From a virus (lineage: Duplodnaviria; Heunggongvirae; Uroviricota; Caudoviricetes): a stretch of 62,843 nt of DNA. The stretch's first letter is position 1. Each line of letters starts with the position of its first letter. A program made the translations under genes and the position numbers. Location: positions 64,001 through 126,843 of the IMG/VR virus record IMGVR_UViG_3300021963_000042; one strand, 5' to 3'. Below are positions 1 through 62,843 of the stretch, piece by piece. The notes beneath the pieces were generated by a model, which saw only the letters and a list, made by a program, of their open reading frames with translations, searched no databases and had not been told where the DNA came from.

Positions 1-784
1 GTCCGTTACCGTTGGTAACAACGATTCTACCTGTAGTTCCAGCAATAGTTCTGGCAGTAACACCAGCATCTCCATTCTTGACGATCATACCACGACTTGC
101 AGTCGTTAAACCAGAAACAGAAGATAGAATGGAAGCCTGAGGTTGAACGTCAGTACCGATAACTACACCGAGTGTAGAACGACCAGCAGCTGCATCTGCA
201 TCATCTATTAAGCTGCGACCGAATGCTGTAAATGTTGCAAGCGCAGCAGTAGCAGATCCAGTGAAATATGGTAATCTATCAGCAGCAGAAGTAAGACCAG
301 CCAAAGCTGCCAATTCAGCATCATATGCTTGAACGTCAGTACCAATAGCCAAACCTAAGTTAGTTCTCGCTCCAGTAGCTGTAGTAGAACCAGTACCACC
401 AGCTGCAATGGGAATAGATCCGCCAGCGATAGTAATAGAACCAACAGAAACAGCGCCACTGAAAGTTGCAGAAGTTCCAGCTAATGCGCCAGAAAGTATA
501 AGCGAGTTTAGAGCAGTGTTACCAGAGGCATCACGTGTAACTACTGAACTCTTATCTGCAACAGAAGGTAGAGTAGCAGAAGTATTCAGTCCATCCAGCA
601 AGTCAGCATCTAGACCAGAAGCAGCACCATCAACAGTGATGAGTTTTGCTAAAACGTCCGCTGCATTGTAGCTCGTTGCTGTTAACTTTGTTCCCAACTC
701 GGTATTCAAGTTGGTAAAGTTTGCATCAACTTCGGTGTTTGTAAGGGGAGAACCCTTGGATTGTCTTAAAACGAGTGTCGCCAT
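1..784 (-). CDS. Tail fibre / virion structural protein (5' part; runs off left edge)
   Basis: Hand-translated open frame from ATG at 784: MATLVLRQSKGSPLTNTEVDANFTNLNTEL...GLDADLLDG...RTNLGLAIGTDVQAYDAELAALAG. The GLDADLLDG motif and Gly/Ala/Thr repeats are typical of phage fibres. Absent from the ORF track because it is incomplete. Confidence 0.75.
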   Translation of the reverse strand, partial: MATLVLRQSKGSPLTNTEVDANFTNLNTELGTKLTATSYNAADVLAKLITVDGAASGLDADLLDGLNTSATLPSVADKSSVVTRDASGNTALNSLILSGALAGTSATFSGAVSVGSITIAGGSIPIAAGGTGSTTATGARTNLGLAIGTDVQAYDAELAALAGLTSAADRLPYFTGSATAALATFTAFGRSLIDDADAAAGRSTLGVVIGTDVQPQASILSSVSGLTTASRGMIVKNGDAGVTARTIAGTTGRIVVTNGNG

Positions 785-800
785 TATTTTCCCTTAGTTA

Positions 801-1025
801 TCAGCGATCTTTTATTAGCAAAGCTAACATCTGTTTGATCTCAGATATTTCTGATTTTAAATTATTTAGTTCTTGTCTTTGCGTAGACATTTCTTCTTTT
901 TCAGCCAAAACCGCATTTCTACGAGCCATATATTCCTGGTATTCGGTCATGCTGGTATTGATGACAGCCTTGCTAGAAGAGTCTCTAACCAAACTGTCAT
1001 GTCCCTGAACTTTTAAATATTCCAT
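801..1025 (-). CDS. Conserved hypothetical protein, C-terminal coiled coil
   Basis: MEYLKVQGHDSLVRDSSSKAVIN; start overlaps upstream stop (TAATG). Confidence 0.7.
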   Translation of the reverse strand: MEYLKVQGHDSLVRDSSSKAVINTSMTEYQEYMARRNAVLAEKEEMSTQRQELNNLKSEISEIKQMLALLIKDR

Positions 1026-4000
1026 TATGCGCAAGCAATAATTCTTAGATCTTTGATTCTTGGAATCGCAGAACTGTTAGTAGATTTCATAGCCAACTTA
1101 ATCTGAAGAGAATCAAACGGACTCAATCCTGTGATTGAATAGTCTACATCATAAAACTTCTCATCGCCGACCTCTGTTTTTACAACAGTTCCAGTTGGTG
1201 TAGCTAGAGTATATTTAGTTTTATCCAGATTACCAGTCCCCAAAGTAGTCTTATAATATACCTCAACATCAGCTGCCGAAGGAATATTTGCAGAATAGCG
1301 AACCTTAATGAATGTAGAAGGTAAGGCTAACTTAATCGCTTTGGTAACATATTTTGACGATGTAGAAGAACCCAATGGGGAAATATCGTCAGTGAATAGG
1401 TTAATTGTAGAGAAAGTTTGAGCACTAGTGCTTGTAGTTTCTGCTGTTGGGAATGTTCCAGATACAGTCAAAGTACAAGTAGTTCCATCGTCTACAACGC
1501 TGGTAACCAGATATGAACCGCTATTTCCAGTTCCACCCATAACTACCTGGATCCACTGACCAACCGCAACTGTTTGCATCAGAGTGCGGACTGTAGAGTT
1601 TGTAGAAGTTATTGTAGAACCACCAGCCGTAACAGACCAAGCACCAGTAGCTCCTGTGAACAGAGTCACATAATCTACAGGAGTGACGTCCATATTAGCG
1701 TGGCTAGGCTTATTGATTCTATTGTTAATAGCAACTAAACTGACACGGCTTGTATCAATAACTGGCGATAGGGAAGAGTTTGTAGAAGACAAGTTAACAG
1801 ACATAGTCAACGACTTATTTCCCGAAAGAAGGAAGTTCTCGTTTGTCTCAGAGCAAATTACTCTTGGAGTACCCCAGTTGTTGTTTTCGTTGCCTAAGCA
1901 ACTCACAAAACTAACATCCTGAATGTATGGAACTTCTACGCCATCAATAGACTTACCTGTAGTGCTCTTAACTGAGAACGTAGTATTAGTGTCAGAGAAA
2001 TTCTGAACTTGAGCAATTGGGTTGAACAGATCATACATAATCTGTCCAGTAGCTCTTACTGTAGTTCCACCGAAGTATCCAGTAGAAGTTGCGTTAGACG
2101 TAGAAGTGATGGTATAAGAATCCAAGTCTACGTTTGAAACAACTTTAGTTCCATTAATCTGAGTGGCAGCAATACCTGCAATAGTAGAAGCAACCCCAGT
2201 GATTGTAACTTTAGAACCTTCTGTTAAGCCATGGTTTGTATGCCAAACACGAATAATGTTAGAACCAGTTGTAACCTGTAGTGGATTATTTTCCAGAGTT
2301 GTATATGGCAGAACGTCATTAACGAACTGAACAGTACCAACACCAGAGATATCGAACTCGGCACGATAGATCTTGAACATCAAGTCCTGAGTTTGGTCAG
2401 TAGTCCAAGTAGATGCGTTCTGAGACTTGAACAGAGAACCAAGATAAGGTTGTTCAGAAATAGTACGAGTTGTTCCTGGGATCATATCACCCATCTGAGA
2501 AATCCAACACTTATAGTTGTTAGAGTCAGAAATCAAAACGATACAGTATTCAGATGCGTCCTGAACATATACAGGAGAAGGGAATGTAAATGACGTTGGT
2601 GTATCATACTTTGCTGTAGTTACGCCATCCAAATCAACAGTATTATTTGAAATGTTAACTTGACTTGGGTTCAACGTCACACGTGAGAATGGTAGAACAC
2701 GTTTACCTGGATATCCGTTAACAACGTCACGGATCTCAAGGGTAACTGGGATACGGTCGTCTTTAGTTGCAAAGAAAATGTCAACCTTAGTTAAGAACGC
2801 ACCACCCTTGTTATCAACCAAGAATGTCTGAGCAAGTGGATCGTACCAACCACTATCTGCAATTACACGATTGCTAGTTTCAATAATAGTTCGGCTATCT
2901 CCAACAACCTCTTGTACCAACTCAGCGTTTCTAACCGCATTAACTGTTGCTTGTTTAGTTTCAACAATACCTTCTGCACGATAAGAAGCACGACCACGAG
3001 AAGTGTATTCACCAGTGGCAGTAACAGAGTCAATCAATTTGAACTCACGAGTTCCAGTACGGAAACGAACCGCATCAGTATTTGGAATGTTAAAGATTAA
3101 ATCAACATTACCGTTCTTGTTTGTAACGATATCGCTACCAACAGTCTTCAAAGAAATTGATGTAACAGTTCCAGTAGCATTACTTGTAGAACCAGTAATC
3201 TGTTCGTTAGCTTGGAATGTTCCAATTACGTTAGCCACGTACATGGCTTTAATGCCAGTATCTGGATCAGTTTCTAGACCAGTAACAACTGCCGTCGCAC
3301 CAGAAGTAACACCCGTGATAACATCACCACGAGTCAAACAGCTCTGGGAGTCACCATTAATACGGCGAGCGTTTTCAGAAGAAAGACCGCCAACGATATT
3401 TTCCCAGAAGAAAGTTCCAGATCCAGCAGTATAAGTTATCTTAGATGTTGGAGTGATATAAGAACCAATGCTTACATCATCAAAGTATGCATAGAATTTA
3501 GTTGATGGTTTTAAACCACGAACTTGAACTAAGATATTTCTAGAACGAATGTATGGAATGATTGCAGTAGAAACAACACGATCAGAAATAGTCTGACGAT
3601 CAATCTTCTGAACTAAGTTGGTTTTAATACCAGTTCTTGCTTGTCCAAAAGTTTGAGCAGTTTGTTCATATGTTACAGTTCTACGTGGACCGCCACCTTG
3701 GGTTTCAGACCATGCACCTCTAGATACTGGTGTTCCTGCCCACTGTGTTTGCCAAGCATTCCAAACAGTACCCAGCGCATTAGCTCTTTGCGCTAATGTA
3801 GAAATAGTTGTGAAGTTACCTTCAACATTATTGACAATATCTGGTCTGCGTTCAGTCTCGAACCACTCATCGCTAGCAGGGGTAAGTTTAACGTCGCCAA
3901 TGAAAGTGAATACTGCGAATGGATTGATGTTTTCTAAACGAGAACCGAACTCTTGTTTAACCAATGGTACGTGACTCAAAATAGGTAGAGTGATGACATC

Positions 4001-7000
4001 ACCACTAACTTTATACATTGAAGCGCTACGTTGAGAATCGTTAATATTCTTCTCAATCATATTCACGTTCTTCATTGAGAAATATGGACGCAACTCGCCA
4101 TTTTCCATATCAACAGAACACATGTAATCTGGAGAAGAAACTCCACCTACCGCATGTCCTGCAAAGTTGTCAACAATGAAACCATTCTTCAAACGATCAA
4201 GACCGCTAGAATCTGTAATCTTCATAGTCTCAGTAGACTGTTCTAACAGAGACAATGTAGTATAGTATTCTAGGTTGTCAATACGTTTTTCCAACTTACC
4301 AATGTCACGCATTGTGTAACGCTTATTGTCTTGCTTCTCGGCTTGCACAGAGTTTGTAGCAGGAGTATATGCGTCTAGAGATAATTTGTAAAGAACGATA
4401 CCTGTAGATGGGTCAGCAGGATCACCTGGAGTTAGAGATGAAGATCCTGAAATGCTGAAGAAGTTACCGTTAATGTCAACAGCAATTTTCTCTTTTCGTG
4501 GCAAATAATATGTGAAGTCTGCAGTTACGTTTGAACCACGTTTAGGTAAGTTAGTTGGTGTAAGTGTAATACCATCATCATTCATTCTTGGACGGAAATC
4601 TAAACCATCTCTTAATGTAGCTGGGATTTCAGTATATGCAACTGTTGAAGGGTATGAACTTACAGAACAGTAATCGCCGTTAGAATGGTTGAAATATTCA
4701 AACTCGACTATAATTGGAGCAGATGGTGGAATGTAACCATCTCTCAATACAATAGAACACAAATCATAGTGAGTGTTACGCTGTCCATTGTCGAAGTCAT
4801 AACGATCAGAGATATCGATAGTATATGTTCCAGTTGGAGAAGAGAAAGAACCTGTGTCCATCTTCACGCTGGTCAATTTCCATCCATCAGCTTTACCAAG
4901 GTATAATCTTGTTGGGCTTGCAGTAGCCAAAGTTGTAAATGTCTTTGTTGCGCCAGTTACAAGAGTTTTAGTTTTCTCAGTAGAAAGAGAACCAGTCTTG
5001 TTAACAGCTGCTACAACAGTAATAGTTTGTCCGTTGTAAGCAGTGCTGATAGTAATAGAACAGCTTGTGCCGTTGTTAGCTACAGCAGTTGGTAGAATAA
5101 CATCACCATTGCTATTGCTTGTTAGAATATAGTTTCCAGTTACAGCGCCAGAAGCGAAAGAACCAGAAGAAGTAGAGATCTGAACCACACCAGCTGTACA
5201 AGTGGCAGAGAACACACCCATAACAGTATATGCAGTGTCATTAGTTCCAGTAGAACCTCTTAAACTGCGAACAGTTGGATAAGGTAATTTAAAGATAAGA
5301 GTATCTTTATCAGAGTCTACAATTTTACTCTTGATTAAAGAGTATGCAGAACCAGTTGCAGTTAAACTAGTTCCAAGTGTTAAAGATGTTTGTGAAGCGA
5401 TAGAAGCAACACGGTAACCAGAACCACCAACATAAATGTAGTCACCAGCCACCAAATCAGTCAAGAAAGAAGTACCAGTACCTGTTACAGTAGTACCTGC
5501 TGCAGTAACAGAACCGATTAAAGGTGTTGTGATTGGGCTAACGTCTGCAGTGAAGCCCCAGCTAGTCAATTCAAGTTGTTTAACGTGTCTGTTAAATTCC
5601 TTACCAGCATTCATTGTAATATTGTACAAGAATATTTTGTAAGTCGCTGCAACTGAACCGATGGTTCCATTATCCCACTCGATAGCACGAACACGAGCAG
5701 TACCAATAATATTACCTGCTGCAACATCACGTGTTACAGTTAACTGATCACGCAAGTTAATCAAACCATTAGTGGTGATAGGTGGCGTGCCGTACAGGTT
5801 TGTTATTACAACATAACTACCCATTTCAGGATACAAATATGCATTATCTGCTTGAGAGTACTCACGTGCTTTAGACACTGCTACATACTCAGTTCCTGTT
5901 TTTTCAACTTCATAGCCACGAACGTATGCTTTACCTGGCTCGAGACCAATTGCAAGTTTACTTTCATCACCATTAATGTAGATACCACGATTGTAGTAAG
6001 GTGAAGTAGTATACTGCCAATTGATACCAGTATTACCTGGACCGTCATATGCGGAGCTAGAAGTGTGAGTCGGAGCAGTAGAAGCTGTTGTGCCACTGTT
6101 TTTAGCAACATATGTATTGCTACCATTGGTAACTACGTCGCCGATAAGAACTGCTGTGTTGGCAGTCCACGCACCTCGTTTATTATTTCTGTGCTCACGA
6201 ATGTCGATACCGAAGTCACGAACAGTATAGTCGCCAGATTCATCATAAGTACGACGAGCAAGAGTTTTTTCTAGTTCTGCATACTCAGTTTTGTTAACAA
6301 TTTTCTGATTAACACCCTCATCAGTTCTCAATAATTCGATAAAGTCTTTATCTGCAATATCAGTTAATGAAAGTTTGGTTAGTGTTAAATCGATATAATA
6401 ACGATGTGCACCTGGAGCAGCAAAGTTATAGCTGTTCTGTGCGTTGTCTAGAAGTTGTTCGTTGTCTTCTGGAGTTACAATAGATTCAGTAACTTTCAAA
6501 CCAACACGGTAAGAAGGGGCTACGCTATATTTCTCAAGAATGATAGATTGTTGTGCACAAAGAACGAAGAATCCGTTAACGAAATAAACACCTCGTTCAA
6601 TTGTACAGATAGAACCTTGTCCTGTTGCAGAATCTGCTACAGCTTGGAAAGAGTACAAACCATCTTCAGTGGTAATTACTTCTCCATTAGCGAATCTCTT
6701 TGTTGTTCCATTGTTACCTGAGTTTACATAGCGAACATAAAGAGTTGTTGGATCTGTTGGGCTAGAACTCTGAGTCTTGATGACAGTAGCCTTTAGCGAC
6801 TGAGCCTGTCCAACAATAGTTGCGTTTTCCAACTGATTGATGAAGGTTTCAACAGCTACACCATTATACAGAGGTACAAGTTTAATATACTCAGCATTCA
6901 AATCTAAAGAGATTTGTCCAGGAATAACCATCGCACCTTGTTTAAACAGATGGTTACCTGTTCGTGCGATTTGCTGTTGTAAAATTGTTTGTAGTTGGGT

Positions 7001-7105
7001 TAACTCACGAGCCTGAACAGCGAATGAAGGACGAAACAAAATTCGATAGAATTTATCATCCTCAGCGTAGTCATCATTATATGGTTCGGTATTGAAATCG
7101 ATCAT
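1025..7105 (-). CDS. Large virion structural protein, DUF4815/VrlC-like (baseplate/tail)
   Basis: 2026 aa; N-terminal PYNDDY...FYRILFRP..AVQARELTQLQTILQ motif typical of T4-like aquatic myophages; YDPLAQTF motif. Confidence 0.85.
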   Translation of the reverse strand: MIDFNTEPYNDDYAEDDKFYRILFRPSFAVQARELTQLQTILQQQIARTGNHLFKQGAMVIPGQISLDLNAEYIKLVPLYNGVAVETFINQLENATIVGQAQSLKATVIKTQSSSPTDPTTLYVRYVNSGNNGTTKRFANGEVITTEDGLYSFQAVADSATGQGSICTIERGVYFVNGFFVLCAQQSIILEKYSVAPSYRVGLKVTESIVTPEDNEQLLDNAQNSYNFAAPGAHRYYIDLTLTKLSLTDIADKDFIELLRTDEGVNQKIVNKTEYAELEKTLARRTYDESGDYTVRDFGIDIREHRNNKRGAWTANTAVLIGDVVTNGSNTYVAKNSGTTASTAPTHTSSSAYDGPGNTGINWQYTTSPYYNRGIYINGDESKLAIGLEPGKAYVRGYEVEKTGTEYVAVSKAREYSQADNAYLYPEMGSYVVITNLYGTPPITTNGLINLRDQLTVTRDVAAGNIIGTARVRAIEWDNGTIGSVAATYKIFLYNITMNAGKEFNRHVKQLELTSWGFTADVSPITTPLIGSVTAAGTTVTGTGTSFLTDLVAGDYIYVGGSGYRVASIASQTSLTLGTSLTATGSAYSLIKSKIVDSDKDTLIFKLPYPTVRSLRGSTGTNDTAYTVMGVFSATCTAGVVQISTSSGSFASGAVTGNYILTSNSNGDVILPTAVANNGTSCSITISTAYNGQTITVVAAVNKTGSLSTEKTKTLVTGATKTFTTLATASPTRLYLGKADGWKLTSVKMDTGSFSSPTGTYTIDISDRYDFDNGQRNTHYDLCSIVLRDGYIPPSAPIIVEFEYFNHSNGDYCSVSSYPSTVAYTEIPATLRDGLDFRPRMNDDGITLTPTNLPKRGSNVTADFTYYLPRKEKIAVDINGNFFSISGSSSLTPGDPADPSTGIVLYKLSLDAYTPATNSVQAEKQDNKRYTMRDIGKLEKRIDNLEYYTTLSLLEQSTETMKITDSSGLDRLKNGFIVDNFAGHAVGGVSSPDYMCSVDMENGELRPYFSMKNVNMIEKNINDSQRSASMYKVSGDVITLPILSHVPLVKQEFGSRLENINPFAVFTFIGDVKLTPASDEWFETERRPDIVNNVEGNFTTISTLAQRANALGTVWNAWQTQWAGTPVSRGAWSETQGGGPRRTVTYEQTAQTFGQARTGIKTNLVQKIDRQTISDRVVSTAIIPYIRSRNILVQVRGLKPSTKFYAYFDDVSIGSYITPTSKITYTAGSGTFFWENIVGGLSSENARRINGDSQSCLTRGDVITGVTSGATAVVTGLETDPDTGIKAMYVANVIGTFQANEQITGSTSNATGTVTSISLKTVGSDIVTNKNGNVDLIFNIPNTDAVRFRTGTREFKLIDSVTATGEYTSRGRASYRAEGIVETKQATVNAVRNAELVQEVVGDSRTIIETSNRVIADSGWYDPLAQTFLVDNKGGAFLTKVDIFFATKDDRIPVTLEIRDVVNGYPGKRVLPFSRVTLNPSQVNISNNTVDLDGVTTAKYDTPTSFTFPSPVYVQDASEYCIVLISDSNNYKCWISQMGDMIPGTTRTISEQPYLGSLFKSQNASTWTTDQTQDLMFKIYRAEFDISGVGTVQFVNDVLPYTTLENNPLQVTTGSNIIRVWHTNHGLTEGSKVTITGVASTIAGIAATQINGTKVVSNVDLDSYTITSTSNATSTGYFGGTTVRATGQIMYDLFNPIAQVQNFSDTNTTFSVKSTTGKSIDGVEVPYIQDVSFVSCLGNENNNWGTPRVICSETNENFLLSGNKSLTMSVNLSSTNSSLSPVIDTSRVSLVAINNRINKPSHANMDVTPVDYVTLFTGATGAWSVTAGGSTITSTNSTVRTLMQTVAVGQWIQVVMGGTGNSGSYLVTSVVDDGTTCTLTVSGTFPTAETTSTSAQTFSTINLFTDDISPLGSSTSSKYVTKAIKLALPSTFIKVRYSANIPSAADVEVYYKTTLGTGNLDKTKYTLATPTGTVVKTEVGDEKFYDVDYSITGLSPFDSLQIKLAMKSTNSSAIPRIKDLRIIACA

Positions 7106-7137
7106 CGTTTACTCTATCTTTAAAGATTAATTGCTAA

Positions 7138-7144
7138 TATTTAT
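7138..7144 (-). promoter_or_regulatory. T4-type late promoter (ATAAATA)
   Basis: ATAAATA on minus strand about 35 nt upstream of the 7105 start. Confidence 0.55.
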
Positions 7145-9717
7145 TAGAATTTTATAACAGTTCTAAGAGTAACTGTTTGGTCAGCCGTCGGGGTGAATGC
7201 TTGCTTGTTGTCTATAAACAGAAGCTCACCCGAATATTTATCAACTGTTGGAGGCGTCACTCCAGCAACACTGAATGTATTTGAAGAATCATTAGTGAAA
7301 ACAGAACCAACAGTTGGCACAGCATTATCTAGCGATTGAACTAAAGCAGAAGTAGAACTCAAGTTAACGATTCTAAATCTTCTATTAGTTGGAGCCAAGT
7401 AGATAATCTGGTCTTGAGCGAATTGAGCTAAGTTAATAGCACCATTCACAACCCAGCAACCAGAAAGTGCAGCTGCTTCCGTATTATACGTTGAAGCATA
7501 CTTACGTGGATTCTTGATAATACCAACTTGACGGAAGTCGTTATTAACTGAGAATCCTTGGTTAAGGTCTTTGGAGATGTTAGTGTAGAACATCAAAGAT
7601 CGTGCATAAAGACCTGCAATAGAATTTTTACCATGGCCACCAAAGTCTGTCATAATAGCACGAGCCTTAGCACCAAAGCCACCGCCACTAATTGTAACTT
7701 TAGCCCAACGATATCCTTGACCGTAGCTGGTCATTGTAATTTTAGTAACTTTACCGTTGACAACAGTTGCAGTAGCAGCAGCACCAGTGCCATCACCATC
7801 GATAGTCACTGTAGCACCAGAATATCCAAAGCCACCAGAAGTGACTCTGCATGACATAATTCTTCCATCAACAGTTAACAATTCTGTGTTAGCTTGTAAT
7901 GTAGAAACATCGCCTGGAGATAAATCTGCAGAAAGGGCTGCATCAGTGCCATCACCAGTTACTGATAGGTTAGCATATGTGTATCCAACACCACCATTTT
8001 CAATCTGAATCCCAACCAATGCGCCACCACTTAAAATTGGCAATAGTTTCGCTTCAGATTTAGTTCCAGATAGATAAGCCGCAGCACCAGTGCCTGCAGA
8101 TACAGGAGCAATAGTTACTGTTGGTAGAGAAGAATAACCAGCACCGTATCTCATGATTACAGTACCAGTCGCTGGAGAACCAGCATATGTTAATGTTGCA
8201 GTACCATTAGCAACAGCGCCAGTAGTATGAGTCGGCGCAGTAGAACTAGTAGTACCTGCAGTAGTTACAGTGTATAAACGACTTGAATAAAAAATCTGAG
8301 TTCCAACTGTATACGCAGTATTAGCTGCCCACTGTGTACCAAAAACTACTGATGGGATGCTTGTGAAATTGTCACCAGCGTCGCTGATAACTACATAAGA
8401 CACAGAAGTGCCAGATGTTACTGCATTAGCAATAACTCCACTACCACCGCCACCTGTGATTGTTACAGCTGGAGCAGAAGTATATCCAGAACCACCTGAG
8501 TTTAAGCTAATCTCACGAACAGAACCAATAAGGTTAAGAGCAGTTACTACACCACCTGTTACAGTAGCAGTAGCTTTTGCTGTTGTTCCAATATATTTTA
8601 AAGCAGCTGTTCCGTTTGCAACGATGCCAGACTTATGAGTTGGAGCTGGAGTGTCCAAAACACCAGTAATAGCAACTTCATAGATGTTACCATTATACTT
8701 AACCTTCTGACCAAGCAATACAGAAACACCAGATACCCATGTATTAGCTGAGAACGGATCGCTAAATGTTACAGTTGCGCCAGAAGTATATCCAGAACCA
8801 CCTGAAGTTATTTGATAGCCAGTTAAGAATAGAGGATCGCTCTCACGTGATCCGTCTCCGTTAACAGTAATGTTAGCGTATGTATAATTCTTACCTTGTC
8901 TATCAATCTTAATGGCACTTAATGCACCATTTGAATAGAACTGTCCACGTAGAGCAGTTACAACTGGCATGTAGACGTCAGTAAAGAATTTATTGCGAAG
9001 AGCAATAGGAATACTATACATATACTTCCACATATAACCATCGGGCATAGTTACTGGGTCTACAGTAGTTCCAACTGGTTTATATGTTGAAGCAGAATCA
9101 TTGTTGTTATCTAAACATTTGTATACGTTGTACTCATCTGTGACAACGTAAAACTTGGCGGACTCCATTGTCTTTGCGCCAGTATAAGACTTATTAACAC
9201 GAGCAGAAGCTAATGCGCCTTCACCACCACCGCCAGTTAAAGTTACTGTTGGGTTTGATGTATAACCACGACCATAATTAGTCATAGTGATATCGATTAC
9301 AATACCGTTGGCGATACTTGCCACTGCTGTTGCACCAGTACCTCCACCGCCAGTAATTGTAACTGTTGGTGGATCCGCATAACCGTATCCCCCAGATAGC
9401 AGATTAATGCCATCCAGAGTATCGCTATAATTGTCATCATACATATCATATACTGTGCCAGAAACCCAGTTGATGCGATCGATTACATATGCAACGTCAG
9501 TAGATTTAATTTCCTTCATCGTAATAATTTCATTACGAGTGTCGAAAGTATAATCCGTAGAATCAATTGGATATGGTGGGTTGAGTTCATCATCCCAGGA
9601 CAAAGTTTTGCCCAAGAAGTAATAATAACGAGATTGACGTGTCTGAATCTCGTTATATAAACCTTCAGAGATGGATGTGTGTAACTCTGACTTCAGTAGT
9701 GAGGATGTACTAGACAT
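7144..9717 (-). CDS. gp8: Baseplate wedge subunit gp8-like, with inserted Gly-rich and carbohydrate-binding-like repeats
   Basis: [44 protein letters not shown] motifs of T4 gp8; position in baseplate cluster. Confidence 0.85.
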
Positions 9718-9735
9718 TTACGCTCTTTTAAAAGA

Positions 9736-10176
9736 TTAGCTTACAGTAACAACCCAAGTAATAGCAATAGTGTCGCTTGCTTGTTTAGTAACAGTTGGGA
9801 AAGTAGTGCGGCACAACATTGTACCAGCAGAGCTTGCATTGAAAATACCAGCTTCAACGATAGCGCCAGTACCAACACCAGCGTTAAATGTAGCTGTATA
9901 AGTAACTTGGTTGTTTGTTGTAGAACCAGTACAAGTAGCACGACCTGCTTCGATAGTTAAAGTGGTGTCAGCAACAGCTGGAGTGGCATTACTCGTGCCG
10001 ATAGCCATGTGAGACATTGGGTTTAAAGTAGTACCAGTCATGCGTGACGCAATAAAGTTCTTACCTGCAGTAACAACTAGGTTTGGTACGTGAATAGAAT
10101 TTTTGATGTTTCCATCAACATCACGGTGAACGATTGTCAATTCACCTTTCATTTTTAAGCCTTCATTTAGATCCAT
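9736..10176 (-). CDS. Putative virion structural protein
   Basis: 146 aa, Thr/Gly/Ala-rich, NLVVTAGKNFIASRM...EAGIFNASSAGTMLCR; good RBS; inside structural operon. Confidence 0.65.
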   Translation of the reverse strand: MDLNEGLKMKGELTIVHRDVDGNIKNSIHVPNLVVTAGKNFIASRMTGTTLNPMSHMAIGTSNATPAVADTTLTIEAGRATCTGSTTNNQVTYTATFNAGVGTGAIVEAGIFNASSAGTMLCRTTFPTVTKQASDTIAITWVVTVS

Positions 10177-10188
10177 AAGTATCTCCTA

Positions 10189-12030
10189 TTAGAAATTGAT
10201 TGGGGTGCCGACGTATTGTTCTCCGAACCAACCTGCCTCGGCATATGGGTTTATAAGCATAAAACCACCAGTATCCTGCATAGTTGCGAAATCAACAGTG
10301 CTGTCCATATATTTAGTCAATGTATAGGCAGGTTGATCCGTAATAACTGAGGTATCGTCTAGTCGTTTAGTGATATCAAATTTAGAAATAACATCCGATG
10401 GTGCTGGGAAGTCTTCCAGATATTTACCAAACCCTTTAGTGGAAATGGCGTCAGTTGGGGTAGTGCTCTCTGTATCTAGAGTAGTACCATCGTATAATGT
10501 ATGATTGTAGGCTAAAACCTTACTGAAAGTTTTATCCGTAATAGAATCAGTTGGAGTGCTGATAGAATCAGTCAAACTCTTACCGAAACCTAGAGTGCTA
10601 ATAGCGTCTGTCGCATATCCAATATCCTCAAACCCTTTAGTTAAGTATATGTATGGAATGCCGTGGCCAATAGTCACTGAGTCTTTAGCGCTTAGAGCCA
10701 TAATCTTGATCATAGATTCTAGCTCAATTGAGATGTCAAATTCGTTTCTGACGTCATATTCACCGAACACAGCCATACCAGCTGGGTGAACCAATGCTTT
10801 AACTACAGACTTATAAGTGTCTAGACGTTCATCGATTTTAATGACGTAAGAATACGCTTGATAATAACGGCTATCTTGAATGAAAATAGCGTCGTTCAAG
10901 AAACCATCGTTGTTAACGTAATATCCTGGATACTTACCGAGAGGTCCAAGAGCTACTCTAATAACAGCTGGGTCATATGGGCTGCTGAATCCTGCTACGT
11001 CTCCGCCGAACTCACGAACAACCTCACCAGCATATGTACCATCAATAGCAGTACCAACAGCATAGTCAGCTTTGTTGATATAACCACTTTCTTGGAAACC
11101 ATCAGTAGATTCTGTTATGTTTACATTGGTTCCAATAATAGAAAGGGAAGACCCACCAGTTCCTGCAGCATCTTGACCAAGATCCGCATAGATTGTTGAA
11201 GTGAAGTCTGTTGTATATCCAACGCCAAACTTAATAAACTCGGCTGCAAGAATACCACCAGTTGTATTAACTCGGGTAACCTTCATAATAGAACCAGTAC
11301 CCTTACCGTTTCTAATATTGTAAAGCTGACCAACCTTAAAGCCAGTTCCTGGCTGTTGCACTTCTAATTTTGCTGTCGTAGCTTGGATCTCAGCTGTAAA
11401 GTAAACACCAGCAGCATCATTTTTATAACGCATCTTATCGCCGATGTTGATATTACCGAAGAATCTGCGATCGATGTAAAATTCATAAATGTCGTCTGCG
11501 ATTTGAACGACACGTTCTACTTCAATTTCAATGTACTGACGACGATCGATAAGAACTCGAATAACCTTCGTTGGAGTTACGATGTCAACCATCTTACCAA
11601 CGATTTGATCTGGGTGTCCAGCAGTTACTTTAGCTAAAACAGAAACGTCTTGATTCCACTTTCCGTCCGACGCACGCAACATCTGTTTGCCTGGATAATC
11701 AATCGAAACGTCTTTATTAAAAAGTAATCTAAACAATAACTTGAACGATGGCTCAGAACCCTTAGCCAAATATTGATCTTTGATATGTTGCAGCAAAAAT
11801 CTTTCATTATTAAAGACGTGCGGCATATTAACTGCAAATTCATTCTTAAAGTGTTTAATGAATGAATCTAATGTCGTGTCCAGATCTCTGACTGTTTTCA
11901 GATCTGGGTTGTTCTGTTCCAAATAAGCATAATATGCTTGAAGGAATGCAACGAATGTTGGGTAATCTTCCCTAACGAACTCAGGTAACTGAGAAGCTAC
12001 TAGGGAAGATACACTTGGTTTGGTGATCAT
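10189..12030 (-). CDS. gp7: Baseplate wedge initiator gp7-like
   Basis: SQLPEFVREDYPTFVAFLQAYY, IQDSRYYQAYSYVIK, LVHPAG motifs; adjacent to gp6. Confidence 0.75.
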   Translation of the reverse strand: MITKPSVSSLVASQLPEFVREDYPTFVAFLQAYYAYLEQNNPDLKTVRDLDTTLDSFIKHFKNEFAVNMPHVFNNERFLLQHIKDQYLAKGSEPSFKLLFRLLFNKDVSIDYPGKQMLRASDGKWNQDVSVLAKVTAGHPDQIVGKMVDIVTPTKVIRVLIDRRQYIEIEVERVVQIADDIYEFYIDRRFFGNINIGDKMRYKNDAAGVYFTAEIQATTAKLEVQQPGTGFKVGQLYNIRNGKGTGSIMKVTRVNTTGGILAAEFIKFGVGYTTDFTSTIYADLGQDAAGTGGSSLSIIGTNVNITESTDGFQESGYINKADYAVGTAIDGTYAGEVVREFGGDVAGFSSPYDPAVIRVALGPLGKYPGYYVNNDGFLNDAIFIQDSRYYQAYSYVIKIDERLDTYKSVVKALVHPAGMAVFGEYDVRNEFDISIELESMIKIMALSAKDSVTIGHGIPYIYLTKGFEDIGYATDAISTLGFGKSLTDSISTPTDSITDKTFSKVLAYNHTLYDGTTLDTESTTPTDAISTKGFGKYLEDFPAPSDVISKFDITKRLDDTSVITDQPAYTLTKYMDSTVDFATMQDTGGFMLINPYAEAGWFGEQYVGTPINF

Positions 12031-13853
12031 GATTGACTAGCAGTAAATACGTAATTATATCCAGCACGCAAATCGCCATTAGCAGATTTATCTGGGATTG
12101 CTGTAACAGTTAAATGGTCTTCTGCAATTTGTGCGATTTGATGTAAAGCAGAAACAACATCGTTTGATTGCGGCTTAATAGAAATCTCAAAGTCCACGTC
12201 GGCTAATGCAGTGATATGGAGGTTTCTAATATCTAGGATACCCTTAGCGTGGTCTATTGTTCCGATCGCATCATTAACAATAATCTTGGTAGCATTGTCT
12301 CCGTATCTAAACAATCTTAAATTTGTTTGATAATCATCAAGATAATGTAATTCGTTACTGCCGTAAATATAAAAACCAGTAGTACTTACTGATCCACCAG
12401 CAATATCAGAATAGAAAATTGGGTTAATGATACTTAACAAATATTGAGCAGAAACATTATAACGAGGTACTAACTTTCTGCGAAGAGAAACTGTAGTGAT
12501 GTTATTAATAATACCTTGCTCAGCTGTATCAACGATTTTAGATAATTTAGAGAATCTGAACATACCATCAAATCTCTGCAACTCGTTATCATTATAATCT
12601 AAAATTGCTTCTCTAACTAAAGTTGCAATCTCTGGAGCAGTTCGTGTAGTTTCACGTTCATTATAATAAACAGTTACACCCAAAGCAATATTGATATATT
12701 CTGGATCAACAATTTCTGGCGTAATAGAAACCACACTTTTACTAGCAAGAATCGTTGAAATGATATTAGACTTTTGCTGGTTCGTTAATTTAGTTGCGTC
12801 TGATGGTTTAACACAAATAAAGGTTTTACCGTAACTTGGTGGAACATTATCTTCACCACCCCAGACGTTAATTGTTTTAGCTTCTGGTAATGCTGCATAA
12901 ATGATTGCTTTATAATCATCTGGAGTTACAGCACGATTCTGTGCCGTATAATTTCGTGGAGCATTAAAACGAACACTCTCAATATCTTCTGCAGCTCCAC
13001 CACCTGTGGCTGCGGTAACTGTGGAAACAGAAACTGTCGAACTACCAATAATAGTTCCACCAGTATAATTAAAGAATTTAGCTCCGTTCGGTGCAGATAA
13101 ACTCGATACCATATATTGGATGTTGATAACATTACCAACATCAAGAGCAGCGCCAATAACACCATCGCCGAAAGTCAACTCGTAATAACCATTCTCAACT
13201 TCTTTAATAAAGAATACATTTGTAGTTGAATTTGCAGTAGTTATATCTGTCGAGCGAGTAAATGTTACAAAGTTAGAAGACGTAGCGCTTTCTTGTACTT
13301 TAACCTTTAGTGTGCTGAGGTCGACATTAGGGTTTTGAATTATGTATCTTGAGCCTGGAGCAACAACATATCTGAAGGACATTGGTGTGCCTTCAATAAT
13401 TTTAACATTACTGAACGTATATTGAGAACCAGCACCACTGATAGTATAAGACTCAGTTGTTTGGAAAGTATAAACTTCTCCATCAATGTTTGTACTAAAT
13501 GTTGAATATGCAGGAAGAGTTACGCTGCTTGGACCGATACCAATAGTAGATAGTGTTAAGTTAATAACAGCCTTTGCACATGACGCTGAACGAGGTACAT
13601 ATCCAAGCATTTTAGCAATGGAAACCACGCTATCTCGTTTGCTTGCAGAATCAAGAAACATCTCATTGATTGCCAAGTTATTATACAAAGCATTGTAATG
13701 AGTATTATATGCTAAAACATCTAACAAGATCGCCAAGCCAGAACCTTCAAAATCGTAATCTTGAAATTCGTCTTGTCCTTGTAAAAATGCTTTTAAATTT
13801 GCTTTGATGTTATCAAAGTCTAATTCTGTTACATTGATTTTTCTGTTTGCCAT
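12027..13853 (-). CDS. gp6: Baseplate wedge subunit gp6
   Basis: ELDFDNIKANLKAFL..Q.EF.DYDFEGSGLAILLDVLAYNTHY; QNRAVT.DDY. Confidence 0.92.
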   Translation of the reverse strand: MANRKINVTELDFDNIKANLKAFLQGQDEFQDYDFEGSGLAILLDVLAYNTHYNALYNNLAINEMFLDSASKRDSVVSIAKMLGYVPRSASCAKAVINLTLSTIGIGPSSVTLPAYSTFSTNIDGEVYTFQTTESYTISGAGSQYTFSNVKIIEGTPMSFRYVVAPGSRYIIQNPNVDLSTLKVKVQESATSSNFVTFTRSTDITTANSTTNVFFIKEVENGYYELTFGDGVIGAALDVGNVINIQYMVSSLSAPNGAKFFNYTGGTIIGSSTVSVSTVTAATGGGAAEDIESVRFNAPRNYTAQNRAVTPDDYKAIIYAALPEAKTINVWGGEDNVPPSYGKTFICVKPSDATKLTNQQKSNIISTILASKSVVSITPEIVDPEYINIALGVTVYYNERETTRTAPEIATLVREAILDYNDNELQRFDGMFRFSKLSKIVDTAEQGIINNITTVSLRRKLVPRYNVSAQYLLSIINPIFYSDIAGGSVSTTGFYIYGSNELHYLDDYQTNLRLFRYGDNATKIIVNDAIGTIDHAKGILDIRNLHITALADVDFEISIKPQSNDVVSALHQIAQIAEDHLTVTAIPDKSANGDLRAGYNYVFTASQS

Positions 13854-14245
13854 TATCGTGATCTCTTAAGAATTAAGTCTAGAGTTAAAGGTCTTTCCGT
13901 ATTGACTATCATAAACTCTATTGTGCAATTGAAAGCATTTGCGTCTGAATCGTCAGTAACACTAACATTTACTAATTGGACACGAGGTTCAAAATTATTA
14001 ATGGCGTCAGTAATCGCTCTCTCAATTAATCGGGAAGTCATTGGAGTAGCTAGATCAAACAATAAACGTCTGATAGGTGTACCAATTTCGCTATGAAATG
14101 GTCTTTCATAGTTGCTTGTTAGAATTAGATTCTTCAATGCGCTTTTAATCGCATTTTCATCGTATCTACGTGATACGTCCCCACTCACTGGGTGAGCAGT
14201 GAAGTTTAAATCTAAATCAGAGAATGTTCTTGTATTGCGTGCCAT
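13853..14245 (-). CDS. gp25: Baseplate wedge subunit gp25
   Basis: FSDLDLNF..HPVSGD...AIKSALKNLILT...ERPF.SEIG...FEPRV; start trimmed to ATG 14245. Confidence 0.9.
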   Translation of the reverse strand: MARNTRTFSDLDLNFTAHPVSGDVSRRYDENAIKSALKNLILTSNYERPFHSEIGTPIRRLLFDLATPMTSRLIERAITDAINNFEPRVQLVNVSVTDDSDANAFNCTIEFMIVNTERPLTLDLILKRSR

Positions 14246-14250
14246 TGTAT

Positions 14251-14257
14251 TATTTAT
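14251..14257 (-). promoter_or_regulatory. T4-type late promoter (ATAAATA)
   Basis: ATAAATA just upstream of gp25 start. Confidence 0.5.
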
Positions 14258-14556
14258 TAACCTGCAAATGAGTCTGTAGAACCTTGACCACATTTATCAC
14301 CATCGGCGATAGGATCATTCGTTCTTGCAACAGCTTTACCTTCGAAAAACATAGTCGAAGATCCAGAAGTTATTTGTCTTTGAGCGAGTTGGTGAGTCTG
14401 TCTACCAACAGTATGGGCTTCATGCTGATCTCCAACCAGAGCAACTAACTGTCCATTGAAGTAACTTTTAGTCGCTTGATTTAAAGCAGTCAGAGCAGTA
14501 GGTGCGCCACCATCTGCTCCAGCCGAAACGTCGCCTTTTCGATATATGTTTCCCAT
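14257..14556 (-). CDS. PAAR-repeat spike tip protein (gp5.4-like)
   Basis: MGNIYRKGDVSAG...GQLVALVGD..EAH...GSSTMFFEGKAVARTNDPIADGD; directly downstream of gp5. Confidence 0.85.
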   Translation of the reverse strand: MGNIYRKGDVSAGADGGAPTALTALNQATKSYFNGQLVALVGDQHEAHTVGRQTHQLAQRQITSGSSTMFFEGKAVARTNDPIADGDKCGQGSTDSFAG

Positions 14557-14557
14557 A

Positions 14558-17359
14558 TTATGTCTTAGCTGGTCTCCAGATACCCACGATTTTACCTTGA
14601 GCAGCAGTCCAACCACTTGGCCAGCTGATCGAAACATCACCATCGTCTGGGTTGTTGGTTTTTGCCTTTGGAGTTTGGTTACCACCAACGAAAGTTAATC
14701 TACCTTTGTCAGCAGTATAAACAAAGTTTACGTGACCATAATCCCAAAGAACGATATCTCCTGGCTCAGCCTGAGCGATTGGAACTTGTGTTGCTCCAAA
14801 TTTAGCAGTTTTATCTTGGATATCTCTAGCCCAACCTGTTTGGACATAACGATATCCACATTGTTTTAGACTCCAGTTAACGAAGCCCATACACCATGCG
14901 GTTTGGTCAGTCTCCCATACTTTACCTTTAAACCCAAGGTCTGCCCAAATACGTGTGATGTTTGGATTGCTTGGAGCACCCTTCTGACCAGTTTCTCTCC
15001 AGAAACCAGTTTCCGCAAGTTTAAGTTGTTTTTGCAAGAACTGGAATAGATCTGATGGGTTGCTTCCAGAAATCAAACTCTGACCAGAACCATCGCTCTT
15101 TGGTGTTCCTGCATAGTTTTCTTTCACGCCACCCTCAGCTGCAGCAGGATTTTTATACTTACTTGGGTTAGCGATGTAATCTTCAACGAGAGCTTCGTTT
15201 TCATCAGCTACCGCAAAATTTTCACTAACTGGTGGAGATGGGCGAACTGGAGCCAATAATGGAGTTGGGAATTGATCCTCTCTACCGCTCTGGAAGTCTG
15301 GAGCCTGAAGATTAGTTTCAACTGCTGGAGCAGAACTGGCTGCGCCTTCTTGACCACGGAACTCTGCGCCATCGACATTAAGATTCCCAGAAGCAGCAAG
15401 ATGCATATCACCATCAGCACCTAAGAATAACTCAGCGCCAGATTTAATGCTTGCTTCTGTTCCAGACTGCACAGCAAATTTATCTCCAGCAGAAAGATTA
15501 AATGCGCCACCTGCTTGGACATTGATGTCGCCACCGACAGCAAGATTTAAGTCACCACCAACACCGATATCTGCGTTATTGTTTAGATTGATAGTTGCAG
15601 CGCCATCAACTTGAATGTCTGCAGTACCCTGCACATAAATGTTTATACCATTACCTACTGTTACGTTAGCTTTACCAGCGATAGAAATAGCACCATTTCT
15701 ATCGATAATTGTATATCCGTCGCCGATAATTTTATTTACCTGAGTGCCGTTAGCATCGATGTCAATAAAAGAACCTGTGCGATGATATAAACTTACATAT
15801 TCATTAGCTGGAGAATCATCGAGAATGAACAAATGTCCAGACTCAGACTCGAATACTTTAACGTATGGATAAACGCCACCGAATGGTGCTAGTGGTTGCT
15901 CCCAAGAATTAGCGCCATTGGCAGCTGCGATACCTTTAGAACGGATAGAGTCTTTAGATTCAATAGCAGTCTCTTTAATAACACCACGTGCTAAACGATT
16001 TGTATCTGGCTCGTCAACCAAATTTCTTAGTGGATATTTACCAGAAGGATCTCTAAACCCAAGAACTACAGAATCAGAACGATCTTCAGTTAACGCTGCT
16101 TGTTTGGCAGGAGGAAGACCTTTCACATCATCTTTTGTATATGTTGGTTGAACGTCTGCCTGTGGTTTGTTAGTTGATTCTACAGTAACAGCCGAACCGA
16201 GGAAATACTCATAGTATTTCTTTTTCTTTGGATAGCCAGTACCATTAGCATCAGCCCCTGTTCTTTTTAATGCTGCCATAAAATAACCAGGATCGTTCTG
16301 GTCATGTTTAACATATAAAGCGTAGAAAGCAGCAGTTGCAAGAGCAGCAACATCAGGATCGTCAACCAAAGATTTTGGATTGTTCAGAAAATCAACAGTA
16401 ATGTTGCGGTTTTTCTTTAGCCAGTCTTGCAGTGCTTTATATAATGCCTTACCTGTAATCTGGTTAAACCCACGACCAAAATACTTTGCACCATCATCTG
16501 GGTCTTTATGCCCAACTAAACGTCCGTTACCTTGTGGCGAATAAATTTTGCGGAAGAATTCTTCACGTGTTCCTTGCCATCTTACGTATGGTTCAGCTGA
16601 CTCAACTGTTGGGAATGTATATCCAAAGATAGACTTTAGAGATTCAGCTTTAGTGTAATAATAACCTTCTTCTAGTAGTTGCCATCCAGACTCACCACCG
16701 CAAATACCAAGAATCGCACACTTAGCATACTTGCTAGTCAAACCAACAGAGTCACACGCTTTAATTAGTGCTTTGATGTGTAACTCAGCTTTAGCTGGAT
16801 CTGATGTTGATTTTGGTGGTGGTGTAGTTGGTATTGATTGTTTCAGAACATCATCTGAAGGTTTATTTGGAACAGGTTGATCTGTTTGCTTAACAGGTGG
16901 TGCTTCTGAAGCACTCGGAGCTGTTGGAGGAGGATTCTTCATCGACTCGGCAGTACCAACTTGAATTGGGTTTCCAGAACCATCCTTAACAGGTTCACCA
17001 GTTGTGTCTGTTAGAATACCACCATTCGTTACAACGATTGCGCCTTCAGATTCATCTTTGACCAATTCAGCTGCTTTACTTTGAGGGATACCACCGATAG
17101 TACCCATCATTACAGGCTGCTGTTCATCCTGATCACGATAGAAAATAATAACCCATGTTCCAGGGACTGGTCCAACTGGTGTCCAACCGATACCATTCAT
17201 CGATGCTGAAGTAACAGGTTGCATTGGAACTGCCCAAGGCAAATCTTCTGTTGGGAGAACTGTTTTATTTTCTGTATGAAGACCAACTACTCTAACTTTA
17301 CAACGACCAAGTTTAAGTGGGTCGTTTCGGTCTTCAACTACACCTGTGTAAAATTCCAT
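14558..17359 (-). CDS. gp5: Baseplate hub/spike gp5 with GH19-like and C-terminal CHAP/NlpC-like cell-wall hydrolase domains
   Basis: N-terminal FYTGVVEDRNDPLKLGRCKVRVVGLH OB fold; central ESG...YFGRGFNQITGK (GH19-like); beta-helix repeats; C-terminal TAWCMGFVNW...GDIVLWDYGHVNFV...GGNQ. Confidence 0.9.
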   Translation of the reverse strand: MEFYTGVVEDRNDPLKLGRCKVRVVGLHTENKTVLPTEDLPWAVPMQPVTSASMNGIGWTPVGPVPGTWVIIFYRDQDEQQPVMMGTIGGIPQSKAAELVKDESEGAIVVTNGGILTDTTGEPVKDGSGNPIQVGTAESMKNPPPTAPSASEAPPVKQTDQPVPNKPSDDVLKQSIPTTPPPKSTSDPAKAELHIKALIKACDSVGLTSKYAKCAILGICGGESGWQLLEEGYYYTKAESLKSIFGYTFPTVESAEPYVRWQGTREEFFRKIYSPQGNGRLVGHKDPDDGAKYFGRGFNQITGKALYKALQDWLKKNRNITVDFLNNPKSLVDDPDVAALATAAFYALYVKHDQNDPGYFMAALKRTGADANGTGYPKKKKYYEYFLGSAVTVESTNKPQADVQPTYTKDDVKGLPPAKQAALTEDRSDSVVLGFRDPSGKYPLRNLVDEPDTNRLARGVIKETAIESKDSIRSKGIAAANGANSWEQPLAPFGGVYPYVKVFESESGHLFILDDSPANEYVSLYHRTGSFIDIDANGTQVNKIIGDGYTIIDRNGAISIAGKANVTVGNGINIYVQGTADIQVDGAATINLNNNADIGVGGDLNLAVGGDINVQAGGAFNLSAGDKFAVQSGTEASIKSGAELFLGADGDMHLAASGNLNVDGAEFRGQEGAASSAPAVETNLQAPDFQSGREDQFPTPLLAPVRPSPPVSENFAVADENEALVEDYIANPSKYKNPAAAEGGVKENYAGTPKSDGSGQSLISGSNPSDLFQFLQKQLKLAETGFWRETGQKGAPSNPNITRIWADLGFKGKVWETDQTAWCMGFVNWSLKQCGYRYVQTGWARDIQDKTAKFGATQVPIAQAEPGDIVLWDYGHVNFVYTADKGRLTFVGGNQTPKAKTNNPDDGDVSISWPSGWTAAQGKIVGIWRPAKT

Positions 17360-18633
17360 TACTTAACATCCTCATAATTAACATTTGTAGAGTCTCTAAC
17401 TAATTCCATAATGGAAACGTGTCTTTCTCTATCAATATAATGATTAATAGCTGCGATTAGGTAATCTCCGCTATATGTTTTATCTTGTGTATCCGTATCA
17501 CTTTTACTTATTGGTGAAATGCGTGGCATATTCAATTTTACCTTTTTACCAACAGTATAATCTAATCTACCTGGAACTGTAATTTCTAATCTTGTAGATT
17601 CAATCTGTTTGAATACTGACATTCTTTCTTGCATCATAGCAGCATTTGATGTGTCAGAATAACCATAAAAACTGTTATTCATTTTAGGCACAACATCTAT
17701 CTTTGTGTTGTAGCGATAAATTGTTTTCTTTGAAGCCAGAGGATACTTATTCAAATGATTTCGTTTATCATATGTTTTAAGTAGATCGAAATTTCTACTT
17801 CCAATTCTCTTGCCAGTATAATCAACATAATACTGCTTAGAACCAAACATACCACTTCTAACTCTTGACAAATAATCAAACGCTGTAGGTACAGTTATAG
17901 TTTCGATTCTCTGATAATCTTTTTGCAAATCTTTTACAGAGCCACCTGAACTTAACTCGTCACGAATATAATTGTCTTTGGTAAACTCTTGTAAAACATC
18001 CTGCTTAAAAAGAGATTCTAGTGAAACGAAATTATACCCCTCACGATTCTCAAAGAACAGGTATGTTGGAGATTTATTTTTATTGGTAGCAATCTCAACC
18101 AAATGATATAAATTCTTTATTGGTGACCAGAAGTTAGAAACATACTTTAAATTATTAGCAGTCTCTTCAACATTGATTGGTTTCTTAACTTGTAAACCCC
18201 AGTTAATATCTGTAAGAATAGTTTTGGCTATATCCGAAACTTTCCCAGCAAATGCTCTGCTGATGGCTTTGTTTATATCGATAATAGAATCTGTGGATGT
18301 AAAATGTAATTCATACGCAACAACTCTATCGCCCATCATATCTCTATTAGTCATTTTGAAGATATAAAAGGTGGCATTAATTTTAGAATTATCTAGAGAT
18401 GGTGTCGATAACTGTAGTTCTAAAGTTTCTTCTCCCACGAATGGAAACAAGTTAATTAAGTCTAGCGATTCTCTCACAACCATTTTACCTGTTATGAATG
18501 GAGAGAACATATCCTCAAAAATTTGTATTGAGAGGACTTGTGCCGTTATGTCTTGATATAAACCATTCGCTGAGATGACATTAACTTTTTCAATAGTTAT
18601 GTCACCCGCAAATCGTAATTTTTGCGTTTCCAT
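17359..18633 (-). CDS. Putative baseplate hub protein (gp27-like position)
   Basis: 424 aa between gp53 and gp5; IFEDMFSPFITG, YLFFENREGYNFVSLESL, SGDYLIAAINH. Confidence 0.6.
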   Translation of the reverse strand: METQKLRFAGDITIEKVNVISANGLYQDITAQVLSIQIFEDMFSPFITGKMVVRESLDLINLFPFVGEETLELQLSTPSLDNSKINATFYIFKMTNRDMMGDRVVAYELHFTSTDSIIDINKAISRAFAGKVSDIAKTILTDINWGLQVKKPINVEETANNLKYVSNFWSPIKNLYHLVEIATNKNKSPTYLFFENREGYNFVSLESLFKQDVLQEFTKDNYIRDELSSGGSVKDLQKDYQRIETITVPTAFDYLSRVRSGMFGSKQYYVDYTGKRIGSRNFDLLKTYDKRNHLNKYPLASKKTIYRYNTKIDVVPKMNNSFYGYSDTSNAAMMQERMSVFKQIESTRLEITVPGRLDYTVGKKVKLNMPRISPISKSDTDTQDKTYSGDYLIAAINHYIDRERHVSIMELVRDSTNVNYEDVK

Positions 18634-18635
18634 TA

Positions 18636-19124
18636 TTAAATTAGATCTTTAAAGTTTTTCAGAATAGCCGAAATAATGGCAGGTGATACTATCTTAATTC
18701 TTCTCTTGCTTTCATTAACACTATCTTCATACATACGATTAGATATCGGTGTCGCTAAAGGATAATCAGAATTTACAACAAGACCATTCTCATTTTCATA
18801 ATGATGAATTGCATCTGGGTTTGTATATTTTTCTTCGATGTAAGAATTTAGTTGAGTTGATGTTAGTGGGAAATCATTTCTGTAATCGAATCTTTCGTTA
18901 CACAACATAATTATCCAGTGATACTCAGCATTACCATAAAACTTTTCTGCTATAATTTCTGGAGTATCACCTTCCTCAACATCATAATAATCATATGTTG
19001 TGATATTTGCAAGAACATCTCTGCGGAAACGAACATTTCGTGTAATGTCCGTAACGATCTTAACTTCTCGCTTGCCTTTAATTTCAAAGTCGTATAAAAA
19101 ATTGTTGAAATCTTTGAAATACAT
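18636..19124 (-). CDS. gp53: Baseplate wedge subunit gp53
   Basis: YFKDF...YDVEEGDTPEIIAEKFYGNAEYHWIIMLCN (LysM-like), HHYE, NESKRRIKI. Confidence 0.9.
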   Translation of the reverse strand: MYFKDFNNFLYDFEIKGKREVKIVTDITRNVRFRRDVLANITTYDYYDVEEGDTPEIIAEKFYGNAEYHWIIMLCNERFDYRNDFPLTSTQLNSYIEEKYTNPDAIHHYENENGLVVNSDYPLATPISNRMYEDSVNESKRRIKIVSPAIISAILKNFKDLI

Positions 19125-20320
19125 TATAGACCCTCTGCAATAAGTTCTTTGGTAATAATACCGAGTTCTTTGAAACTCAATGTTATATTAATTTGCGTCG
19201 GCATACCATTAGCGAATGTATTAAAGTTACCGTTCGGTGTGTAGTTAACATTCATCTCAGTTAATACACAGGATGTGTGGCGATTAATATATTTGTTTTC
19301 TGAATCGCCAGTGAAGTATGTGATATCAAATTCAGAAGGATAGATAAACAGATAACCAGTGGCATCTTTATATTCTGGATGCATGTGATACTTAAACTCA
19401 TAAATGATGTTCATTACATTTTGAGCCTCTGTTTCATTTCTTGGGAAGAACTGATATTCGAACTGGAATGTTCTAAAATCCACGTTCTTGAATACTTGTT
19501 CTTTCTTTGGGTTTGGTGCAAGACCAGTTACAGCTGAAACTGCGTTACCTCCAGGCACTTTACTCATCGCCACGTTTGCAGTTACAGTCGCAGCTGGTCC
19601 TGAAGCAAGTTCTTTACCAGCAGCTACTGGTCCACCGCCAGGAGACATAGATTTGCTACCAGCACTTCCAACAGCCTTAACGATATCTTCAGCTGCTTGG
19701 AATCCCAATGTTTCTTCAGCGTCCCAAGAAGCAGAATAACGAGTGCTTAATTGGTTTGGAATGTGTAGAGCAATCGCAGACTTTAGACGCTTCTGTGCAC
19801 GTGTAGCACTAGCAGCTTGGCTAGCAACTGAACCAGTTAAAATGGCCATACCACCAGCAGCTTTACCTGCATCACCAAGAGCACCCTCATTAGAAGAACC
19901 ACCAACTTTAGAAACAATACCAGCGACTGTGCCAGCCCCAACCGACTGAGAAGCAACCATCCCAGTTTTCGTTCTATCTTTGGCTAGAAGTGGACCTCTT
20001 CTTCTCTCAGGAACGTCTTCAACGAAAAAATTCTTATTGTCTTTATTGTCTTTGGCTAACTTAGAATCTATGTTTACGTTGATGTAAAACATAACATAGT
20101 TGCTGCCATACTCTTTAGACATGATATCTGAGGGGTAGCTGAGAGACGTATAGGCGTACTGATCAACACCCCTAGATTTGGATATTTTTGCGGAATTATC
20201 CGCTTTTGATGGTTCTGCTTTCGGCTTTTGTTGTGGTGCTGCACCTTTAGTTGGTGTGTTTGATGGTCCAGCATCATAATTGCCTATCACATTACCTTGT
20301 TGGTCGTATTGAAGTGCCAT
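19124..20320 (-). CDS. gp48: Baseplate tail-tube cap gp48
   Basis: IALHIPNQL, NPKKEQVFKNVDFRTFQFEYQFFPRN, CVLTEMNVNYTPNG. Confidence 0.85.
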   Translation of the reverse strand: MALQYDQQGNVIGNYDAGPSNTPTKGAAPQQKPKAEPSKADNSAKISKSRGVDQYAYTSLSYPSDIMSKEYGSNYVMFYINVNIDSKLAKDNKDNKNFFVEDVPERRRGPLLAKDRTKTGMVASQSVGAGTVAGIVSKVGGSSNEGALGDAGKAAGGMAILTGSVASQAASATRAQKRLKSAIALHIPNQLSTRYSASWDAEETLGFQAAEDIVKAVGSAGSKSMSPGGGPVAAGKELASGPAATVTANVAMSKVPGGNAVSAVTGLAPNPKKEQVFKNVDFRTFQFEYQFFPRNETEAQNVMNIIYEFKYHMHPEYKDATGYLFIYPSEFDITYFTGDSENKYINRHTSCVLTEMNVNYTPNGNFNTFANGMPTQINITLSFKELGIITKELIAEGL

Positions 20321-20327
20321 ATCTTCT

Positions 20328-20362
20328 CTAAATAAGTTGTGGAGAGTCCCATCATTATTTAG
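20328..20362. promoter_or_regulatory. Pair of oppositely oriented late promoters (CTAAATA at 20328-34 on +, 20356-62 on -)
   Basis: Late-promoter-like heptamers in the 44-nt gap between divergent gp48 and gp4. Confidence 0.55.
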
Positions 20363-20364
20363 CC

Positions 20365-20802
20365 ATGTTTCACAAAAGATTATTTAAACCTATGTTTCCA
20401 GAGAAGTACTCTGGCGATCCAACGAACATCATCATGCGTTCTAGTTGGGAAACACGATTCGCCAGCTGGTGCGATAAAAACCCAGCAGTCATTAAATGGA
20501 AATCCGAGGAAACAGTCGTACCTTATCGCTGCCCCACCGATGATAGAATACATCGCTACTTTGTAGACTTTCAAATTCAAGTCAGAAACAAAGATGGTGG
20601 GTTGAAAACATATTTAGTTGAAGTAAAACCATTCAAACAAACCCTACCTCCAGAGTATCCAGGTAGACAAACCAAAAGGTACATAACCGAGTCTATGACT
20701 TTTATCAAAAATCAGGCTAAATGGAAGGCTGCTACGGAATATGCTAAAGATCGAGGATGGCAATTCAAGATAATTACCGAGCATGAACTTGGGTTAAAGT
20801 GA
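20365..20802 (+). CDS. gp4: Head completion nuclease gp4
   Basis: KYSGDPTNIIMRSSWE..F..WCD.NP....W.SEE..VPY...HRYFVDF...VEVKP..QT; AKW.AA..YA. Confidence 0.9.
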   Translation: MFHKRLFKPMFPEKYSGDPTNIIMRSSWETRFASWCDKNPAVIKWKSEETVVPYRCPTDDRIHRYFVDFQIQVRNKDGGLKTYLVEVKPFKQTLPPEYPGRQTKRYITESMTFIKNQAKWKAATEYAKDRGWQFKIITEHELGLK

Positions 20803-20815
20803 CCTAAATAATTGT

Positions 20816-21430
20816 ATGGCTAACACAACCCCACCTAAAAACCCTTCTTCGCTCAAAGACGTGTTCGAGAAGAACAAGTATTCTCTCGCCGATGCGGCAA
20901 AAAGATCACGCTCTTGGTTCGATCAACAAGCTCTGCTATTAACGAAGCAGGGAATAACACCACCTAAGGTTATGAAGGGTGACGCTTCAGCACTAAAGAG
21001 TACTGTGAGTCCAGGTAAACTCTACATGTACTATTATGACCCTAAGTTAAAGGCTGAGTTACCATATTATGACAAATTCCCTTTGGTGTTTCCATTCAGA
21101 AAACTTGAGGGTGGGTTTCTCGGTTTAAACATGCACTATTTACCGTATGTATTGAGAATTCGCTTGCTGGACAAACTTATGAACTTTGCCAGCAACAAAA
21201 AGATGAACGAAAACACCAGACTCAGATATTCGTGGGCGCTAATTGATGGGGTTTCCAGATATAACGCTGCTATCCCTTGCGTCAAACACTATTTGCTAGA
21301 TCACGTAAAAACTCCCTTCAGAGAAATCCCATCATATGACTGGGCTACAGCAATGTTGCTTCCCGTAGAAAGATTTTCTGGCGCAACTAAAGAAGTTGTT
21401 TGGGCTGAATCAAGAAGAAAAATGGGCTAA
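20816..21430 (+). CDS. gp2: DNA end protector protein gp2
   Basis: GKLYMYYYDPKLK..LPYYDKFPLVFP...GFLGLNMHYLP...CVKHYL; preceded by CTAAATA at 20804-10. Confidence 0.88.
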   Translation: MANTTPPKNPSSLKDVFEKNKYSLADAAKRSRSWFDQQALLLTKQGITPPKVMKGDASALKSTVSPGKLYMYYYDPKLKAELPYYDKFPLVFPFRKLEGGFLGLNMHYLPYVLRIRLLDKLMNFASNKKMNENTRLRYSWALIDGVSRYNAAIPCVKHYLLDHVKTPFREIPSYDWATAMLLPVERFSGATKEVVWAESRRKMG

Positions 21431-21431
21431 T

Positions 21432-21977
21432 ATGGCATCAATATCAAATTTCATTTCAACTGTTAAAAGCGAAGGTCTTGCAAGAACTTCCAGATATACA
21501 GTAAACATAACACAACCAGCATCATTCTCTTATGGAAGTTTAGACCTGAGAGTCGTTACAATGTATTGTTCTGATGTGACTCTTCCAGGAATGACGCTGA
21601 CGACAGCTCAGCTAAGAACTTTCGGTGAATTGAGAGAAACACCATACGATAGAGTTTACGATAATGTCAACATGACGTTTTATGTAGACACTCATATGAC
21701 AGTAAAAGAATATTTTGATAAGTGGATAAATTCCATTCAAGATATTAAAACACGAACTTTCGCTTATTATGAGAAATATACTACACCGATTATTATTGAT
21801 GTTGAAGATATCAATGACATGACAAGATATAGAGTTAAGTTACATGAGTGTTATCCTAAAAATATAGGATCTATTCAGCTGGCGCACGATCAAAAAGATG
21901 TAATGAAACTTCAAGTTTCTATGAATTATAAGTGGTGGGAATTCGAAAGAACAGAAGAAACAGAAGAAGAACAATAA
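21432..21977 (+). CDS. gp54: Baseplate tail-tube initiator gp54 (tail-tube fold)
   Basis: GLARTSRYTV, C.DVTLPG, MTFYVD...YFDKW, L.ECYPKNIGSIQL. Confidence 0.75.
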   Translation: MASISNFISTVKSEGLARTSRYTVNITQPASFSYGSLDLRVVTMYCSDVTLPGMTLTTAQLRTFGELRETPYDRVYDNVNMTFYVDTHMTVKEYFDKWINSIQDIKTRTFAYYEKYTTPIIIDVEDINDMTRYRVKLHECYPKNIGSIQLAHDQKDVMKLQVSMNYKWWEFERTEETEEEQ

Positions 21978-21988
21978 GGAGAAGTAAG

Positions 21989-22426
21989 ATGGCAGAAGAA
22001 GAAGTAAAAGTAGAACCGAAAAAAGACGAAGACTGGATGCAGAAGAAGTGGCGTCCAGCTATGGGCTGGATGTACATGGTTGTTTGTTTCTGTGACATGG
22101 TTCTATTCCCAGTAGCTTGGAGTATTCTACAAGCTGTACTGAAGCAACCAGTAACACAATGGAATCCATTAACTTTACAGGGTGCTGGATTATTCCACCT
22201 TGCAATGGGTGCTGTTCTGGGTATCGCTGCATGGGGTCGCACTCAAGAGAAAGTTGCTGGCGCTGCAAGTAACGCTCCAGTACCAGGAACACCACCTGCT
22301 CCAATGGCACCTACCACGACAGCAATAAATACAACACCAGCACCAGTTCCTCCACGTCCATTACCAACAAGAATGGACAACGATACTGCTGGTGACCCAC
22401 CAACACGAAACACTCGAAACGATTAA
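21989..22426 (+). CDS. Putative holin (GTA 3-TM holin-like)
   Basis: WMQKKWRPAMGWMYMVVC..DMVLFP...GAGLFHLAMGAVLGIAAWGRTQEK; hydrophobic segments plus Pro-rich tail. Confidence 0.6.
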   Translation: MAEEEVKVEPKKDEDWMQKKWRPAMGWMYMVVCFCDMVLFPVAWSILQAVLKQPVTQWNPLTLQGAGLFHLAMGAVLGIAAWGRTQEKVAGAASNAPVPGTPPAPMAPTTTAINTTPAPVPPRPLPTRMDNDTAGDPPTRNTRND

Positions 22427-22427
22427 G

Positions 22428-22847
22428 ATGAAAATTGATGATAGATTATCAGAAGTCTTTGATGTTCCTACTATAACTAAGACCGAAGGTGAAGTGATAG
22501 ATGCGTCTACTGGCGAGATTATTCAAAAACCAGTAGAAAAAATCGAAGATGATTATGACAGAACACGAAATAACTTACACGAGTTACTTGTGAAAGGGCA
22601 GGAAGCTCTGAATCATGCACTAGAAGTTGCAAAACAATCAGAGCATCCTCGTGCGTTTGAGGTAGTTGGAAATTTGATGAAGCAGTTAGCTGACGTGAAT
22701 CAGCAATTGATGGACATTCATCAACAGAAAGCCAAACTTGATGGTCCAGGAAAAGCGGACAAGCAAGTTACAAATAATAACGCTATCTTTGTTGGTAGCA
22801 CAGCTGAGTTGAATAAACTTATTAAAAATATGACTAAAGGAGATTGA
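22428..22847 (+). CDS. gp16: Terminase small subunit gp16-like
   Basis: DYDRTRNNL..L..KG.EAL..AL.VA..SEHPRAFEV...L; NNAIFVGSTAEL. Confidence 0.65.
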   Translation: MKIDDRLSEVFDVPTITKTEGEVIDASTGEIIQKPVEKIEDDYDRTRNNLHELLVKGQEALNHALEVAKQSEHPRAFEVVGNLMKQLADVNQQLMDIHQQKAKLDGPGKADKQVTNNNAIFVGSTAELNKLIKNMTKGD

Positions 22848-22848
22848 T

Positions 22849-23568
22849 GTGGCTTTACCTGTGAATACATCACCAGTATATTCGATGGTTATTCCATCTA
22901 CTGGACAAGAAGTGAAATTTAGACCATTCCTAGTGAAAGACGAGAAAGCTCTGTTGATTGCTCAACAAAGCGAAGACCCAGAAGTAATGGCAGAGACATT
23001 AAAAAATGTTATCAGTTCTTGCATCACGACGCAAATTGATGTTGACAAATTAGCAACATTCGATTTGGAATACATCTTTACGCAAATGCGTGCAAAGTCT
23101 GTAGGTGAAAATGTGGATCTGATGTTCCCATGCGATATCTGCCCAACGGACGATGAGAAAGCTCGTGTTAAAATTAGTTTTGATCTAACTAAAATCAAAG
23201 TCGAGAAAGACGCAGATCATACGAATAAAATTCATCTATTCAATGACGTTGGTGTGGTGATGAAGTACCCAACTATCCAATCAATGAATAGATTTAAAGA
23301 ACTTAACGCTGACAATCTAGACGACTTATTCAAACTTATCGCAGAGTGTGTTGATTACATTTATGATGGCGATGAGATTCACTATGCAAAAGAACAAGCA
23401 TTCAATGACGTTCTTGAGTTTATGAACAACCTGACTTCTGATCAATTCAAGAGTGTTCAAAAATTCTTTGAGACTATGCCGAAATTAAAACAAAATGTGC
23501 AGTACACTTGCCCAGTTTGTCAACATCAACACAATAAAACTCTGGAGGGACTCCAAAGTTTTTTTTAG
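22849..23568 (+). CDS. gp26: Baseplate hub assembly protein gp26
   Basis: LP....P.Y...IPSTGQEVKFRPFLVKDEKALLIA, LATFDLEYIF..MRAKSVGE, FFETMPKL...CPVC..LEGLQSFF. Confidence 0.88.
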   Translation: MALPVNTSPVYSMVIPSTGQEVKFRPFLVKDEKALLIAQQSEDPEVMAETLKNVISSCITTQIDVDKLATFDLEYIFTQMRAKSVGENVDLMFPCDICPTDDEKARVKISFDLTKIKVEKDADHTNKIHLFNDVGVVMKYPTIQSMNRFKELNADNLDDLFKLIAECVDYIYDGDEIHYAKEQAFNDVLEFMNNLTSDQFKSVQKFFETMPKLKQNVQYTCPVCQHQHNKTLEGLQSFF

Positions 23569-23762
23569 TAAACCTTTGTCACGATAGCTTGTTCAATCAT
23601 TATAAAACAAACTTTGCAATGATGCAATATCACAAATACTCTCTCGCAGAACTAGACAATATGATACCATTTGAGAGAGAAGTTTATATTGCCATGTTAG
23701 TGAAGTATCTTGAAGAGGAAAGACAAAGGTTAGAATCATCAAAATCAAGAGGTAGAATGTAA
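23562..23762 (+). CDS. gp51: gp51-like baseplate hub assembly chaperone (missing from ORF track; first ATG 23619, frame open from the gp26 slippery site)
   Basis: Hand translation: FLVNLCHDSLFNHYKTNFAMMQYHKYSLAELDNMIPFEREVYIAMLVKYLEEERQRLES; stop 23760-62 abuts next ATG. Confidence 0.8.
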   Translation, partial: FLVNLCHDSLFNHYKTNFAMMQYHKYSLAELDNMIPFEREVYIAMLVKYLEEERQRLESSKSRGRM

Positions 23763-23763
23763 G

Positions 23764-25854
23764 ATGGCACGACAAGACTATATCGTTCACGTTAGCTCTA
23801 GCGAAATGAAGAAGCTGCTGGAAGTGCAGCAACAGGCGCTGGGTTCTCTAGAATCTATGAGAACGACTCTAGAGAAAGCACAAGAACACGCTGTTGTTAA
23901 TGCTGAACGAATAGAACAGTTTGATAATAGATCTACCAAATTACAAGAAGAGTCTAACGATTTAACTAAGGATCTGTTAAAAACTTCTGAGAAAAGTTTA
24001 GAACAGCGAGGAAGAGAACTAGAAGCTATTACGCAGATGAGTGAATCTGTAAAGACCTTCGACAGCTTCGCCGATAAATTCGATAATTTCACAGACAAAC
24101 TTAAAACGAATTTAGACCCGTCTAACCTTAAAGAGACGATGCTAAAGAAATTTAACTTTGGTGGCGTATTCGACAAGAAGATTGAAGAAGGTAAGTTCAT
24201 CAAGCAGCAAAAAGCATTGGGTAGTGAAAAATCAGATAAAGAACTAAAAGCTGATTTTGAAGAAAGAAATACAGCTGCCAAAGCTATCAAGAAGAATGAA
24301 GCTAAGATTAGCAGCCTTAAAGAATCAACTGGGCTGTCAGAAGAACAACTGAAGAATGCTCCACCAGAATCTGCTGCTGGAAAACTATTTGCTGAAAGAG
24401 CGCAGTTGGCTCAGAAGGTTGAGAAGACTGATATTAGAAGTTCATATGTAACTAACAATACAGAAAAGTCTAATACTGAGAAAGTCAAAGAATCTGAAGT
24501 AATAACAAAGACAACAACACCAGCTGAACCTGTTAAGATTGCTGAAGTTATTAAACCTATTCCAGTTACATTCGCCACACCAGATACTGCTGACCAAAAC
24601 AAACAGCTAAACGTATCTGAAGATGAGATGGAAGCTGCTCGCATGCAGGAAGACCATCTTGATGTTCTTAAGGCGATTGAAAAGAACACACGAACTGGTG
24701 TAACTCCAGGCGCACCAGCCCCAGCTACTTCTAGTAGTGGTGGTGGTTTAATGGGTGGTATTGGATCTGGTCTCAAATCACTTGGTGGTGGTTTGGCTGG
24801 ACTAGGTAAAGGTATCGGTAAAGGTGTTGAAGGATTATTGAAGGGTATCGCTGAAGGTATTAAATCTTTCGGTAACAGTGATGTACTTAAAGGTGCAGCA
24901 ACGATGACAATCCTTGCAACTGCTTTATGGATTACTGGAAAGGCAGTACAAGAGTTCGTTGAAGTTGAGTGGGAAGATATGGCAAAGGCTGGCGTAGCAT
25001 TACTTGGTCTTGCTGGTGTAGCAAAGTTAATGTCTGCAGGTTCAACTGAAATGATAAAGGGAGCAGCTGCTATTGCTGTTCTTGGTGGTGCTCTTTGGGT
25101 TGCTGGTAAAGGATTTGAAGTTTTCGGTGAGATGGATTGGTCAGCTATCGGTAAAGGTTTTGTGGCATTACTAGGACTTGGTGCGGTAGCTGCTGTTCTT
25201 GGTTTAGCTTTACCATTCATTATCCCTGGAGCTATCGCAATCGCTGCATTGGGTGCTGCTCTGATTCCATTTGGTATAGCGTTTAATCTGGCAGGTCCAG
25301 CTATGGAGTCATTCGCTAAAGCCATGACATCATTGTCCGAGCTAGATGGATCTAATTTATTGAAAGTCGGTCCAGCCCTATTAGCTATTGCTGCTGGTAT
25401 GACTGCAATGGGTGCTGCTCAGGCAGCAGCTGGTGTAGGAAACCTTGTTGGTAAATTCTTGTCTTTCGTTTCTGGTCAGAAAACACCAGTTGAACAGATT
25501 ATCGAATTAGGTAAGAATGGTAATAATATTGCTGCAGCTGGAAGTGGTGTTGAGGGTATCGGTAAAGGTTTGATGCAGTTGTCTCAAGTAGACGCTGATA
25601 AAATCAAAGCTATTGCTGCATTACCAACTGAAAAGATCGCAGCGATGGGAGCAGCAATGAGAAGCGCTGGTCCAGTGTACGATCAATCTGGAAAGAATGC
25701 TGGCGCTGCAATCCCAGTACAAGGTGGTGCGCAAGTCATCGCTCCAGTTCAAAACAACGTGTCTGTAAATCAGAATCAAAATCAGATTATCAAATCACCT
25801 GTTCGAAACCAAGACGGAACTGTCGGCGACTATCTAAAAAGTCGTTACGCATAA
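23764..25854 (+). CDS. Tape-measure / baseplate hub gp29-like protein
   Basis: 696 aa; N-terminal coiled coils, Gly/Ala-rich hydrophobic repeats; follows gp26/gp51. Confidence 0.6.
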   Translation: MARQDYIVHVSSSEMKKLLEVQQQALGSLESMRTTLEKAQEHAVVNAERIEQFDNRSTKLQEESNDLTKDLLKTSEKSLEQRGRELEAITQMSESVKTFDSFADKFDNFTDKLKTNLDPSNLKETMLKKFNFGGVFDKKIEEGKFIKQQKALGSEKSDKELKADFEERNTAAKAIKKNEAKISSLKESTGLSEEQLKNAPPESAAGKLFAERAQLAQKVEKTDIRSSYVTNNTEKSNTEKVKESEVITKTTTPAEPVKIAEVIKPIPVTFATPDTADQNKQLNVSEDEMEAARMQEDHLDVLKAIEKNTRTGVTPGAPAPATSSSGGGLMGGIGSGLKSLGGGLAGLGKGIGKGVEGLLKGIAEGIKSFGNSDVLKGAATMTILATALWITGKAVQEFVEVEWEDMAKAGVALLGLAGVAKLMSAGSTEMIKGAAAIAVLGGALWVAGKGFEVFGEMDWSAIGKGFVALLGLGAVAAVLGLALPFIIPGAIAIAALGAALIPFGIAFNLAGPAMESFAKAMTSLSELDGSNLLKVGPALLAIAAGMTAMGAAQAAAGVGNLVGKFLSFVSGQKTPVEQIIELGKNGNNIAAAGSGVEGIGKGLMQLSQVDADKIKAIAALPTEKIAAMGAAMRSAGPVYDQSGKNAGAAIPVQGGAQVIAPVQNNVSVNQNQNQIIKSPVRNQDGTVGDYLKSRYA

Positions 25855-25856
25855 TG

Positions 25857-25883
25857 TGAAAAAGGGGATCTTTCGATCCCCTT
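25857..25883 (-). terminator. Intrinsic terminator between convergent genes
   Basis: 9-bp stem AAGGGGATC/GATCCCCTT, GAAA loop on minus strand, followed by a U run. Confidence 0.8.
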
Positions 25884-25906
25884 AAAACTTCCTGGACAGT
25901 TAGTTT

Positions 25907-26824
25907 TTAATCTTCTTTAGCAATCTTCTCGAAGTATGACATGACATCTTCGTCATCGTCATCCATCTTACTTACTGCTGGCGCTGGTGCAGGTTTAGAA
26001 GGCATCTTAGGTGCAGCAGCAACAGGACGATCTTCTTCTTCAGCAATCTCAGCAGCAGACTTGCTGGCAAAAGAATCACCAGACAATACTTGCTCAAGTT
26101 TCTGCTTCAACTCATCATAAGACTTGAAGTTCTTACGATCCAAGAACTCAGAAAGTTTGTGTTGAGCATTCGCAACACGCAAGATTTCTTCTTCATCACC
26201 ATTAGCGATAGGAGAAGGATCACCGAATGCAGACTCATCATAATTGGTGTAACCATCTTTCTTACGCATACGCAGTTTGAAGTTAGCACCTTCCCAGAAG
26301 TCAAACACGTTGACTGGCTTTTCATCTTCAAAAGTAGGACGTGCTTTGTCCATAATCTTATCAAAGATTTTCTTACCAAACTTAAACAAGAATACCTTGC
26401 CTTCGTTCTCTGGATGTTTTGGGTCAGACACAACAAGAATGTTGGCAGTGAAACTTAGCTTACGCTTTTGTTTACGTGCAATTTCTTTGTTGGCTTCAGA
26501 ACCACTGTTCCACAACTTAGTATTCAACTCACCAACAGGATCGTTTTCACCAAGAGTAGTCAAAGAGTTTTCAATATACCACTTACCAGTAGGTCCTTGA
26601 AAACCATGAGAGAAGATACGAACCCAAGGTAGTTCGTCGCCTTCAACACGTGGGAGGAATCGAATCGTAGCAGTGCCGTTGCCTGCCTTGTCGCCTTCTA
26701 GTTTCCAAAAGCGAGTGTCATTGTATGACTTAGATTCTGATTGGGGATTTGCGATCTTATCAAATTCTCCAGCGATTTTGCCGAAGTCTTGATTGCGCAT
26801 TTTACGGAGTGTTTGAATGTCCAT
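25907..26824 (-). CDS. gp32: Single-stranded DNA-binding protein gp32
   Basis: DTRFWKL..DKAGNG.A.IRFLP...LPWVRIFSHGFQGPTGKWYIENSLTTL; FDFWEGANFKL; acidic C-terminus. Confidence 0.95.
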   Translation of the reverse strand: MDIQTLRKMRNQDFGKIAGEFDKIANPQSESKSYNDTRFWKLEGDKAGNGTATIRFLPRVEGDELPWVRIFSHGFQGPTGKWYIENSLTTLGENDPVGELNTKLWNSGSEANKEIARKQKRKLSFTANILVVSDPKHPENEGKVFLFKFGKKIFDKIMDKARPTFEDEKPVNVFDFWEGANFKLRMRKKDGYTNYDESAFGDPSPIANGDEEEILRVANAQHKLSEFLDRKNFKSYDELKQKLEQVLSGDSFASKSAAEIAEEEDRPVAAAPKMPSKPAPAPAVSKMDDDDEDVMSYFEKIAKED

Positions 26825-26842
26825 TTTGTGTTTCCTTTATAT

Positions 26843-27058
26843 TTACGGAGTATCGTTTGTATTTTTAATATGTTGTATGAAGATTTCATCATGAATCCCA
26901 ACTTCATCATCATAAGGATCATCATATTCTTCTTCAACATATGTATTTAGCGTTTTCATACCGCCAGTTTTTTTACCGTTGGCATGTTTTGCATGTTTAC
27001 CAGATCGCCCACTGGTATCTTCGTCGAAACGAGGATTCTTCTTATAGGTCTTACCCAT
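26843..27058 (-). CDS. Hypothetical protein
   Basis: 71 aa ORF in operon, basic N-terminus and acidic C-terminus. Confidence 0.6.
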   Translation of the reverse strand: MGKTYKKNPRFDEDTSGRSGKHAKHANGKKTGGMKTLNTYVEEEYDDPYDDEVGIHDEIFIQHIKNTNDTP

Positions 27059-27059
27059 T

Positions 27060-27674
27060 TTATAACTCTTTTACTTCTTCCTGAAAAGTGTTAAAGACTT
27101 TCGTCACTTTATCTTTGTCATACTTAACAAAACCCTTCGATTTTTCAATACGACGAATTTCGTTTTCCCACAATAAAAGCATTGATGAATTTTGCTTCCA
27201 GTTTTCAACCACAGGATATAGATCGTCAATGATTCTTACCGTCTCAAGTGTTATCTGTTTCCCGAGGAATAATTTAAGTATACTACAGTAGCCCTTATTT
27301 GTCAAGTCAAAAATACTATCTTCTTTCAACTTATTTTTGCAGGCATCAAGAAGAATTTTATTGCAATCATCGTCAAACACTTTAGTGATGCTTTGCTTCC
27401 TGCGATTCCATTCAAGTAAATTCGTTTCAGCTTCTTCATAAGAATAAACTGCAGCATCATTACCATATGCAAAGGATGCAACGTAGAACTGAATAAGGTC
27501 TTTATCAACAGGATACTTTCGTGCTAACTTCTCAAACATATAGCGATCGTTCCTTGCATAGAACGCTTCACGTGTTCCTTTGATATTTCCTCTATTCTTA
27601 AATACGTCAAAATTGTCTTTGGTGAAATGCAGTTTGATTGCTATGTAATATTTGTATGCTTTAAATCCGTCCAC
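27060..27674 (-). CDS. gp59: Helicase loader gp59
   Basis: FKAYKYYIAIKLHF...FDVFK.RG....F..RND...FEKLARKY; I.LET. Confidence 0.85.
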   Translation of the reverse strand: MDGFKAYKYYIAIKLHFTKDNFDVFKNRGNIKGTREAFYARNDRYMFEKLARKYPVDKDLIQFYVASFAYGNDAAVYSYEEAETNLLEWNRRKQSITKVFDDDCNKILLDACKNKLKEDSIFDLTNKGYCSILKLFLGKQITLETVRIIDDLYPVVENWKQNSSMLLLWENEIRRIEKSKGFVKYDKDKVTKVFNTFQEEVKEL

Positions 27675-27849
27675 TTCGTGCTTTCCTACAGAGTTCTCTC
27701 ATCTCAGTTGTAAAGTCTGGCGATATTTCTGCCCAAGTGCAGTCGATTCGAACAGTTCTTCTTTCTTGTTTAGCAACAACATAAAAGAGAGAACCCATCA
27801 TAATAATATAAACTATCACTGGTAATATCAACCAGAAATTCTTAGACAT
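27661..27849 (-). CDS. Hypothetical membrane protein
   Basis: N-terminal TM helix; overlapping starts/stops. Confidence 0.55.
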   Translation of the reverse strand: MSKNFWLILPVIVYIIMMGSLFYVVAKQERRTVRIDCTWAEISPDFTTEMRELCRKARSGRI

Positions 27850-28057
27850 CTAGTTGTGCTTTCTTCGGTAGATAGTTTAGCTCTTGCATGTTTAGTGCAA
27901 TCTTTTCTTTAAGAGACTTATTGACCAACTTAGCTACGTCGTCTGGCTCAAGAAAGTTTTCTTGACAATAACTCAGTACGGCATCCATGTGGCTCATTTT
28001 CTTTTCATTAACAATCTGCTCTATGTATAGAGAAAATTCGTTTGACGTTTTAAACAT
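27842..28057 (-). CDS. gp33: Late transcription coactivator gp33
   Basis: F...IEQIV.EK.MSHMDAVL.YC.EN.LEPDDVAKLV.KSLKEKI...A..LNYLPK; adjacent to gp59/gp32. Confidence 0.85.
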   Translation of the reverse strand: MFKTSNEFSLYIEQIVNEKKMSHMDAVLSYCQENFLEPDDVAKLVNKSLKEKIALNMQELNYLPKKAQLDV

Positions 28058-28322
28058 AACTGGTGTTTTTCTTTAGGAAATATTCGGCAGCTTTAAGTGC
28101 CTGATTGATATCTGCATACTCTTTAGATTTGGATCGATACAATTTCCAAATCGGTGTATCTGTCTTCTCAGAATCCATTTTTCCACCACACTTCTCAAGA
28201 AACATGCTGAAGAATTTATCCAACTTCATCTTTTCTTTCATGAGGTCAAATAGAATTCCTTGCAGTAAAGCAACATCTCGATTACCACTGGCTTCAACAA
28301 TTTTAGAATATGACGTGTGCAT
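28050..28322 (-). CDS. Hypothetical protein
   Basis: 90 aa ORF in operon. Confidence 0.6.
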   Translation of the reverse strand: MHTSYSKIVEASGNRDVALLQGILFDLMKEKMKLDKFFSMFLEKCGGKMDSEKTDTPIWKLYRSKSKEYADINQALKAAEYFLKKNTSYV

Positions 28323-28330
28323 AATAATAA

Positions 28331-28684
28331 TTAACCTCTTCGCATTTTAGCAATATCAACTGCTTGTTCATCAGAAAATACAGGTACAGCATTCGACTTG
28401 TGCATCGTAGCAATACCCTTGATCAAAGTGCCAGTATAAATTGGTGATTCCTTCTTAGTGCACTGGCCACCACTAAAAGGAAGACTTGGAATCTTAGGCG
28501 TCTCACGACGAGCAGGTCTCCCAAGCGAGTACACATCCTTCAATTCCTGCTTCTCAGTGTTCTTCACAGGACTTTTCGGTGCATACTTCTTAAGCAAGTC
28601 TTGCCAAGACGCATCCAACTCACGTTGCTTGGCATTAGGTTTGCGCTTCTTCGCTTTTTTGAAGGACGTATGAATCATCTGCAT
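28331..28684 (-). CDS. Conserved hypothetical protein of T4-like phages
   Basis: C-terminal YTGTLIKGIATMHKSNAVPVF...A.DIAKMRR. Confidence 0.7.
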   Translation of the reverse strand: MQMIHTSFKKAKKRKPNAKQRELDASWQDLLKKYAPKSPVKNTEKQELKDVYSLGRPARRETPKIPSLPFSGGQCTKKESPIYTGTLIKGIATMHKSNAVPVFSDEQAVDIAKMRRG

Positions 28685-28690
28685 AATATA

Positions 28691-28719
28691 ATTATACCTC
28701 AAAGATGAATTAAAGTAAA
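28691..28719 (-). promoter_or_regulatory. Sigma70-type early promoter
   Basis: TTTACT-17bp-TATAAT; ATG 6 nt downstream of -10. Confidence 0.7.
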
Positions 28720-28720
28720 G

Positions 28721-29050
28721 TTATTTGTAGTAGCAGTAAGTAATTTGACGATGATTGCCGAACTGGTCGACTACTGCAGGGGACTCGCAATATTGTTGAG
28801 GTTGGTATACATTAGCCTGAGGTTGAACAACGACAGGTGGGTTCACATATACAGGCTGGGGTTGCTGAATATAAACAGGCGCAGGTTGTTGATAAACTGC
28901 GACTGGAGGTTTAGATAATTGTTGATATACCCAAAGACCTGCGATGCCAGTCAACGCACCTTGCTCTCGTGCGCCCCAAGCATAAGCAGCAGGTGCATAC
29001 GTACATGATGCTGCAACAAATAAAGACACTAATGCAAGAATTTTTCTCAT
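28721..29050 (-). CDS. Secreted Pro/Gln-rich hypothetical protein
   Basis: Signal-peptide-like MRKILALVSLFVAAS; repeated P.VYxQ.P motifs. Confidence 0.6.
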   Translation of the reverse strand: MRKILALVSLFVAASCTYAPAAYAWGAREQGALTGIAGLWVYQQLSKPPVAVYQQPAPVYIQQPQPVYVNPPVVVQPQANVYQPQQYCESPAVVDQFGNHRQITYCYYK

Positions 29051-29063
29051 TTCGTTCTCCTGA

Positions 29064-29528
29064 TTACCAGCTTGATTGATAGTAAAAATCACACTTCGTA
29101 AACGCTGGATCGTTTAGAATCTTATTTAGACGTTCAGCTGTATGTTTCGCTTCTTGAATATACCAGTCATCATAATTGGTAGAGCCAAAGAAGAAACCAC
29201 CCTGTGTAGGAAGCAACTCTGCGCCCAACTTAGGTTTAGCAACGATCTGTTCGCACAGTTCCATCAGAGACTTCAGCTGTTCACGTCCAACATGATACTC
29301 ACCACAGTCATCAGTACCATCTTGCACGTTATCAACGAACCATTGATGGATAGCATTGGCTTTGCGCCAGTAAGCAACTCGGAAGGTAACTTCCTGAGCA
29401 CCATAGTCGCCATCTTCATCACCTTCGATACCAAACAACTCATTGATGCTTGCAATCTTTTCGCTATCAGCAGCGTCAAAATACTTACTCATGTATTTCT
29501 TAGCCGACAAGTACATATCCAAACCCAT
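29064..29528 (-). CDS. Conserved phage hypothetical protein
   Basis: MGLDMYL...VAYWRKANAIHQWF...LLPTQGGFFFGSTNYD. Confidence 0.75.
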   Translation of the reverse strand: MGLDMYLSAKKYMSKYFDAADSEKIASINELFGIEGDEDGDYGAQEVTFRVAYWRKANAIHQWFVDNVQDGTDDCGEYHVGREQLKSLMELCEQIVAKPKLGAELLPTQGGFFFGSTNYDDWYIQEAKHTAERLNKILNDPAFTKCDFYYQSSW

Positions 29529-29539
29529 AATATATCTCC

Positions 29540-30235
29540 TTAAATTACAAAACCAGAAGTATCTTTCTTCGCTTTACCCTTAGCCTTCAAGCCAACGATA
29601 ACACCCTTTGGATCCAAGAAACGCAAATCGGTTTCATCGCCATTGATAACTGGACGACCGAGATAAGTTTCTGGGACTTTGTGAAACACAGCTGCAACAT
29701 TCATACCATTAGACAGTGCGATGCGAACATCCATGTCATTACCGTCAGCCTTAGAGAAGGTTAGGTGATAGTTAGCGATGTGTGACACTTTACGATTGTT
29801 AACTTTGGTGTAGTCATAAAATTGCACATCAGGGAACATTTGGAAAATGTTCTTACCATTCGCAACTTCATACTTTTCCCAAGCAAGGTCTGAAGTGCCA
29901 TTCAGACGAAACACTGGAATCAACCCCTGCTTTTCAGCCTTCGTTTTAGTTTTGATAATTTCAACAACTAACTCATTCAAGAATGCCTGACGATCCGCAA
30001 AGAATTGTTTGGTTTTACGGATTCGTGCTTGCTGAATCACGTTAGTGGTCTCACCCTTCTTGAAAATGCCACCACGACCAGCAAGGTTCAGACACGCATC
30101 GGTGCAACCCTTAGTTCGTTTAGGGCAAACTTCCTTACCAGACAAATCGGCTGGTGCAAGGTGAAGTACGGAGGACAGATATCCTTTAGATTGACCCTTC
30201 AACAACTTAGGGTTACCAACAGTCAACAATGTCAT
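29540..30235 (-). CDS. Gp88-family protein (Cys-motif, possible Fe-S protein)
   Basis: CPKRTKGCTDACL, FRLNGTSDLAWE, FYDYTK, YHLTFS, DGDETDLRFLD. Confidence 0.7.
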   Translation of the reverse strand: MTLLTVGNPKLLKGQSKGYLSSVLHLAPADLSGKEVCPKRTKGCTDACLNLAGRGGIFKKGETTNVIQQARIRKTKQFFADRQAFLNELVVEIIKTKTKAEKQGLIPVFRLNGTSDLAWEKYEVANGKNIFQMFPDVQFYDYTKVNNRKVSHIANYHLTFSKADGNDMDVRIALSNGMNVAAVFHKVPETYLGRPVINGDETDLRFLDPKGVIVGLKAKGKAKKDTSGFVI

Positions 30236-30267
30236 AATCAGGTTTCCTTTTCGACTAACTTAGAGTT

Positions 30268-30348
30268 ATTATACTCCAAACCTGAATTATTGTAAAGCAC
30301 TTTTTCAGATAACCCTACAGAGGGGAGGGTTATCCTAAGTCGTTGATT
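30268..30348 (-). promoter_or_regulatory. Early promoter cassette: TTTACA-17-TATAAT + hairpin + IHF-like box
   Basis: -10 at 30268-73, -35 at 30291-96, 9-bp stem 30308-30334, AATCAACGACTTA at 30336-48. Confidence 0.75.
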
Positions 30349-30377
30349 TTAAAGGGTTTTTTCAGAAAACCAAAGGT

Positions 30378-30641
30378 TTACTTTTTGGGGCTGGGTAGAT
30401 CGAACGATTTTCCATGAGCCATCGCCCACGCCAGACACATTTGGTCGTTTGAAGACGAATAGGCGCATCGAACTGAAACTGGGTCAATACCCTTCACGAT
30501 CGCAGATTCAATGTTAGACTTCATACTTTGGTTTTGGTGATAATTGTAAAAAGTCAAGCAACTAATTGCAGTTACGAGAACTAGTACAATACCAACAACA
30601 AACGCTACAGATTCCTTCTTCATTTCAATCTCCTTTACCAT
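30378..30641 (-). CDS. Hypothetical membrane protein
   Basis: N-terminal TM helix; IVKGIDPVSVRCAY. Confidence 0.6.
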   Translation of the reverse strand: MVKEIEMKKESVAFVVGIVLVLVTAISCLTFYNYHQNQSMKSNIESAIVKGIDPVSVRCAYSSSNDQMCLAWAMAHGKSFDLPSPKK

Positions 30642-30826
30642 GATCCATCATCACAAACTAATCTGACCCAAACAGGTCCAGTAGACAAATAGCACCCACG
30701 CATCTTTGGGTTTAATTCGTCTGGGTGTAAAAATTCAAATGATAGTCTCCAGTGGCATGGGTTAAGCACAAAGCCAACCCAAGCACCAGAGTATCTAATG
30801 TAATTAAGATAAGTCTTTAACTTCAT
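30635..30826 (-). CDS. Hypothetical protein
   Basis: 63 aa ORF in operon. Confidence 0.55.
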   Translation of the reverse strand: MKLKTYLNYIRYSGAWVGFVLNPCHWRLSFEFLHPDELNPKMRGCYLSTGPVWVRLVCDDGSW

Positions 30827-31361
30827 CGCACAGTCCTAATTTTTTCGCTTCTTGTGGGCTGAGCCACATATCTTGCGGTGGTAGTAAAATTTCACGAATC
30901 TTTGCTTCTGATAAACCAGTACACTTTTTATAGTGCGCAATCATTTTCTTAGTCGTCAAATCAAATTCTTTAACAGTAGCAAAGAGTTCGTGTTCCTTAC
31001 CAAATGCACCCCATGAATATTGGTGTGACAAGATCGATGTATTTGGCGTCAAGATTCTATGTCCCTTATCACCTGCGATAAAAATCATAAGACCAGCTGA
31101 AGCAATTTGTCCAAGACCAATTGTTCTAACTGGAACCGCAGATCCTCGCATTACATCAATCAAAGCAAATGCTGCATTCAAATCGCCACCTGGAGAGGTG
31201 ATAATCAAATTTAACATATCGGGACGTTCTTCTGCGAAGTTCGCTTCGAACATCCACTCAGTTGCTTGTTTGATAGATGTAAGGGAAATTTCCTCCATTA
31301 ACAAGAAGAACGAGTGTTTAGATTGCTCTTCCTTTAATTGCAGATTCAGTTTTGACATCAT
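30804..31361 (-). CDS. clpP: ClpP-family protease
   Basis: LIITSPGGD..A.FALID.M, T.GLGQIASAG (catalytic Ser), R..TPNTSILSHQ (catalytic His), D.WLS..EA...GL.D. Confidence 0.9.
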   Translation of the reverse strand: MMSKLNLQLKEEQSKHSFFLLMEEISLTSIKQATEWMFEANFAEERPDMLNLIITSPGGDLNAAFALIDVMRGSAVPVRTIGLGQIASAGLMIFIAGDKGHRILTPNTSILSHQYSWGAFGKEHELFATVKEFDLTTKKMIAHYKKCTGLSEAKIREILLPPQDMWLSPQEAKKLGLCDEVKDLS

Positions 31362-31873
31362 TAATCTTTTTCCTTATAAAAAATATGTCTACCAATTTTA
31401 GTAGTCTTCTCGAGGTTGCGCCAATGTGGGTTTACATAATCCGCATGATAATACTTAGCGCCTTTAGTCAAATCTGAAAGATTTTCATAATTAGCATAAA
31501 CGTATACAGCAACTTCTAAGTTGTCGTTGTACACCTTCTCATTCACGTGCTTTCTTGGTTCGCAAAACCATGAAAACTGACATACGGAAGTAGTCTTCTG
31601 CTTAACTACTCCACAAATATCTTTTGGGAATCTTGGGTCTTGTACTCTATTCATTGTTACAAGAGCAACTGCTACTTGACCATCTTTTGGTTCATAGCCA
31701 GCTTCATAGTAAATGTTTTCAGCCAGACACTTTATTTGTTTTTGTGTATCTTTACTGAACTCTGACATCTTCAGTTCTAACATTCCAAGTGGTTGTGTAC
31801 CGTAGAATGCTGAAACGACAGTCAGTGCTATCATTGATATTACTAAAATGAATATACCTTTGTATACTCGCAT
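31361..31873 (-). CDS. Cell wall hydrolase, SleB/Hydrolase_2 family
   Basis: CLAENIYYEAG.EP..GQVAVALVTMNRV...FP..IC.VV.Q...CQFSWFC; GA.YYHADYV.P.W. Confidence 0.9.
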   Translation of the reverse strand: MRVYKGIFILVISMIALTVVSAFYGTQPLGMLELKMSEFSKDTQKQIKCLAENIYYEAGYEPKDGQVAVALVTMNRVQDPRFPKDICGVVKQKTTSVCQFSWFCEPRKHVNEKVYNDNLEVAVYVYANYENLSDLTKGAKYYHADYVNPHWRNLEKTTKIGRHIFYKEKD

Positions 31874-31893
31874 ATAAATCTCCTTGTGTTAAA

Positions 31894-31915
31894 GAGAGGT
31901 GTGTGAACACCTCTC
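31894..31915 (-). terminator. Hairpin / probable terminator
   Basis: 9-bp stem GAGAGGTGT/ACACCTCTC with 4-nt loop right after stop of 31924 gene. Confidence 0.55.
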
Positions 31916-31923
31916 GTCCCGCA

Positions 31924-32199
31924 TCAGGTGGACTTTTTGCTAGTCTTTATTGTATCTTGTGGGATGTTTGAAACGAAACCATTCAAGGCAGTTGCCTTTG
32001 CAATGATATCAGCTTCTGATGGGTAAGCAGGGAATCCTGGATGATCAGGGATCGTGCCACCATTGATTTTAGCAGAATCGACTTTCGTGGTCCAGTCGTT
32101 GCTAATTTGTTCACGTTTGCCATAGTACTCATCGCTGAGCATGTCCTTGGCCATTTTCAAAAGTTCGAGACGAATCTCAAAAGGTGTCATGTTTGACAT
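31924..32199 (-). CDS. Conserved hypothetical protein of T4-like phages
   Basis: MTPFEIRLELLKMAKDML...YPSEADIIAKATALNGFVS; strong GGAG RBS; CTAAATA late promoter at 32269-75. Confidence 0.8.
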   Translation of the reverse strand: MSNMTPFEIRLELLKMAKDMLSDEYYGKREQISNDWTTKVDSAKINGGTIPDHPGFPAYPSEADIIAKATALNGFVSNIPQDTIKTSKKST

Positions 32200-32281
32200 A
32201 AAATACTCCTTGTGTTGTGTTTTTGTGTAATGAAGGTTTTATTGGGATCCTTCAACCCACTGTATAATTATTTAGGTATAA

Positions 32282-32545
32282 TTATTTCTTTGCTGATGCT
32301 GCTGGCGCAGGGGCAGATGCTGCCTCAGCTTTTTTCTCTACAGGTTTCTTAGGTGTAGGCTTCTCAGACTTAGGAGCAGGTGGGCAATTACCTTTCTTGT
32401 CTTTAGTGACGCAATTAGTTTCTTGCTTCTTCTCAGCTTCTTTCTTAGCAGATGCTGCCATCTTCTCAGGGTCGGGTTGCTTTGCTGCTTGAGCCATAAC
32501 ACCAGTAGCAACAGTCAGTGCCAAAATTGCGATAAGCGATTTCAT
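32282..32545 (-). CDS. Secreted Lys/Ala/Pro-rich hypothetical protein
   Basis: Signal peptide MKSLIAILALTVATGVMA; two Cys. Confidence 0.65.
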   Translation of the reverse strand: MKSLIAILALTVATGVMAQAAKQPDPEKMAASAKKEAEKKQETNCVTKDKKGNCPPAPKSEKPTPKKPVEKKAEAASAPAPAASAKK

Positions 32546-32659
32546 AAAAATTCCTTTAAATTAAAAGTTAAACAGTCGCATATTAATGTCGTCACTTTAG
32601 TCAGTACAAGAGCCACAGGGCATCGGTTGCTAACATCGAGCAAAGACTTCACTAATTCG

Positions 32660-32977
32660 TGGTAGGTTATTCTGTTACGAGGAAACCTACCGAAACCCTA
32701 AGCAGCGTTTAGGCTGCTAATGCGTAGACAGAGTCGTTTGCATTTACTTTGTTTGCTTCTTCGACCGAGTTACCCCAATCCTAAAGGCTTTCGCATTGCC
32801 TAGTTGTCCACTTCTGTACTTGTTGCCCTGTCGAAACCTAGTCACCCCCATCAGAAACATACTATTCTTGATTTAATCAAGTGCCTTCGTTAGGGTCTGC
32901 AATAGTATGCTTTTGGTGGAGGTGGGGAGAATCGAACTCCCGTCCAGAACACTTTTCTAGTTGCTTCATACAACCAT
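32660..32977 (-). ncRNA. ssrA: Circularly permuted (two-piece) tmRNA, tag ANDSVYALAA*
   Basis: Minus strand order: acceptor piece with T-arm GGGAG-TTCGATT-CTCCC and CACCTCC-A-CCA (ends 32914); 64-nt intervening hairpin; GGGGGTG-ACTAGGTTTCGAC (starts 32849); tag 32741-32709. The acceptor stem contains G3:U70. The 3' end of the coding piece is approximate. Confidence 0.9.
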
Positions 32978-32983
32978 AAACTT

Positions 32984-33012
32984 ATTATACGCTAACAGTA
33001 TTTATATGTCAA
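32984..33012 (-). promoter_or_regulatory. Composite promoter for tmRNA: perfect TTGACA-17-TATAAT with T4 late TATAAATA in the spacer
   Basis: -35 at 33007-12, -10 at 32984-89, TATAAATA at 32999-33006. Confidence 0.8.
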
Positions 33013-33662
33013 ATACCTTTTTTAATCTTGTACTCAAGTCTCAACTTTTGGAATTCTCCGATCCAACTATCTCTCTTCTCGATAAACAACAAAGGGTCTT
33101 CATTGTCAACACCCATAATAATTACAAGTCTACTAACAGGAATGCCAGTTCGTTCCTCAAAAGCAACTGCGTATGCAGAACATTGCATAAAGTATCCATG
33201 AATATCATCACGAGACTTTAATCTTGCAGATGTCTTGAAGTCAATTACAGATAGCTTACCTCTGAATTCACCAATACAGTCTACAGTTCCTGCGACTTCC
33301 AAGTGATCTGAATAGAGTGGAGTTTCAAGAGCATGAACATTATCTATTTCTCCGAGGATGGGTGATATGCTGTTAAATAATTCTCTATCGAAGATGTCAA
33401 CGTCGTATTCTTCATTGCGGAGATATGATTCGCATAATGAGTGGATTCGTGTCCCTCTCGCTGCAGCTCTACCTGAGATTCTGTTGGCTTCTTCGTTTCC
33501 AACTCTTGCTCTCCACTGTGCGATTGATTTTGCTGAGTGCAGTCCTGTGACTGTTGTGACGCTTGGATAGGCTCGACCCGATGGCGTTTGATATAATCTC
33601 GAACCATCGGTATTTGTGACACGTTCCAATTTGGGAATATCATGATGTATAAAATTTGCCAT
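33009..33662 (-). CDS. PD-(D/E)XK exonuclease (T4-like cyanophage 'exonuclease A' type)
   Basis: YPSVTTV...RGTRIHSLCE.YL...LE..LYS...AGTVDCI......VIDFKTS...Y..QC.AYA. Confidence 0.85.
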   Translation of the reverse strand: MANFIHHDIPKLERVTNTDGSRLYQTPSGRAYPSVTTVTGLHSAKSIAQWRARVGNEEANRISGRAAARGTRIHSLCESYLRNEEYDVDIFDRELFNSISPILGEIDNVHALETPLYSDHLEVAGTVDCIGEFRGKLSVIDFKTSARLKSRDDIHGYFMQCSAYAVAFEERTGIPVSRLVIIMGVDNEDPLLFIEKRDSWIGEFQKLRLEYKIKKGI

Positions 33663-34282
33663 TATGTAAGTAAGTGAATAGCCTCGTTGTAATGTTTAAT
33701 TCGATCTTCAAGCCCGATGTATCCACCATTGATCTTGCGAGTCATTGTTTTGATGTCACCGATATCTGCTTCGTGGTTTAGCTTGTTTTTATTCCAGAAC
33801 CAGATAGCAGACATAAGCGCAAAGTCACGATCTGCAGTTACCCAGTCTGGATTCTGAACTACGTTTTCCCAGTCCTCAAACATTTCCTTAGCGAATGCTG
33901 TATAGTTTGCACGTCCTGTTAACTGAATTGGACCACGCCCACGGAAAAGCCAACCATCACCAGATTCTGGAGATCCGTTACCCATACGGTTAGCATAGAT
34001 CTTGTTCGCAATCATTTCTGGTTTGCGAGCATATGGCTGAGCAGACTCAACAGTTGGGAAGTACTTCTTAAAAATACTATTCAACCCTTGCGCTGAATAA
34101 TTTAAGTTTTCTTCGAATACTGTCCAACCACCAGACTCATGTCCACATTGAGCAAGGAAAGCTGCTACACGTTGTGGTGTATTAATCTCATATGTTGGGA
34201 AGACGCCATTCATAGACTCAGCCCATGATGCTGGGTCTTGCGCTCTTGGGAATAAATGTTGGAATTGTTCTGCTGTAATCAT
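33662..34282 (-). CDS. GH19 chitinase-like endolysin
   Basis: RVAAFLAQCGHESGG...EENLNYS...IANKIYANRMGNG..SGDGW.FRGRGPIQLTGRANY; TRKINGG.IGL.DR. Confidence 0.92.
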   Translation of the reverse strand: MITAEQFQHLFPRAQDPASWAESMNGVFPTYEINTPQRVAAFLAQCGHESGGWTVFEENLNYSAQGLNSIFKKYFPTVESAQPYARKPEMIANKIYANRMGNGSPESGDGWLFRGRGPIQLTGRANYTAFAKEMFEDWENVVQNPDWVTADRDFALMSAIWFWNKNKLNHEADIGDIKTMTRKINGGYIGLEDRIKHYNEAIHLLT

Positions 34283-35049
34283 TTTCCGCTAGGTCTTTCG
34301 TTGTAATCCTCATATTTAAGTTTCGCCAAAATATAGTCTTTCACGAGAGAACTTCTCACAATGTCATCAACAGTAAACTCAATACGAGTAAATGCGCTCA
34401 TGTGCTGGGCGATGTCAAAGAATTTCAAAATTCCTGTAACATCATTTTTCCTCTTATTCAAATCAGTCTGACGATAGTCGCCACACCAAATAATTTTAGA
34501 TCGATAACCGACACGAGTCATAACAGTATCAATCTCTTCATATGTCAAGTTTTGCATTTCATCAACAATGATGATAGCATCATCAAAAGACATACCACGA
34601 ATGAAGGACGTGGAAATAAAAGTAATATGTCCTTGTTCCTCTAATCTATCCCATGCGTCTTTGCGACCGAATAAGGTTTCGCAGATCTGACGATATGGTT
34701 GCTCATAAATTTCCATCTTCTCATTTACGTCGCCTGGAAGATGCCCGATCTCACGAGATTGAACCGCAGAACGAACTACGATAATCTTATTGAACGGATT
34801 ATTCTTATCTAGTACTTCCTCAATCGCTTTGTATAAAGCACAGAAAGTTTTTCCTGTTCCTGCAACACCATGTAGTGCTACGAAATAGTCTCCTCTTTTG
34901 TAAGCATCAAAAAATAATTTTTGATTATCTGTCAATGGCTGAAATGTCTTTAAATTGTCTAAACGGATCTTAAGCTGATTGCTGTGGATTGGTTTCGACT
35001 CACGTTCTTCATTATCTACAATCTTCTTTACTGCTGCTGAACGAGCCAT
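34279..35049 (-). CDS. phoH: PhoH-like ATPase
   Basis: LHGVAGTGKT, SFIRGMSFDDAIIIVDEMQN, CGDYRQTDL, DIVRS. Confidence 0.93.
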   Translation of the reverse strand: MARSAAVKKIVDNEERESKPIHSNQLKIRLDNLKTFQPLTDNQKLFFDAYKRGDYFVALHGVAGTGKTFCALYKAIEEVLDKNNPFNKIIVVRSAVQSREIGHLPGDVNEKMEIYEQPYRQICETLFGRKDAWDRLEEQGHITFISTSFIRGMSFDDAIIIVDEMQNLTYEEIDTVMTRVGYRSKIIWCGDYRQTDLNKRKNDVTGILKFFDIAQHMSAFTRIEFTVDDIVRSSLVKDYILAKLKYEDYNERPSGK

Positions 35050-35058
35050 TAAATTTCC

Positions 35059-35304
35059 TTATAGTTGTTTCGATGTTTTCCTTAAATCATTTAGTGGATT
35101 TCTTTCGTTTACTTTTTGTAACACCTCCTTGAATCCTGAGTCCATTTTAGTTATACCTAATCGAACAGAGTCACCGAATGCTACTGCTTGAATTACGGTT
35201 TCTAGGTGGGGATTATCGGCTCTGAATGAGTCGAGTTCAGATATCTTCATCGCTTGTTCGAACTGTTCTCCAGTTTCTTTATTACGAAATACATAGGTTG
35301 GCAT
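35059..35304 (-). CDS. FmdB-like small regulatory protein
   Basis: MPTYVFRNKETGE.FE..M.ISE.D.F...NP.L; ATAAATA late promoter at 35322-28. Confidence 0.65.
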   Translation of the reverse strand: MPTYVFRNKETGEQFEQAMKISELDSFRADNPHLETVIQAVAFGDSVRLGITKMDSGFKEVLQKVNERNPLNDLRKTSKQL

Positions 35305-35327
35305 AATATCTCCTTCACCTGTATTTA

Positions 35328-35858
35328 TCAAACCCAAGTTGGGGTTGGACGATTTTTCCAGGAAAACATGCGTGTTTTATCACCAAGGTAATAATTTTTA
35401 TAGGATTGAATAGAGTCGCCAGCCACCTTATAGTGGTCTGGCATTGCTGGAGTGGGTTCAGTAAAATTTCCTCGTGGAATATTATTTGGTCGAACTTCTA
35501 GCGCCCAAAGAAGTTTTTCGCAAGCATGATGCTTACCATAACGATATGTGTATTCTTCAAGAAGTGCTTGAAACATGTCAAACAACCAAGAATAATTTTT
35601 ATCTGATTGCCTTACCCAAATTGCAGAAGGATGATTAATATGAGTTGCAGAGTACAAGATATCGTTACGATTATCGTTGAGAACGTAGGATGTTTTTTTG
35701 CGTCCAGAGTCAGATAGACCAACGACAATGTCACCATCGAGAACACGATGAGCGGTAGAAAGTAATTGTGCATATTCTAGAATCATTTTAACGCAGTGTT
35801 TGTCAACGTGCATCTCTGCGCAAGTTTTAGGATCGTTGTCAAGATAAAAGATATTCAT
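35328..35858 (-). CDS. Pyrimidine-dimer DNA glycosylase-like protein (DenV-related)
   Basis: MNIFYLD.DP..CA.MH.DKH.VKMILEYAQLLSTAHR, THINHPSAIW, YT.RYGK.H, QAMPD-like PAMPD. Confidence 0.75.
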   Translation of the reverse strand: MNIFYLDNDPKTCAEMHVDKHCVKMILEYAQLLSTAHRVLDGDIVVGLSDSGRKKTSYVLNDNRNDILYSATHINHPSAIWVRQSDKNYSWLFDMFQALLEEYTYRYGKHHACEKLLWALEVRPNNIPRGNFTEPTPAMPDHYKVAGDSIQSYKNYYLGDKTRMFSWKNRPTPTWV

Positions 35859-35861
35859 AAG

Positions 35862-36011
35862 TCACCAATGGCGGATAACGCCAGCAATAATAAAGAAATT
35901 TGTAATAACATAGCAAGCAACAATAGCAGTGCGAATGATAGCAATTCTATCTGCCTCACGATCGTTGCTGCCAGCTTTTTCACCTAGTGCTTTAGCCCAC
36001 AAGCGCCACAT
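35862..36011 (-). CDS. Small conserved membrane protein (49 aa; not in ORF track)
   Basis: MWRLWAKALGEKAGSNDREADRIAIIRTAIVACYVITNFFIIAGVIRHW*. Confidence 0.7.
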   Translation of the reverse strand: MWRLWAKALGEKAGSNDREADRIAIIRTAIVACYVITNFFIIAGVIRHW

Positions 36012-36012
36012 A

Positions 36013-36282
36013 TCAACTAATAACGAGAGTACCGTTATGCATCTTTACACGAGGAACATCAGACCAGTATTGTTTAACATTACCAGAACCGTATTCATCA
36101 TGTTCCCATACTTGAACCTGCAAAGCAACTTTTTCAATTTTACCCTCAGCATCTACATGTTCAACGACACGAAAATCATATGACAGAGGTTTTACAAATT
36201 GAACAGGAATTGCTGGCGCAGGTGCAGGAATTGCTGGCGCAGGTGGTGTTACATAAATTTGTTTTGTAGATAATGTAGTCAT
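36013..36282 (-). CDS. Hypothetical protein
   Basis: 89 aa ORF in operon. Confidence 0.6.
   Translation of the reverse strand: MTTLSTKQIYVTPPAPAIPAPAPAIPVQFVKPLSYDFRVVEHVDAEGKIEKVALQVQVWEHDEYGSGNVKQYWSDVPRVKMHNGTLVIS
36204..36245. repeat. 21-bp perfect tandem duplication
   Basis: CAGGAATTGCTGGCGCAGGTG x2, in frame (PAPAIPA repeat). Confidence 0.85.
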
Positions 36283-36569
36283 TATGTTAACATCCTAATC
36301 AATCCAATAAAATCAATCGTCACTAAGAGCATGTAATTAGCAAGCATTCCAAATGATTTCCTGGTATAAGCAGCCCAAGCATACATAGCGCAACCAGCAA
36401 TCCAAATAGGATAAAGCGTAAGAAGCGGTGGGTTCGGGACAGTCGTAGCCATAGTGATGCTACACCCAATGCTAATAGCCCAAGCAAGCAACTCAATAAC
36501 AAATCTAAAGGGGTTAGATGCCCAATCATCACGAATCCATTCAAAGGTGGGTTTAAATAAATCAATCAT
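36282..36569 (-). CDS. Conserved small membrane protein
   Basis: Three hydrophobic segments; FRFVIELLAW...LYPIWIAGC. Confidence 0.7.
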   Translation of the reverse strand: MIDLFKPTFEWIRDDWASNPFRFVIELLAWAISIGCSITMATTVPNPPLLTLYPIWIAGCAMYAWAAYTRKSFGMLANYMLLVTIDFIGLIRMLT

Positions 36570-37063
36570 GAGCGTAGGGCATCCAGTGCACGAATTTGTA
36601 AAATAGTTGAGTCTAAAATTTTAATTGTGTCTTTAGAGTTCTTGTGCAGAATACCATGACCACCTGCAGTATTGAACGGATCAATACATCCAGCGGAGTC
36701 GTCAATTAAAATTGATGTTTTGTTTGCGAAGTGCGACTTCTCTTGCTTATTCCGAACAAAGTTTGGTTTGTACGGAATGTTGTGTTTGTTTAACCAATGC
36801 ATCTTTTGCATCTTAGCCTCAGTTCCCTGAATAGGGTCGTGAGTGCCCATAGAAGTTAGAATTTGAACATCTACTCCATGCAGTCTAGAAACGTGGTTTA
36901 ACAACTCTCTGGCGTCTGGCATAAATTCCAGATCTTCAAAGATTTTATGAATAAAGACCGCATCACGAAATTTCTTTCGATCGGCTTTATCTGGGTCAAT
37001 TGCTCTGTATGCTTTGTCAAAGTTGCAAAGCACGCCATCCATGTCTAGGTATAGTGTAATCAT
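36566..37063 (-). CDS. 5'(3')-deoxyribonucleotidase, HAD/NT5C family
   Basis: LYLDMDGVLCNF, ILTS, K..WL, ILIDD. Confidence 0.8.
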   Translation of the reverse strand: MITLYLDMDGVLCNFDKAYRAIDPDKADRKKFRDAVFIHKIFEDLEFMPDARELLNHVSRLHGVDVQILTSMGTHDPIQGTEAKMQKMHWLNKHNIPYKPNFVRNKQEKSHFANKTSILIDDSAGCIDPFNTAGGHGILHKNSKDTIKILDSTILQIRALDALRS

Positions 37064-37069
37064 AGTATA

Positions 37070-37098
37070 ATTATACTCCAAATGTGAATAAATGTCAA
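37070..37098 (-). promoter_or_regulatory. Sigma70-type early promoter
   Basis: TTGACA-17bp-TATAAT; ATG 6 nt downstream of -10. Confidence 0.8.
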
Positions 37099-37105
37099 GT
37101 TATAT

Positions 37106-37834
37106 TTACCAATACATGTAACTAGCCGAACCCTTTGTTACAATATGTCCTTGTATTGTTATTCGGCTATCGTTAAAATAAGAAGACTTTCCAACTCTAT
37201 GTAAATATCTACCATCAGCAAGAATCATATCGCCCAAAGAATATTTTATTGTAGAATATTCCTTTAAATTGCAATCGCATTCATCGTTACGGAGACCATG
37301 ATGTTTTCTGCAATAATACTCGGGCTGGTCTTTATATTCAGATTTGGTTTCAGTATAGTAGTCATATGTAAAGTCACCTTCACTTAGCATTATAGTGAAA
37401 GTAACCCAACGATCAAAGTATTTTGTATTGTTGTAATCAGGGAATGCTAATTTATATGGATAACGCAATTTCTCGTCATCATAATGCCATACTCTCGGAG
37501 TTTCCTGTTCAACAATCTGGAATCCAGGAATAGAAAACCCTTTGATATATTTAATTCCATCAAAGACTAATGATAGCTTCTGAATTAAAAATTCTTTGTA
37601 ATAATCAGAAGATATGTCTTCCGTACTATTATACAATTTTAATGCAGCGTTAAGATTAAAATTTGTAGAAATTAAATGTCTAAAATAACTATTACCATAA
37701 ACCTTTATAGCTGATGTGGAAGGAACATCTTTAAAATCAGGATATTCTTTCCACTTATCCGTATTAGATAGTGCCAAGTTTTTTAGACTATCACATTCTT
37801 CTAAACTTAAAAAGTTTCTATAAAGGGTAATCAT
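37106..37834 (-). CDS. Putative 2OG-Fe(II) oxygenase
   Basis: WHYD...TFTIML...GDMILADGRYLHRV...RITIQGH (HxD...H...R). Confidence 0.6.
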   Translation of the reverse strand: MITLYRNFLSLEECDSLKNLALSNTDKWKEYPDFKDVPSTSAIKVYGNSYFRHLISTNFNLNAALKLYNSTEDISSDYYKEFLIQKLSLVFDGIKYIKGFSIPGFQIVEQETPRVWHYDDEKLRYPYKLAFPDYNNTKYFDRWVTFTIMLSEGDFTYDYYTETKSEYKDQPEYYCRKHHGLRNDECDCNLKEYSTIKYSLGDMILADGRYLHRVGKSSYFNDSRITIQGHIVTKGSASYMYW

Positions 37835-37836
37835 TA

Positions 37837-38193
37837 TTATTTGATGTATTTACTCATATCGGGTGGTTGCCAACCCTCAGGTTTCAAAATTTTACCATCT
37901 TCACGACGACGAACCTTGCCAGTAACAGGGTCTACCTTCGCCATGTTTGTTTTAACAACTTCGTCCCATGCACCAGCGACATTATATCCTTTCATGTGAC
38001 AGAATCCAAGGATAACCCAAATCATGTCCATGCACGCATCGAGAGATTCGACCTCATCCATAGCTGCACGAGCATCACGAAATTCGTTGTACTCTTCAAT
38101 AATAAGATTATGATAAAGTGTAGCATTAGACTCAGAAGGTTTCTGGTCGCATGCTTGCTGAAACAAAAGTACGTCTAGTGGCATTCCCATCAT
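37837..38193 (-). CDS. MazG-like NTP pyrophosphohydrolase (PRA-PH-like)
   Basis: LIIEEYNEF, DACMDMIWV, AWDEVVKTNMAK, REDGKILKPEGW. Confidence 0.82.
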   Translation of the reverse strand: MMGMPLDVLLFQQACDQKPSESNATLYHNLIIEEYNEFRDARAAMDEVESLDACMDMIWVILGFCHMKGYNVAGAWDEVVKTNMAKVDPVTGKVRRREDGKILKPEGWQPPDMSKYIK

Positions 38194-38447
38194 TTGTTCC
38201 TCTCAGTGTCAAAGTAAGATTCGTGGTGTTGTAAATCTAGTCCATCGAAGTTTACGTCTGGTGTCCAAGGTTCATCACTAACAAACTCTAAGTTCCCATC
38301 AGTAACAAATCCTGTTCCACGCAAAAATAATTCCAAGTGTTCAAGAATCTCTGGCAAGTAATCGCAGTAGAATTCATAATTAACTTTAGTTCCGTCGGGG
38401 TTGCCTTGCAAATCAGTATGCTCAGCGATAAGTGTAAATTTCGGCAT
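38190..38447 (-). CDS. Hypothetical protein
   Basis: ORF in operon; FLRGTGF motif. Confidence 0.6.
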   Translation of the reverse strand: MPKFTLIAEHTDLQGNPDGTKVNYEFYCDYLPEILEHLELFLRGTGFVTDGNLEFVSDEPWTPDVNFDGLDLQHHESYFDTERNK

Positions 38448-38626
38448 TAGTCTTGCTCCTGTAATGTCAATTTAAGTTTTTCAATCTTTTCCCTAAGCTG
38501 CCAGTTTTCTTCTTCTAATTTCATAACTTGTCCAAAAAGGAAAGCCACTGCTTCTTCGATTTCATCTGGACAAATTTTATTCTTAATGTCTTCAACTCTG
38601 CTTTGCATTTTCTGATGTGTCAGCAT
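38447..38626 (-). CDS. Hypothetical coiled-coil protein (59 aa; not in ORF track)
   Basis: MLTHQKMQSRVEDIKNKICPDEIEEAVAFLFGQVMKLEEENWQLREKIEKLKLTLQEQD*; fills operon gap. Confidence 0.55.
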   Translation of the reverse strand: MLTHQKMQSRVEDIKNKICPDEIEEAVAFLFGQVMKLEEENWQLREKIEKLKLTLQEQD

Positions 38627-38795
38627 CTTTTTTCCTTAAAGTCCAAGAACCATTTTTGTTGTCAATCCATTCAAGGACGTCACCATTCTTCCAGCCAGCA
38701 GATTCTAAAATTTCATCAGTGAATGGCAGAACCAGATCACCACTACCATCATCTGCTTCCTCAAGTGTGATAATCCAACTTTTGTTTTCAGTCAT
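38592..38795 (-). CDS. AbrB/SpoVT-like small DNA-binding protein
   Basis: ITLEE.DDG.GDLVLPFTDEILE..GW..GD.LEW. Confidence 0.6.
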   Translation of the reverse strand: MTENKSWIITLEEADDGSGDLVLPFTDEILESAGWKNGDVLEWIDNKNGSWTLRKKDADTSENAKQS

Positions 38796-39129
38796 AATTT
38801 ATCTCCAACCAATTAGTGTCTTGCGGTAGAATTTCAATAGTGATGCCATGTTGCTTTGATCGTTCAATCATACCATCAAGAACACCACCACCATACATGT
38901 TGGTGCCATAACAGTCTTTATGACATTCATAAACAGAACCAGAACTACCCTCGAAGGAATAAACGAATCCCTCGAGAGTAGCCTTAGTGATACCACTGTT
39001 TAATTTCCAAGAATCAGAACCTGCATAACCACCATACCAGCAAGCAAAAATTTTGTATACTGGTGTGGGATGATCTTTGTAGCCACTAATCTTGACACCT
39101 ACCCATTTATCTGGACGATACATACTCAT
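38788..39129 (-). CDS. Conserved phage hypothetical protein
   Basis: PDKWV.VKI...YKIFA.WYGGYAGSDSWKLNSGI. Confidence 0.7.
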   Translation of the reverse strand: MSMYRPDKWVGVKISGYKDHPTPVYKIFACWYGGYAGSDSWKLNSGITKATLEGFVYSFEGSSGSVYECHKDCYGTNMYGGGVLDGMIERSKQHGITIEILPQDTNWLEINYD

Positions 39130-39989
39130 AATTCAATCACCTTCAATGTAAAGTTATCCGCAATGTCTTCGTGACCATCGTAACCACGTGGATTGCAAAC
39201 GACACGAGTACTACCAATCATATAATCAAACAACTCATGAGTATGGCCATGTGTCCACAGTTTAATTCCTGGTCGTTCCAAAATAAACTCAGTAAGGTCG
39301 CTGTGATATCCACCATTCATAATTTGGTCATCTTTGTAACGAGGATGACACGAAACATGAGAAGGTGTATGGTGACCAACAACTACTACGCTCTTCCAAG
39401 GTGGCGTATCAGCGTAAACTGTCTTGATATAATCCAGACATTTCTTGTGTTCTTCAACAGCGTCTTCAGGGCAGAAGATTGCTTCACGTGTATGAAACTT
39501 ACCTTCGGTATCTCTGAAGTTTACCACACGATTAGAGTTCTTGACGATACGGAAGTCGTTCATCATACGCTTCATCGCATGCAACGTAATTGGGTCTTCT
39601 TTGTTCATATCAGTCCACAAAGTAGAACCAATAAACCGAACATCGCCAAGATCAAACACTTCACGATCGAGGATGTGAAGGTTTTCGTGATGCGCAAGTT
39701 TACGCTTCAATTCATTGAGTGTGTGCGCAAAGTCACCATGGTAATGCTCATGATTACCAGCAACGTAAATTACGTGGGGAAATTGAAAACAAACACGATT
39801 GAAGAAGTCGTGAAAACGCTGTGAACGAGCACGTGCGAAACCCAGTTCTTCTTGACGACGATCGTACATATCCAAGTCACGTTCGACAAGGATGTCACCT
39901 GACAAAATCAACACATCGATGTTGTCTTCGTTTTTTATAAACAGATCCCCAAACTCTAAGTGGAGGTCTGAACAGATTGCAATCTTCAT
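39126..39989 (-). CDS. Calcineurin-like metallophosphoesterase
   Basis: SDLHLEF, GDI, AGNHEHY, VVGHHTPS, WTHGHTH, CNPRGY. Confidence 0.9.
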   Translation of the reverse strand: MKIAICSDLHLEFGDLFIKNEDNIDVLILSGDILVERDLDMYDRRQEELGFARARSQRFHDFFNRVCFQFPHVIYVAGNHEHYHGDFAHTLNELKRKLAHHENLHILDREVFDLGDVRFIGSTLWTDMNKEDPITLHAMKRMMNDFRIVKNSNRVVNFRDTEGKFHTREAIFCPEDAVEEHKKCLDYIKTVYADTPPWKSVVVVGHHTPSHVSCHPRYKDDQIMNGGYHSDLTEFILERPGIKLWTHGHTHELFDYMIGSTRVVCNPRGYDGHEDIADNFTLKVIEL

Positions 39990-40018
39990 AGGTATTCTCT
40001 CAAATTTTTTATAATACA

Positions 40019-40047
40019 ATTATACCTGAAAACAAGATTAATGTCAA
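40019..40047 (-). promoter_or_regulatory. Sigma70-type early promoter
   Basis: TTGACA-17bp-TATAAT. Confidence 0.8.
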
Positions 40048-40268
40048 GCCTTATTCAACATATATTTCTGCAAAACTATTTTTGCAATTTCATAATCTTT
40101 AGTTTTCTCTAAATGCTCATCGATGTAAGTGTCAAGTAATTCTTGAAGAGCAACCTTGTGTGTATACATCGCTGCCAGTTTTTCTGGCGTCAACTCGATA
40201 AAGGGTTCAACTGAAATTGGTTCCCACTGTCCAGTTACACGATTGTATTTAAATTTGTAGATGTTCAT
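40044..40268 (-). CDS. Hypothetical protein
   Basis: 74 aa ORF in operon. Confidence 0.5.
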   Translation of the reverse strand: MNIYKFKYNRVTGQWEPISVEPFIELTPEKLAAMYTHKVALQELLDTYIDEHLEKTKDYEIAKIVLQKYMLNKA

Positions 40269-40582
40269 GGCATATAGATCTTTCCATCGTTATGTTCAAC
40301 TTCGATACCACGAACAATCATATCTGGCGTGTCGTCAATCCAAACATGAATGTTAATGTTATTAGCGTACATATATGCACGTTTACCTTGCATGGCAGTG
40401 AAGTAGCAGTTACCCACACCAACAACTTTACCGATAGAATCTAAAACTTCTGGATCGTAGCTATGTGAACGTGCTGTGACACAATACACCTTGTGACCAC
40501 TTAGTTGAGCCAGACGAATAAACTTGTCCCACATCTGCGGATCACGTGTATATGTGTCATCAAAATCAATTGCTATGTTCAT
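40265..40582 (-). CDS. HAD-like hydrolase
   Basis: IAIDFDDTYT (DxD), CVTAR, VWIDD. Confidence 0.72.
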   Translation of the reverse strand: MNIAIDFDDTYTRDPQMWDKFIRLAQLSGHKVYCVTARSHSYDPEVLDSIGKVVGVGNCYFTAMQGKRAYMYANNINIHVWIDDTPDMIVRGIEVEHNDGKIYMP

Positions 40583-40700
40583 TTTTAATCGCTTTCTGTT
40601 GCGCTTTACGCTCTTTCTTCCAGAAGATTCTCTTCCAGTCTTTTAGATGTTTCCACCATTGAGGACTCTTAGTCAGATTCCCTTGTTTTACGTTCGCCAT
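40566..40700 (-). CDS. Small basic protein (44 aa; not in ORF track)
   Basis: MANVKQGNLTKSPQWWKHLKDWKRIFWKKERKAQQKAIKNEHSN*. Confidence 0.55.
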   Translation of the reverse strand: MANVKQGNLTKSPQWWKHLKDWKRIFWKKERKAQQKAIKNEHSN

Positions 40701-40917
40701 ATAGTTCTCCACCAAAATCTTCTAAAACTTTATTCAGTCGTTTAACACGTACAATGTTACCTGCAACGTCTTCAGGATGTAACCAATAACCATCGGGATT
40801 ATCATCGCTCTTTGGATTAGCAGTCCACTGATCCAGCTCAGACTGCAGATAATCTCGATACTCAGTCAAAGTCAACCGAGTGATGTTGTTACATGTATCC
40901 ATATCTAAAGTAATCAT
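40669..40917 (-). CDS. Hypothetical protein
   Basis: 82 aa ORF in operon. Confidence 0.55.
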   Translation of the reverse strand: MITLDMDTCNNITRLTLTEYRDYLQSELDQWTANPKSDDNPDGYWLHPEDVAGNIVRVKRLNKVLEDFGGELYGERKTRESD

Positions 40918-41255
40918 CGTGACACCCTCAATTCTGCATCTGGATTATCCCAGCATGCGTTACGATATTTGTAAACAAAATTTACTAACCCATCATACGA
41001 ACCCCAACCATTCTCGGGATTATACTGTTTCAATCTTTCTGGTTCAGCCAGCAGAATATTAAACCCAAGATCAAGATACTCAGAGATATCCTTGGCAAAT
41101 TTAAAACCACATTCTTCTGGACGCCACATAACATCATACAAAGTTAAGTGTCCACCAAAATTAACTTCTCGAGCCATGGTGGTAAGATTGTGAGTAATGT
41201 TACCACTATAAACAGACACTGGTTGGGTCACCATTAAATCAACATCTAAACTCAT
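40914..41255 (-). CDS. Conserved phage hypothetical protein
   Basis: MSLDVDL...NITHNL..MA...LY.VMWRP...NPENGWGSYDGL. Confidence 0.7.
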   Translation of the reverse strand: MSLDVDLMVTQPVSVYSGNITHNLTTMAREVNFGGHLTLYDVMWRPEECGFKFAKDISEYLDLGFNILLAEPERLKQYNPENGWGSYDGLVNFVYKYRNACWDNPDAELRVSR

Positions 41256-41256
41256 A

Positions 41257-41880
41257 TTATACTCCTGAAGCCAACACAATCTTACATATATGCTCAAGTC
41301 GTTCAATATGCTCATAAGCACGCCATGGCGAGGTATCAATAGCCACTACTCCGTGTCCTTTAATTCCAACAATATCGTACGCAATATTACCGTGTTCATC
41401 TAGTTCTAGATTTCTAAAGCAACTATCTGCCAATTCCTGAGAGATAGGCGGAACATCACCAACATTGGGTGCTACCCGAGTATAACGATTTAGTTCTGGG
41501 AACGCATCACTAATGGTTGAGAGATCGATGCCCCGATGCATTGCTGCAATACAGTAAGTGGGGTGAACATGAACCACCACTCGAACATCATTACTATGTT
41601 GCCCCATGTTTCTCTGTAGACCAAAGTGTAAGGGGATCTCTCCGCTGGGCTTTAGATTCTTACTGATGTCAGTATATGGTAAGTCCAACCAATTGTCATT
41701 GACCTTGGAAAATGCAATCTTTTTAAACTGATCGGGTTGTAGAGTCTGCTTACGCACACCACTGGGTGTGATATAAAAGTGATCTCGATCGTGGTGACGA
41801 ATACTTACGTTACCATCACGAGAGGTGATCCAGTTACGCTTGTATGCATCTTCCAGCACTTCACAAATAGTTTCTAACAT
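41257..41880 (-). CDS. Class II aldolase/adducin family protein
   Basis: DGNVSIR, FYITPSG..K, PSGEIPLH, VVVHVHPTY, GHGVVA, EHIERLEH. Confidence 0.88.
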   Translation of the reverse strand: MLETICEVLEDAYKRNWITSRDGNVSIRHHDRDHFYITPSGVRKQTLQPDQFKKIAFSKVNDNWLDLPYTDISKNLKPSGEIPLHFGLQRNMGQHSNDVRVVVHVHPTYCIAAMHRGIDLSTISDAFPELNRYTRVAPNVGDVPPISQELADSCFRNLELDEHGNIAYDIVGIKGHGVVAIDTSPWRAYEHIERLEHICKIVLASGV

Positions 41881-41935
41881 TTACGTTTAATCCTTAATAC
41901 TAATCCAACCATCAATACAATAAAAAGTAGTGTAA

Positions 41936-42349
41936 TCATTCTAAGTCCCTGCCTTCAAAAATATAGTGTCCGCCACGTCGACTCTGCACCCAAGTGATAC
42001 TCCAGATCATCCAGTTTTCCTGCATGGCTCGAATGATACTTTCGTTGCCAGACCAACCTGCAGTGGAGATATCATAGCGATAAACCTTCTTATCCTTGTC
42101 CCATTCATGGTCTTCCTCACCCTCATGCCATCCCCAAGAACGTAGATGCCAAATGCTGTTGATAAACTTAAACCAACCCTCAATATCGCTCCAGTGCCAC
42201 TTCTCAATGATCTCCAGAGCAGCGTCGGTGGGGTAGCCGTCGTCATCTAAAAAGTCACCTTCCTCCAGAAGCGAAGCGACTCGCTGTGCATTCTGCATAT
42301 CCTCAGCAGCCACACGGGCACGCACCTGCTCCATATCAATTTTCGTCAT
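41936..42349 (-). CDS. Conserved phage hypothetical protein
   Basis: STAGWSGNESII.AM...W...RRGGHY.F. Confidence 0.7.
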   Translation of the reverse strand: MTKIDMEQVRARVAAEDMQNAQRVASLLEEGDFLDDDGYPTDAALEIIEKWHWSDIEGWFKFINSIWHLRSWGWHEGEEDHEWDKDKKVYRYDISTAGWSGNESIIRAMQENWMIWSITWVQSRRGGHYIFEGRDLE

Positions 42350-42521
42350 CTTCTCTCTCCACGAAGTGGATTTCGGCGAGGAGAGTTACGTCGTACAACT
42401 CCAGCAAATCCAGATCACTCAGGTTTTCCATTTCCTCGAAAGTCATCGAGTGAATTTCCAGCAGACTTTCCTCATCATAAGCAAAGCACAGATATTCAAT
42501 AATCAATTCACGTAAAGTCAT
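42336..42521 (-). CDS. Acidic hypothetical protein
   Basis: MTLRELIIEYLCFAYDEE...; ATGA-coupled to upstream small ORF. Confidence 0.5.
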   Translation of the reverse strand: MTLRELIIEYLCFAYDEESLLEIHSMTFEEMENLSDLDLLELYDVTLLAEIHFVEREDDEN

Positions 42522-42619
42522 TCTACAATCCAAAGTATAATATTTGCAATAATGCTGAGAGCAATCGTAAGGAACACTCCAAACCAAATCGCACTCCAAA
42601 GTCTGCTCAAAATCGTCAC
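42518..42619 (-). CDS. Micro membrane protein (33 aa)
   Basis: GTG start; VTILSRLWSAIWFGVFLTIALSIIANIILWIVE*; GTGA/ATGA coupling at both ends. Confidence 0.5.
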   Translation of the reverse strand: MTILSRLWSAIWFGVFLTIALSIIANIILWIVE

Positions 42620-42753
42620 GAAGCCACCTGCTTAATAAACTCAATTATCATCTGCACATCTGACGGATCCAAGTGTAACCTGTGAGCAATCTCGATAAAA
42701 TCCAGATGTCGATCCATCAACTCTTTTACTTGCAAAACCCAATATCTGTTCAT
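42616..42753 (-). CDS. Small protein (45 aa), possibly HTH-like
   Basis: MNRYWVLQVKELMDRHLDFIEIAHRLHLDPSDVQMIIEFIKQVAS*; GGGGG RBS. Confidence 0.5.
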   Translation of the reverse strand: MNRYWVLQVKELMDRHLDFIEIAHRLHLDPSDVQMIIEFIKQVAS

Positions 42754-42802
42754 AGTAATTTCCCCCTATACAACTAAAACGTCTGAGGAGTCCCTACAGT
42801 TG

Positions 42803-42907
42803 TCACTTAAAACAATTATACACGAAAAACCCAATAAAGGCAAATTCCAGGAGTCCCGCTACAACCATTACTGCAATGTTCTGCCAAGTCCAATCAGTGT
42901 AAATCAT
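42803..42907 (-). CDS. Micro membrane protein (34 aa)
   Basis: MIYTDWTWQNIAVMVVAGLLEFAFIGFFVYNCFK*. Confidence 0.5.
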   Translation of the reverse strand: MIYTDWTWQNIAVMVVAGLLEFAFIGFFVYNCFK

Positions 42908-42919
42908 AGCGGAGTCCCG

Positions 42920-43018
42920 TTAAACCACCAATAAAAACAGTAAAAATGCCAGAATAGGATGACCAGTCATTATTAGGAATAATGCCACAATACACCCAAA
43001 GAATGCTCGATCATCCAT
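42920..43018 (-). CDS. Micro membrane protein (32 aa)
   Basis: MDDRAFFGCIVALFLIMTGHPILAFLLFLLVV*. Confidence 0.5.
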   Translation of the reverse strand: MDDRAFFGCIVALFLIMTGHPILAFLLFLLVV

Positions 43019-43027
43019 AGGAGTCCC

Positions 43028-43183
43028 TTACTTAAATGATGCCATCCACTCTAAAAGAATAGCCTTAGCTTCTTGTCGAGAAAGACTGAAAGATTGCTGC
43101 AGGTAAGGCGATGCGCCAAACATGTTGGTTACGCCAGAGTCCCGAAGGGCATTTAGAAATTGAAAATAAACTTGCTTATTCAT
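43028..43183 (-). CDS. Small conserved phage protein (51 aa)
   Basis: MNKQVYFQFLNALRDSGVTNMFGASPYLQQSFSLSRQEAKAILLEWMASFK*; LRDSG.TNMFGA.PYL motif. Confidence 0.7.
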   Translation of the reverse strand: MNKQVYFQFLNALRDSGVTNMFGASPYLQQSFSLSRQEAKAILLEWMASFK

Positions 43184-43380
43184 GATAGGAGTCCCTTAAA
43201 AAGATGTTAGTGAGAAAAACGGAGTCCCGTGGTGAAACGGAGTCCCTTAAATGCGGACGGAGTCCCTTAGTTTAAATGATGATGGTGGTTTATAAGTCTG
43301 AGCCATACAGGCGAAAAGGGGACCCATGAATTTTAGTCACGTTTTAGAACCCCTACCCCCTAGTCACACTTGGCTCATAC

Positions 43381-43593
43381 TCAGTACATACTCAGCACCT
43401 CAGCTGCTTCTGCGAAACCTTCGTTCTCTACAATTTCATCAATCTCTGCAATTGCAATCATTGATTCCAGCAATTCAATTTCCTGCTGATTCTGTGTACT
43501 CTTCCATTCCATGTACTCAGCATATCCATCTATTGCCCACATTGTATCCAGCAATTCCACCTGTCGAGGTGTCAGTCCATCAATTGTAATCAT
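43381..43593 (-). CDS. Hypothetical protein
   Basis: IDGLT..QVELLDTMWAI. Confidence 0.6.
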   Translation of the reverse strand: MITIDGLTPRQVELLDTMWAIDGYAEYMEWKSTQNQQEIELLESMIAIAEIDEIVENEGFAEAAEVLSMY

Positions 43594-43808
43594 AGTGATT
43601 CTCCATAGTGTATAGCATCGGCATCTGCAGACTCATCTGCATAGGTGTGTTGTTGGATGATTTTATTCCATCGTTCTTCCACCACATAGTTCACATAGTC
43701 CACTGGACAGTCCAATGTGGTTGCAATAGATGCACAGTCCATAGTGGTGTTATCCAACATCCTCTCTATGTATGGTATCAGCATGTGTATCTCAGACATT
43801 TTACTCAT
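43590..43808 (-). CDS. Hypothetical protein
   Basis: 72 aa, ATGA-coupled. Confidence 0.55.
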   Translation of the reverse strand: MSKMSEIHMLIPYIERMLDNTTMDCASIATTLDCPVDYVNYVVEERWNKIIQQHTYADESADADAIHYGESL

Positions 43809-43859
43809 TGTTCACTCTCTCTATACAGGGGTAGTGGAGGAGACCCCCCCCCTTAGGGT

Positions 43860-44798
43860 TTAGGCTGTAAGCATGTAGGTGGCGAGGTCTTTCCAGTCGC
43901 TGTTAGAAGCACGAACCTTGGATACAGAGATCAGGGTACGCAGAGACAGTTCTTTGCAGTCATCCTTGATTTCACGAATCAGAGCCAGTGCATCTGCAAT
44001 AATAGCCTTGTCATACTCAGGCATGAATTCAGGTGAATTTGCAATAGTCTCCATACGGTCGATTTTCTGATCCGTATTCATGGACAGGTCGATCATCATA
44101 GAACGACTACGAATGGCTTGGTCAATACGACCCTCATCCATGTTAGAGATGAAAATCACACGACCTTCGAAGTTGAACGAACGAGGCAGATCGTCGTCAC
44201 GCATATCAGCATTCCAGCTAATGATACGCTTACCGTAGCTGTCCAGAGCACCCTTCAACAGATTGAGGGCAACTGGGTCACGCAACACAGCGTCGCAGTC
44301 ATCGAACACCACGATGGATTTGTTGTTTTCGAACAGAGTACGGTACAGACCCTTAGCCGTAGAGAAACCCTTCACCATGGTGAAACACTTGCTCTTACGG
44401 ACAACAGTGCCGACTTGAAAGTCAGCCAGATCAGAGATGTCGGTATAGCCGTTGTTTTCCAAGGTTTTGGTCACAGTGTAAGTCTTACCCAGACCACCAG
44501 CACCAGTGATGACGGCAGAGGGCTGAACACCAGCAGCAACCATGGAAACCAACTTTTCCACGAACGAGAAACGCTGATTGATATTGAATTTCTCAGACTT
44601 GCTAGGCTCGATGGCAGCAGCAGAGCCCATGATCTTAGCGAAGTCAACTTTCTTACCAGTCAACTTCTTGTAGTGGAATTCAACGACTTCCTCAAGACCA
44701 CGACCAGACTTGCCAGTGGTCACTTTCTTGTCACCAAACATGATGACAGACTTACCAGAGACTTTGTCAGTATCGATCGTGATTTTCAGTTCGTTCAT
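43860..44798 (-). CDS. AAA+/P-loop NTPase-like early protein
   Basis: Walker A GAGGLGKT, Walker B IVVFDDCD, LLKGALD, VIFISN, AIRSRS (Arg finger). Confidence 0.8.
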   Translation of the reverse strand: MNELKITIDTDKVSGKSVIMFGDKKVTTGKSGRGLEEVVEFHYKKLTGKKVDFAKIMGSAAAIEPSKSEKFNINQRFSFVEKLVSMVAAGVQPSAVITGAGGLGKTYTVTKTLENNGYTDISDLADFQVGTVVRKSKCFTMVKGFSTAKGLYRTLFENNKSIVVFDDCDAVLRDPVALNLLKGALDSYGKRIISWNADMRDDDLPRSFNFEGRVIFISNMDEGRIDQAIRSRSMMIDLSMNTDQKIDRMETIANSPEFMPEYDKAIIADALALIREIKDDCKELSLRTLISVSKVRASNSDWKDLATYMLTA

Positions 44799-44828
44799 TT
44801 TCAGGTCCTTTTCTCAATTCGTTACACT

Positions 44829-44889
44829 ATTATACGTCGATTGCAATTTATTGTAAAGGACTTTGTACGACTACCGTAACTCGTTGATT
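44829..44889 (-). promoter_or_regulatory. Early promoter cassette: TTTACA-17-TATAAT + IHF-like box
   Basis: -10 at 44829-34, -35 at 44852-57, AATCAACGAGTTA at 44877-89. Confidence 0.75.
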
Positions 44890-44902
44890 TTAAAGGAGAA
44901 AA

Positions 44903-45052
44903 TTACCCTACAAAGTCGAGGGTTATTCCGTATAGAGGGGTTTCAGAGTGCCATTTCAGCCACTTTTGGACGATTTTTAGGGCTTCAGACTCATCTTTAG
45001 CCATAAATTCATAGACTTGGCTCAGTTCAGTAGTAATTTTTACAGACCACAT
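44903..45052 (-). CDS. Small protein (49 aa; not in ORF track)
   Basis: AGGAG RBS; MWSVKITTELSQVYEFMAKDESEALKIVQKWLKWHSETPLYGITLDFVG*. Confidence 0.55.
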   Translation of the reverse strand: MWSVKITTELSQVYEFMAKDESEALKIVQKWLKWHSETPLYGITLDFVG

Positions 45053-45076
45053 CAGGGTTTCTCCTAAAAGAGGTCT

Positions 45077-45105
45077 ATTTTACAGGAATTCAGTATTTTT
45101 GTAAA
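45077..45105 (-). promoter_or_regulatory. Sigma70-type early promoter
   Basis: TTTACA-17bp-TAAAAT. Confidence 0.65.
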
Positions 45106-45140
45106 GGACTAATTCACTCTCGATCAACCCTTACACCGTA

Positions 45141-45169
45141 ATTCTACCTGATTGTAAAATAAATTTCAA
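45141..45169 (-). promoter_or_regulatory. Sigma70-type early promoter
   Basis: TTGAAA-17bp-TAGAAT. Confidence 0.5.
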
Positions 45170-45195
45170 ATATTTCGGAGTTCAAACCCTTGCAA

Positions 45196-45534
45196 TCAGT
45201 CCACCTCTCGCCACAAGTCACCACCAGCCACGAAAGTTCCGTCTGGCTGGTCACTTTTCATTGGAGGCAAGTACAAATCCTCTGGGTCGACTACTTGTTC
45301 CTCAGGTATATCAGCCAGTTTCGCCTTCTCACGTAGCTTGAAACCCTCAGCATTCTTCCAGTTCGTCTCGGTGCGCTTACCCAGTAGATGTGTGGCACTC
45401 TGAGAGTGACTCATCTTCGCTCTTGTCGTGTCCGTGACCACACGTGCCTTGTTCGAGCATACCTTTGAGCAGTAAGGTCCACGCTTTTTATGGATGTCTG
45501 AGCAGACTGGACAGGTTTTTTGTTTGTATGTCAT
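45196..45534 (-). CDS. Hypothetical protein with CxxC...CxxxC zinc-finger-like N-terminus
   Basis: CPVC..HKKRGPYCSKVCSN. Confidence 0.6.
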   Translation of the reverse strand: MTYKQKTCPVCSDIHKKRGPYCSKVCSNKARVVTDTTRAKMSHSQSATHLLGKRTETNWKNAEGFKLREKAKLADIPEEQVVDPEDLYLPPMKSDQPDGTFVAGGDLWREVD

Positions 45535-45593
45535 ACGAAAGATGAGTAGACGAACAACACATTACTTTTTCGGCACATCCGTTCACTCCCTCA

Positions 45594-45806
45594 CTAAATA
45601 GGCACACAGCGTAGCCATAGTTCTCTCTCCACTATCCTTACACGTTTATCTTTCAGACCACTGGACGAGAGAGCATACCAATCTTCTCCTCGCTCTATCC
45701 ATAACTCTTCGTCCCACTCTTCAGCGGTATCATCTATCTTACCGTTACACCAGACTTTCACTGGAATATTCTTTGTAACTCCAAAGATTGTATATGGCTT
45801 TTTCAT
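45594..45806 (-). CDS. Hypothetical protein
   Basis: ORF in operon. Confidence 0.5.
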   Translation of the reverse strand: MKKPYTIFGVTKNIPVKVWCNGKIDDTAEEWDEELWIERGEDWYALSSSGLKDKRVRIVERELWLRCVPI

Positions 45807-46003
45807 CTCAGATCTGGTTCTTTCTCATAGCAGCTAAGACACACGGCATCATACCTTGGTCCACTATTAGGACTGATCGCTCCATTGCAGTACTTACAGA
45901 GAATAAACGCATGGGTTACGATAGATCCTTTTGGAGCACTGTACATTGGATAGAAACCTTCTTCTCTCTCTGTATAGCCTATAAGAGTTCTTTCTGTAAT
46001 CAT
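45803..46003 (-). CDS. Hypothetical protein (CxxC...CxxC)
   Basis: LCKYC...AVCLSC. Confidence 0.55.
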   Translation of the reverse strand: MITERTLIGYTEREEGFYPMYSAPKGSIVTHAFILCKYCNGAISPNSGPRYDAVCLSCYEKEPDLR

Positions 46004-46374
46004 CTTGTTGCCTTTGCTCTTGCCTCAATCATTGATTCCATCTCACCCTTGATAACTACATTGGTATAGGTATCTTGCAAACCACTCGCATGGTCTGTCA
46101 CTCGATTGTCTGGCTCATGGTATGTTCGAATACGTTCTGTACCTGCCAGGAATCGTTCCTTGTCCTTTGTAAATTTTGCAACCACACGGGACAGGCAGGT
46201 AACATAGGCGACTTTCTTATTATCCTCACGACTACGACTGGTCTGACCAGTGGCTATGATTCCAGTTGGCTCATGGATACAACGGCAGCAGTTCTGGTGT
46301 TTGTTGCGATGTTGACCACCTCCACCAGTTCCACTGAACCATTCATATCTAAATTGATCTTCGGTTACTTTCAT
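46000..46374 (-). CDS. Peptide chain release factor-like GGQ protein (RF-1 catalytic domain only)
   Basis: SGTGGGGQHRNK..N..R..H.PTGI......RSR..N; RIRTY...RVTDH; 124 aa. Confidence 0.85.
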   Translation of the reverse strand: MKVTEDQFRYEWFSGTGGGGQHRNKHQNCCRCIHEPTGIIATGQTSRSREDNKKVAYVTCLSRVVAKFTKDKERFLAGTERIRTYHEPDNRVTDHASGLQDTYTNVVIKGEMESMIEARAKATR

Positions 46375-46637
46375 TGTAGCAGCGCTTTCATTGCATTTTC
46401 TATACGTTCATGACACATTCTTGCAGCGTGTAGAGGGGTTGGTTGATTGAATTCAGATGCTACGTCGAATTGTGTTCCCTTGGTGTTTGTGTTCATTTCA
46501 ACTTTGCAATACCAGCCACCATCATGCAGTGACAGTCTTGGTCTGCCGTAACGAATCATATGTAGTAACAGCTCTTCCAGATTCATGTTCTCCAGCCGAG
46601 TTGCCTCATCGGTTTCAGGTTTCTTCACAAGCCACAT
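46371..46637 (-). CDS. Hypothetical protein
   Basis: ORF in operon. Confidence 0.55.
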   Translation of the reverse strand: MWLVKKPETDEATRLENMNLEELLLHMIRYGRPRLSLHDGGWYCKVEMNTNTKGTQFDVASEFNQPTPLHAARMCHERIENAMKALLQ

Positions 46638-46858
46638 TCTGTTTTCCTCTTTCCAAATTCGTCAGTTTCTTCCGCCCAGTGAATGGTGCACCAGTCGTCT
46701 ATGCAATCTTGGAATGTATGAACCTCTGGGTCTTTTCCAGCCTTGTACATTCTGTCACACCAGTAATCCCAGTACGCTTCCAGGATTTGCTCAGTGCTCC
46801 AGGTTTCTTGCACGTGCTGACCAAACTCACCTGGGAATACGATGGTGTAATACTTCAT
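46625..46858 (-). CDS. Hypothetical protein
   Basis: YWDYW..RM...CIDDWCTIHWA. Confidence 0.6.
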   Translation of the reverse strand: MKYYTIVFPGEFGQHVQETWSTEQILEAYWDYWCDRMYKAGKDPEVHTFQDCIDDWCTIHWAEETDEFGKRKTECGL

Positions 46859-47139
46859 ACCTTTGACTTCAGATCCTTGTAGATTTTACCCAGCGCAGGG
46901 TTGACGTTCACGCTTGCCAGCATCAGTGCTTCCACTATTTGTAGAATGTCTGGTCTGCCCATCCAGTTACCACAGAACACACCATGCGGATCTCGGTGAC
47001 CACGCAACACATCAGGGTGAGACACGTAAACATAGTCAGACATGCTCAGGCTGGTGTTGCTTGGGTACTTTTTACCCAGATCGTTGATGATCCAGTAGTT
47101 GGCTTCGTGTGAAGTTCCTGCAACAACAAATGTTTTCAT
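46855..47139 (-). CDS. Hypothetical protein
   Basis: ORF in operon. Confidence 0.55.
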   Translation of the reverse strand: MKTFVVAGTSHEANYWIINDLGKKYPSNTSLSMSDYVYVSHPDVLRGHRDPHGVFCGNWMGRPDILQIVEALMLASVNVNPALGKIYKDLKSKV

Positions 47140-47308
47140 ATCAGTATGGCTGGGGTTTGACTTCTTGTTGCTGCTCCAGCAGTTGTACCAAACGATTGAC
47201 TCTTTGCAATAATTCGATTTGCGCCTGCAGCACCATCAGTTCCAGCTGTTCCTTTGGTATGGTTACTTCATCTTCCATTTTTACACCACTGTGTTTTCAG
47301 TGAACGCA

Positions 47309-47617
47309 TCATATATTCCCCAATCCTATACGGCTATATCCAAGTTTGCTCTTAATGTCTTTGTGGTCTCTATTCTTTTCTGGCTTCCATGATCTGGGGT
47401 CAACTGTTTCGCCAGTAAGCACATATCGAAAGTCAGGATCATAGACCATACGACCTCCCATATTCCACAGGGGTTCACCATTGTATGGAAATATACAACC
47501 ACGGCACATGCACCAACTCCAACCTCGATCAGTCATCACATTACCATTGACTGTACCAACGTATTTGACCACATTACCTTTATGCATTTCTCTGATAGCT
47601 TCGTGATAGTCAATCAT
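47309..47617 (-). CDS. Hypothetical protein
   Basis: ORF in operon, ATGA-coupled. Confidence 0.55.
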   Translation of the reverse strand: MIDYHEAIREMHKGNVVKYVGTVNGNVMTDRGWSWCMCRGCIFPYNGEPLWNMGGRMVYDPDFRYVLTGETVDPRSWKPEKNRDHKDIKSKLGYSRIGLGNI

Positions 47618-47904
47618 AGACCACTCACTTTCTTCACCTGCCATGAGTGGCTAGTTCCACGAATTCCATCATCATATTGTAACACCAAGTTTCCCCAGAA
47701 CGACTCGGGATAATCAAATTGTAGAGTCTGACGAATCACAGTTGCTTCTTGTCGCATGGGATGTACATAGACTCGATCTCCAGTATGAAACTCTGGACCA
47801 CGACCATCGCTGTCAATCTCGCAAATGCAAGCATCAAACTCTGGATCGTCTTGGTCGATCTCCATAAAATCCCACTCTTTGCAAAAATGTCTGTAGTTCA
47901 TCAC
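47614..47904 (-). CDS. Hypothetical protein
   Basis: ORF in operon. Confidence 0.55.
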   Translation of the reverse strand: MMNYRHFCKEWDFMEIDQDDPEFDACICEIDSDGRGPEFHTGDRVYVHPMRQEATVIRQTLQFDYPESFWGNLVLQYDDGIRGTSHSWQVKKVSGL

Positions 47905-48311
47905 CAGTGCTCGTATTTCTCCAATGCGTTAATCACATCAGTTAATGCTTTCCGATCAAACGTAAGGTAGATACCACGATCGAACATGTTATCATACTTG
48001 TGTAAACGCAGTTTAATCAGTTCACCATCAGCAATCACAGACAAGTAAGGTTTGCCACTTGGACCATTGATAGTGGTCATCGGGATCTCACGATATTCTT
48101 CAGTGTCGTCCTCTTGTTGTTCAGCGCCAGCAATGATGTTACGTAGCGTCTCTTGACGATCTGCCTTGCGAGTCCAGAAGGTACAAGAATCGTCAACAAA
48201 ATAATCTTCCTGCTCCATACCGTGCTCATCACAATATGGATGATTACCAGCAAACTGCGTGTGTCGAGTACACGTTGCTGGCTTATCACATTCAATACAT
48301 GTTTCTATCAT
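47901..48311 (-). CDS. Hypothetical protein (N-terminal CxxC..C..H)
   Basis: CIECDKPATC.RHTQFAG.HPYCDEH. Confidence 0.55.
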   Translation of the reverse strand: MIETCIECDKPATCTRHTQFAGNHPYCDEHGMEQEDYFVDDSCTFWTRKADRQETLRNIIAGAEQQEDDTEEYREIPMTTINGPSGKPYLSVIADGELIKLRLHKYDNMFDRGIYLTFDRKALTDVINALEKYEHW

Positions 48312-48502
48312 TTTGTGCTACCACCATAGACTTGTGATTCCAACTGACGTATTCGTTCGTGAGCCAGCGCCAGCTGAATCTCGAGTTCTTGCAGCGACCT
48401 TGCCATGTGTAGGATCGCTTCGTTTTCTTGTTGCTCCACTGTCTTGTAAGTCTGGAATGCGTAGTTACGCTTATCAGACATATTCATCGATGTTTTGTCC
48501 AT
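48308..48502 (-). CDS. Hypothetical coiled-coil protein
   Basis: ORF in operon. Confidence 0.5.
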   Translation of the reverse strand: MDKTSMNMSDKRNYAFQTYKTVEQQENEAILHMARSLQELEIQLALAHERIRQLESQVYGGSTK

Positions 48503-48665
48503 TTGTATTCAACTCCCTGTTACGTTCAATTCGTTTCAATCTTTCCATCTCAACTCGCTCTCTTGCAAGTCGTTCATCGTTTAGTCGTGCCTCATGCATT
48601 CTATCAACACGACGATGATAAAGCACCTCAAAGTATTCGTGCATACGTTTGATAGCTGGTATCAT
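48474..48665 (-). CDS. Hypothetical protein
   Basis: ORF in operon. Confidence 0.5.
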   Translation of the reverse strand: MIPAIKRMHEYFEVLYHRRVDRMHEARLNDERLARERVEMERLKRIERNRELNTNGQNIDEYV

Positions 48666-48874
48666 GACATATCCCTAACAGGTTTCCAGTTATCCCACTC
48701 GCACGCTTTCATGTGGCTCAACCAATCGTACGCAGATCCTTCGTTAGTGAAAGTTGGACCTATCTGAACCTCATCGATGTTTACCCAGAAGTAAATGTAA
48801 TCTTTCATGTGCGCATCTCTATACTGAATCAGTTTCATAGGTCGTCCCTGTTCGAAATTGCCCACAGCAACCAC
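48662..48874 (-). CDS. Hypothetical protein
   Basis: ORF in operon; start uncertain. Confidence 0.45.
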   Translation of the reverse strand: MVAVGNFEQGRPMKLIQYRDAHMKDYIYFWVNIDEVQIGPTFTNEGSAYDWLSHMKACEWDNWKPVRDMS

Positions 48875-48911
48875 ACGAATAAAACGAACAGTATAAAGAT
48901 GGCGATGTAAG

Positions 48912-49187
48912 TCATTCTGCTACTAGTCCATTGCTATGTTTGTCTCTGGTTGTTTCCATGTCTTGGAAGTTCTTTTGCTCTTGGAATGTAAGTTCCTTAA
49001 ACGTCTTACGAGGGTTGCCACACATAACACACTTGGGATTGCCACAAGAAACTGGACTTACCTTTGCCAGTCGATGCTCATCCTTAATCTTCTGCCCTGT
49101 AGATTTTGCGATTCGTGCCTTTCGTTTGATGGTCACTTCCTTCTGCTGGATACGCTTGCTGTGCTTCTCTTTGCTTTCCTGATCCAT
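48912..49187 (-). CDS. Conserved basic hypothetical protein (CxxxxCxxC)
   Basis: CGNPKCVMCGNPRK. Confidence 0.65.
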   Translation of the reverse strand: MDQESKEKHSKRIQQKEVTIKRKARIAKSTGQKIKDEHRLAKVSPVSCGNPKCVMCGNPRKTFKELTFQEQKNFQDMETTRDKHSNGLVAE

Positions 49188-49362
49188 GTTCCCTCCAAAC
49201 TTTGTAAGTAATAACAGGATGACGTACGATCATCCATAAACAGATGAATGGTGCTACCATCATCGCAGCGATCATAATAAATTTGGGATTGTCCAGAATG
49301 CTTGTCCTATGGGGACAGTCTCTTCCCTGACGACAATTTCCTGAACAATCACGACAAGTCAT
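49084..49362 (-). CDS. Hypothetical membrane protein
   Basis: C..C.GNC.QGRDCP N-terminus and a TM helix. Confidence 0.45.
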   Translation of the reverse strand: MTCRDCSGNCRQGRDCPHRTSILDNPKFIMIAAMMVAPFICLWMIVRHPVITYKVWREHGSGKQREAQQAYPAEGSDHQTKGTNRKIYRAED

Positions 49363-49856
49363 TTTTTATTCTCTGGTGTAAACTGTGGATCCAGCGGAGA
49401 CACAGTGAGTTTATCGAAAACCAATTCAAACTGAGGAATTGGCAGTGAGTGTGGATCAACATCATACTCAATGTTATATGCCAGAGTAACGTGGGCTTTG
49501 TAATCTGTATAGTCAGACGTAGCACCTTCTTTACCCAGCTGAGTATTCAAAGCGATTGCAGTGGGACAAGTGACTCGCAGCACTAGACACTTACCATTAT
49601 CTTTGGTTGGGAATACCTCATACTCTGTTGCTCGAGCAGTTGCTGTCCAATCTTTGGGTAGTCGTTCAGCTGTCGGCACAGGTGTCCTGCTGTAAATAAC
49701 AGTGATGTGGTATGTGCTCGGGTCAACTCTTTCTTGCAAACCCAAATTCATCTCAACGAAGTGATCCAGCATTTCTTGCGAGTGCTTCGCCATTTCCATC
49801 GCTACATAAGTTCCGTCCTTATGCTTGGCATACTCAGACAGTGATACAATATCCAT
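49359..49856 (-). CDS. acb1: 2H phosphoesterase, T4 gp57B/Acb1-like (anti-CBASS nuclease)
   Basis: Two HxT motifs (YHITVIYSR..VP; Y.AHVTLAYN) plus G.YVA, EV..T.D...LVL and GAT.D..DY segments matching T4 gp57B/Acb1 as recalled. Confidence 0.75.
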   Translation of the reverse strand: MDIVSLSEYAKHKDGTYVAMEMAKHSQEMLDHFVEMNLGLQERVDPSTYHITVIYSRTPVPTAERLPKDWTATARATEYEVFPTKDNGKCLVLRVTCPTAIALNTQLGKEGATSDYTDYKAHVTLAYNIEYDVDPHSLPIPQFELVFDKLTVSPLDPQFTPENKK

Positions 49857-50101
49857 TACATTTCCTTCAATCGTTTAACTCTTTTCTCGGGCACGATGAA
49901 GATACTTCTACCAAGCCCACCTACCATCACAGGCAAGTCAGCATGTATAACAACATACTTGTCTTCACCCTCACGAATAACCATTCCCACGATCGGCACA
50001 CCTTCCAGTGTTTCTTTTACGAAAACCCGATCTCCGTATTTGTACTTAGGTTCAGGAATATGCTTGTCTCGCTCAGCGAAATACTCAGCCAGCGATGCCA
50101 T
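49856..50101 (-). CDS. Hypothetical protein (SH3-like)
   Basis: KYKYGDRVF. Confidence 0.55.
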   Translation of the reverse strand: MASLAEYFAERDKHIPEPKYKYGDRVFVKETLEGVPIVGMVIREGEDKYVVIHADLPVMVGGLGRSIFIVPEKRVKRLKEM

Positions 50102-50102
50102 A

Positions 50103-50336
50103 TCAAATTCCAGTTCTACTCAGTTGAACATCAAAACTTTGCTTGGTCATCTTGTAATCATACAGATGAATCGTAGTTGCCAACCCTGCAACATTCTCAG
50201 CAAGCATTCGATCGTATACCTGACGCACAGCAATGTTCACACCACTGAAGTCACCAACGCCACGGATGATTTGTGCGCTGTTTGTATAGAACGAAACACC
50301 ATTGACCACTGCACGTACTTTCATAATCAACCCCAA
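50103..50336 (-). CDS. Hypothetical protein
   Basis: ORF in early operon. Confidence 0.55.
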   Translation of the reverse strand: MGLIMKVRAVVNGVSFYTNSAQIIRGVGDFSGVNIAVRQVYDRMLAENVAGLATTIHLYDYKMTKQSFDVQLSRTGI

Positions 50337-50554
50337 TCTTTCTTGTTTCCAGATTCTTCGTTGTAGTCGTAGCCAGCGTTATACGCTTCAATATCTTCTG
50401 CGGTTACTGCTTCGATCCTAGGACCAGAGTCTCCACCAACACCACCACGATGTGGGTTTCGGACACGACCGTAGTAAGAATCAGCAGAGCCACGATCGAA
50501 ATAGCTACCATGGCTACTTTCGTATGACTTACCTTTATAGTTACCGTACATCAT
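50327..50554 (-). CDS. Conserved phage hypothetical protein
   Basis: HGS.FDRGSADSYYGR..PH...Y.AGY..NE..G..KDW. Confidence 0.7.
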   Translation of the reverse strand: MMYGNYKGKSYESSHGSYFDRGSADSYYGRVRNPHRGGVGGDSGPRIEAVTAEDIEAYNAGYDYNEESGNKKDWG

Positions 50555-50739
50555 TCACCCTCACTAACAAAACTATAACCGATCAAACCAGTCACGATAG
50601 ACATCATGACAACCAAACCAGCCATCACAAAATCTTTGGTAGACTGAATCGTTTCGTTCTCAAGACCACCGACAACTCCATAGAAGCCCATGAAGGCGCA
50701 GAACATCAAACCAAAACCGATCGCATTAGAGTATTTCAT
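50551..50739 (-). CDS. Small membrane protein
   Basis: Two TM helices; first gene after promoter cassette. Confidence 0.6.
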   Translation of the reverse strand: MKYSNAIGFGLMFCAFMGFYGVVGGLENETIQSTKDFVMAGLVVMMSIVTGLIGYSFVSEGE

Positions 50740-50770
50740 AACAAGTTCCTTTTTCGACTAACTTACAGTT

Positions 50771-50850
50771 ATTATACTCCAAACCTGAATTATTGTAAAG
50801 CCCCTTGTGAAAAACCCTACAAAAAGTAGGGTTATCGTAAGTCATTGATT
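50771..50850 (-). promoter_or_regulatory. Early promoter cassette: TTTACA-17-TATAAT + hairpin + IHF-like box (34 bp identical to the 30265 copy)
   Basis: -10 at 50771-76, -35 at 50794-99, 8-bp stem 50813-33, AATCAATGACTTA at 50838-50. Confidence 0.78.
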
Positions 50851-51150
50851 TTAAAGGGTTTTTAGGCTCCGAAGGATCTTCACCTGAGAGTCTGGGGCTA
50901 TGTACGCTCTGGCTGCTACTCGAGTGGTGTAGTTGATCGGATCCTGCATCTGCATAATTTCCACTAAGTTCTGGCTGAGCATTTCCGATGCAAGTTCCTC
51001 AACCAACCTTCTGCGCACAGCGTCACGTTGTAGGCTGTCCATGTTTATCATGTCTAGTTGACTGAACGATACAGCTGCTGTTACTAACTTGCCACCGATC
51101 GCATACTCTTTGATATCAAGAGATACATCATCAAATGGAGAGAACATCAT
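50851..51150 (-). CDS. Hypothetical protein
   Basis: ORF in operon. Confidence 0.55.
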   Translation of the reverse strand: MMFSPFDDVSLDIKEYAIGGKLVTAAVSFSQLDMINMDSLQRDAVRRRLVEELASEMLSQNLVEIMQMQDPINYTTRVAARAYIAPDSQVKILRSLKTL

Positions 51151-51329
51151 CCACCTCTGTTGGCTGCTCGACGTTCTGGCTTACTGAGAATATTTTTCAC
51201 AGCATTCTTCACCAACTTACTGGCTTGAGATTTGCTGTAGCCTTGCTTCATCGCATTGTTACGTGCTTTCTTCTTGGCTTTCTTTAAGATCTTCTTGGCT
51301 TCCCACTGTTCTTTGAACGAAATACTCAT
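51147..51329 (-). CDS. Small basic protein (60 aa)
   Basis: MSISFKEQWEAKKILKKAKKKARNNAMKQG. Confidence 0.5.
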   Translation of the reverse strand: MSISFKEQWEAKKILKKAKKKARNNAMKQGYSKSQASKLVKNAVKNILSKPERRAANRGG

Positions 51330-51747
51330 AGTTATCACTCTCCTCATTCTGTGCGATTTGTTTGGCACCATTGCCTGTATGAAAACGATATGCCATAGGT
51401 GTCTTTGGCGATAGCGTGACGAAACGATTGATTGTCTGACGATTACGCAGCATGTGATCAACCACACCAAAAATAATCTTGCGACCACTGCCGACGTAGT
51501 ATGACCAAACAGTGTAGAAGATAGCATGTGTTGCTTCTTCGTGTGGTACTGAGTACTCGTCAAGTTCCTTTACGGTAGTAGGTACTTTGTTGGTGTATGC
51601 AACACAGATAACAGCAGTAAGAAAATCCTGATTCAACAACGTGTAGACTTCACGACCTTTGCTGGTCCTGAATTCCATTGTGAGTTCTGGACGTACTGGA
51701 TCGTCTTTGACTTGTTCGAAATTTAAATCAGTTTGTAACTGCAACAT
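51259..51747 (-). CDS. Conserved phage hypothetical protein (possible GNAT-like fold)
   Basis: DDPVRPEL, AVICVAY...P, AIFYTVWSY..G.GR, VTLSPKT.MA..FH..NGA. Confidence 0.65.
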   Translation of the reverse strand: MLQLQTDLNFEQVKDDPVRPELTMEFRTSKGREVYTLLNQDFLTAVICVAYTNKVPTTVKELDEYSVPHEEATHAIFYTVWSYYVGSGRKIIFGVVDHMLRNRQTINRFVTLSPKTPMAYRFHTGNGAKQIAQNEESDNYEYFVQRTVGSQEDLKESQEEST

Positions 51748-51748
51748 T

Positions 51749-52204
51749 TTAGTAACTTATGTTAAATGCGATAGAAATTCTATCATGGTTCGATTCATTT
51801 TCATTCACCCAGTGAATGATGCCAGCATCCCAGTAGAACAGATCACCTGCATTTGGCATAATGCTCTCACCAGTTTCAAACTCTATTTTACCTGAATCAT
51901 CAGGCACTGTCAAATAAAAACAACCAGCGATTGTTGCACCAACATGATTGTGCGGTCCATTGATACATCCAGGTGGGGAATAATTTACCCAGATATCGGA
52001 GATACGAAACTTATTGCTGTGTTGTCTTGCAATAAGTTCTATCATGTTAACAAGTGGTCTGAAGATAGGATTGTTTGTGCTTATTGTATACTGAGCACCC
52101 TTTGGATTACCAGATCCTCTACCTCTTGCATTGACTTCTCTCTGCTTTGCAATCCACTCAAGCATGAGAGTTGTATCAGCTTCAATTCTTTCTATGTTCA
52201 CCAT
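51749..52204 (-). CDS. 2OG-Fe(II) oxygenase (TIGR02466-like)
   Basis: WVNYSPPG..N.PHNH...GCFYL...G.I.F...HWV..N....RISIAFN. Confidence 0.8.
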   Translation of the reverse strand: MVNIERIEADTTLMLEWIAKQREVNARGRGSGNPKGAQYTISTNNPIFRPLVNMIELIARQHSNKFRISDIWVNYSPPGCINGPHNHVGATIAGCFYLTVPDDSGKIEFETGESIMPNAGDLFYWDAGIIHWVNENESNHDRISIAFNISY

Positions 52205-52971
52205 ACAAATCCAAACGTGTAAGTCTCATCAGAGTTGAATATGGCTTCTACGACGTTCATAAATTCATCGTAAGTATATCTAGTCTGTTTCACTCCTGAT
52301 GGAGATAGAGATACCGTAATAATTTCTTTAGGCTCAAGATATGTTACAACACTTTCCAGATCAACATTGTATCCATGCTGTAGGCACGAGAATATAGCGA
52401 TTTTACTTTTATCTATCGTTGGGTTTTTACCCATGATGAAATCATCATAGTATGCTCTGACCACACAATCACCACCGATGGCATCAGCAGCGATTTGCGC
52501 TGAGGATTTTGTATCTACCACTTTCATATCTGTATATACAGAGCATAGAATTTTGGTGATAGCATCATCAAAGTAAGGACTGCCTGGAGTGAACATCACA
52601 ACAGTATCAAATCTTTCTCTCTCATGAAAGTTTCGAACGATTTGCATCAAATTGCGTGCAGTAATCATTGGGTCACGACTTCCCCAAAGGTTACCGAATG
52701 TTCCAATGATTTTGTTAGCGCCAGTCAGATCGTTCTTAGCGAACGTGAATCCTCTGTCTAGCAGTATATCATAGCCAGCTGGTGCGTTGTGCTGGTCTAT
52801 TCTTTTGATTGTGTTTGTTGTATCATAGTCGCACAGTGTAAGTGCAACCCATTTATCGTTTCGTTCAAGTTCATCAACTACATCAAGAAATTCTTGACTG
52901 ACTGTATCATTTGTAATTGGCAAACCAACACGGATGATATCATAAGTCGATCTTCTTGAGTATTGGGTCAT
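52198..52971 (-). CDS. Tetrapyrrole-methylase-fold (class III) SAM methyltransferase-like protein
   Basis: IRVGL, VMFTPGSPYFDD..TKIL, V...SSAQIAADAIG resemble the TP_methylase/YabN N-terminal pattern. Confidence 0.5.
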   Translation of the reverse strand: MTQYSRRSTYDIIRVGLPITNDTVSQEFLDVVDELERNDKWVALTLCDYDTTNTIKRIDQHNAPAGYDILLDRGFTFAKNDLTGANKIIGTFGNLWGSRDPMITARNLMQIVRNFHERERFDTVVMFTPGSPYFDDAITKILCSVYTDMKVVDTKSSAQIAADAIGGDCVVRAYYDDFIMGKNPTIDKSKIAIFSCLQHGYNVDLESVVTYLEPKEIITVSLSPSGVKQTRYTYDEFMNVVEAIFNSDETYTFGFVW

Positions 52972-53194
52972 CAGGATGTTGTTCTTTCATAACTTTTAAA
53001 AAATTAACCATCTTTTCTAGCACACTAAATCCGACGAGTTGTGGAACAAACGCATGAACAATCATAGCGAATCCCCACACAAACAAAGTAAGTGCAAACT
53101 TCAGCGCCCACCACATGTGTAGGAAATAGAACCACTTACTCTCAGATAAACGAGAGTACGTTCTGGCTTCATTCAGATGGTTTGGATGGAGCAT
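52940..53194 (-). CDS. Small membrane protein (DUF6356-like)
   Basis: HL.E....Y..HM..A.....L......IVHAFVP. Confidence 0.5.
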   Translation of the reverse strand: MLHPNHLNEARTYSRLSESKWFYFLHMWWALKFALTLFVWGFAMIVHAFVPQLVGFSVLEKMVNFLKVMKEQHPDDPILKKIDL

Positions 53195-53738
53195 AGTCTT
53201 TATCAAAATAATATAAGATGATGGATGTTGCATAGCACGCAGGTTTCTTTTTGTCTTGTATCTGCAGTACTTGGTCCCACCAAATTTTAACACCCAGTTT
53301 CTTCTCGGGATCTTCTTCGTCTAATATCCATTCCCACTTTTTGATGCTCACCAGTGCACGCACTTTTGAATCCACTGGCACAGGATTCGTGAACCTGACA
53401 TAATCTAGTCCGTAATTGATAACTAACTTAACGAACCTCATGTTGACAGCTCTACCGAGCAAAGATCCAAACATAGCAAGGCTGTAATAACCATGTGCGA
53501 TACTTCTATCGAAAGGATCTTCGCCGAACCCATGAGAAACCATTCCCATTCTGGATCTTATCTCTTCATCATCAGCTGTGTGAATCCACTGAGTGTCACC
53601 AGTGGCTTCGGCAAAGTGAACGATCTTAGGTTTGTCTATTGTGAAGAAATCGCTAACCCACTTGCGTCCAGATTTCATGTGAACATCTAGATCTTCTGGT
53701 TTCTCCACCACATAAACTTTTCTTCGCTGGCTATTCAT
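53169..53738 (-). CDS. MaoC-family dehydratase / (R)-enoyl-CoA hydratase
   Basis: FAEATGDTQWIH, IAHGYYSL, INYGLDYVRF.NPVPV.S.VRA. Confidence 0.88.
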   Translation of the reverse strand: MNSQRRKVYVVEKPEDLDVHMKSGRKWVSDFFTIDKPKIVHFAEATGDTQWIHTADDEEIRSRMGMVSHGFGEDPFDRSIAHGYYSLAMFGSLLGRAVNMRFVKLVINYGLDYVRFTNPVPVDSKVRALVSIKKWEWILDEEDPEKKLGVKIWWDQVLQIQDKKKPACYATSIILYYFDKDYAPSKPSE

Positions 53739-55186
53739 GTTTTCTCGCAGTAGAATGTTACAAATCCAAACTTGCTGTTGATAATTTGTACGTTGCTGAA
53801 TCCAACTTCCTTCAATGTATCCAAGTACCAGTCGATTGGTAGCAGATTCATGTATCCTTGAAGTTTCTTTTCTTTCTCATAGATGTATTCATCAGTGATA
53901 CCATTCGCTCTCTTAAAATCATAGTAGAGTTCTTTTACAGTTTCACTTTGCGGAGTCTTATCACTCAGAATGAAAGTTCCATTCAACGAGAGAGAGTTGT
54001 ATATATCTTGTATGTATTGCTTACGTTCGTTAACGAAATGTAACGTCCAGTTAGCCATCACAAAATCAGGTGTTATTCCTTCTGGGAATGTTTCTGACAG
54101 CGTTACGCAGCTGGAGTAGGCAGAGTTCTCTATCATCGCCTTGCTTGATTCTACACCATACACGTTGATGAAACCAGAGTCAACGAATCGTTCGATAGTA
54201 TGACCAAGAGCAGAACCAACATCGATAATGTGTGACTCAGGGTCGTGACGTCTCTTAGCAATCTGTATACACAGATCAATCACACGATCGTAGTCAGGTA
54301 TATTCGTAGTTGCTTCATCTTGAAAACGCTTAGCTACCGAAGTGTCAAACTCCCACTTGGGTGTTTTAATGACAGTAGACTTATTAGCATGCACATACGC
54401 AGGATTTTCTCTCTGAACATTATGATGCACGTTGTATTGTAGGGATGATGTAATCTTCTTACGTGTCCTACGATAGCGAACCATATATCGCTTAGGTGCA
54501 GCATAAACCTCAGAAACATTTATCTCAATGTCATCGTTGTAAGCATCATGGCTGCTCTCAATCTTTTGAGGATAGATTCTATCTCCATGCAACTCAAAAC
54601 CATTCTCTCCCATCACAGCACGCATCGCATTATATCCAACAGCTGATGACCAACCAGCGTATGGCTTACCGATTGTATCTGAAACCATGTTGAATATTTT
54701 GAACTGAACCGTAGGTATACCTGCAGATTCATCAGCTTCGTGCGTCTCAATAATAACAAACTCTTTCGTCACACGACTCATCTGCTCAACGAAACCGATG
54801 GCATTAACATAACAGTGAATGATGCCAGAAGCAATCACGATGTCATACGTCTGGTCTGGTGTGTCTTTTAGATACTCGAGTGTTTCAGCTTGTTCAATTC
54901 TGAAGTCTGCGTCAGACCAGTGCTCAGATAAAAGTTCCTTCGACTTATCGCAGAAACTCTTTTGAATATCGATGCCTGTGTAATGCTTGGCACCATTGGC
55001 TAGCGCCCAATGACCAAACGCACCTAAGCAATGTCCGAGGTCCAGAATAGTTTTACCTTCAACTAACCACTTAGGTAGCAGTGCTTCGCATCGTCTGGTT
55101 AAAGACTCAGCGTTTACCTGTGTTGTTCCTCTGGACTTTCTAACATCGTTAGTCACAAACTCATCATATTCTTCAAAGAACATCAT
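53735..55186 (-). CDS. Two-domain SAM methyltransferase; C-terminal domain CmoA-like
   Basis: N-terminal ILDLGHCLG...YTGIDI; C-terminal WEFDTSVA.RF...IPDY, IIDVGSALG, NWTLHF, ILSDK, DFKRANG. Confidence 0.8.
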   Translation of the reverse strand: MMFFEEYDEFVTNDVRKSRGTTQVNAESLTRRCEALLPKWLVEGKTILDLGHCLGAFGHWALANGAKHYTGIDIQKSFCDKSKELLSEHWSDADFRIEQAETLEYLKDTPDQTYDIVIASGIIHCYVNAIGFVEQMSRVTKEFVIIETHEADESAGIPTVQFKIFNMVSDTIGKPYAGWSSAVGYNAMRAVMGENGFELHGDRIYPQKIESSHDAYNDDIEINVSEVYAAPKRYMVRYRRTRKKITSSLQYNVHHNVQRENPAYVHANKSTVIKTPKWEFDTSVAKRFQDEATTNIPDYDRVIDLCIQIAKRRHDPESHIIDVGSALGHTIERFVDSGFINVYGVESSKAMIENSAYSSCVTLSETFPEGITPDFVMANWTLHFVNERKQYIQDIYNSLSLNGTFILSDKTPQSETVKELYYDFKRANGITDEYIYEKEKKLQGYMNLLPIDWYLDTLKEVGFSNVQIINSKFGFVTFYCEKT

Positions 55187-55863
55187 AGTTCTATGCTACC
55201 CATGTTGTATAGAAGTTCTTCATTCTTAGCTAACTCTTTGATGAAGTCAGAGTGCTTCCAATGAATGTTTGAGATGATGGCTAGTCGATAATCAAAGCGA
55301 GCACAGTTATAGTCTGTCGGCTCAACAAAGTGTGTGACGTATCCTGGATGGATAACCATCAGACCACGCTCGACTGCAACACGTTTAAATGGAGTAAACT
55401 GATTGTGCCACAGAACGCCACCACGTGGATCTAGCAACATCAAATTGCCAGCATTGCGATCGGGTACATCGATGTAGATAATACCAACACCGAGTGTTTG
55501 AGCATGCTTGTGTGGCGAGATGCGATAGATGGAGTTTTGTTTTACTTCACGGAAATAACCTTTGCTACCAAACAAAGGTGGTAGTGGCATTTCGGTTAGT
55601 GGGCGATAGTAGTGGTCAGTCAACTCAACCATTTTATCTCTCACCTGAATCATGGTGTCAGGTAGATCAGGAAGTTCCCATAGATTGGTTTGGTTGAGAG
55701 TCCCAGGTGCTCCAGGCTTGAGAAGATACTTGACGTCTTCGCACAGCTTGTCTAGGAATTCATCATCAAATGGTTTAGCAGTGACGATGGGTGTATGCCA
55801 AAGGTTATGAACTTTGTGGGCATAATCTTTGTCATGTTCAAGGTAGGTAATTTTCTTTTCCAT
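55183..55863 (-). CDS. 2OG-Fe(II) oxygenase (TIGR02466-like)
   Basis: PHKH...GIIYI...GNL.L.DPR...G.M..HPGY..H.V...RLAI.SN. Confidence 0.78.
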   Translation of the reverse strand: MEKKITYLEHDKDYAHKVHNLWHTPIVTAKPFDDEFLDKLCEDVKYLLKPGAPGTLNQTNLWELPDLPDTMIQVRDKMVELTDHYYRPLTEMPLPPLFGSKGYFREVKQNSIYRISPHKHAQTLGVGIIYIDVPDRNAGNLMLLDPRGGVLWHNQFTPFKRVAVERGLMVIHPGYVTHFVEPTDYNCARFDYRLAIISNIHWKHSDFIKELAKNEELLYNMGSIEL

Positions 55864-55890
55864 AGTATATCTCAGTTAAGTTACACTTGA

Positions 55891-55898
55891 TATTTATA
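55891..55898 (-). promoter_or_regulatory. T4 late promoter TATAAATA
   Basis: Perfect consensus 28 nt upstream of the 55863 start, directly after a terminator. Confidence 0.75.
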
Positions 55899-55902
55899 CA
55901 TC

Positions 55903-55933
55903 AAAAAAAGAGCAGTGGGTTTAGGCACTGCTC
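55903..55933 (-). terminator. Intrinsic terminator
   Basis: 8-bp stem GAGCAGTG/CACTGCTC followed by U7. Confidence 0.8.
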
Positions 55934-56176
55934 TATAAAATGCATTTCTGCATGATCCCAGTCTAGCTGGTGAACTATTTAGTAACTTCGCACTTCCTTT
56001 CGGTAATTTTCTGGGTCGTCAATCATTCTGTACTTAGAAGATGTATCAAGGAATTCTCTGATAAAATCAGCTTTTCCTTGCTGCAGTAGTTGATACGCTT
56101 GCGCATAGTTGATTTCCTCTTTGTTATTATTATTATTGGGAACCAGCCCTCTGTGGAGCCGTAGAATTATTTAGAC

Positions 56177-56208
56177 AAAAAAAATCCCTGGAACCGAAAT
56201 TCCAGGGA
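56177..56208 (-). terminator. Intrinsic terminator
   Basis: 9-bp stem TCCCTGGAA/TTCCAGGGA followed by U8. Confidence 0.85.
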
Positions 56209-56219
56209 AATTTTTATTT

Positions 56220-56849
56220 TTATTTTATAAAGGTAAACAGAGACTCTAGAGGTTGCCTAACTTTCTTTTCATTAACCATCCAATCATTTTCTACATCTCT
56301 ATAACCTAAAGGAAGTAGTAAGACGACTTTACAATCATTCAAGTTCAAAATGCGTTCTACGTCTTGTACCTCAAAACCTTCTATCGGTGTGGCGTCTACA
56401 CCTTCCATCGCAGCAGCAATTAATGCCGTGCCGATGGCGATATATGTTTGCCTAGATGTATGTGTACTCTGAACATGTGGAGGCATAAGTGGCAATCTTC
56501 TCTTTAGACTTTCTCTATACTTCTCCAATTCAGGTCGAACGTAACCTCTCTCTTTATGAATTAGATCGTAAGCATTGTCTATCTTACCACCAGTATATCT
56601 GCCCCAAGCAGCAAATACAAGTAGATGAGAACAGTCTACAACTTGCGACTGGTTTCTTGCACTACTCATAATCTTTGCTTGTAACTCTTTGTCAGTTATA
56701 ACAAAGATATGATAAGGTTGAAGACCACTAGAAGATGGAGTTAGTCGTATCGCTTCCAAGATCCTGTCGATCTTTTCTTGATCGACAGGTTTGTTTTGGT
56801 CCATCTTCTTGGTGGCATAACGCCACCTCATCGCCTCAAGCAGATTCAT
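56220..56849 (-). CDS. Nitroreductase (NfsB-like NAD(P)H:FMN oxidoreductase)
   Basis: WRYATKKMD, IRLTPSSSGLQPY, NQSQV.DCSHLLVF, YIAIG..L.AAA..GVDATPIEGF, K.R.P. Confidence 0.9.
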   Translation of the reverse strand: MNLLEAMRWRYATKKMDQNKPVDQEKIDRILEAIRLTPSSSGLQPYHIFVITDKELQAKIMSSARNQSQVVDCSHLLVFAAWGRYTGGKIDNAYDLIHKERGYVRPELEKYRESLKRRLPLMPPHVQSTHTSRQTYIAIGTALIAAAMEGVDATPIEGFEVQDVERILNLNDCKVVLLLPLGYRDVENDWMVNEKKVRQPLESLFTFIK

Positions 56850-56850
56850 C

Positions 56851-57324
56851 TTATGCTGCTCGCATGTATGACTTGTACCTGTCTGCAGCATAACTTGCAG
56901 CGAATGCCTTTGGTTTAACCATAGGCACCACGTTGCACATACCACGAATGTAGCCAGTCGCTTCGTTGATAACACAAGAGCTGCCATGCATTTCGTTAGG
57001 GTTGATGTCCAAGTGAACTTCAACTTCTCTATCTTCTAACACATCGTGCAACTTCTGATACAACTCTGCAATCTTGTAAACTTCGTTCATTAGACGCATA
57101 CGTGGTCTGTCTCGTTTCTGATCCCAGTCACGTTCACGAACTACTTCACCGAAGATTTTACAGCCATTGTTACCATTGATATGAACAACAACAACCATAA
57201 TGTAATCTGCGTACCAATCATTTCCTATATTAAATCTTTCGGAATCCCCACCAATATAAATTTTAGTCTCTGGGGTTTGAGCCTCGATAAATGCTTTCAC
57301 TTCTTCAATATCGATTTTACGCAT
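56851..57324 (-). CDS. RNase H-like YkuK family protein
   Basis: KIYIGGDS, VVVH..G.NG.KIF, RL.NEV, EVHLDINP...GS. Confidence 0.75.
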   Translation of the reverse strand: MRKIDIEEVKAFIEAQTPETKIYIGGDSERFNIGNDWYADYIMVVVVHINGNNGCKIFGEVVRERDWDQKRDRPRMRLMNEVYKIAELYQKLHDVLEDREVEVHLDINPNEMHGSSCVINEATGYIRGMCNVVPMVKPKAFAASYAADRYKSYMRAA

Positions 57325-57353
57325 ATTACACCTGTCTTTCTCCTGTTAAAAAT

Positions 57354-57427
57354 TGGAGCGGATAGAGGGAATCGAACCCTACTCTGCGCAGCTTGGAAGG
57401 CTGGCGACACACCTCGTGCTTACCCGC
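57354..57427 (-). tRNA. tRNA-Gly(TCC)
   Basis: Cloverleaf, loop CT-TCC-AA, GGTTCGATTCC T arm, CCA encoded. Confidence 0.9.
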
Positions 57428-57893
57428 AATTATTTGTTGTATACCTTAGTACAACTGATAGTCTCCTACCTTGTTTAACTAAATTCACTGAATGTGTATA
57501 CTTTCTCGTATCATTACCTGCAGGGAACAGAACGAATGTACCCTTTGGGCATTTTAATTGCATATTAAATGCATTAAAAACTAACTCACCACCATCATAC
57601 TCAGATGGGTCGTTCATGAATAAAATTCCTGTTTGCTTCCACTTGTAATCACCATCAAATGATAGACCATCAAAATGTGGAGTCATAGCAGAACCAACAT
57701 TGTATGTTAGAAACTCAAAACTGGATATTTCTCCAAACTTGACAGCTTCTTTATATACAGGTGGATAGGAGATACCACTAACTGTCTTCACATTCTGCTG
57801 GTTTGGGTAATCCTTCGCTTTAGAAATATCGATACTCGCAATGAGTTTATCGATGACTTCCTCACTCACCAGATTTGGAATTATCTTTATCAT
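57420..57893 (-). CDS. 2OG-Fe(II) oxygenase (prolyl-4-hydroxylase-like)
   Basis: Y.VG....PHFD...T.ILFMN....Y.GGEL.F...G..VLFP....H.V..V..G.R. Confidence 0.85.
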   Translation of the reverse strand: MIKIIPNLVSEEVIDKLIASIDISKAKDYPNQQNVKTVSGISYPPVYKEAVKFGEISSFEFLTYNVGSAMTPHFDGLSFDGDYKWKQTGILFMNDPSEYDGGELVFNAFNMQLKCPKGTFVLFPAGNDTRKYTHSVNLVKQGRRLSVVLRYTTNNCG

Positions 57894-58053
57894 CTTCTTT
57901 AAAAATAAGTTTAGCCGAACCAATAGTTCCTGGCATATCTAGCACCTGTTCTGATTTTTTATTCTTACCGAAGATCGTTTCCCAGCGATTGTCGAATTCA
58001 TCCTTACTCACTGCTAATGGTCTTGGTTTATCACCTTTACCGCCATCTGACAT
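57862..58053 (-). CDS. Small conserved phage protein
   Basis: MSDGGKGDKPRP...F..RW..IF. Confidence 0.65.
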   Translation of the reverse strand: MSDGGKGDKPRPLAVSKDEFDNRWETIFGKNKKSEQVLDMPGTIGSAKLIFKEDDKDNSKSGE

Positions 58054-58063
58054 ATAGTTCCTC

Positions 58064-58960
58064 TTATCTTTTTAAGTCGTATATTTCTCGTGCTTCATCA
58101 TAGTTGGCAATTTCACCGCCAAGATCTTTGATGATGCGAACTGCTTTCTGCACTAACTGAGCATTGGTCTCTGCCAACACACCCTTCTCAAGATATACAT
58201 TGTCTTCAATACCTACACGAACATGACCACCATACAACCATGTAGTTGCAACCATTGGCATTTCTTCTCTGCCGATACCGAATGCCGACCACAGAGCATC
58301 ATCTGGTAGCATGCTTTGATAGTAAGATATTGCTTGTGGTGTCGGCATAATACCATACTTAACACCAGTAGCAAATTGCCACAGAGGTTTACCAACAGTA
58401 AACAATCCCTGTGCTTCAAATTCTTTTGCCAGGAAGAAATCTCCAGAACCGAAAATCTCTAACTCAGGTTTGGTTCCAACTGACTGGATCATCTTCAACA
58501 TATCCTTAACTACATAAGGCATATTCATTCGGATGCGTTTTTGATCACCCTCGTTCATTGTGTTGAAGTCGATTGAACAGATGTCAGGTTTAATTTCCAT
58601 AACATGTCTAACTCTAGTTCTAGCATTTAACATGGTAGAGTTAGAAGTACCAGACATCATCCTAACAGATTCTGGGATAAACTTAGCACCTGGACCTGTA
58701 GTAAGGTTGATAATTAGTTTATCGTTCTGTTTTCTAATTAAGTTAACAGTTTCTTTATACAGTTCCAGATCAAAGCTGGAAGCACCAGTTGCAGGATCTC
58801 TAACGTGTAAGTGAACTACAGCAGCGCCAGCATCAGCAGATTCTAATGCAGATGTTGCGATCTGTTCTGGTGTAATCGGCAGATACGGAGTTTGTTCTTT
58901 CGTTGTAACACCACCAGTAATTGCGCAGGTTAAAACTGTTTTCTGTTTTCGTGTAATCAT
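58064..58960 (-). CDS. Beta-keto acid cleavage enzyme (BKACE/Kce, DUF849)
   Basis: LTCAITG...TPYLPITPEQIA..A.E...AGAAVVHLHVRDP, NLTTG, PDICSID..TMN, KPELEIF, GHVRVGIEDNVY. Confidence 0.93.
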   Translation of the reverse strand: MITRKQKTVLTCAITGGVTTKEQTPYLPITPEQIATSALESADAGAAVVHLHVRDPATGASSFDLELYKETVNLIRKQNDKLIINLTTGPGAKFIPESVRMMSGTSNSTMLNARTRVRHVMEIKPDICSIDFNTMNEGDQKRIRMNMPYVVKDMLKMIQSVGTKPELEIFGSGDFFLAKEFEAQGLFTVGKPLWQFATGVKYGIMPTPQAISYYQSMLPDDALWSAFGIGREEMPMVATTWLYGGHVRVGIEDNVYLEKGVLAETNAQLVQKAVRIIKDLGGEIANYDEAREIYDLKR

Positions 58961-59700
58961 ACTAAACCTCTTCCACCATCAATGGCGACAGTAATACCAG
59001 TTGTAAATCTGACTGTTGTTGCATATGCTTCGATCGCATTAGCAACATCTTCAGTGTTAGAACCACGACGTAAAGGAATCTTCATACCAGATTTAATCTT
59101 GTGGTCTTGAGAGAATCCTGAGAAGTTAGAATCTGTAACCACAGGTGGTGCGATTGCGATAACTCTAATCTTCGGAGCAAGTGCTCTTGCCAGATCTTTA
59201 GTCATACCATTGATGGCAGACTTAGATGCAGCATACATAATGTTACTACCATATCCCTTACCCTCTGCAGCACCTGATGATATATTAATCACCAATGCAT
59301 GATTGCTCTTTTTAAGTAGGGGAAGAAATGCTCTAGTGGTTGTGAACTGAGACTTTAGATTGACGCTAAGAATTTTATCAATCAACTCATCAGTCATTGC
59401 ATCTAGATTATGATGTTCAATGATTGTTGTCCAACCAGCATTATTAATCAGAATGTCACACTGTTCAATTTTACTTGCAACAGTGTTAATAGCAGAAGTA
59501 TCTGTAACATCTGCGATATACAGATGTCCCTTTATCGACTGATAGAAACTTCTAACAGAATCTTCATCTGTTCTGGCAATTCCGATAATATGTGCGCCCA
59601 GCTTATGTAGTCGCTTGGCAGTTGCTCTAGCAATTGCACCATTGGCACCAGTAATAACCACTGCTTGTCCAGACAGAGAACTCAATTTCTCAAATGACAT
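58957..59700 (-). CDS. Short-chain dehydrogenase/reductase (SDR)
   Basis: TGANGAIA, LINNAG, INISS, YAASK, IRV.AIAP, TG..VAIDGG. Confidence 0.93.
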   Translation of the reverse strand: MSFEKLSSLSGQAVVITGANGAIARATAKRLHKLGAHIIGIARTDEDSVRSFYQSIKGHLYIADVTDTSAINTVASKIEQCDILINNAGWTTIIEHHNLDAMTDELIDKILSVNLKSQFTTTRAFLPLLKKSNHALVINISSGAAEGKGYGSNIMYAASKSAINGMTKDLARALAPKIRVIAIAPPVVTDSNFSGFSQDHKIKSGMKIPLRRGSNTEDVANAIEAYATTVRFTTGITVAIDGGRGLV

Positions 59701-61126
59701 AACGATCCTTATAATATTGTTTCAAGACAACTTTATCTATTTTACCGCTACCAGTAGTTGGCATCTCATCAAGAAAAATAATTTTTCTTGGATGCTTATA
59801 AGCAGCAGTCTTACTTAGTATATATTCCTTTAACTGTTGTTCATCAACATCAGATGCAACAACAAATGCTACTGGGATAAAAGACTTTATCTCGTCTTCA
59901 ACTGCAATAACTGCAGAATGTTTAACACCTGCAACTTCTTCTAAGAGAGTTTCAATTTCAAATGGGTAAACGATGTTACCGCCAGATTTGAACATTTCAT
60001 CTGCTCTTCCTAAGCAGTAGTAGAATCCATTTTTGTCGACAGTAAATATATCTTTCGTATTATACCATCCATCATCAGAAACAACTTCATTAAACAATTC
60101 TTGTTTATTGTTGTATCCTTTCATGATAGAAGGTACTTTTATGTGAAGAACACTATCTACAAGTTTATATTCAACTCCTGATAACGGATACCCAACGCTA
60201 GTTGTTGGGATTGCTATCTTCTTTGGGTGAGAACCAAACATTCCTGGACCAGTTTCTGTAGTCCCATATGTTACAATAACTCTTGAATTTTTGAAGTAAC
60301 TTTTTATCTTATTGATTATAGATTCTGTAGTGATAGAACTGCCGATTCGAATTAGTCGCACAGAAGATAGATCTCTGTTTTCTATCGAAGAATCATTAAC
60401 CAATAAAGCCATTGCCGTGGTAATGGTTGGAATCAAATTGATTTTGTATTGATCAATCGCATCCAGTGCAAGTTTAGTGTTGAACTTATTTAATAGAACT
60501 ACAAGATTACCACGCTTTAATTGGATTTCAATATTGGCTAAAGCATTCAAGTGATAGAGTGGCGTCATCACCAACACTTTATCTTTCTTGAACGGATCAC
60601 CACCAGCATTAACGTGCATGTCAATAATCCAGTAATGATTTTTATGGGAGTATGCTACACCTTTGGGTACGCCAGTAGAACCTGATGTATACAGATATAC
60701 AGCAAGATCTGGATCTTGCACCATGTCAAAGTCACCAGCATCATAGAAAGAATCTATGTCTGACAGATTGACTGTGTTTACGTTGAACTTTTTATGGGAG
60801 GTTGTGAACAGTAGTTGTGATTTGCTGTCTGATAAAACATATTCAATCTGCTCATCAGTCATCTTGTCGTTGACCAATACAGCAATAACACCAGCCTTCA
60901 ATGCGCCATAATATGCAACTATGTAATTGAAACTATTTTCTGATAGTATAGCAATACATTGCTGTTGCTTTACACCAGCCTTAATTAAACCACGTGCGAA
61001 CCATGAAGACTTCTCATCTAAATCTCTATACGTATAGGTTTTATGTGGTGCGTTATCGCACACCTCAACGAGAAATTGTTTGTTCGCAAAGTTTTTATTG
61101 ATTACTGATGCTAAATTCATAGACAT
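59690..61126 (-). CDS. AMP-dependent acyl-CoA synthetase (class I adenylate-forming enzyme)
   Basis: YTSGSTGVPKG, PLYHLNA, YGTTETGP, GWYNTKD, GRADE.FKSGG..VYP.EIE, P.T..GKIDK. Confidence 0.93.
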   Translation of the reverse strand: MSMNLASVINKNFANKQFLVEVCDNAPHKTYTYRDLDEKSSWFARGLIKAGVKQQQCIAILSENSFNYIVAYYGALKAGVIAVLVNDKMTDEQIEYVLSDSKSQLLFTTSHKKFNVNTVNLSDIDSFYDAGDFDMVQDPDLAVYLYTSGSTGVPKGVAYSHKNHYWIIDMHVNAGGDPFKKDKVLVMTPLYHLNALANIEIQLKRGNLVVLLNKFNTKLALDAIDQYKINLIPTITTAMALLVNDSSIENRDLSSVRLIRIGSSITTESIINKIKSYFKNSRVIVTYGTTETGPGMFGSHPKKIAIPTTSVGYPLSGVEYKLVDSVLHIKVPSIMKGYNNKQELFNEVVSDDGWYNTKDIFTVDKNGFYYCLGRADEMFKSGGNIVYPFEIETLLEEVAGVKHSAVIAVEDEIKSFIPVAFVVASDVDEQQLKEYILSKTAAYKHPRKIIFLDEMPTTGSGKIDKVVLKQYYKDRYVI

Positions 61127-61131
61127 TCAAT

Positions 61132-61207
61132 TGGTGCCCCAAGAGAGACTCGAACTCCCGACCTTCGCATTACTAATGCGCTGCTCTACCAACTGAGCTA
61201 TTAGGGC
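61132..61207 (-). tRNA. tRNA-Thr(AGT)
   Basis: 76-nt cloverleaf; G1-C72, C2-G71; loop TT-AGT-AA; CCA encoded. Confidence 0.85.
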
Positions 61208-61209
61208 AT

Positions 61210-61719
61210 TTAATATTCACTTATTTTAACGTCTTTCAATGCTGCTACAGTTTCATCGTAAGATGCTTCTTTAACACAAAGACTTAAAATTATTCTTTCC
61301 TGATTAGACATGTTCATAACACAATGCTCATGTTTAACATTAAGAATAGTGGGTTTGTATAGTATATATTTCACTTCATCAAGTGTATAGTACAAAGATT
61401 TGTTTTCAACATCATCATAAAGTTTGGATCTATAAAAAGCACGTCCACCTGTATCATTGATTGGAAAATTTATAGAGCACTGTCTGACGTTTTTGTCAAT
61501 GTGCCAGTCATACAATGAGTTTGGTGGATTCTTAATCCATAACGCACTTACGTCGCCGATTAAATTCTTCAGCGACCTAATAAAATTAGAATTGTTAAAC
61601 ATAGTTCCCGCACGATAATCGTTTGGTGATACGTTTAATTTATAGGTAGCATTCATCCCTTCTTTGATGTATCGTGAAGATAGATCAGGAAAATGCTCTA
61701 AGCAATAATAATTTTTCAT
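61210..61719 (-). CDS. Putative 2OG-Fe(II) oxygenase / cupin-like protein
   Basis: YDWHID...SINFP...PTILNV...H.V.N.S...R.ILS; start trimmed to 61719 because the longer ORF overlaps tRNA-Ala. Confidence 0.65.
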   Translation of the reverse strand: MKNYYCLEHFPDLSSRYIKEGMNATYKLNVSPNDYRAGTMFNNSNFIRSLKNLIGDVSALWIKNPPNSLYDWHIDKNVRQCSINFPINDTGGRAFYRSKLYDDVENKSLYYTLDEVKYILYKPTILNVKHEHCVMNMSNQERIILSLCVKEASYDETVAALKDVKISEY

Positions 61720-61727
61720 TTTATCCT

Positions 61728-61802
61728 TGGTGGACCGTAAGAGAATCGAACTCTTACCTCTGACGTGCAAAGCCAGCGTGCTCCCATTATCACTAACAGC
61801 CC
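61728..61802 (-). tRNA. tRNA-Ala(TGC)
   Basis: G3:U70, loop TT-TGC-AC, CCA. Confidence 0.92.
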
Positions 61803-61807
61803 AAGTA

Positions 61808-61882
61808 TGGCTCCACAGGCAGGGATCGAACCTACGACCAATTGATTAACAGTCAACTGCACTACCGCTGTGCTACTGTGGA
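61808..61882 (-). tRNA. tRNA-Asn(GTT)
   Basis: Loop CT-GTT-AA, G73, CCA. Confidence 0.92.
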
Positions 61883-61906
61883 ATATAACTATCTATTCTA
61901 AAATTT

Positions 61907-61980
61907 TGGTGCCCCATGACAGAATCGAACTGCCATCCTCGGATTACAAAACCGATGTTCTACCATTTAACTAATGGGGC
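61907..61980 (-). tRNA. tRNA-Thr(TGT)
   Basis: Loop TT-TGT-AA, CCA. Confidence 0.9.
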
Positions 61981-61984
61981 GAAT

Positions 61985-62061
<77 letters not shown>

Positions 62062-62068
62062 ATAAAAC

Positions 62069-62143
62069 TGGTGGTGATGGTTGGATTCGAGCCAACGACC
62101 TGCTCCGTATGAAGGAGATGCACTACCGCTGTGCTACATCACC
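62069..62143 (-). tRNA. tRNA with CAT anticodon (Met or Ile2)
   Basis: Loop TT-CAT-AC; T loop CTCGAAT (C at position 54); CCA. Confidence 0.82.
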
Positions 62144-62242
62144 ATAAAGGGTTATACTGGCAGGTGCGGTATCTGGTCTCGACTTTAGGATGTCTCAACT
62201 TGCCCATGCTCCTTTTTCTTTCCTTACCAATACAACTTTTTA

Positions 62243-62317
62243 TGGTACCTTGTGACGGGATCGAACCGCCGACCTTCTCCTTGTAAGGGAGACACTCTAC
62301 CGCTGAGTTAACAAGGC
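62243..62317 (-). tRNA. tRNA-Val(TAC)
   Basis: Loop CT-TAC-AA, A73, CCA. Confidence 0.9.
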
Positions 62318-62324
62318 AAATAAC

Positions 62325-62401
62325 TGGTGCCCACGCAGAGACTCGAACTCTGAAAATTTGGCTTCTAAGACCAACACGTATACCAATTCCGTCACATGGG
62401 C
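62325..62401 (-). tRNA. tRNA-Leu(TAG), short variable region
   Basis: Leu-type D arm (A15), A73, loop CT-TAG-AA, 5-nt variable loop. Confidence 0.85.
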
Positions 62402-62402
62402 G

Positions 62403-62843
62403 CAAAAACATTTTTGAGAGTACTGTTATGTGTTTAGTTGGCAGCTTTAAAATCCTGCCACCAGTACCTCAAGCATTTCAATCTATGATGGGTAGTCATA
62501 AATTCTCTCCGAATAAAGGACGCTTTTTTGTCTGGCGATTATCTTCCCTAACAGTTGGGATGCCCAATCTTTTGCTCACACTCTCAAAAATGCTTCCTCT
62601 CTGCGGTGGTAATTATAGCACATCAACATAGATTAATCCTTATTCCAACTCAACTAAGGTTGGGGATTCTATATATCACGCATGCCTTCCACCCACTTCC
62701 CGACCAGAAAGAACTGTCGTGTTGCCAACGCTGGTTAGGTAGACCCATGATTTTACTCATGCCCTATTCAAAGGGAGAACCATCCTACTGATCGTCAGTC
62801 AGTTTCTCTCGTGCGGATCACACTAGCAGTGATTAGCTGCGGG
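62403..62843 (-). ncRNA. Candidate large structured ncRNA in tRNA array (truncated by window edge)
   Basis: No credible ORF; 13-bp long-range stem 62409-21/62580-92 and many nested hairpins. Confidence 0.55.

Follow-up and report, generated by a model that had tools for sequence, protein, structure and literature searches.

Structured RNAs in phage tRNA clusters

The tRNA islands of phages are home to two described classes of large pseudoknotted RNA, GOLLD (RF02032) and ROOL (RF03087; PMC12286853), which are 580 to 800 or more nt long. GOLLD, an 800-nt class that assembles into homo-oligomeric nanocages and has a linker between its 5' and 3' domains, can enclose tRNAs (PMC12286853). Small stable RNAs also occur inside a phage tRNA cluster, the example being rnaC and rnaD of T4 (the species 1 and 2 RNAs, 139 and 119 nt; AF158101, 70908-71171; PMC9697503). 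Directly behind phage tRNA 3' ends lie theta ribozymes, HDV-like double pseudoknots whose tRNA-associated members are defined by a 5-nt window from the tRNA (PMC10879173).

The locus considered here occupies positions 62403-62843 of a 62,843-nt stretch of viral DNA (the window). A sequence-only reading had taken it for one large ornate RNA that continued past the window edge. A structured non-coding locus in a phage tRNA array is indeed present; we conclude with high confidence that it comprises two independent, conserved, pseudoknotted non-coding RNA genes on the minus strand rather than one giant RNA. RNA A (62588-62843, minus strand, 256 nt) consists of a 5' double-pseudoknot core and a long 3' arm and is supported by homologs, the covariance model R1 and flanking tRNAs. 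RNA B (62406-62595, minus strand, approximately 190 nt) has a long closing helix, two long-range pairings and an internal multibranch domain, and is represented by models R2 and R3. The 5' strand of the closing helix of B overlaps the last bases of A.

Locus and genome context

As had been noted from the sequence, the stretch carries no credible ORF: only short ORFs (90 aa or less) overlap positions 62403-62843, and the lengths of the homologs are not bound to multiples of three. The minus strand folds at -122.9 kcal/mol (z -2.3) and the plus strand at -105.6 kcal/mol (z -1.05), G-U pairs are conserved only on the minus strand in the alignments of both RNAs, and all nearby tRNAs are encoded on the minus strand. 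The structured, ORF-free stretch is therefore real and is encoded on the minus strand.

The window ends where the 126,843-nt virus contig ends. A second contig of 37,301 nt (G196, locus L042) has exact 127-nt overlaps with both ends of the first, has the same composition and shares zero genes with it. Joined, the two form a circle of 163,890 nt, a size like that of complete relatives, and from the exact end overlaps we infer that the two IMG/VR contigs represent one circular phage genome. RNA A begins at position 62843, where its 5' end follows the CCA of a tRNA-Met(CAU) gene in the adjoining contig by 2 nt, so the RNA does not run past the window edge. Upstream of A follow tRNA-Met, tRNA-Asp, a 205-nt spacer, tRNA-Tyr, a 230-nt spacer and the conserved 3' core of a GOLLD RNA (L042:821-1279, minus strand; 224 bits against RF02032), approximately 0.7 kb beyond the window edge; the 5' part of this GOLLD seems to extend to about L042:1660. 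Downstream, tRNA-Leu(TAG) (62325-62401, minus strand) starts 4 nt after RNA B and is the first of eight tRNAs, and a promoter-like site heads the array segment that holds A and B. The GOLLD- or ROOL-like context that had been proposed is thus correct in that a real GOLLD stands in the same array, and incorrect for the stretch itself, which is neither GOLLD nor ROOL. The extended sequence contains tRNAs and the separate GOLLD upstream.

Several further features of this genome were recorded. The tRNA-Met(CAU)-like gene (L042:130-204, minus strand) is atypical, with non-canonical D and T loops, was overlooked by ARAGORN and Rfam, and recurs in four other loci (L037, L121, L201 and L217). Both spacers are ORF-free and on the minus strand (230 nt, with a long closing helix, L042:583-812; 205 nt, L042:285-489); they have BLAST look-alikes in approximately 15 other loci each, lack an Rfam match and are probably two further RNA families. 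At window positions 32618-33006 (minus strand) lies a permuted two-piece tmRNA of betaproteobacterial type with the tag ANDSVYALAA, a hint of a betaproteobacterial host. Downstream of the tRNA array, positions 56220-61770 (minus strand) encode a nitroreductase, an RNase H-like protein, a 2OG-Fe(II) oxygenase, a beta-keto acid cleavage enzyme, a short-chain dehydrogenase and an acyl-CoA ligase, and the RNase H-like family is the most frequent neighbour of these tRNA arrays (53 loci).

Distribution of the two RNAs

Homologs were collected by pattern scans of viral contigs and then by covariance models. They divide the stretch: in most, the 5' 256 nt stand alone between two tRNAs, and in others the 3' 190 nt occur alone. 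RNA A was found at 129 loci (101 distinct) by scans and models, and with further copies in whole records the number of phage loci exceeds 130; RNA B is represented by about 44 distinct sequences. Among 44 whole records, which were selected because they hold A or B, A occurs in 38, B in 19 and both in 13, always as one copy per record. Six complete or 95% complete genomes carry A only and one complete genome carries B only. Copies of A and B may overlap or be separated by as much as kilobases; in the window and in L027, L034, L046/L047, L119, L126, L129 and L220 they abut, and elsewhere they are far apart.

Both RNAs keep close company with tRNAs. Of 101 distinct A copies, 59 have a tRNA (11 kinds) no more than 15 nt from their start and 52 have one (12 kinds) no more than 15 nt from their end. 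The end of B lies equally close to a tRNA in 18 of 19 copies, and in no case are the near tRNAs on the opposite strand. Typically, A begins 2-5 nt behind a tRNA CCA; a tRNA directly upstream is missing from approximately 40% of copies. A single copy of A serves arrays of 20-30 tRNAs. In L051, A begins approximately 10 nt behind a perfect sigma-70 promoter, and 9 of the 129 A loci lack any tRNA; A is therefore not bound to one tRNA. No protein family tracking A or B was found among neighbouring genes.

All true matches lie on phage or phage-like contigs, and the carriers are large phages of aquatic origin. BLAST searches of 50,697 GenBank phages with the window stretch and divergent copies of A and B gave no match, and models R1 and R3 gave none over 151 bacterial genomes (from the order of a Bordetella genome) in a search run without a positive control. 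Pattern scans of GTDB returned one true match, on a phage-like contig with a tRNA array in a Haliscomenobacter bin. Two such contigs in this metagenome bin (L220 and L285; contigs C90 and C1 of G045) carry A and B; they are likely binning contamination and give no host assignment.

Other elements recur in these arrays. Another conserved RNA of approximately 170-200 nt with a long closing helix (L287:494-660, L078:3503-3680) often lies directly downstream of A and has BLAST matches in 67 loci, some of them duplicates. A promoter-led spacer RNA family (L040:5567-5747, L058:5500-5744, L072:346-516 and L038:11704-11941) recurs before tRNA-Glu and has a tRNA-like CCA-type end. A B-bearing array contains a tRNA predicted by ARAGORN with the anticodon CUA (L123:7114-7190, minus strand), a possible amber suppressor, and a Cys-Asn repeat protein beside a radical SAM gene (L078:3956-6089) comes right after a tRNA-less copy of A.

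Structure of RNA A

From 5' to 3', RNA A comprises three hairpins, a strand paired to the H2 and H6 hairpin loops, an optional insert, hairpin H7 and the long 3' arm. In 26 sequences aligned independently with MAFFT, 24 of the 59 pairs show changes on both sides and pairing holds in 94% of cells, more than in any of 500 shuffles or any slid control; in 70 further sequences (alignment A6, which is model-fitted) 38 of 52 pairs change on both sides. Related phages inflate such cell counts. By minimum free energy, A alone is no more stable than shuffles (z -0.2), as expected where pseudoknots carry the fold.

The first hairpin, H1 (62826-62840), has 4-6 bp and a variable loop, with two-sided changes in 4 of 4 pairs. 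H2 (62811-62823) is likewise backed by covariation, and its loop (62815-62818) forms pseudoknot 1 (PK1). In H3 (62787-62803) 5 of 5 pairs covary, and a conserved purine-rich junction precedes it. The pseudoknot strand (62779-62785) pairs with the H2 loop through 62782-62785 (PK1) and with the H6 loop through 62779-62781 (PK2). PK1 is complementary in all 96 parsed homologs, in 8 combinations, and in PK2 the GG/CC pairing turns into CC/GG in L130, L131 and L138. A coupled change from A-U/A to G-C/G at three positions suggests, from the alignment, a base triple. The optional insert (62746-62775) forms two hairpins here and in homologs is either absent or replaced by up to approximately 60 nt of other hairpins. 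H6 (62731-62745) presents the loop ACC (62738-62740), the PK2 partner. H7 (62718-62730) is a near-invariant stem with a 7-nt loop, invariant in alignment A2; the invariance of H7 and of the purine strand of the 3' arm is partly imposed by the search pattern, and in homologs found without the pattern (G024, G026, G028, G034 and L240) H7 shows a compensatory change from U-A to C-G. Pairing of the 5' GCU of A with a 3' AGC was discarded, as it conflicts with the covarying H1 and is broken in many homologs.

The 3' arm (62595-62713) begins with an outer helix (62705-62713 with 62595-62603) in which 7 of 9 pairs covary, and continues with a bulged-G helix containing a tandem G-U (62689-62696 with 62606-62612), a conserved A-rich internal loop, a C-stem and a variable cap. 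A switch between U-A and C-G is kept in 92 of 92 homologs, and the bulged-G helix has two invariant G-U pairs. The arm carries a box C/D-type kink-turn (62622-62680; bulge and G-A pairs at 62675-62680, partner strand at 62623-62626) below the variable cap. A script that looked for the C-stem, the 3-nt bulge and tandem G-A/A-G found this motif in the window and in 66 of 92 A homologs, with U-U as the 3b-3n pair in 63. The kink-turn is absent in the remaining homologs (about a quarter) and is therefore optional. It shares with the kink-turns of archaeal sRNAs and snoRNAs the 3-nt bulge ending in U, the tandem G-A pairs and the U-U 3b-3n pair (PMC5689011). RNA A differs from box C/D RNAs in having a single, optional motif that caps a hairpin, with no guide sequences and no C'/D' pair. 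Box C/D-type kink-turns require protein for folding (PMC5689011); no L7Ae gene was found in the joined genome or in the relatives searched.

Structure of RNA B

RNA B folds well above shuffles (z -5.0). Covariation affects 13 of 49 pairs in one alignment and 15 of 21 in another, both far above shuffled and slid controls. The 5' strand of the closing helix (62580-62595) pairs with 62406-62421, and in 34 sequences 12 of 12 pairs change on both sides; across copies the helix measures 12-19 bp, and its ends vary freely in sequence yet keep G-U-tolerant pairing. A hairpin loop (62549-62555) forms a 6-7 bp pseudoknot with 62422-62428 that is 100% paired in 34 sequences. Its three variable pairs all covary though the search pattern left them free, and most chance matches of the same pattern are not complementary at this position. 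The second long-range pairing, a contact of a loop with a strand or with another loop, joins 62563-62566 to a hairpin loop at 62489-62492; read by eye, it appears to be supported by partners that change together between subtypes, more weakly than the first pseudoknot. An invariant UAAA junction and the 3' pseudoknot strand (62422-62436) are stacked directly on the closing helix, the invariance of UAAA being partly imposed by the search pattern. Of the four long-range pseudoknot pairings, two in each RNA, three show clear compensatory changes.

The helices listed by the sequence-only reading fared unevenly. The five that it numbered are perfect inverted repeats where it had placed them. Its 13-bp stem (62409-62421 with 62580-62592) covaries and exceeds chance expectation, since a stem of at least 13 bp arose in 11 of 500 dinucleotide shuffles; comparison likewise bears out the helices at 62787-62799, 62762-62775 and 62746-62761, the last two forming the optional insert of A. 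The helix at 62439-62460 is present as a variable hairpin. Two others are not conserved: the arms of ATCAC/GTGAT (62817-62833) belong to the two covarying hairpins H1 and H2, and the 3' arm of the 6-bp helix 62420-62425/62462-62467 is used by the covarying pseudoknot and closing helix. The covariation that it had proposed looking for is found in both RNAs, far above shuffled and slid controls.

Comparison with known RNAs

At gathering and E-value thresholds, Rfam 15 returned only tRNA and tmRNA for the window and divergent homologs, and over the stretch itself it gave no match at E up to 10, in agreement with the earlier suggestion of a possible new class. Like GOLLD and ROOL, RNAs A and B are phage-encoded, pseudoknotted and situated in tRNA islands, but they are independent genes of 190-270 nt with no sequence or model similarity to either class. 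The ROOL model (approximately 580 nt) gave no match in one search without a positive control; the size of A and B alone excludes a full ROOL.

The T4 RNAs rnaC and rnaD, small and stable inside a tRNA cluster, are the best precedent for the mode of expression, but RNAs A and B are longer and double-pseudoknotted, and the best scores of rnaC and rnaD against models R1 and R3 (5.7 and 8.2 bits) amount to no match. Weak Rfam resemblance to YrlA, a Y RNA that acts with Ro60, falls on tRNAs outside the stretch, and no Ro60/TROVE gene was found in the joined genome or relatives (45 records). RNase P, 6S, SRP, tmRNA and the group I intron core gave no Rfam match and their hallmark motifs were not found by eye; likenesses to twister, HDV, RNase P, SRP and group I RNAs, judged by eye, fail on topology or key bases. 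The UGGN element of T-box RNAs pairs with tRNA CCA. The pseudoknot strand of A reads like UGGN, as in the T-box antiterminator or the L15 loop of RNase P, but its partner is internal, and pairing of this strand with a tRNA CCA was ruled out in favour of the H6 loop.

No published description of A or B was found in the literature; fragments of them may figure in a catalogue of viral candidate RNAs with entries of up to 151 nt (PMC10690425). RNAs A and B are new families among the structured RNAs of phage tRNA arrays.

Expression and function

RNAs freed by maturation of the flanking tRNAs are known from the tRNA cluster of T4. The tRNA-flush ends of A and B, their shared strand with the tRNAs, the promoter-like head of the array and the promoter-led copy of A point to genes in a polycistronic transcript that are released by maturation. 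The comparative data show that both RNAs fold into compact pseudoknotted cores maintained by compensatory changes, have sharp ends and move as units between different tRNA neighbours. A and B would be co-transcribed with the array, in the order tRNA-Glu, GOLLD, two spacer RNAs, tRNA-Tyr, tRNA-Asp, tRNA-Met, A, B, tRNA-Leu, tRNA-Val and so on. Host nucleases would then free them: RNase P would cut where the downstream tRNA begins, and the upstream tRNA would be trimmed at its 3' end. Judged from the arrangement of the copies, such release by tRNA processing is probable.

Once free, the RNA ends would be protected by the closing helix of B and the terminal helices of A, and conserved unpaired faces might bind a host protein or complex, most likely one of translation or of RNA-cleaving anti-phage defence. 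In A, the candidate faces are the purine junction, the H7 loop and the A-rich internal loop over the tandem G-U; in B, they are the A-rich junctions packed on the pseudoknot. Alongside the tRNAs, tmRNA and GOLLD of the phage, the RNAs would serve as a ligand or decoy. Protein binding is favoured because conserved unpaired faces sit on compact cores with a free periphery and nothing downstream is regulated, and because the neighbours (tRNAs, tmRNA and GOLLD) serve translation or counter-defence; phage tRNAs are described as countering tRNA-cleaving defences (PMC10264068, PMC11555353). This protein-ligand role is the least certain step, tentatively put a little short of an even chance, and conserved compact cores suit ribozymes and aptamers equally well. 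For the explanation as a whole, namely trans-acting structured RNAs released from a tRNA transcript and acting as host protein ligands, we regard the case for and against as evenly balanced. A more far-reaching proposal, which we consider doubtful, is that A or B represents a new biochemical class, either a catalytic RNA or a trans-acting decoy or sponge directed against a defence nuclease or signal molecule of the host, and that the arrays are modular cassettes with at least five structured RNAs per transcript (GOLLD, the two further spacer RNAs, A and B).

A new self-cleaving or processing ribozyme that cuts the tRNA precursor in the manner of theta ribozymes would account for the usual position of A, 2-5 nt behind a tRNA CCA and within the 5-nt window of those ribozymes (PMC10879173), with 2 nt in the present genome, and for its compact double pseudoknot with invariant junction bases. 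It is nevertheless an unlikely identity for A (or B). RNA A is four times longer than theta ribozymes, of another topology and not HDV-like, its 5' end being a local hairpin with no G1-led P1 and no conserved J4/2 catalytic cytosine; HDV-like Rfam models gave no match over the stretch. The copies without a tRNA directly upstream, the single copy per array of 20-30 tRNAs and the copy that follows its own promoter also argue against it.

Alternatively, the cores of A and B could be aptamers of a riboswitch-like kind that lack an expression platform and bind a small molecule in trans, such as a nucleotide signal of immunity or stress. The invariant unpaired junction bases, the coupled three-position change resembling a base triple, peripheral helices that are readily gained and lost, and the lack of a regulated downstream gene would all fit; likeness to any Rfam riboswitch is absent, however, and the 3' arm of A, long and conserved, is more suggestive of a docking site for protein, which leaves this reading improbable.

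A role in cis has similarly little probability. Here the closing helix of B would pair with both neighbours, namely the 3' end of the RNA before it and the leader of the tRNA after it, and tune their processing or stability, and in approximately 10 B copies it does reach over the CCA end of the upstream tRNA. In A-B tandems it reaches over the last bases of A, with matching changes at the 3' end of B. Against this, the extension is missing from the largest B subtype, the neighbours vary, and the conservation of the inner pseudoknots would be left unexplained.

Very improbable is the reading of the stretch as GOLLD, as ROOL or as one domain of a single large ornate RNA that runs past the edge, for which the GOLLD in the same array and the ability of GOLLD to enclose tRNAs (PMC12286853) might speak. 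RNAs A and B (256 and 190 nt) lie 0.7 kb downstream of the conserved 3' end of GOLLD with three tRNA genes between, and they occur apart from each other. Model searches failed in either direction: the models of A and B did not match four genuine GOLLD loci, and the 3'-core model of GOLLD (RF02032) did not match A or B at E up to 10 while finding GOLLD 0.7 kb away and in four other records. GOLLD also occurs in only 4 of the 44 records with A or B, always elsewhere, and membership of A and B in GOLLD or ROOL is refuted. Conservation at the DNA level, as an internal promoter (A has the hexamer TATAAT, in this genome with the TG of an extended -10) or with B as a miniature mobile element ending in 13-19 bp terminal inverted repeats, is very improbable too, as TATAAT lies inside a covarying helix, lacks a -35 partner and is altered in 17 of 92 homologs, and the ends of B change sequence while pairing persists with G-U tolerated, in a single copy per genome.

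Significance

Few bacterial and phage RNAs are large, well conserved and complex in fold, and such RNAs have often proved to be ribozymes, riboswitches or the cores of ribonucleoproteins. RNAs A and B lie near GOLLD in a closable genome; their alignments are deep, their pseudoknots are backed by covariation, and their small size permits routine synthesis, probing and cryo-EM. They make the role of stable RNAs in phage tRNA clusters directly testable.
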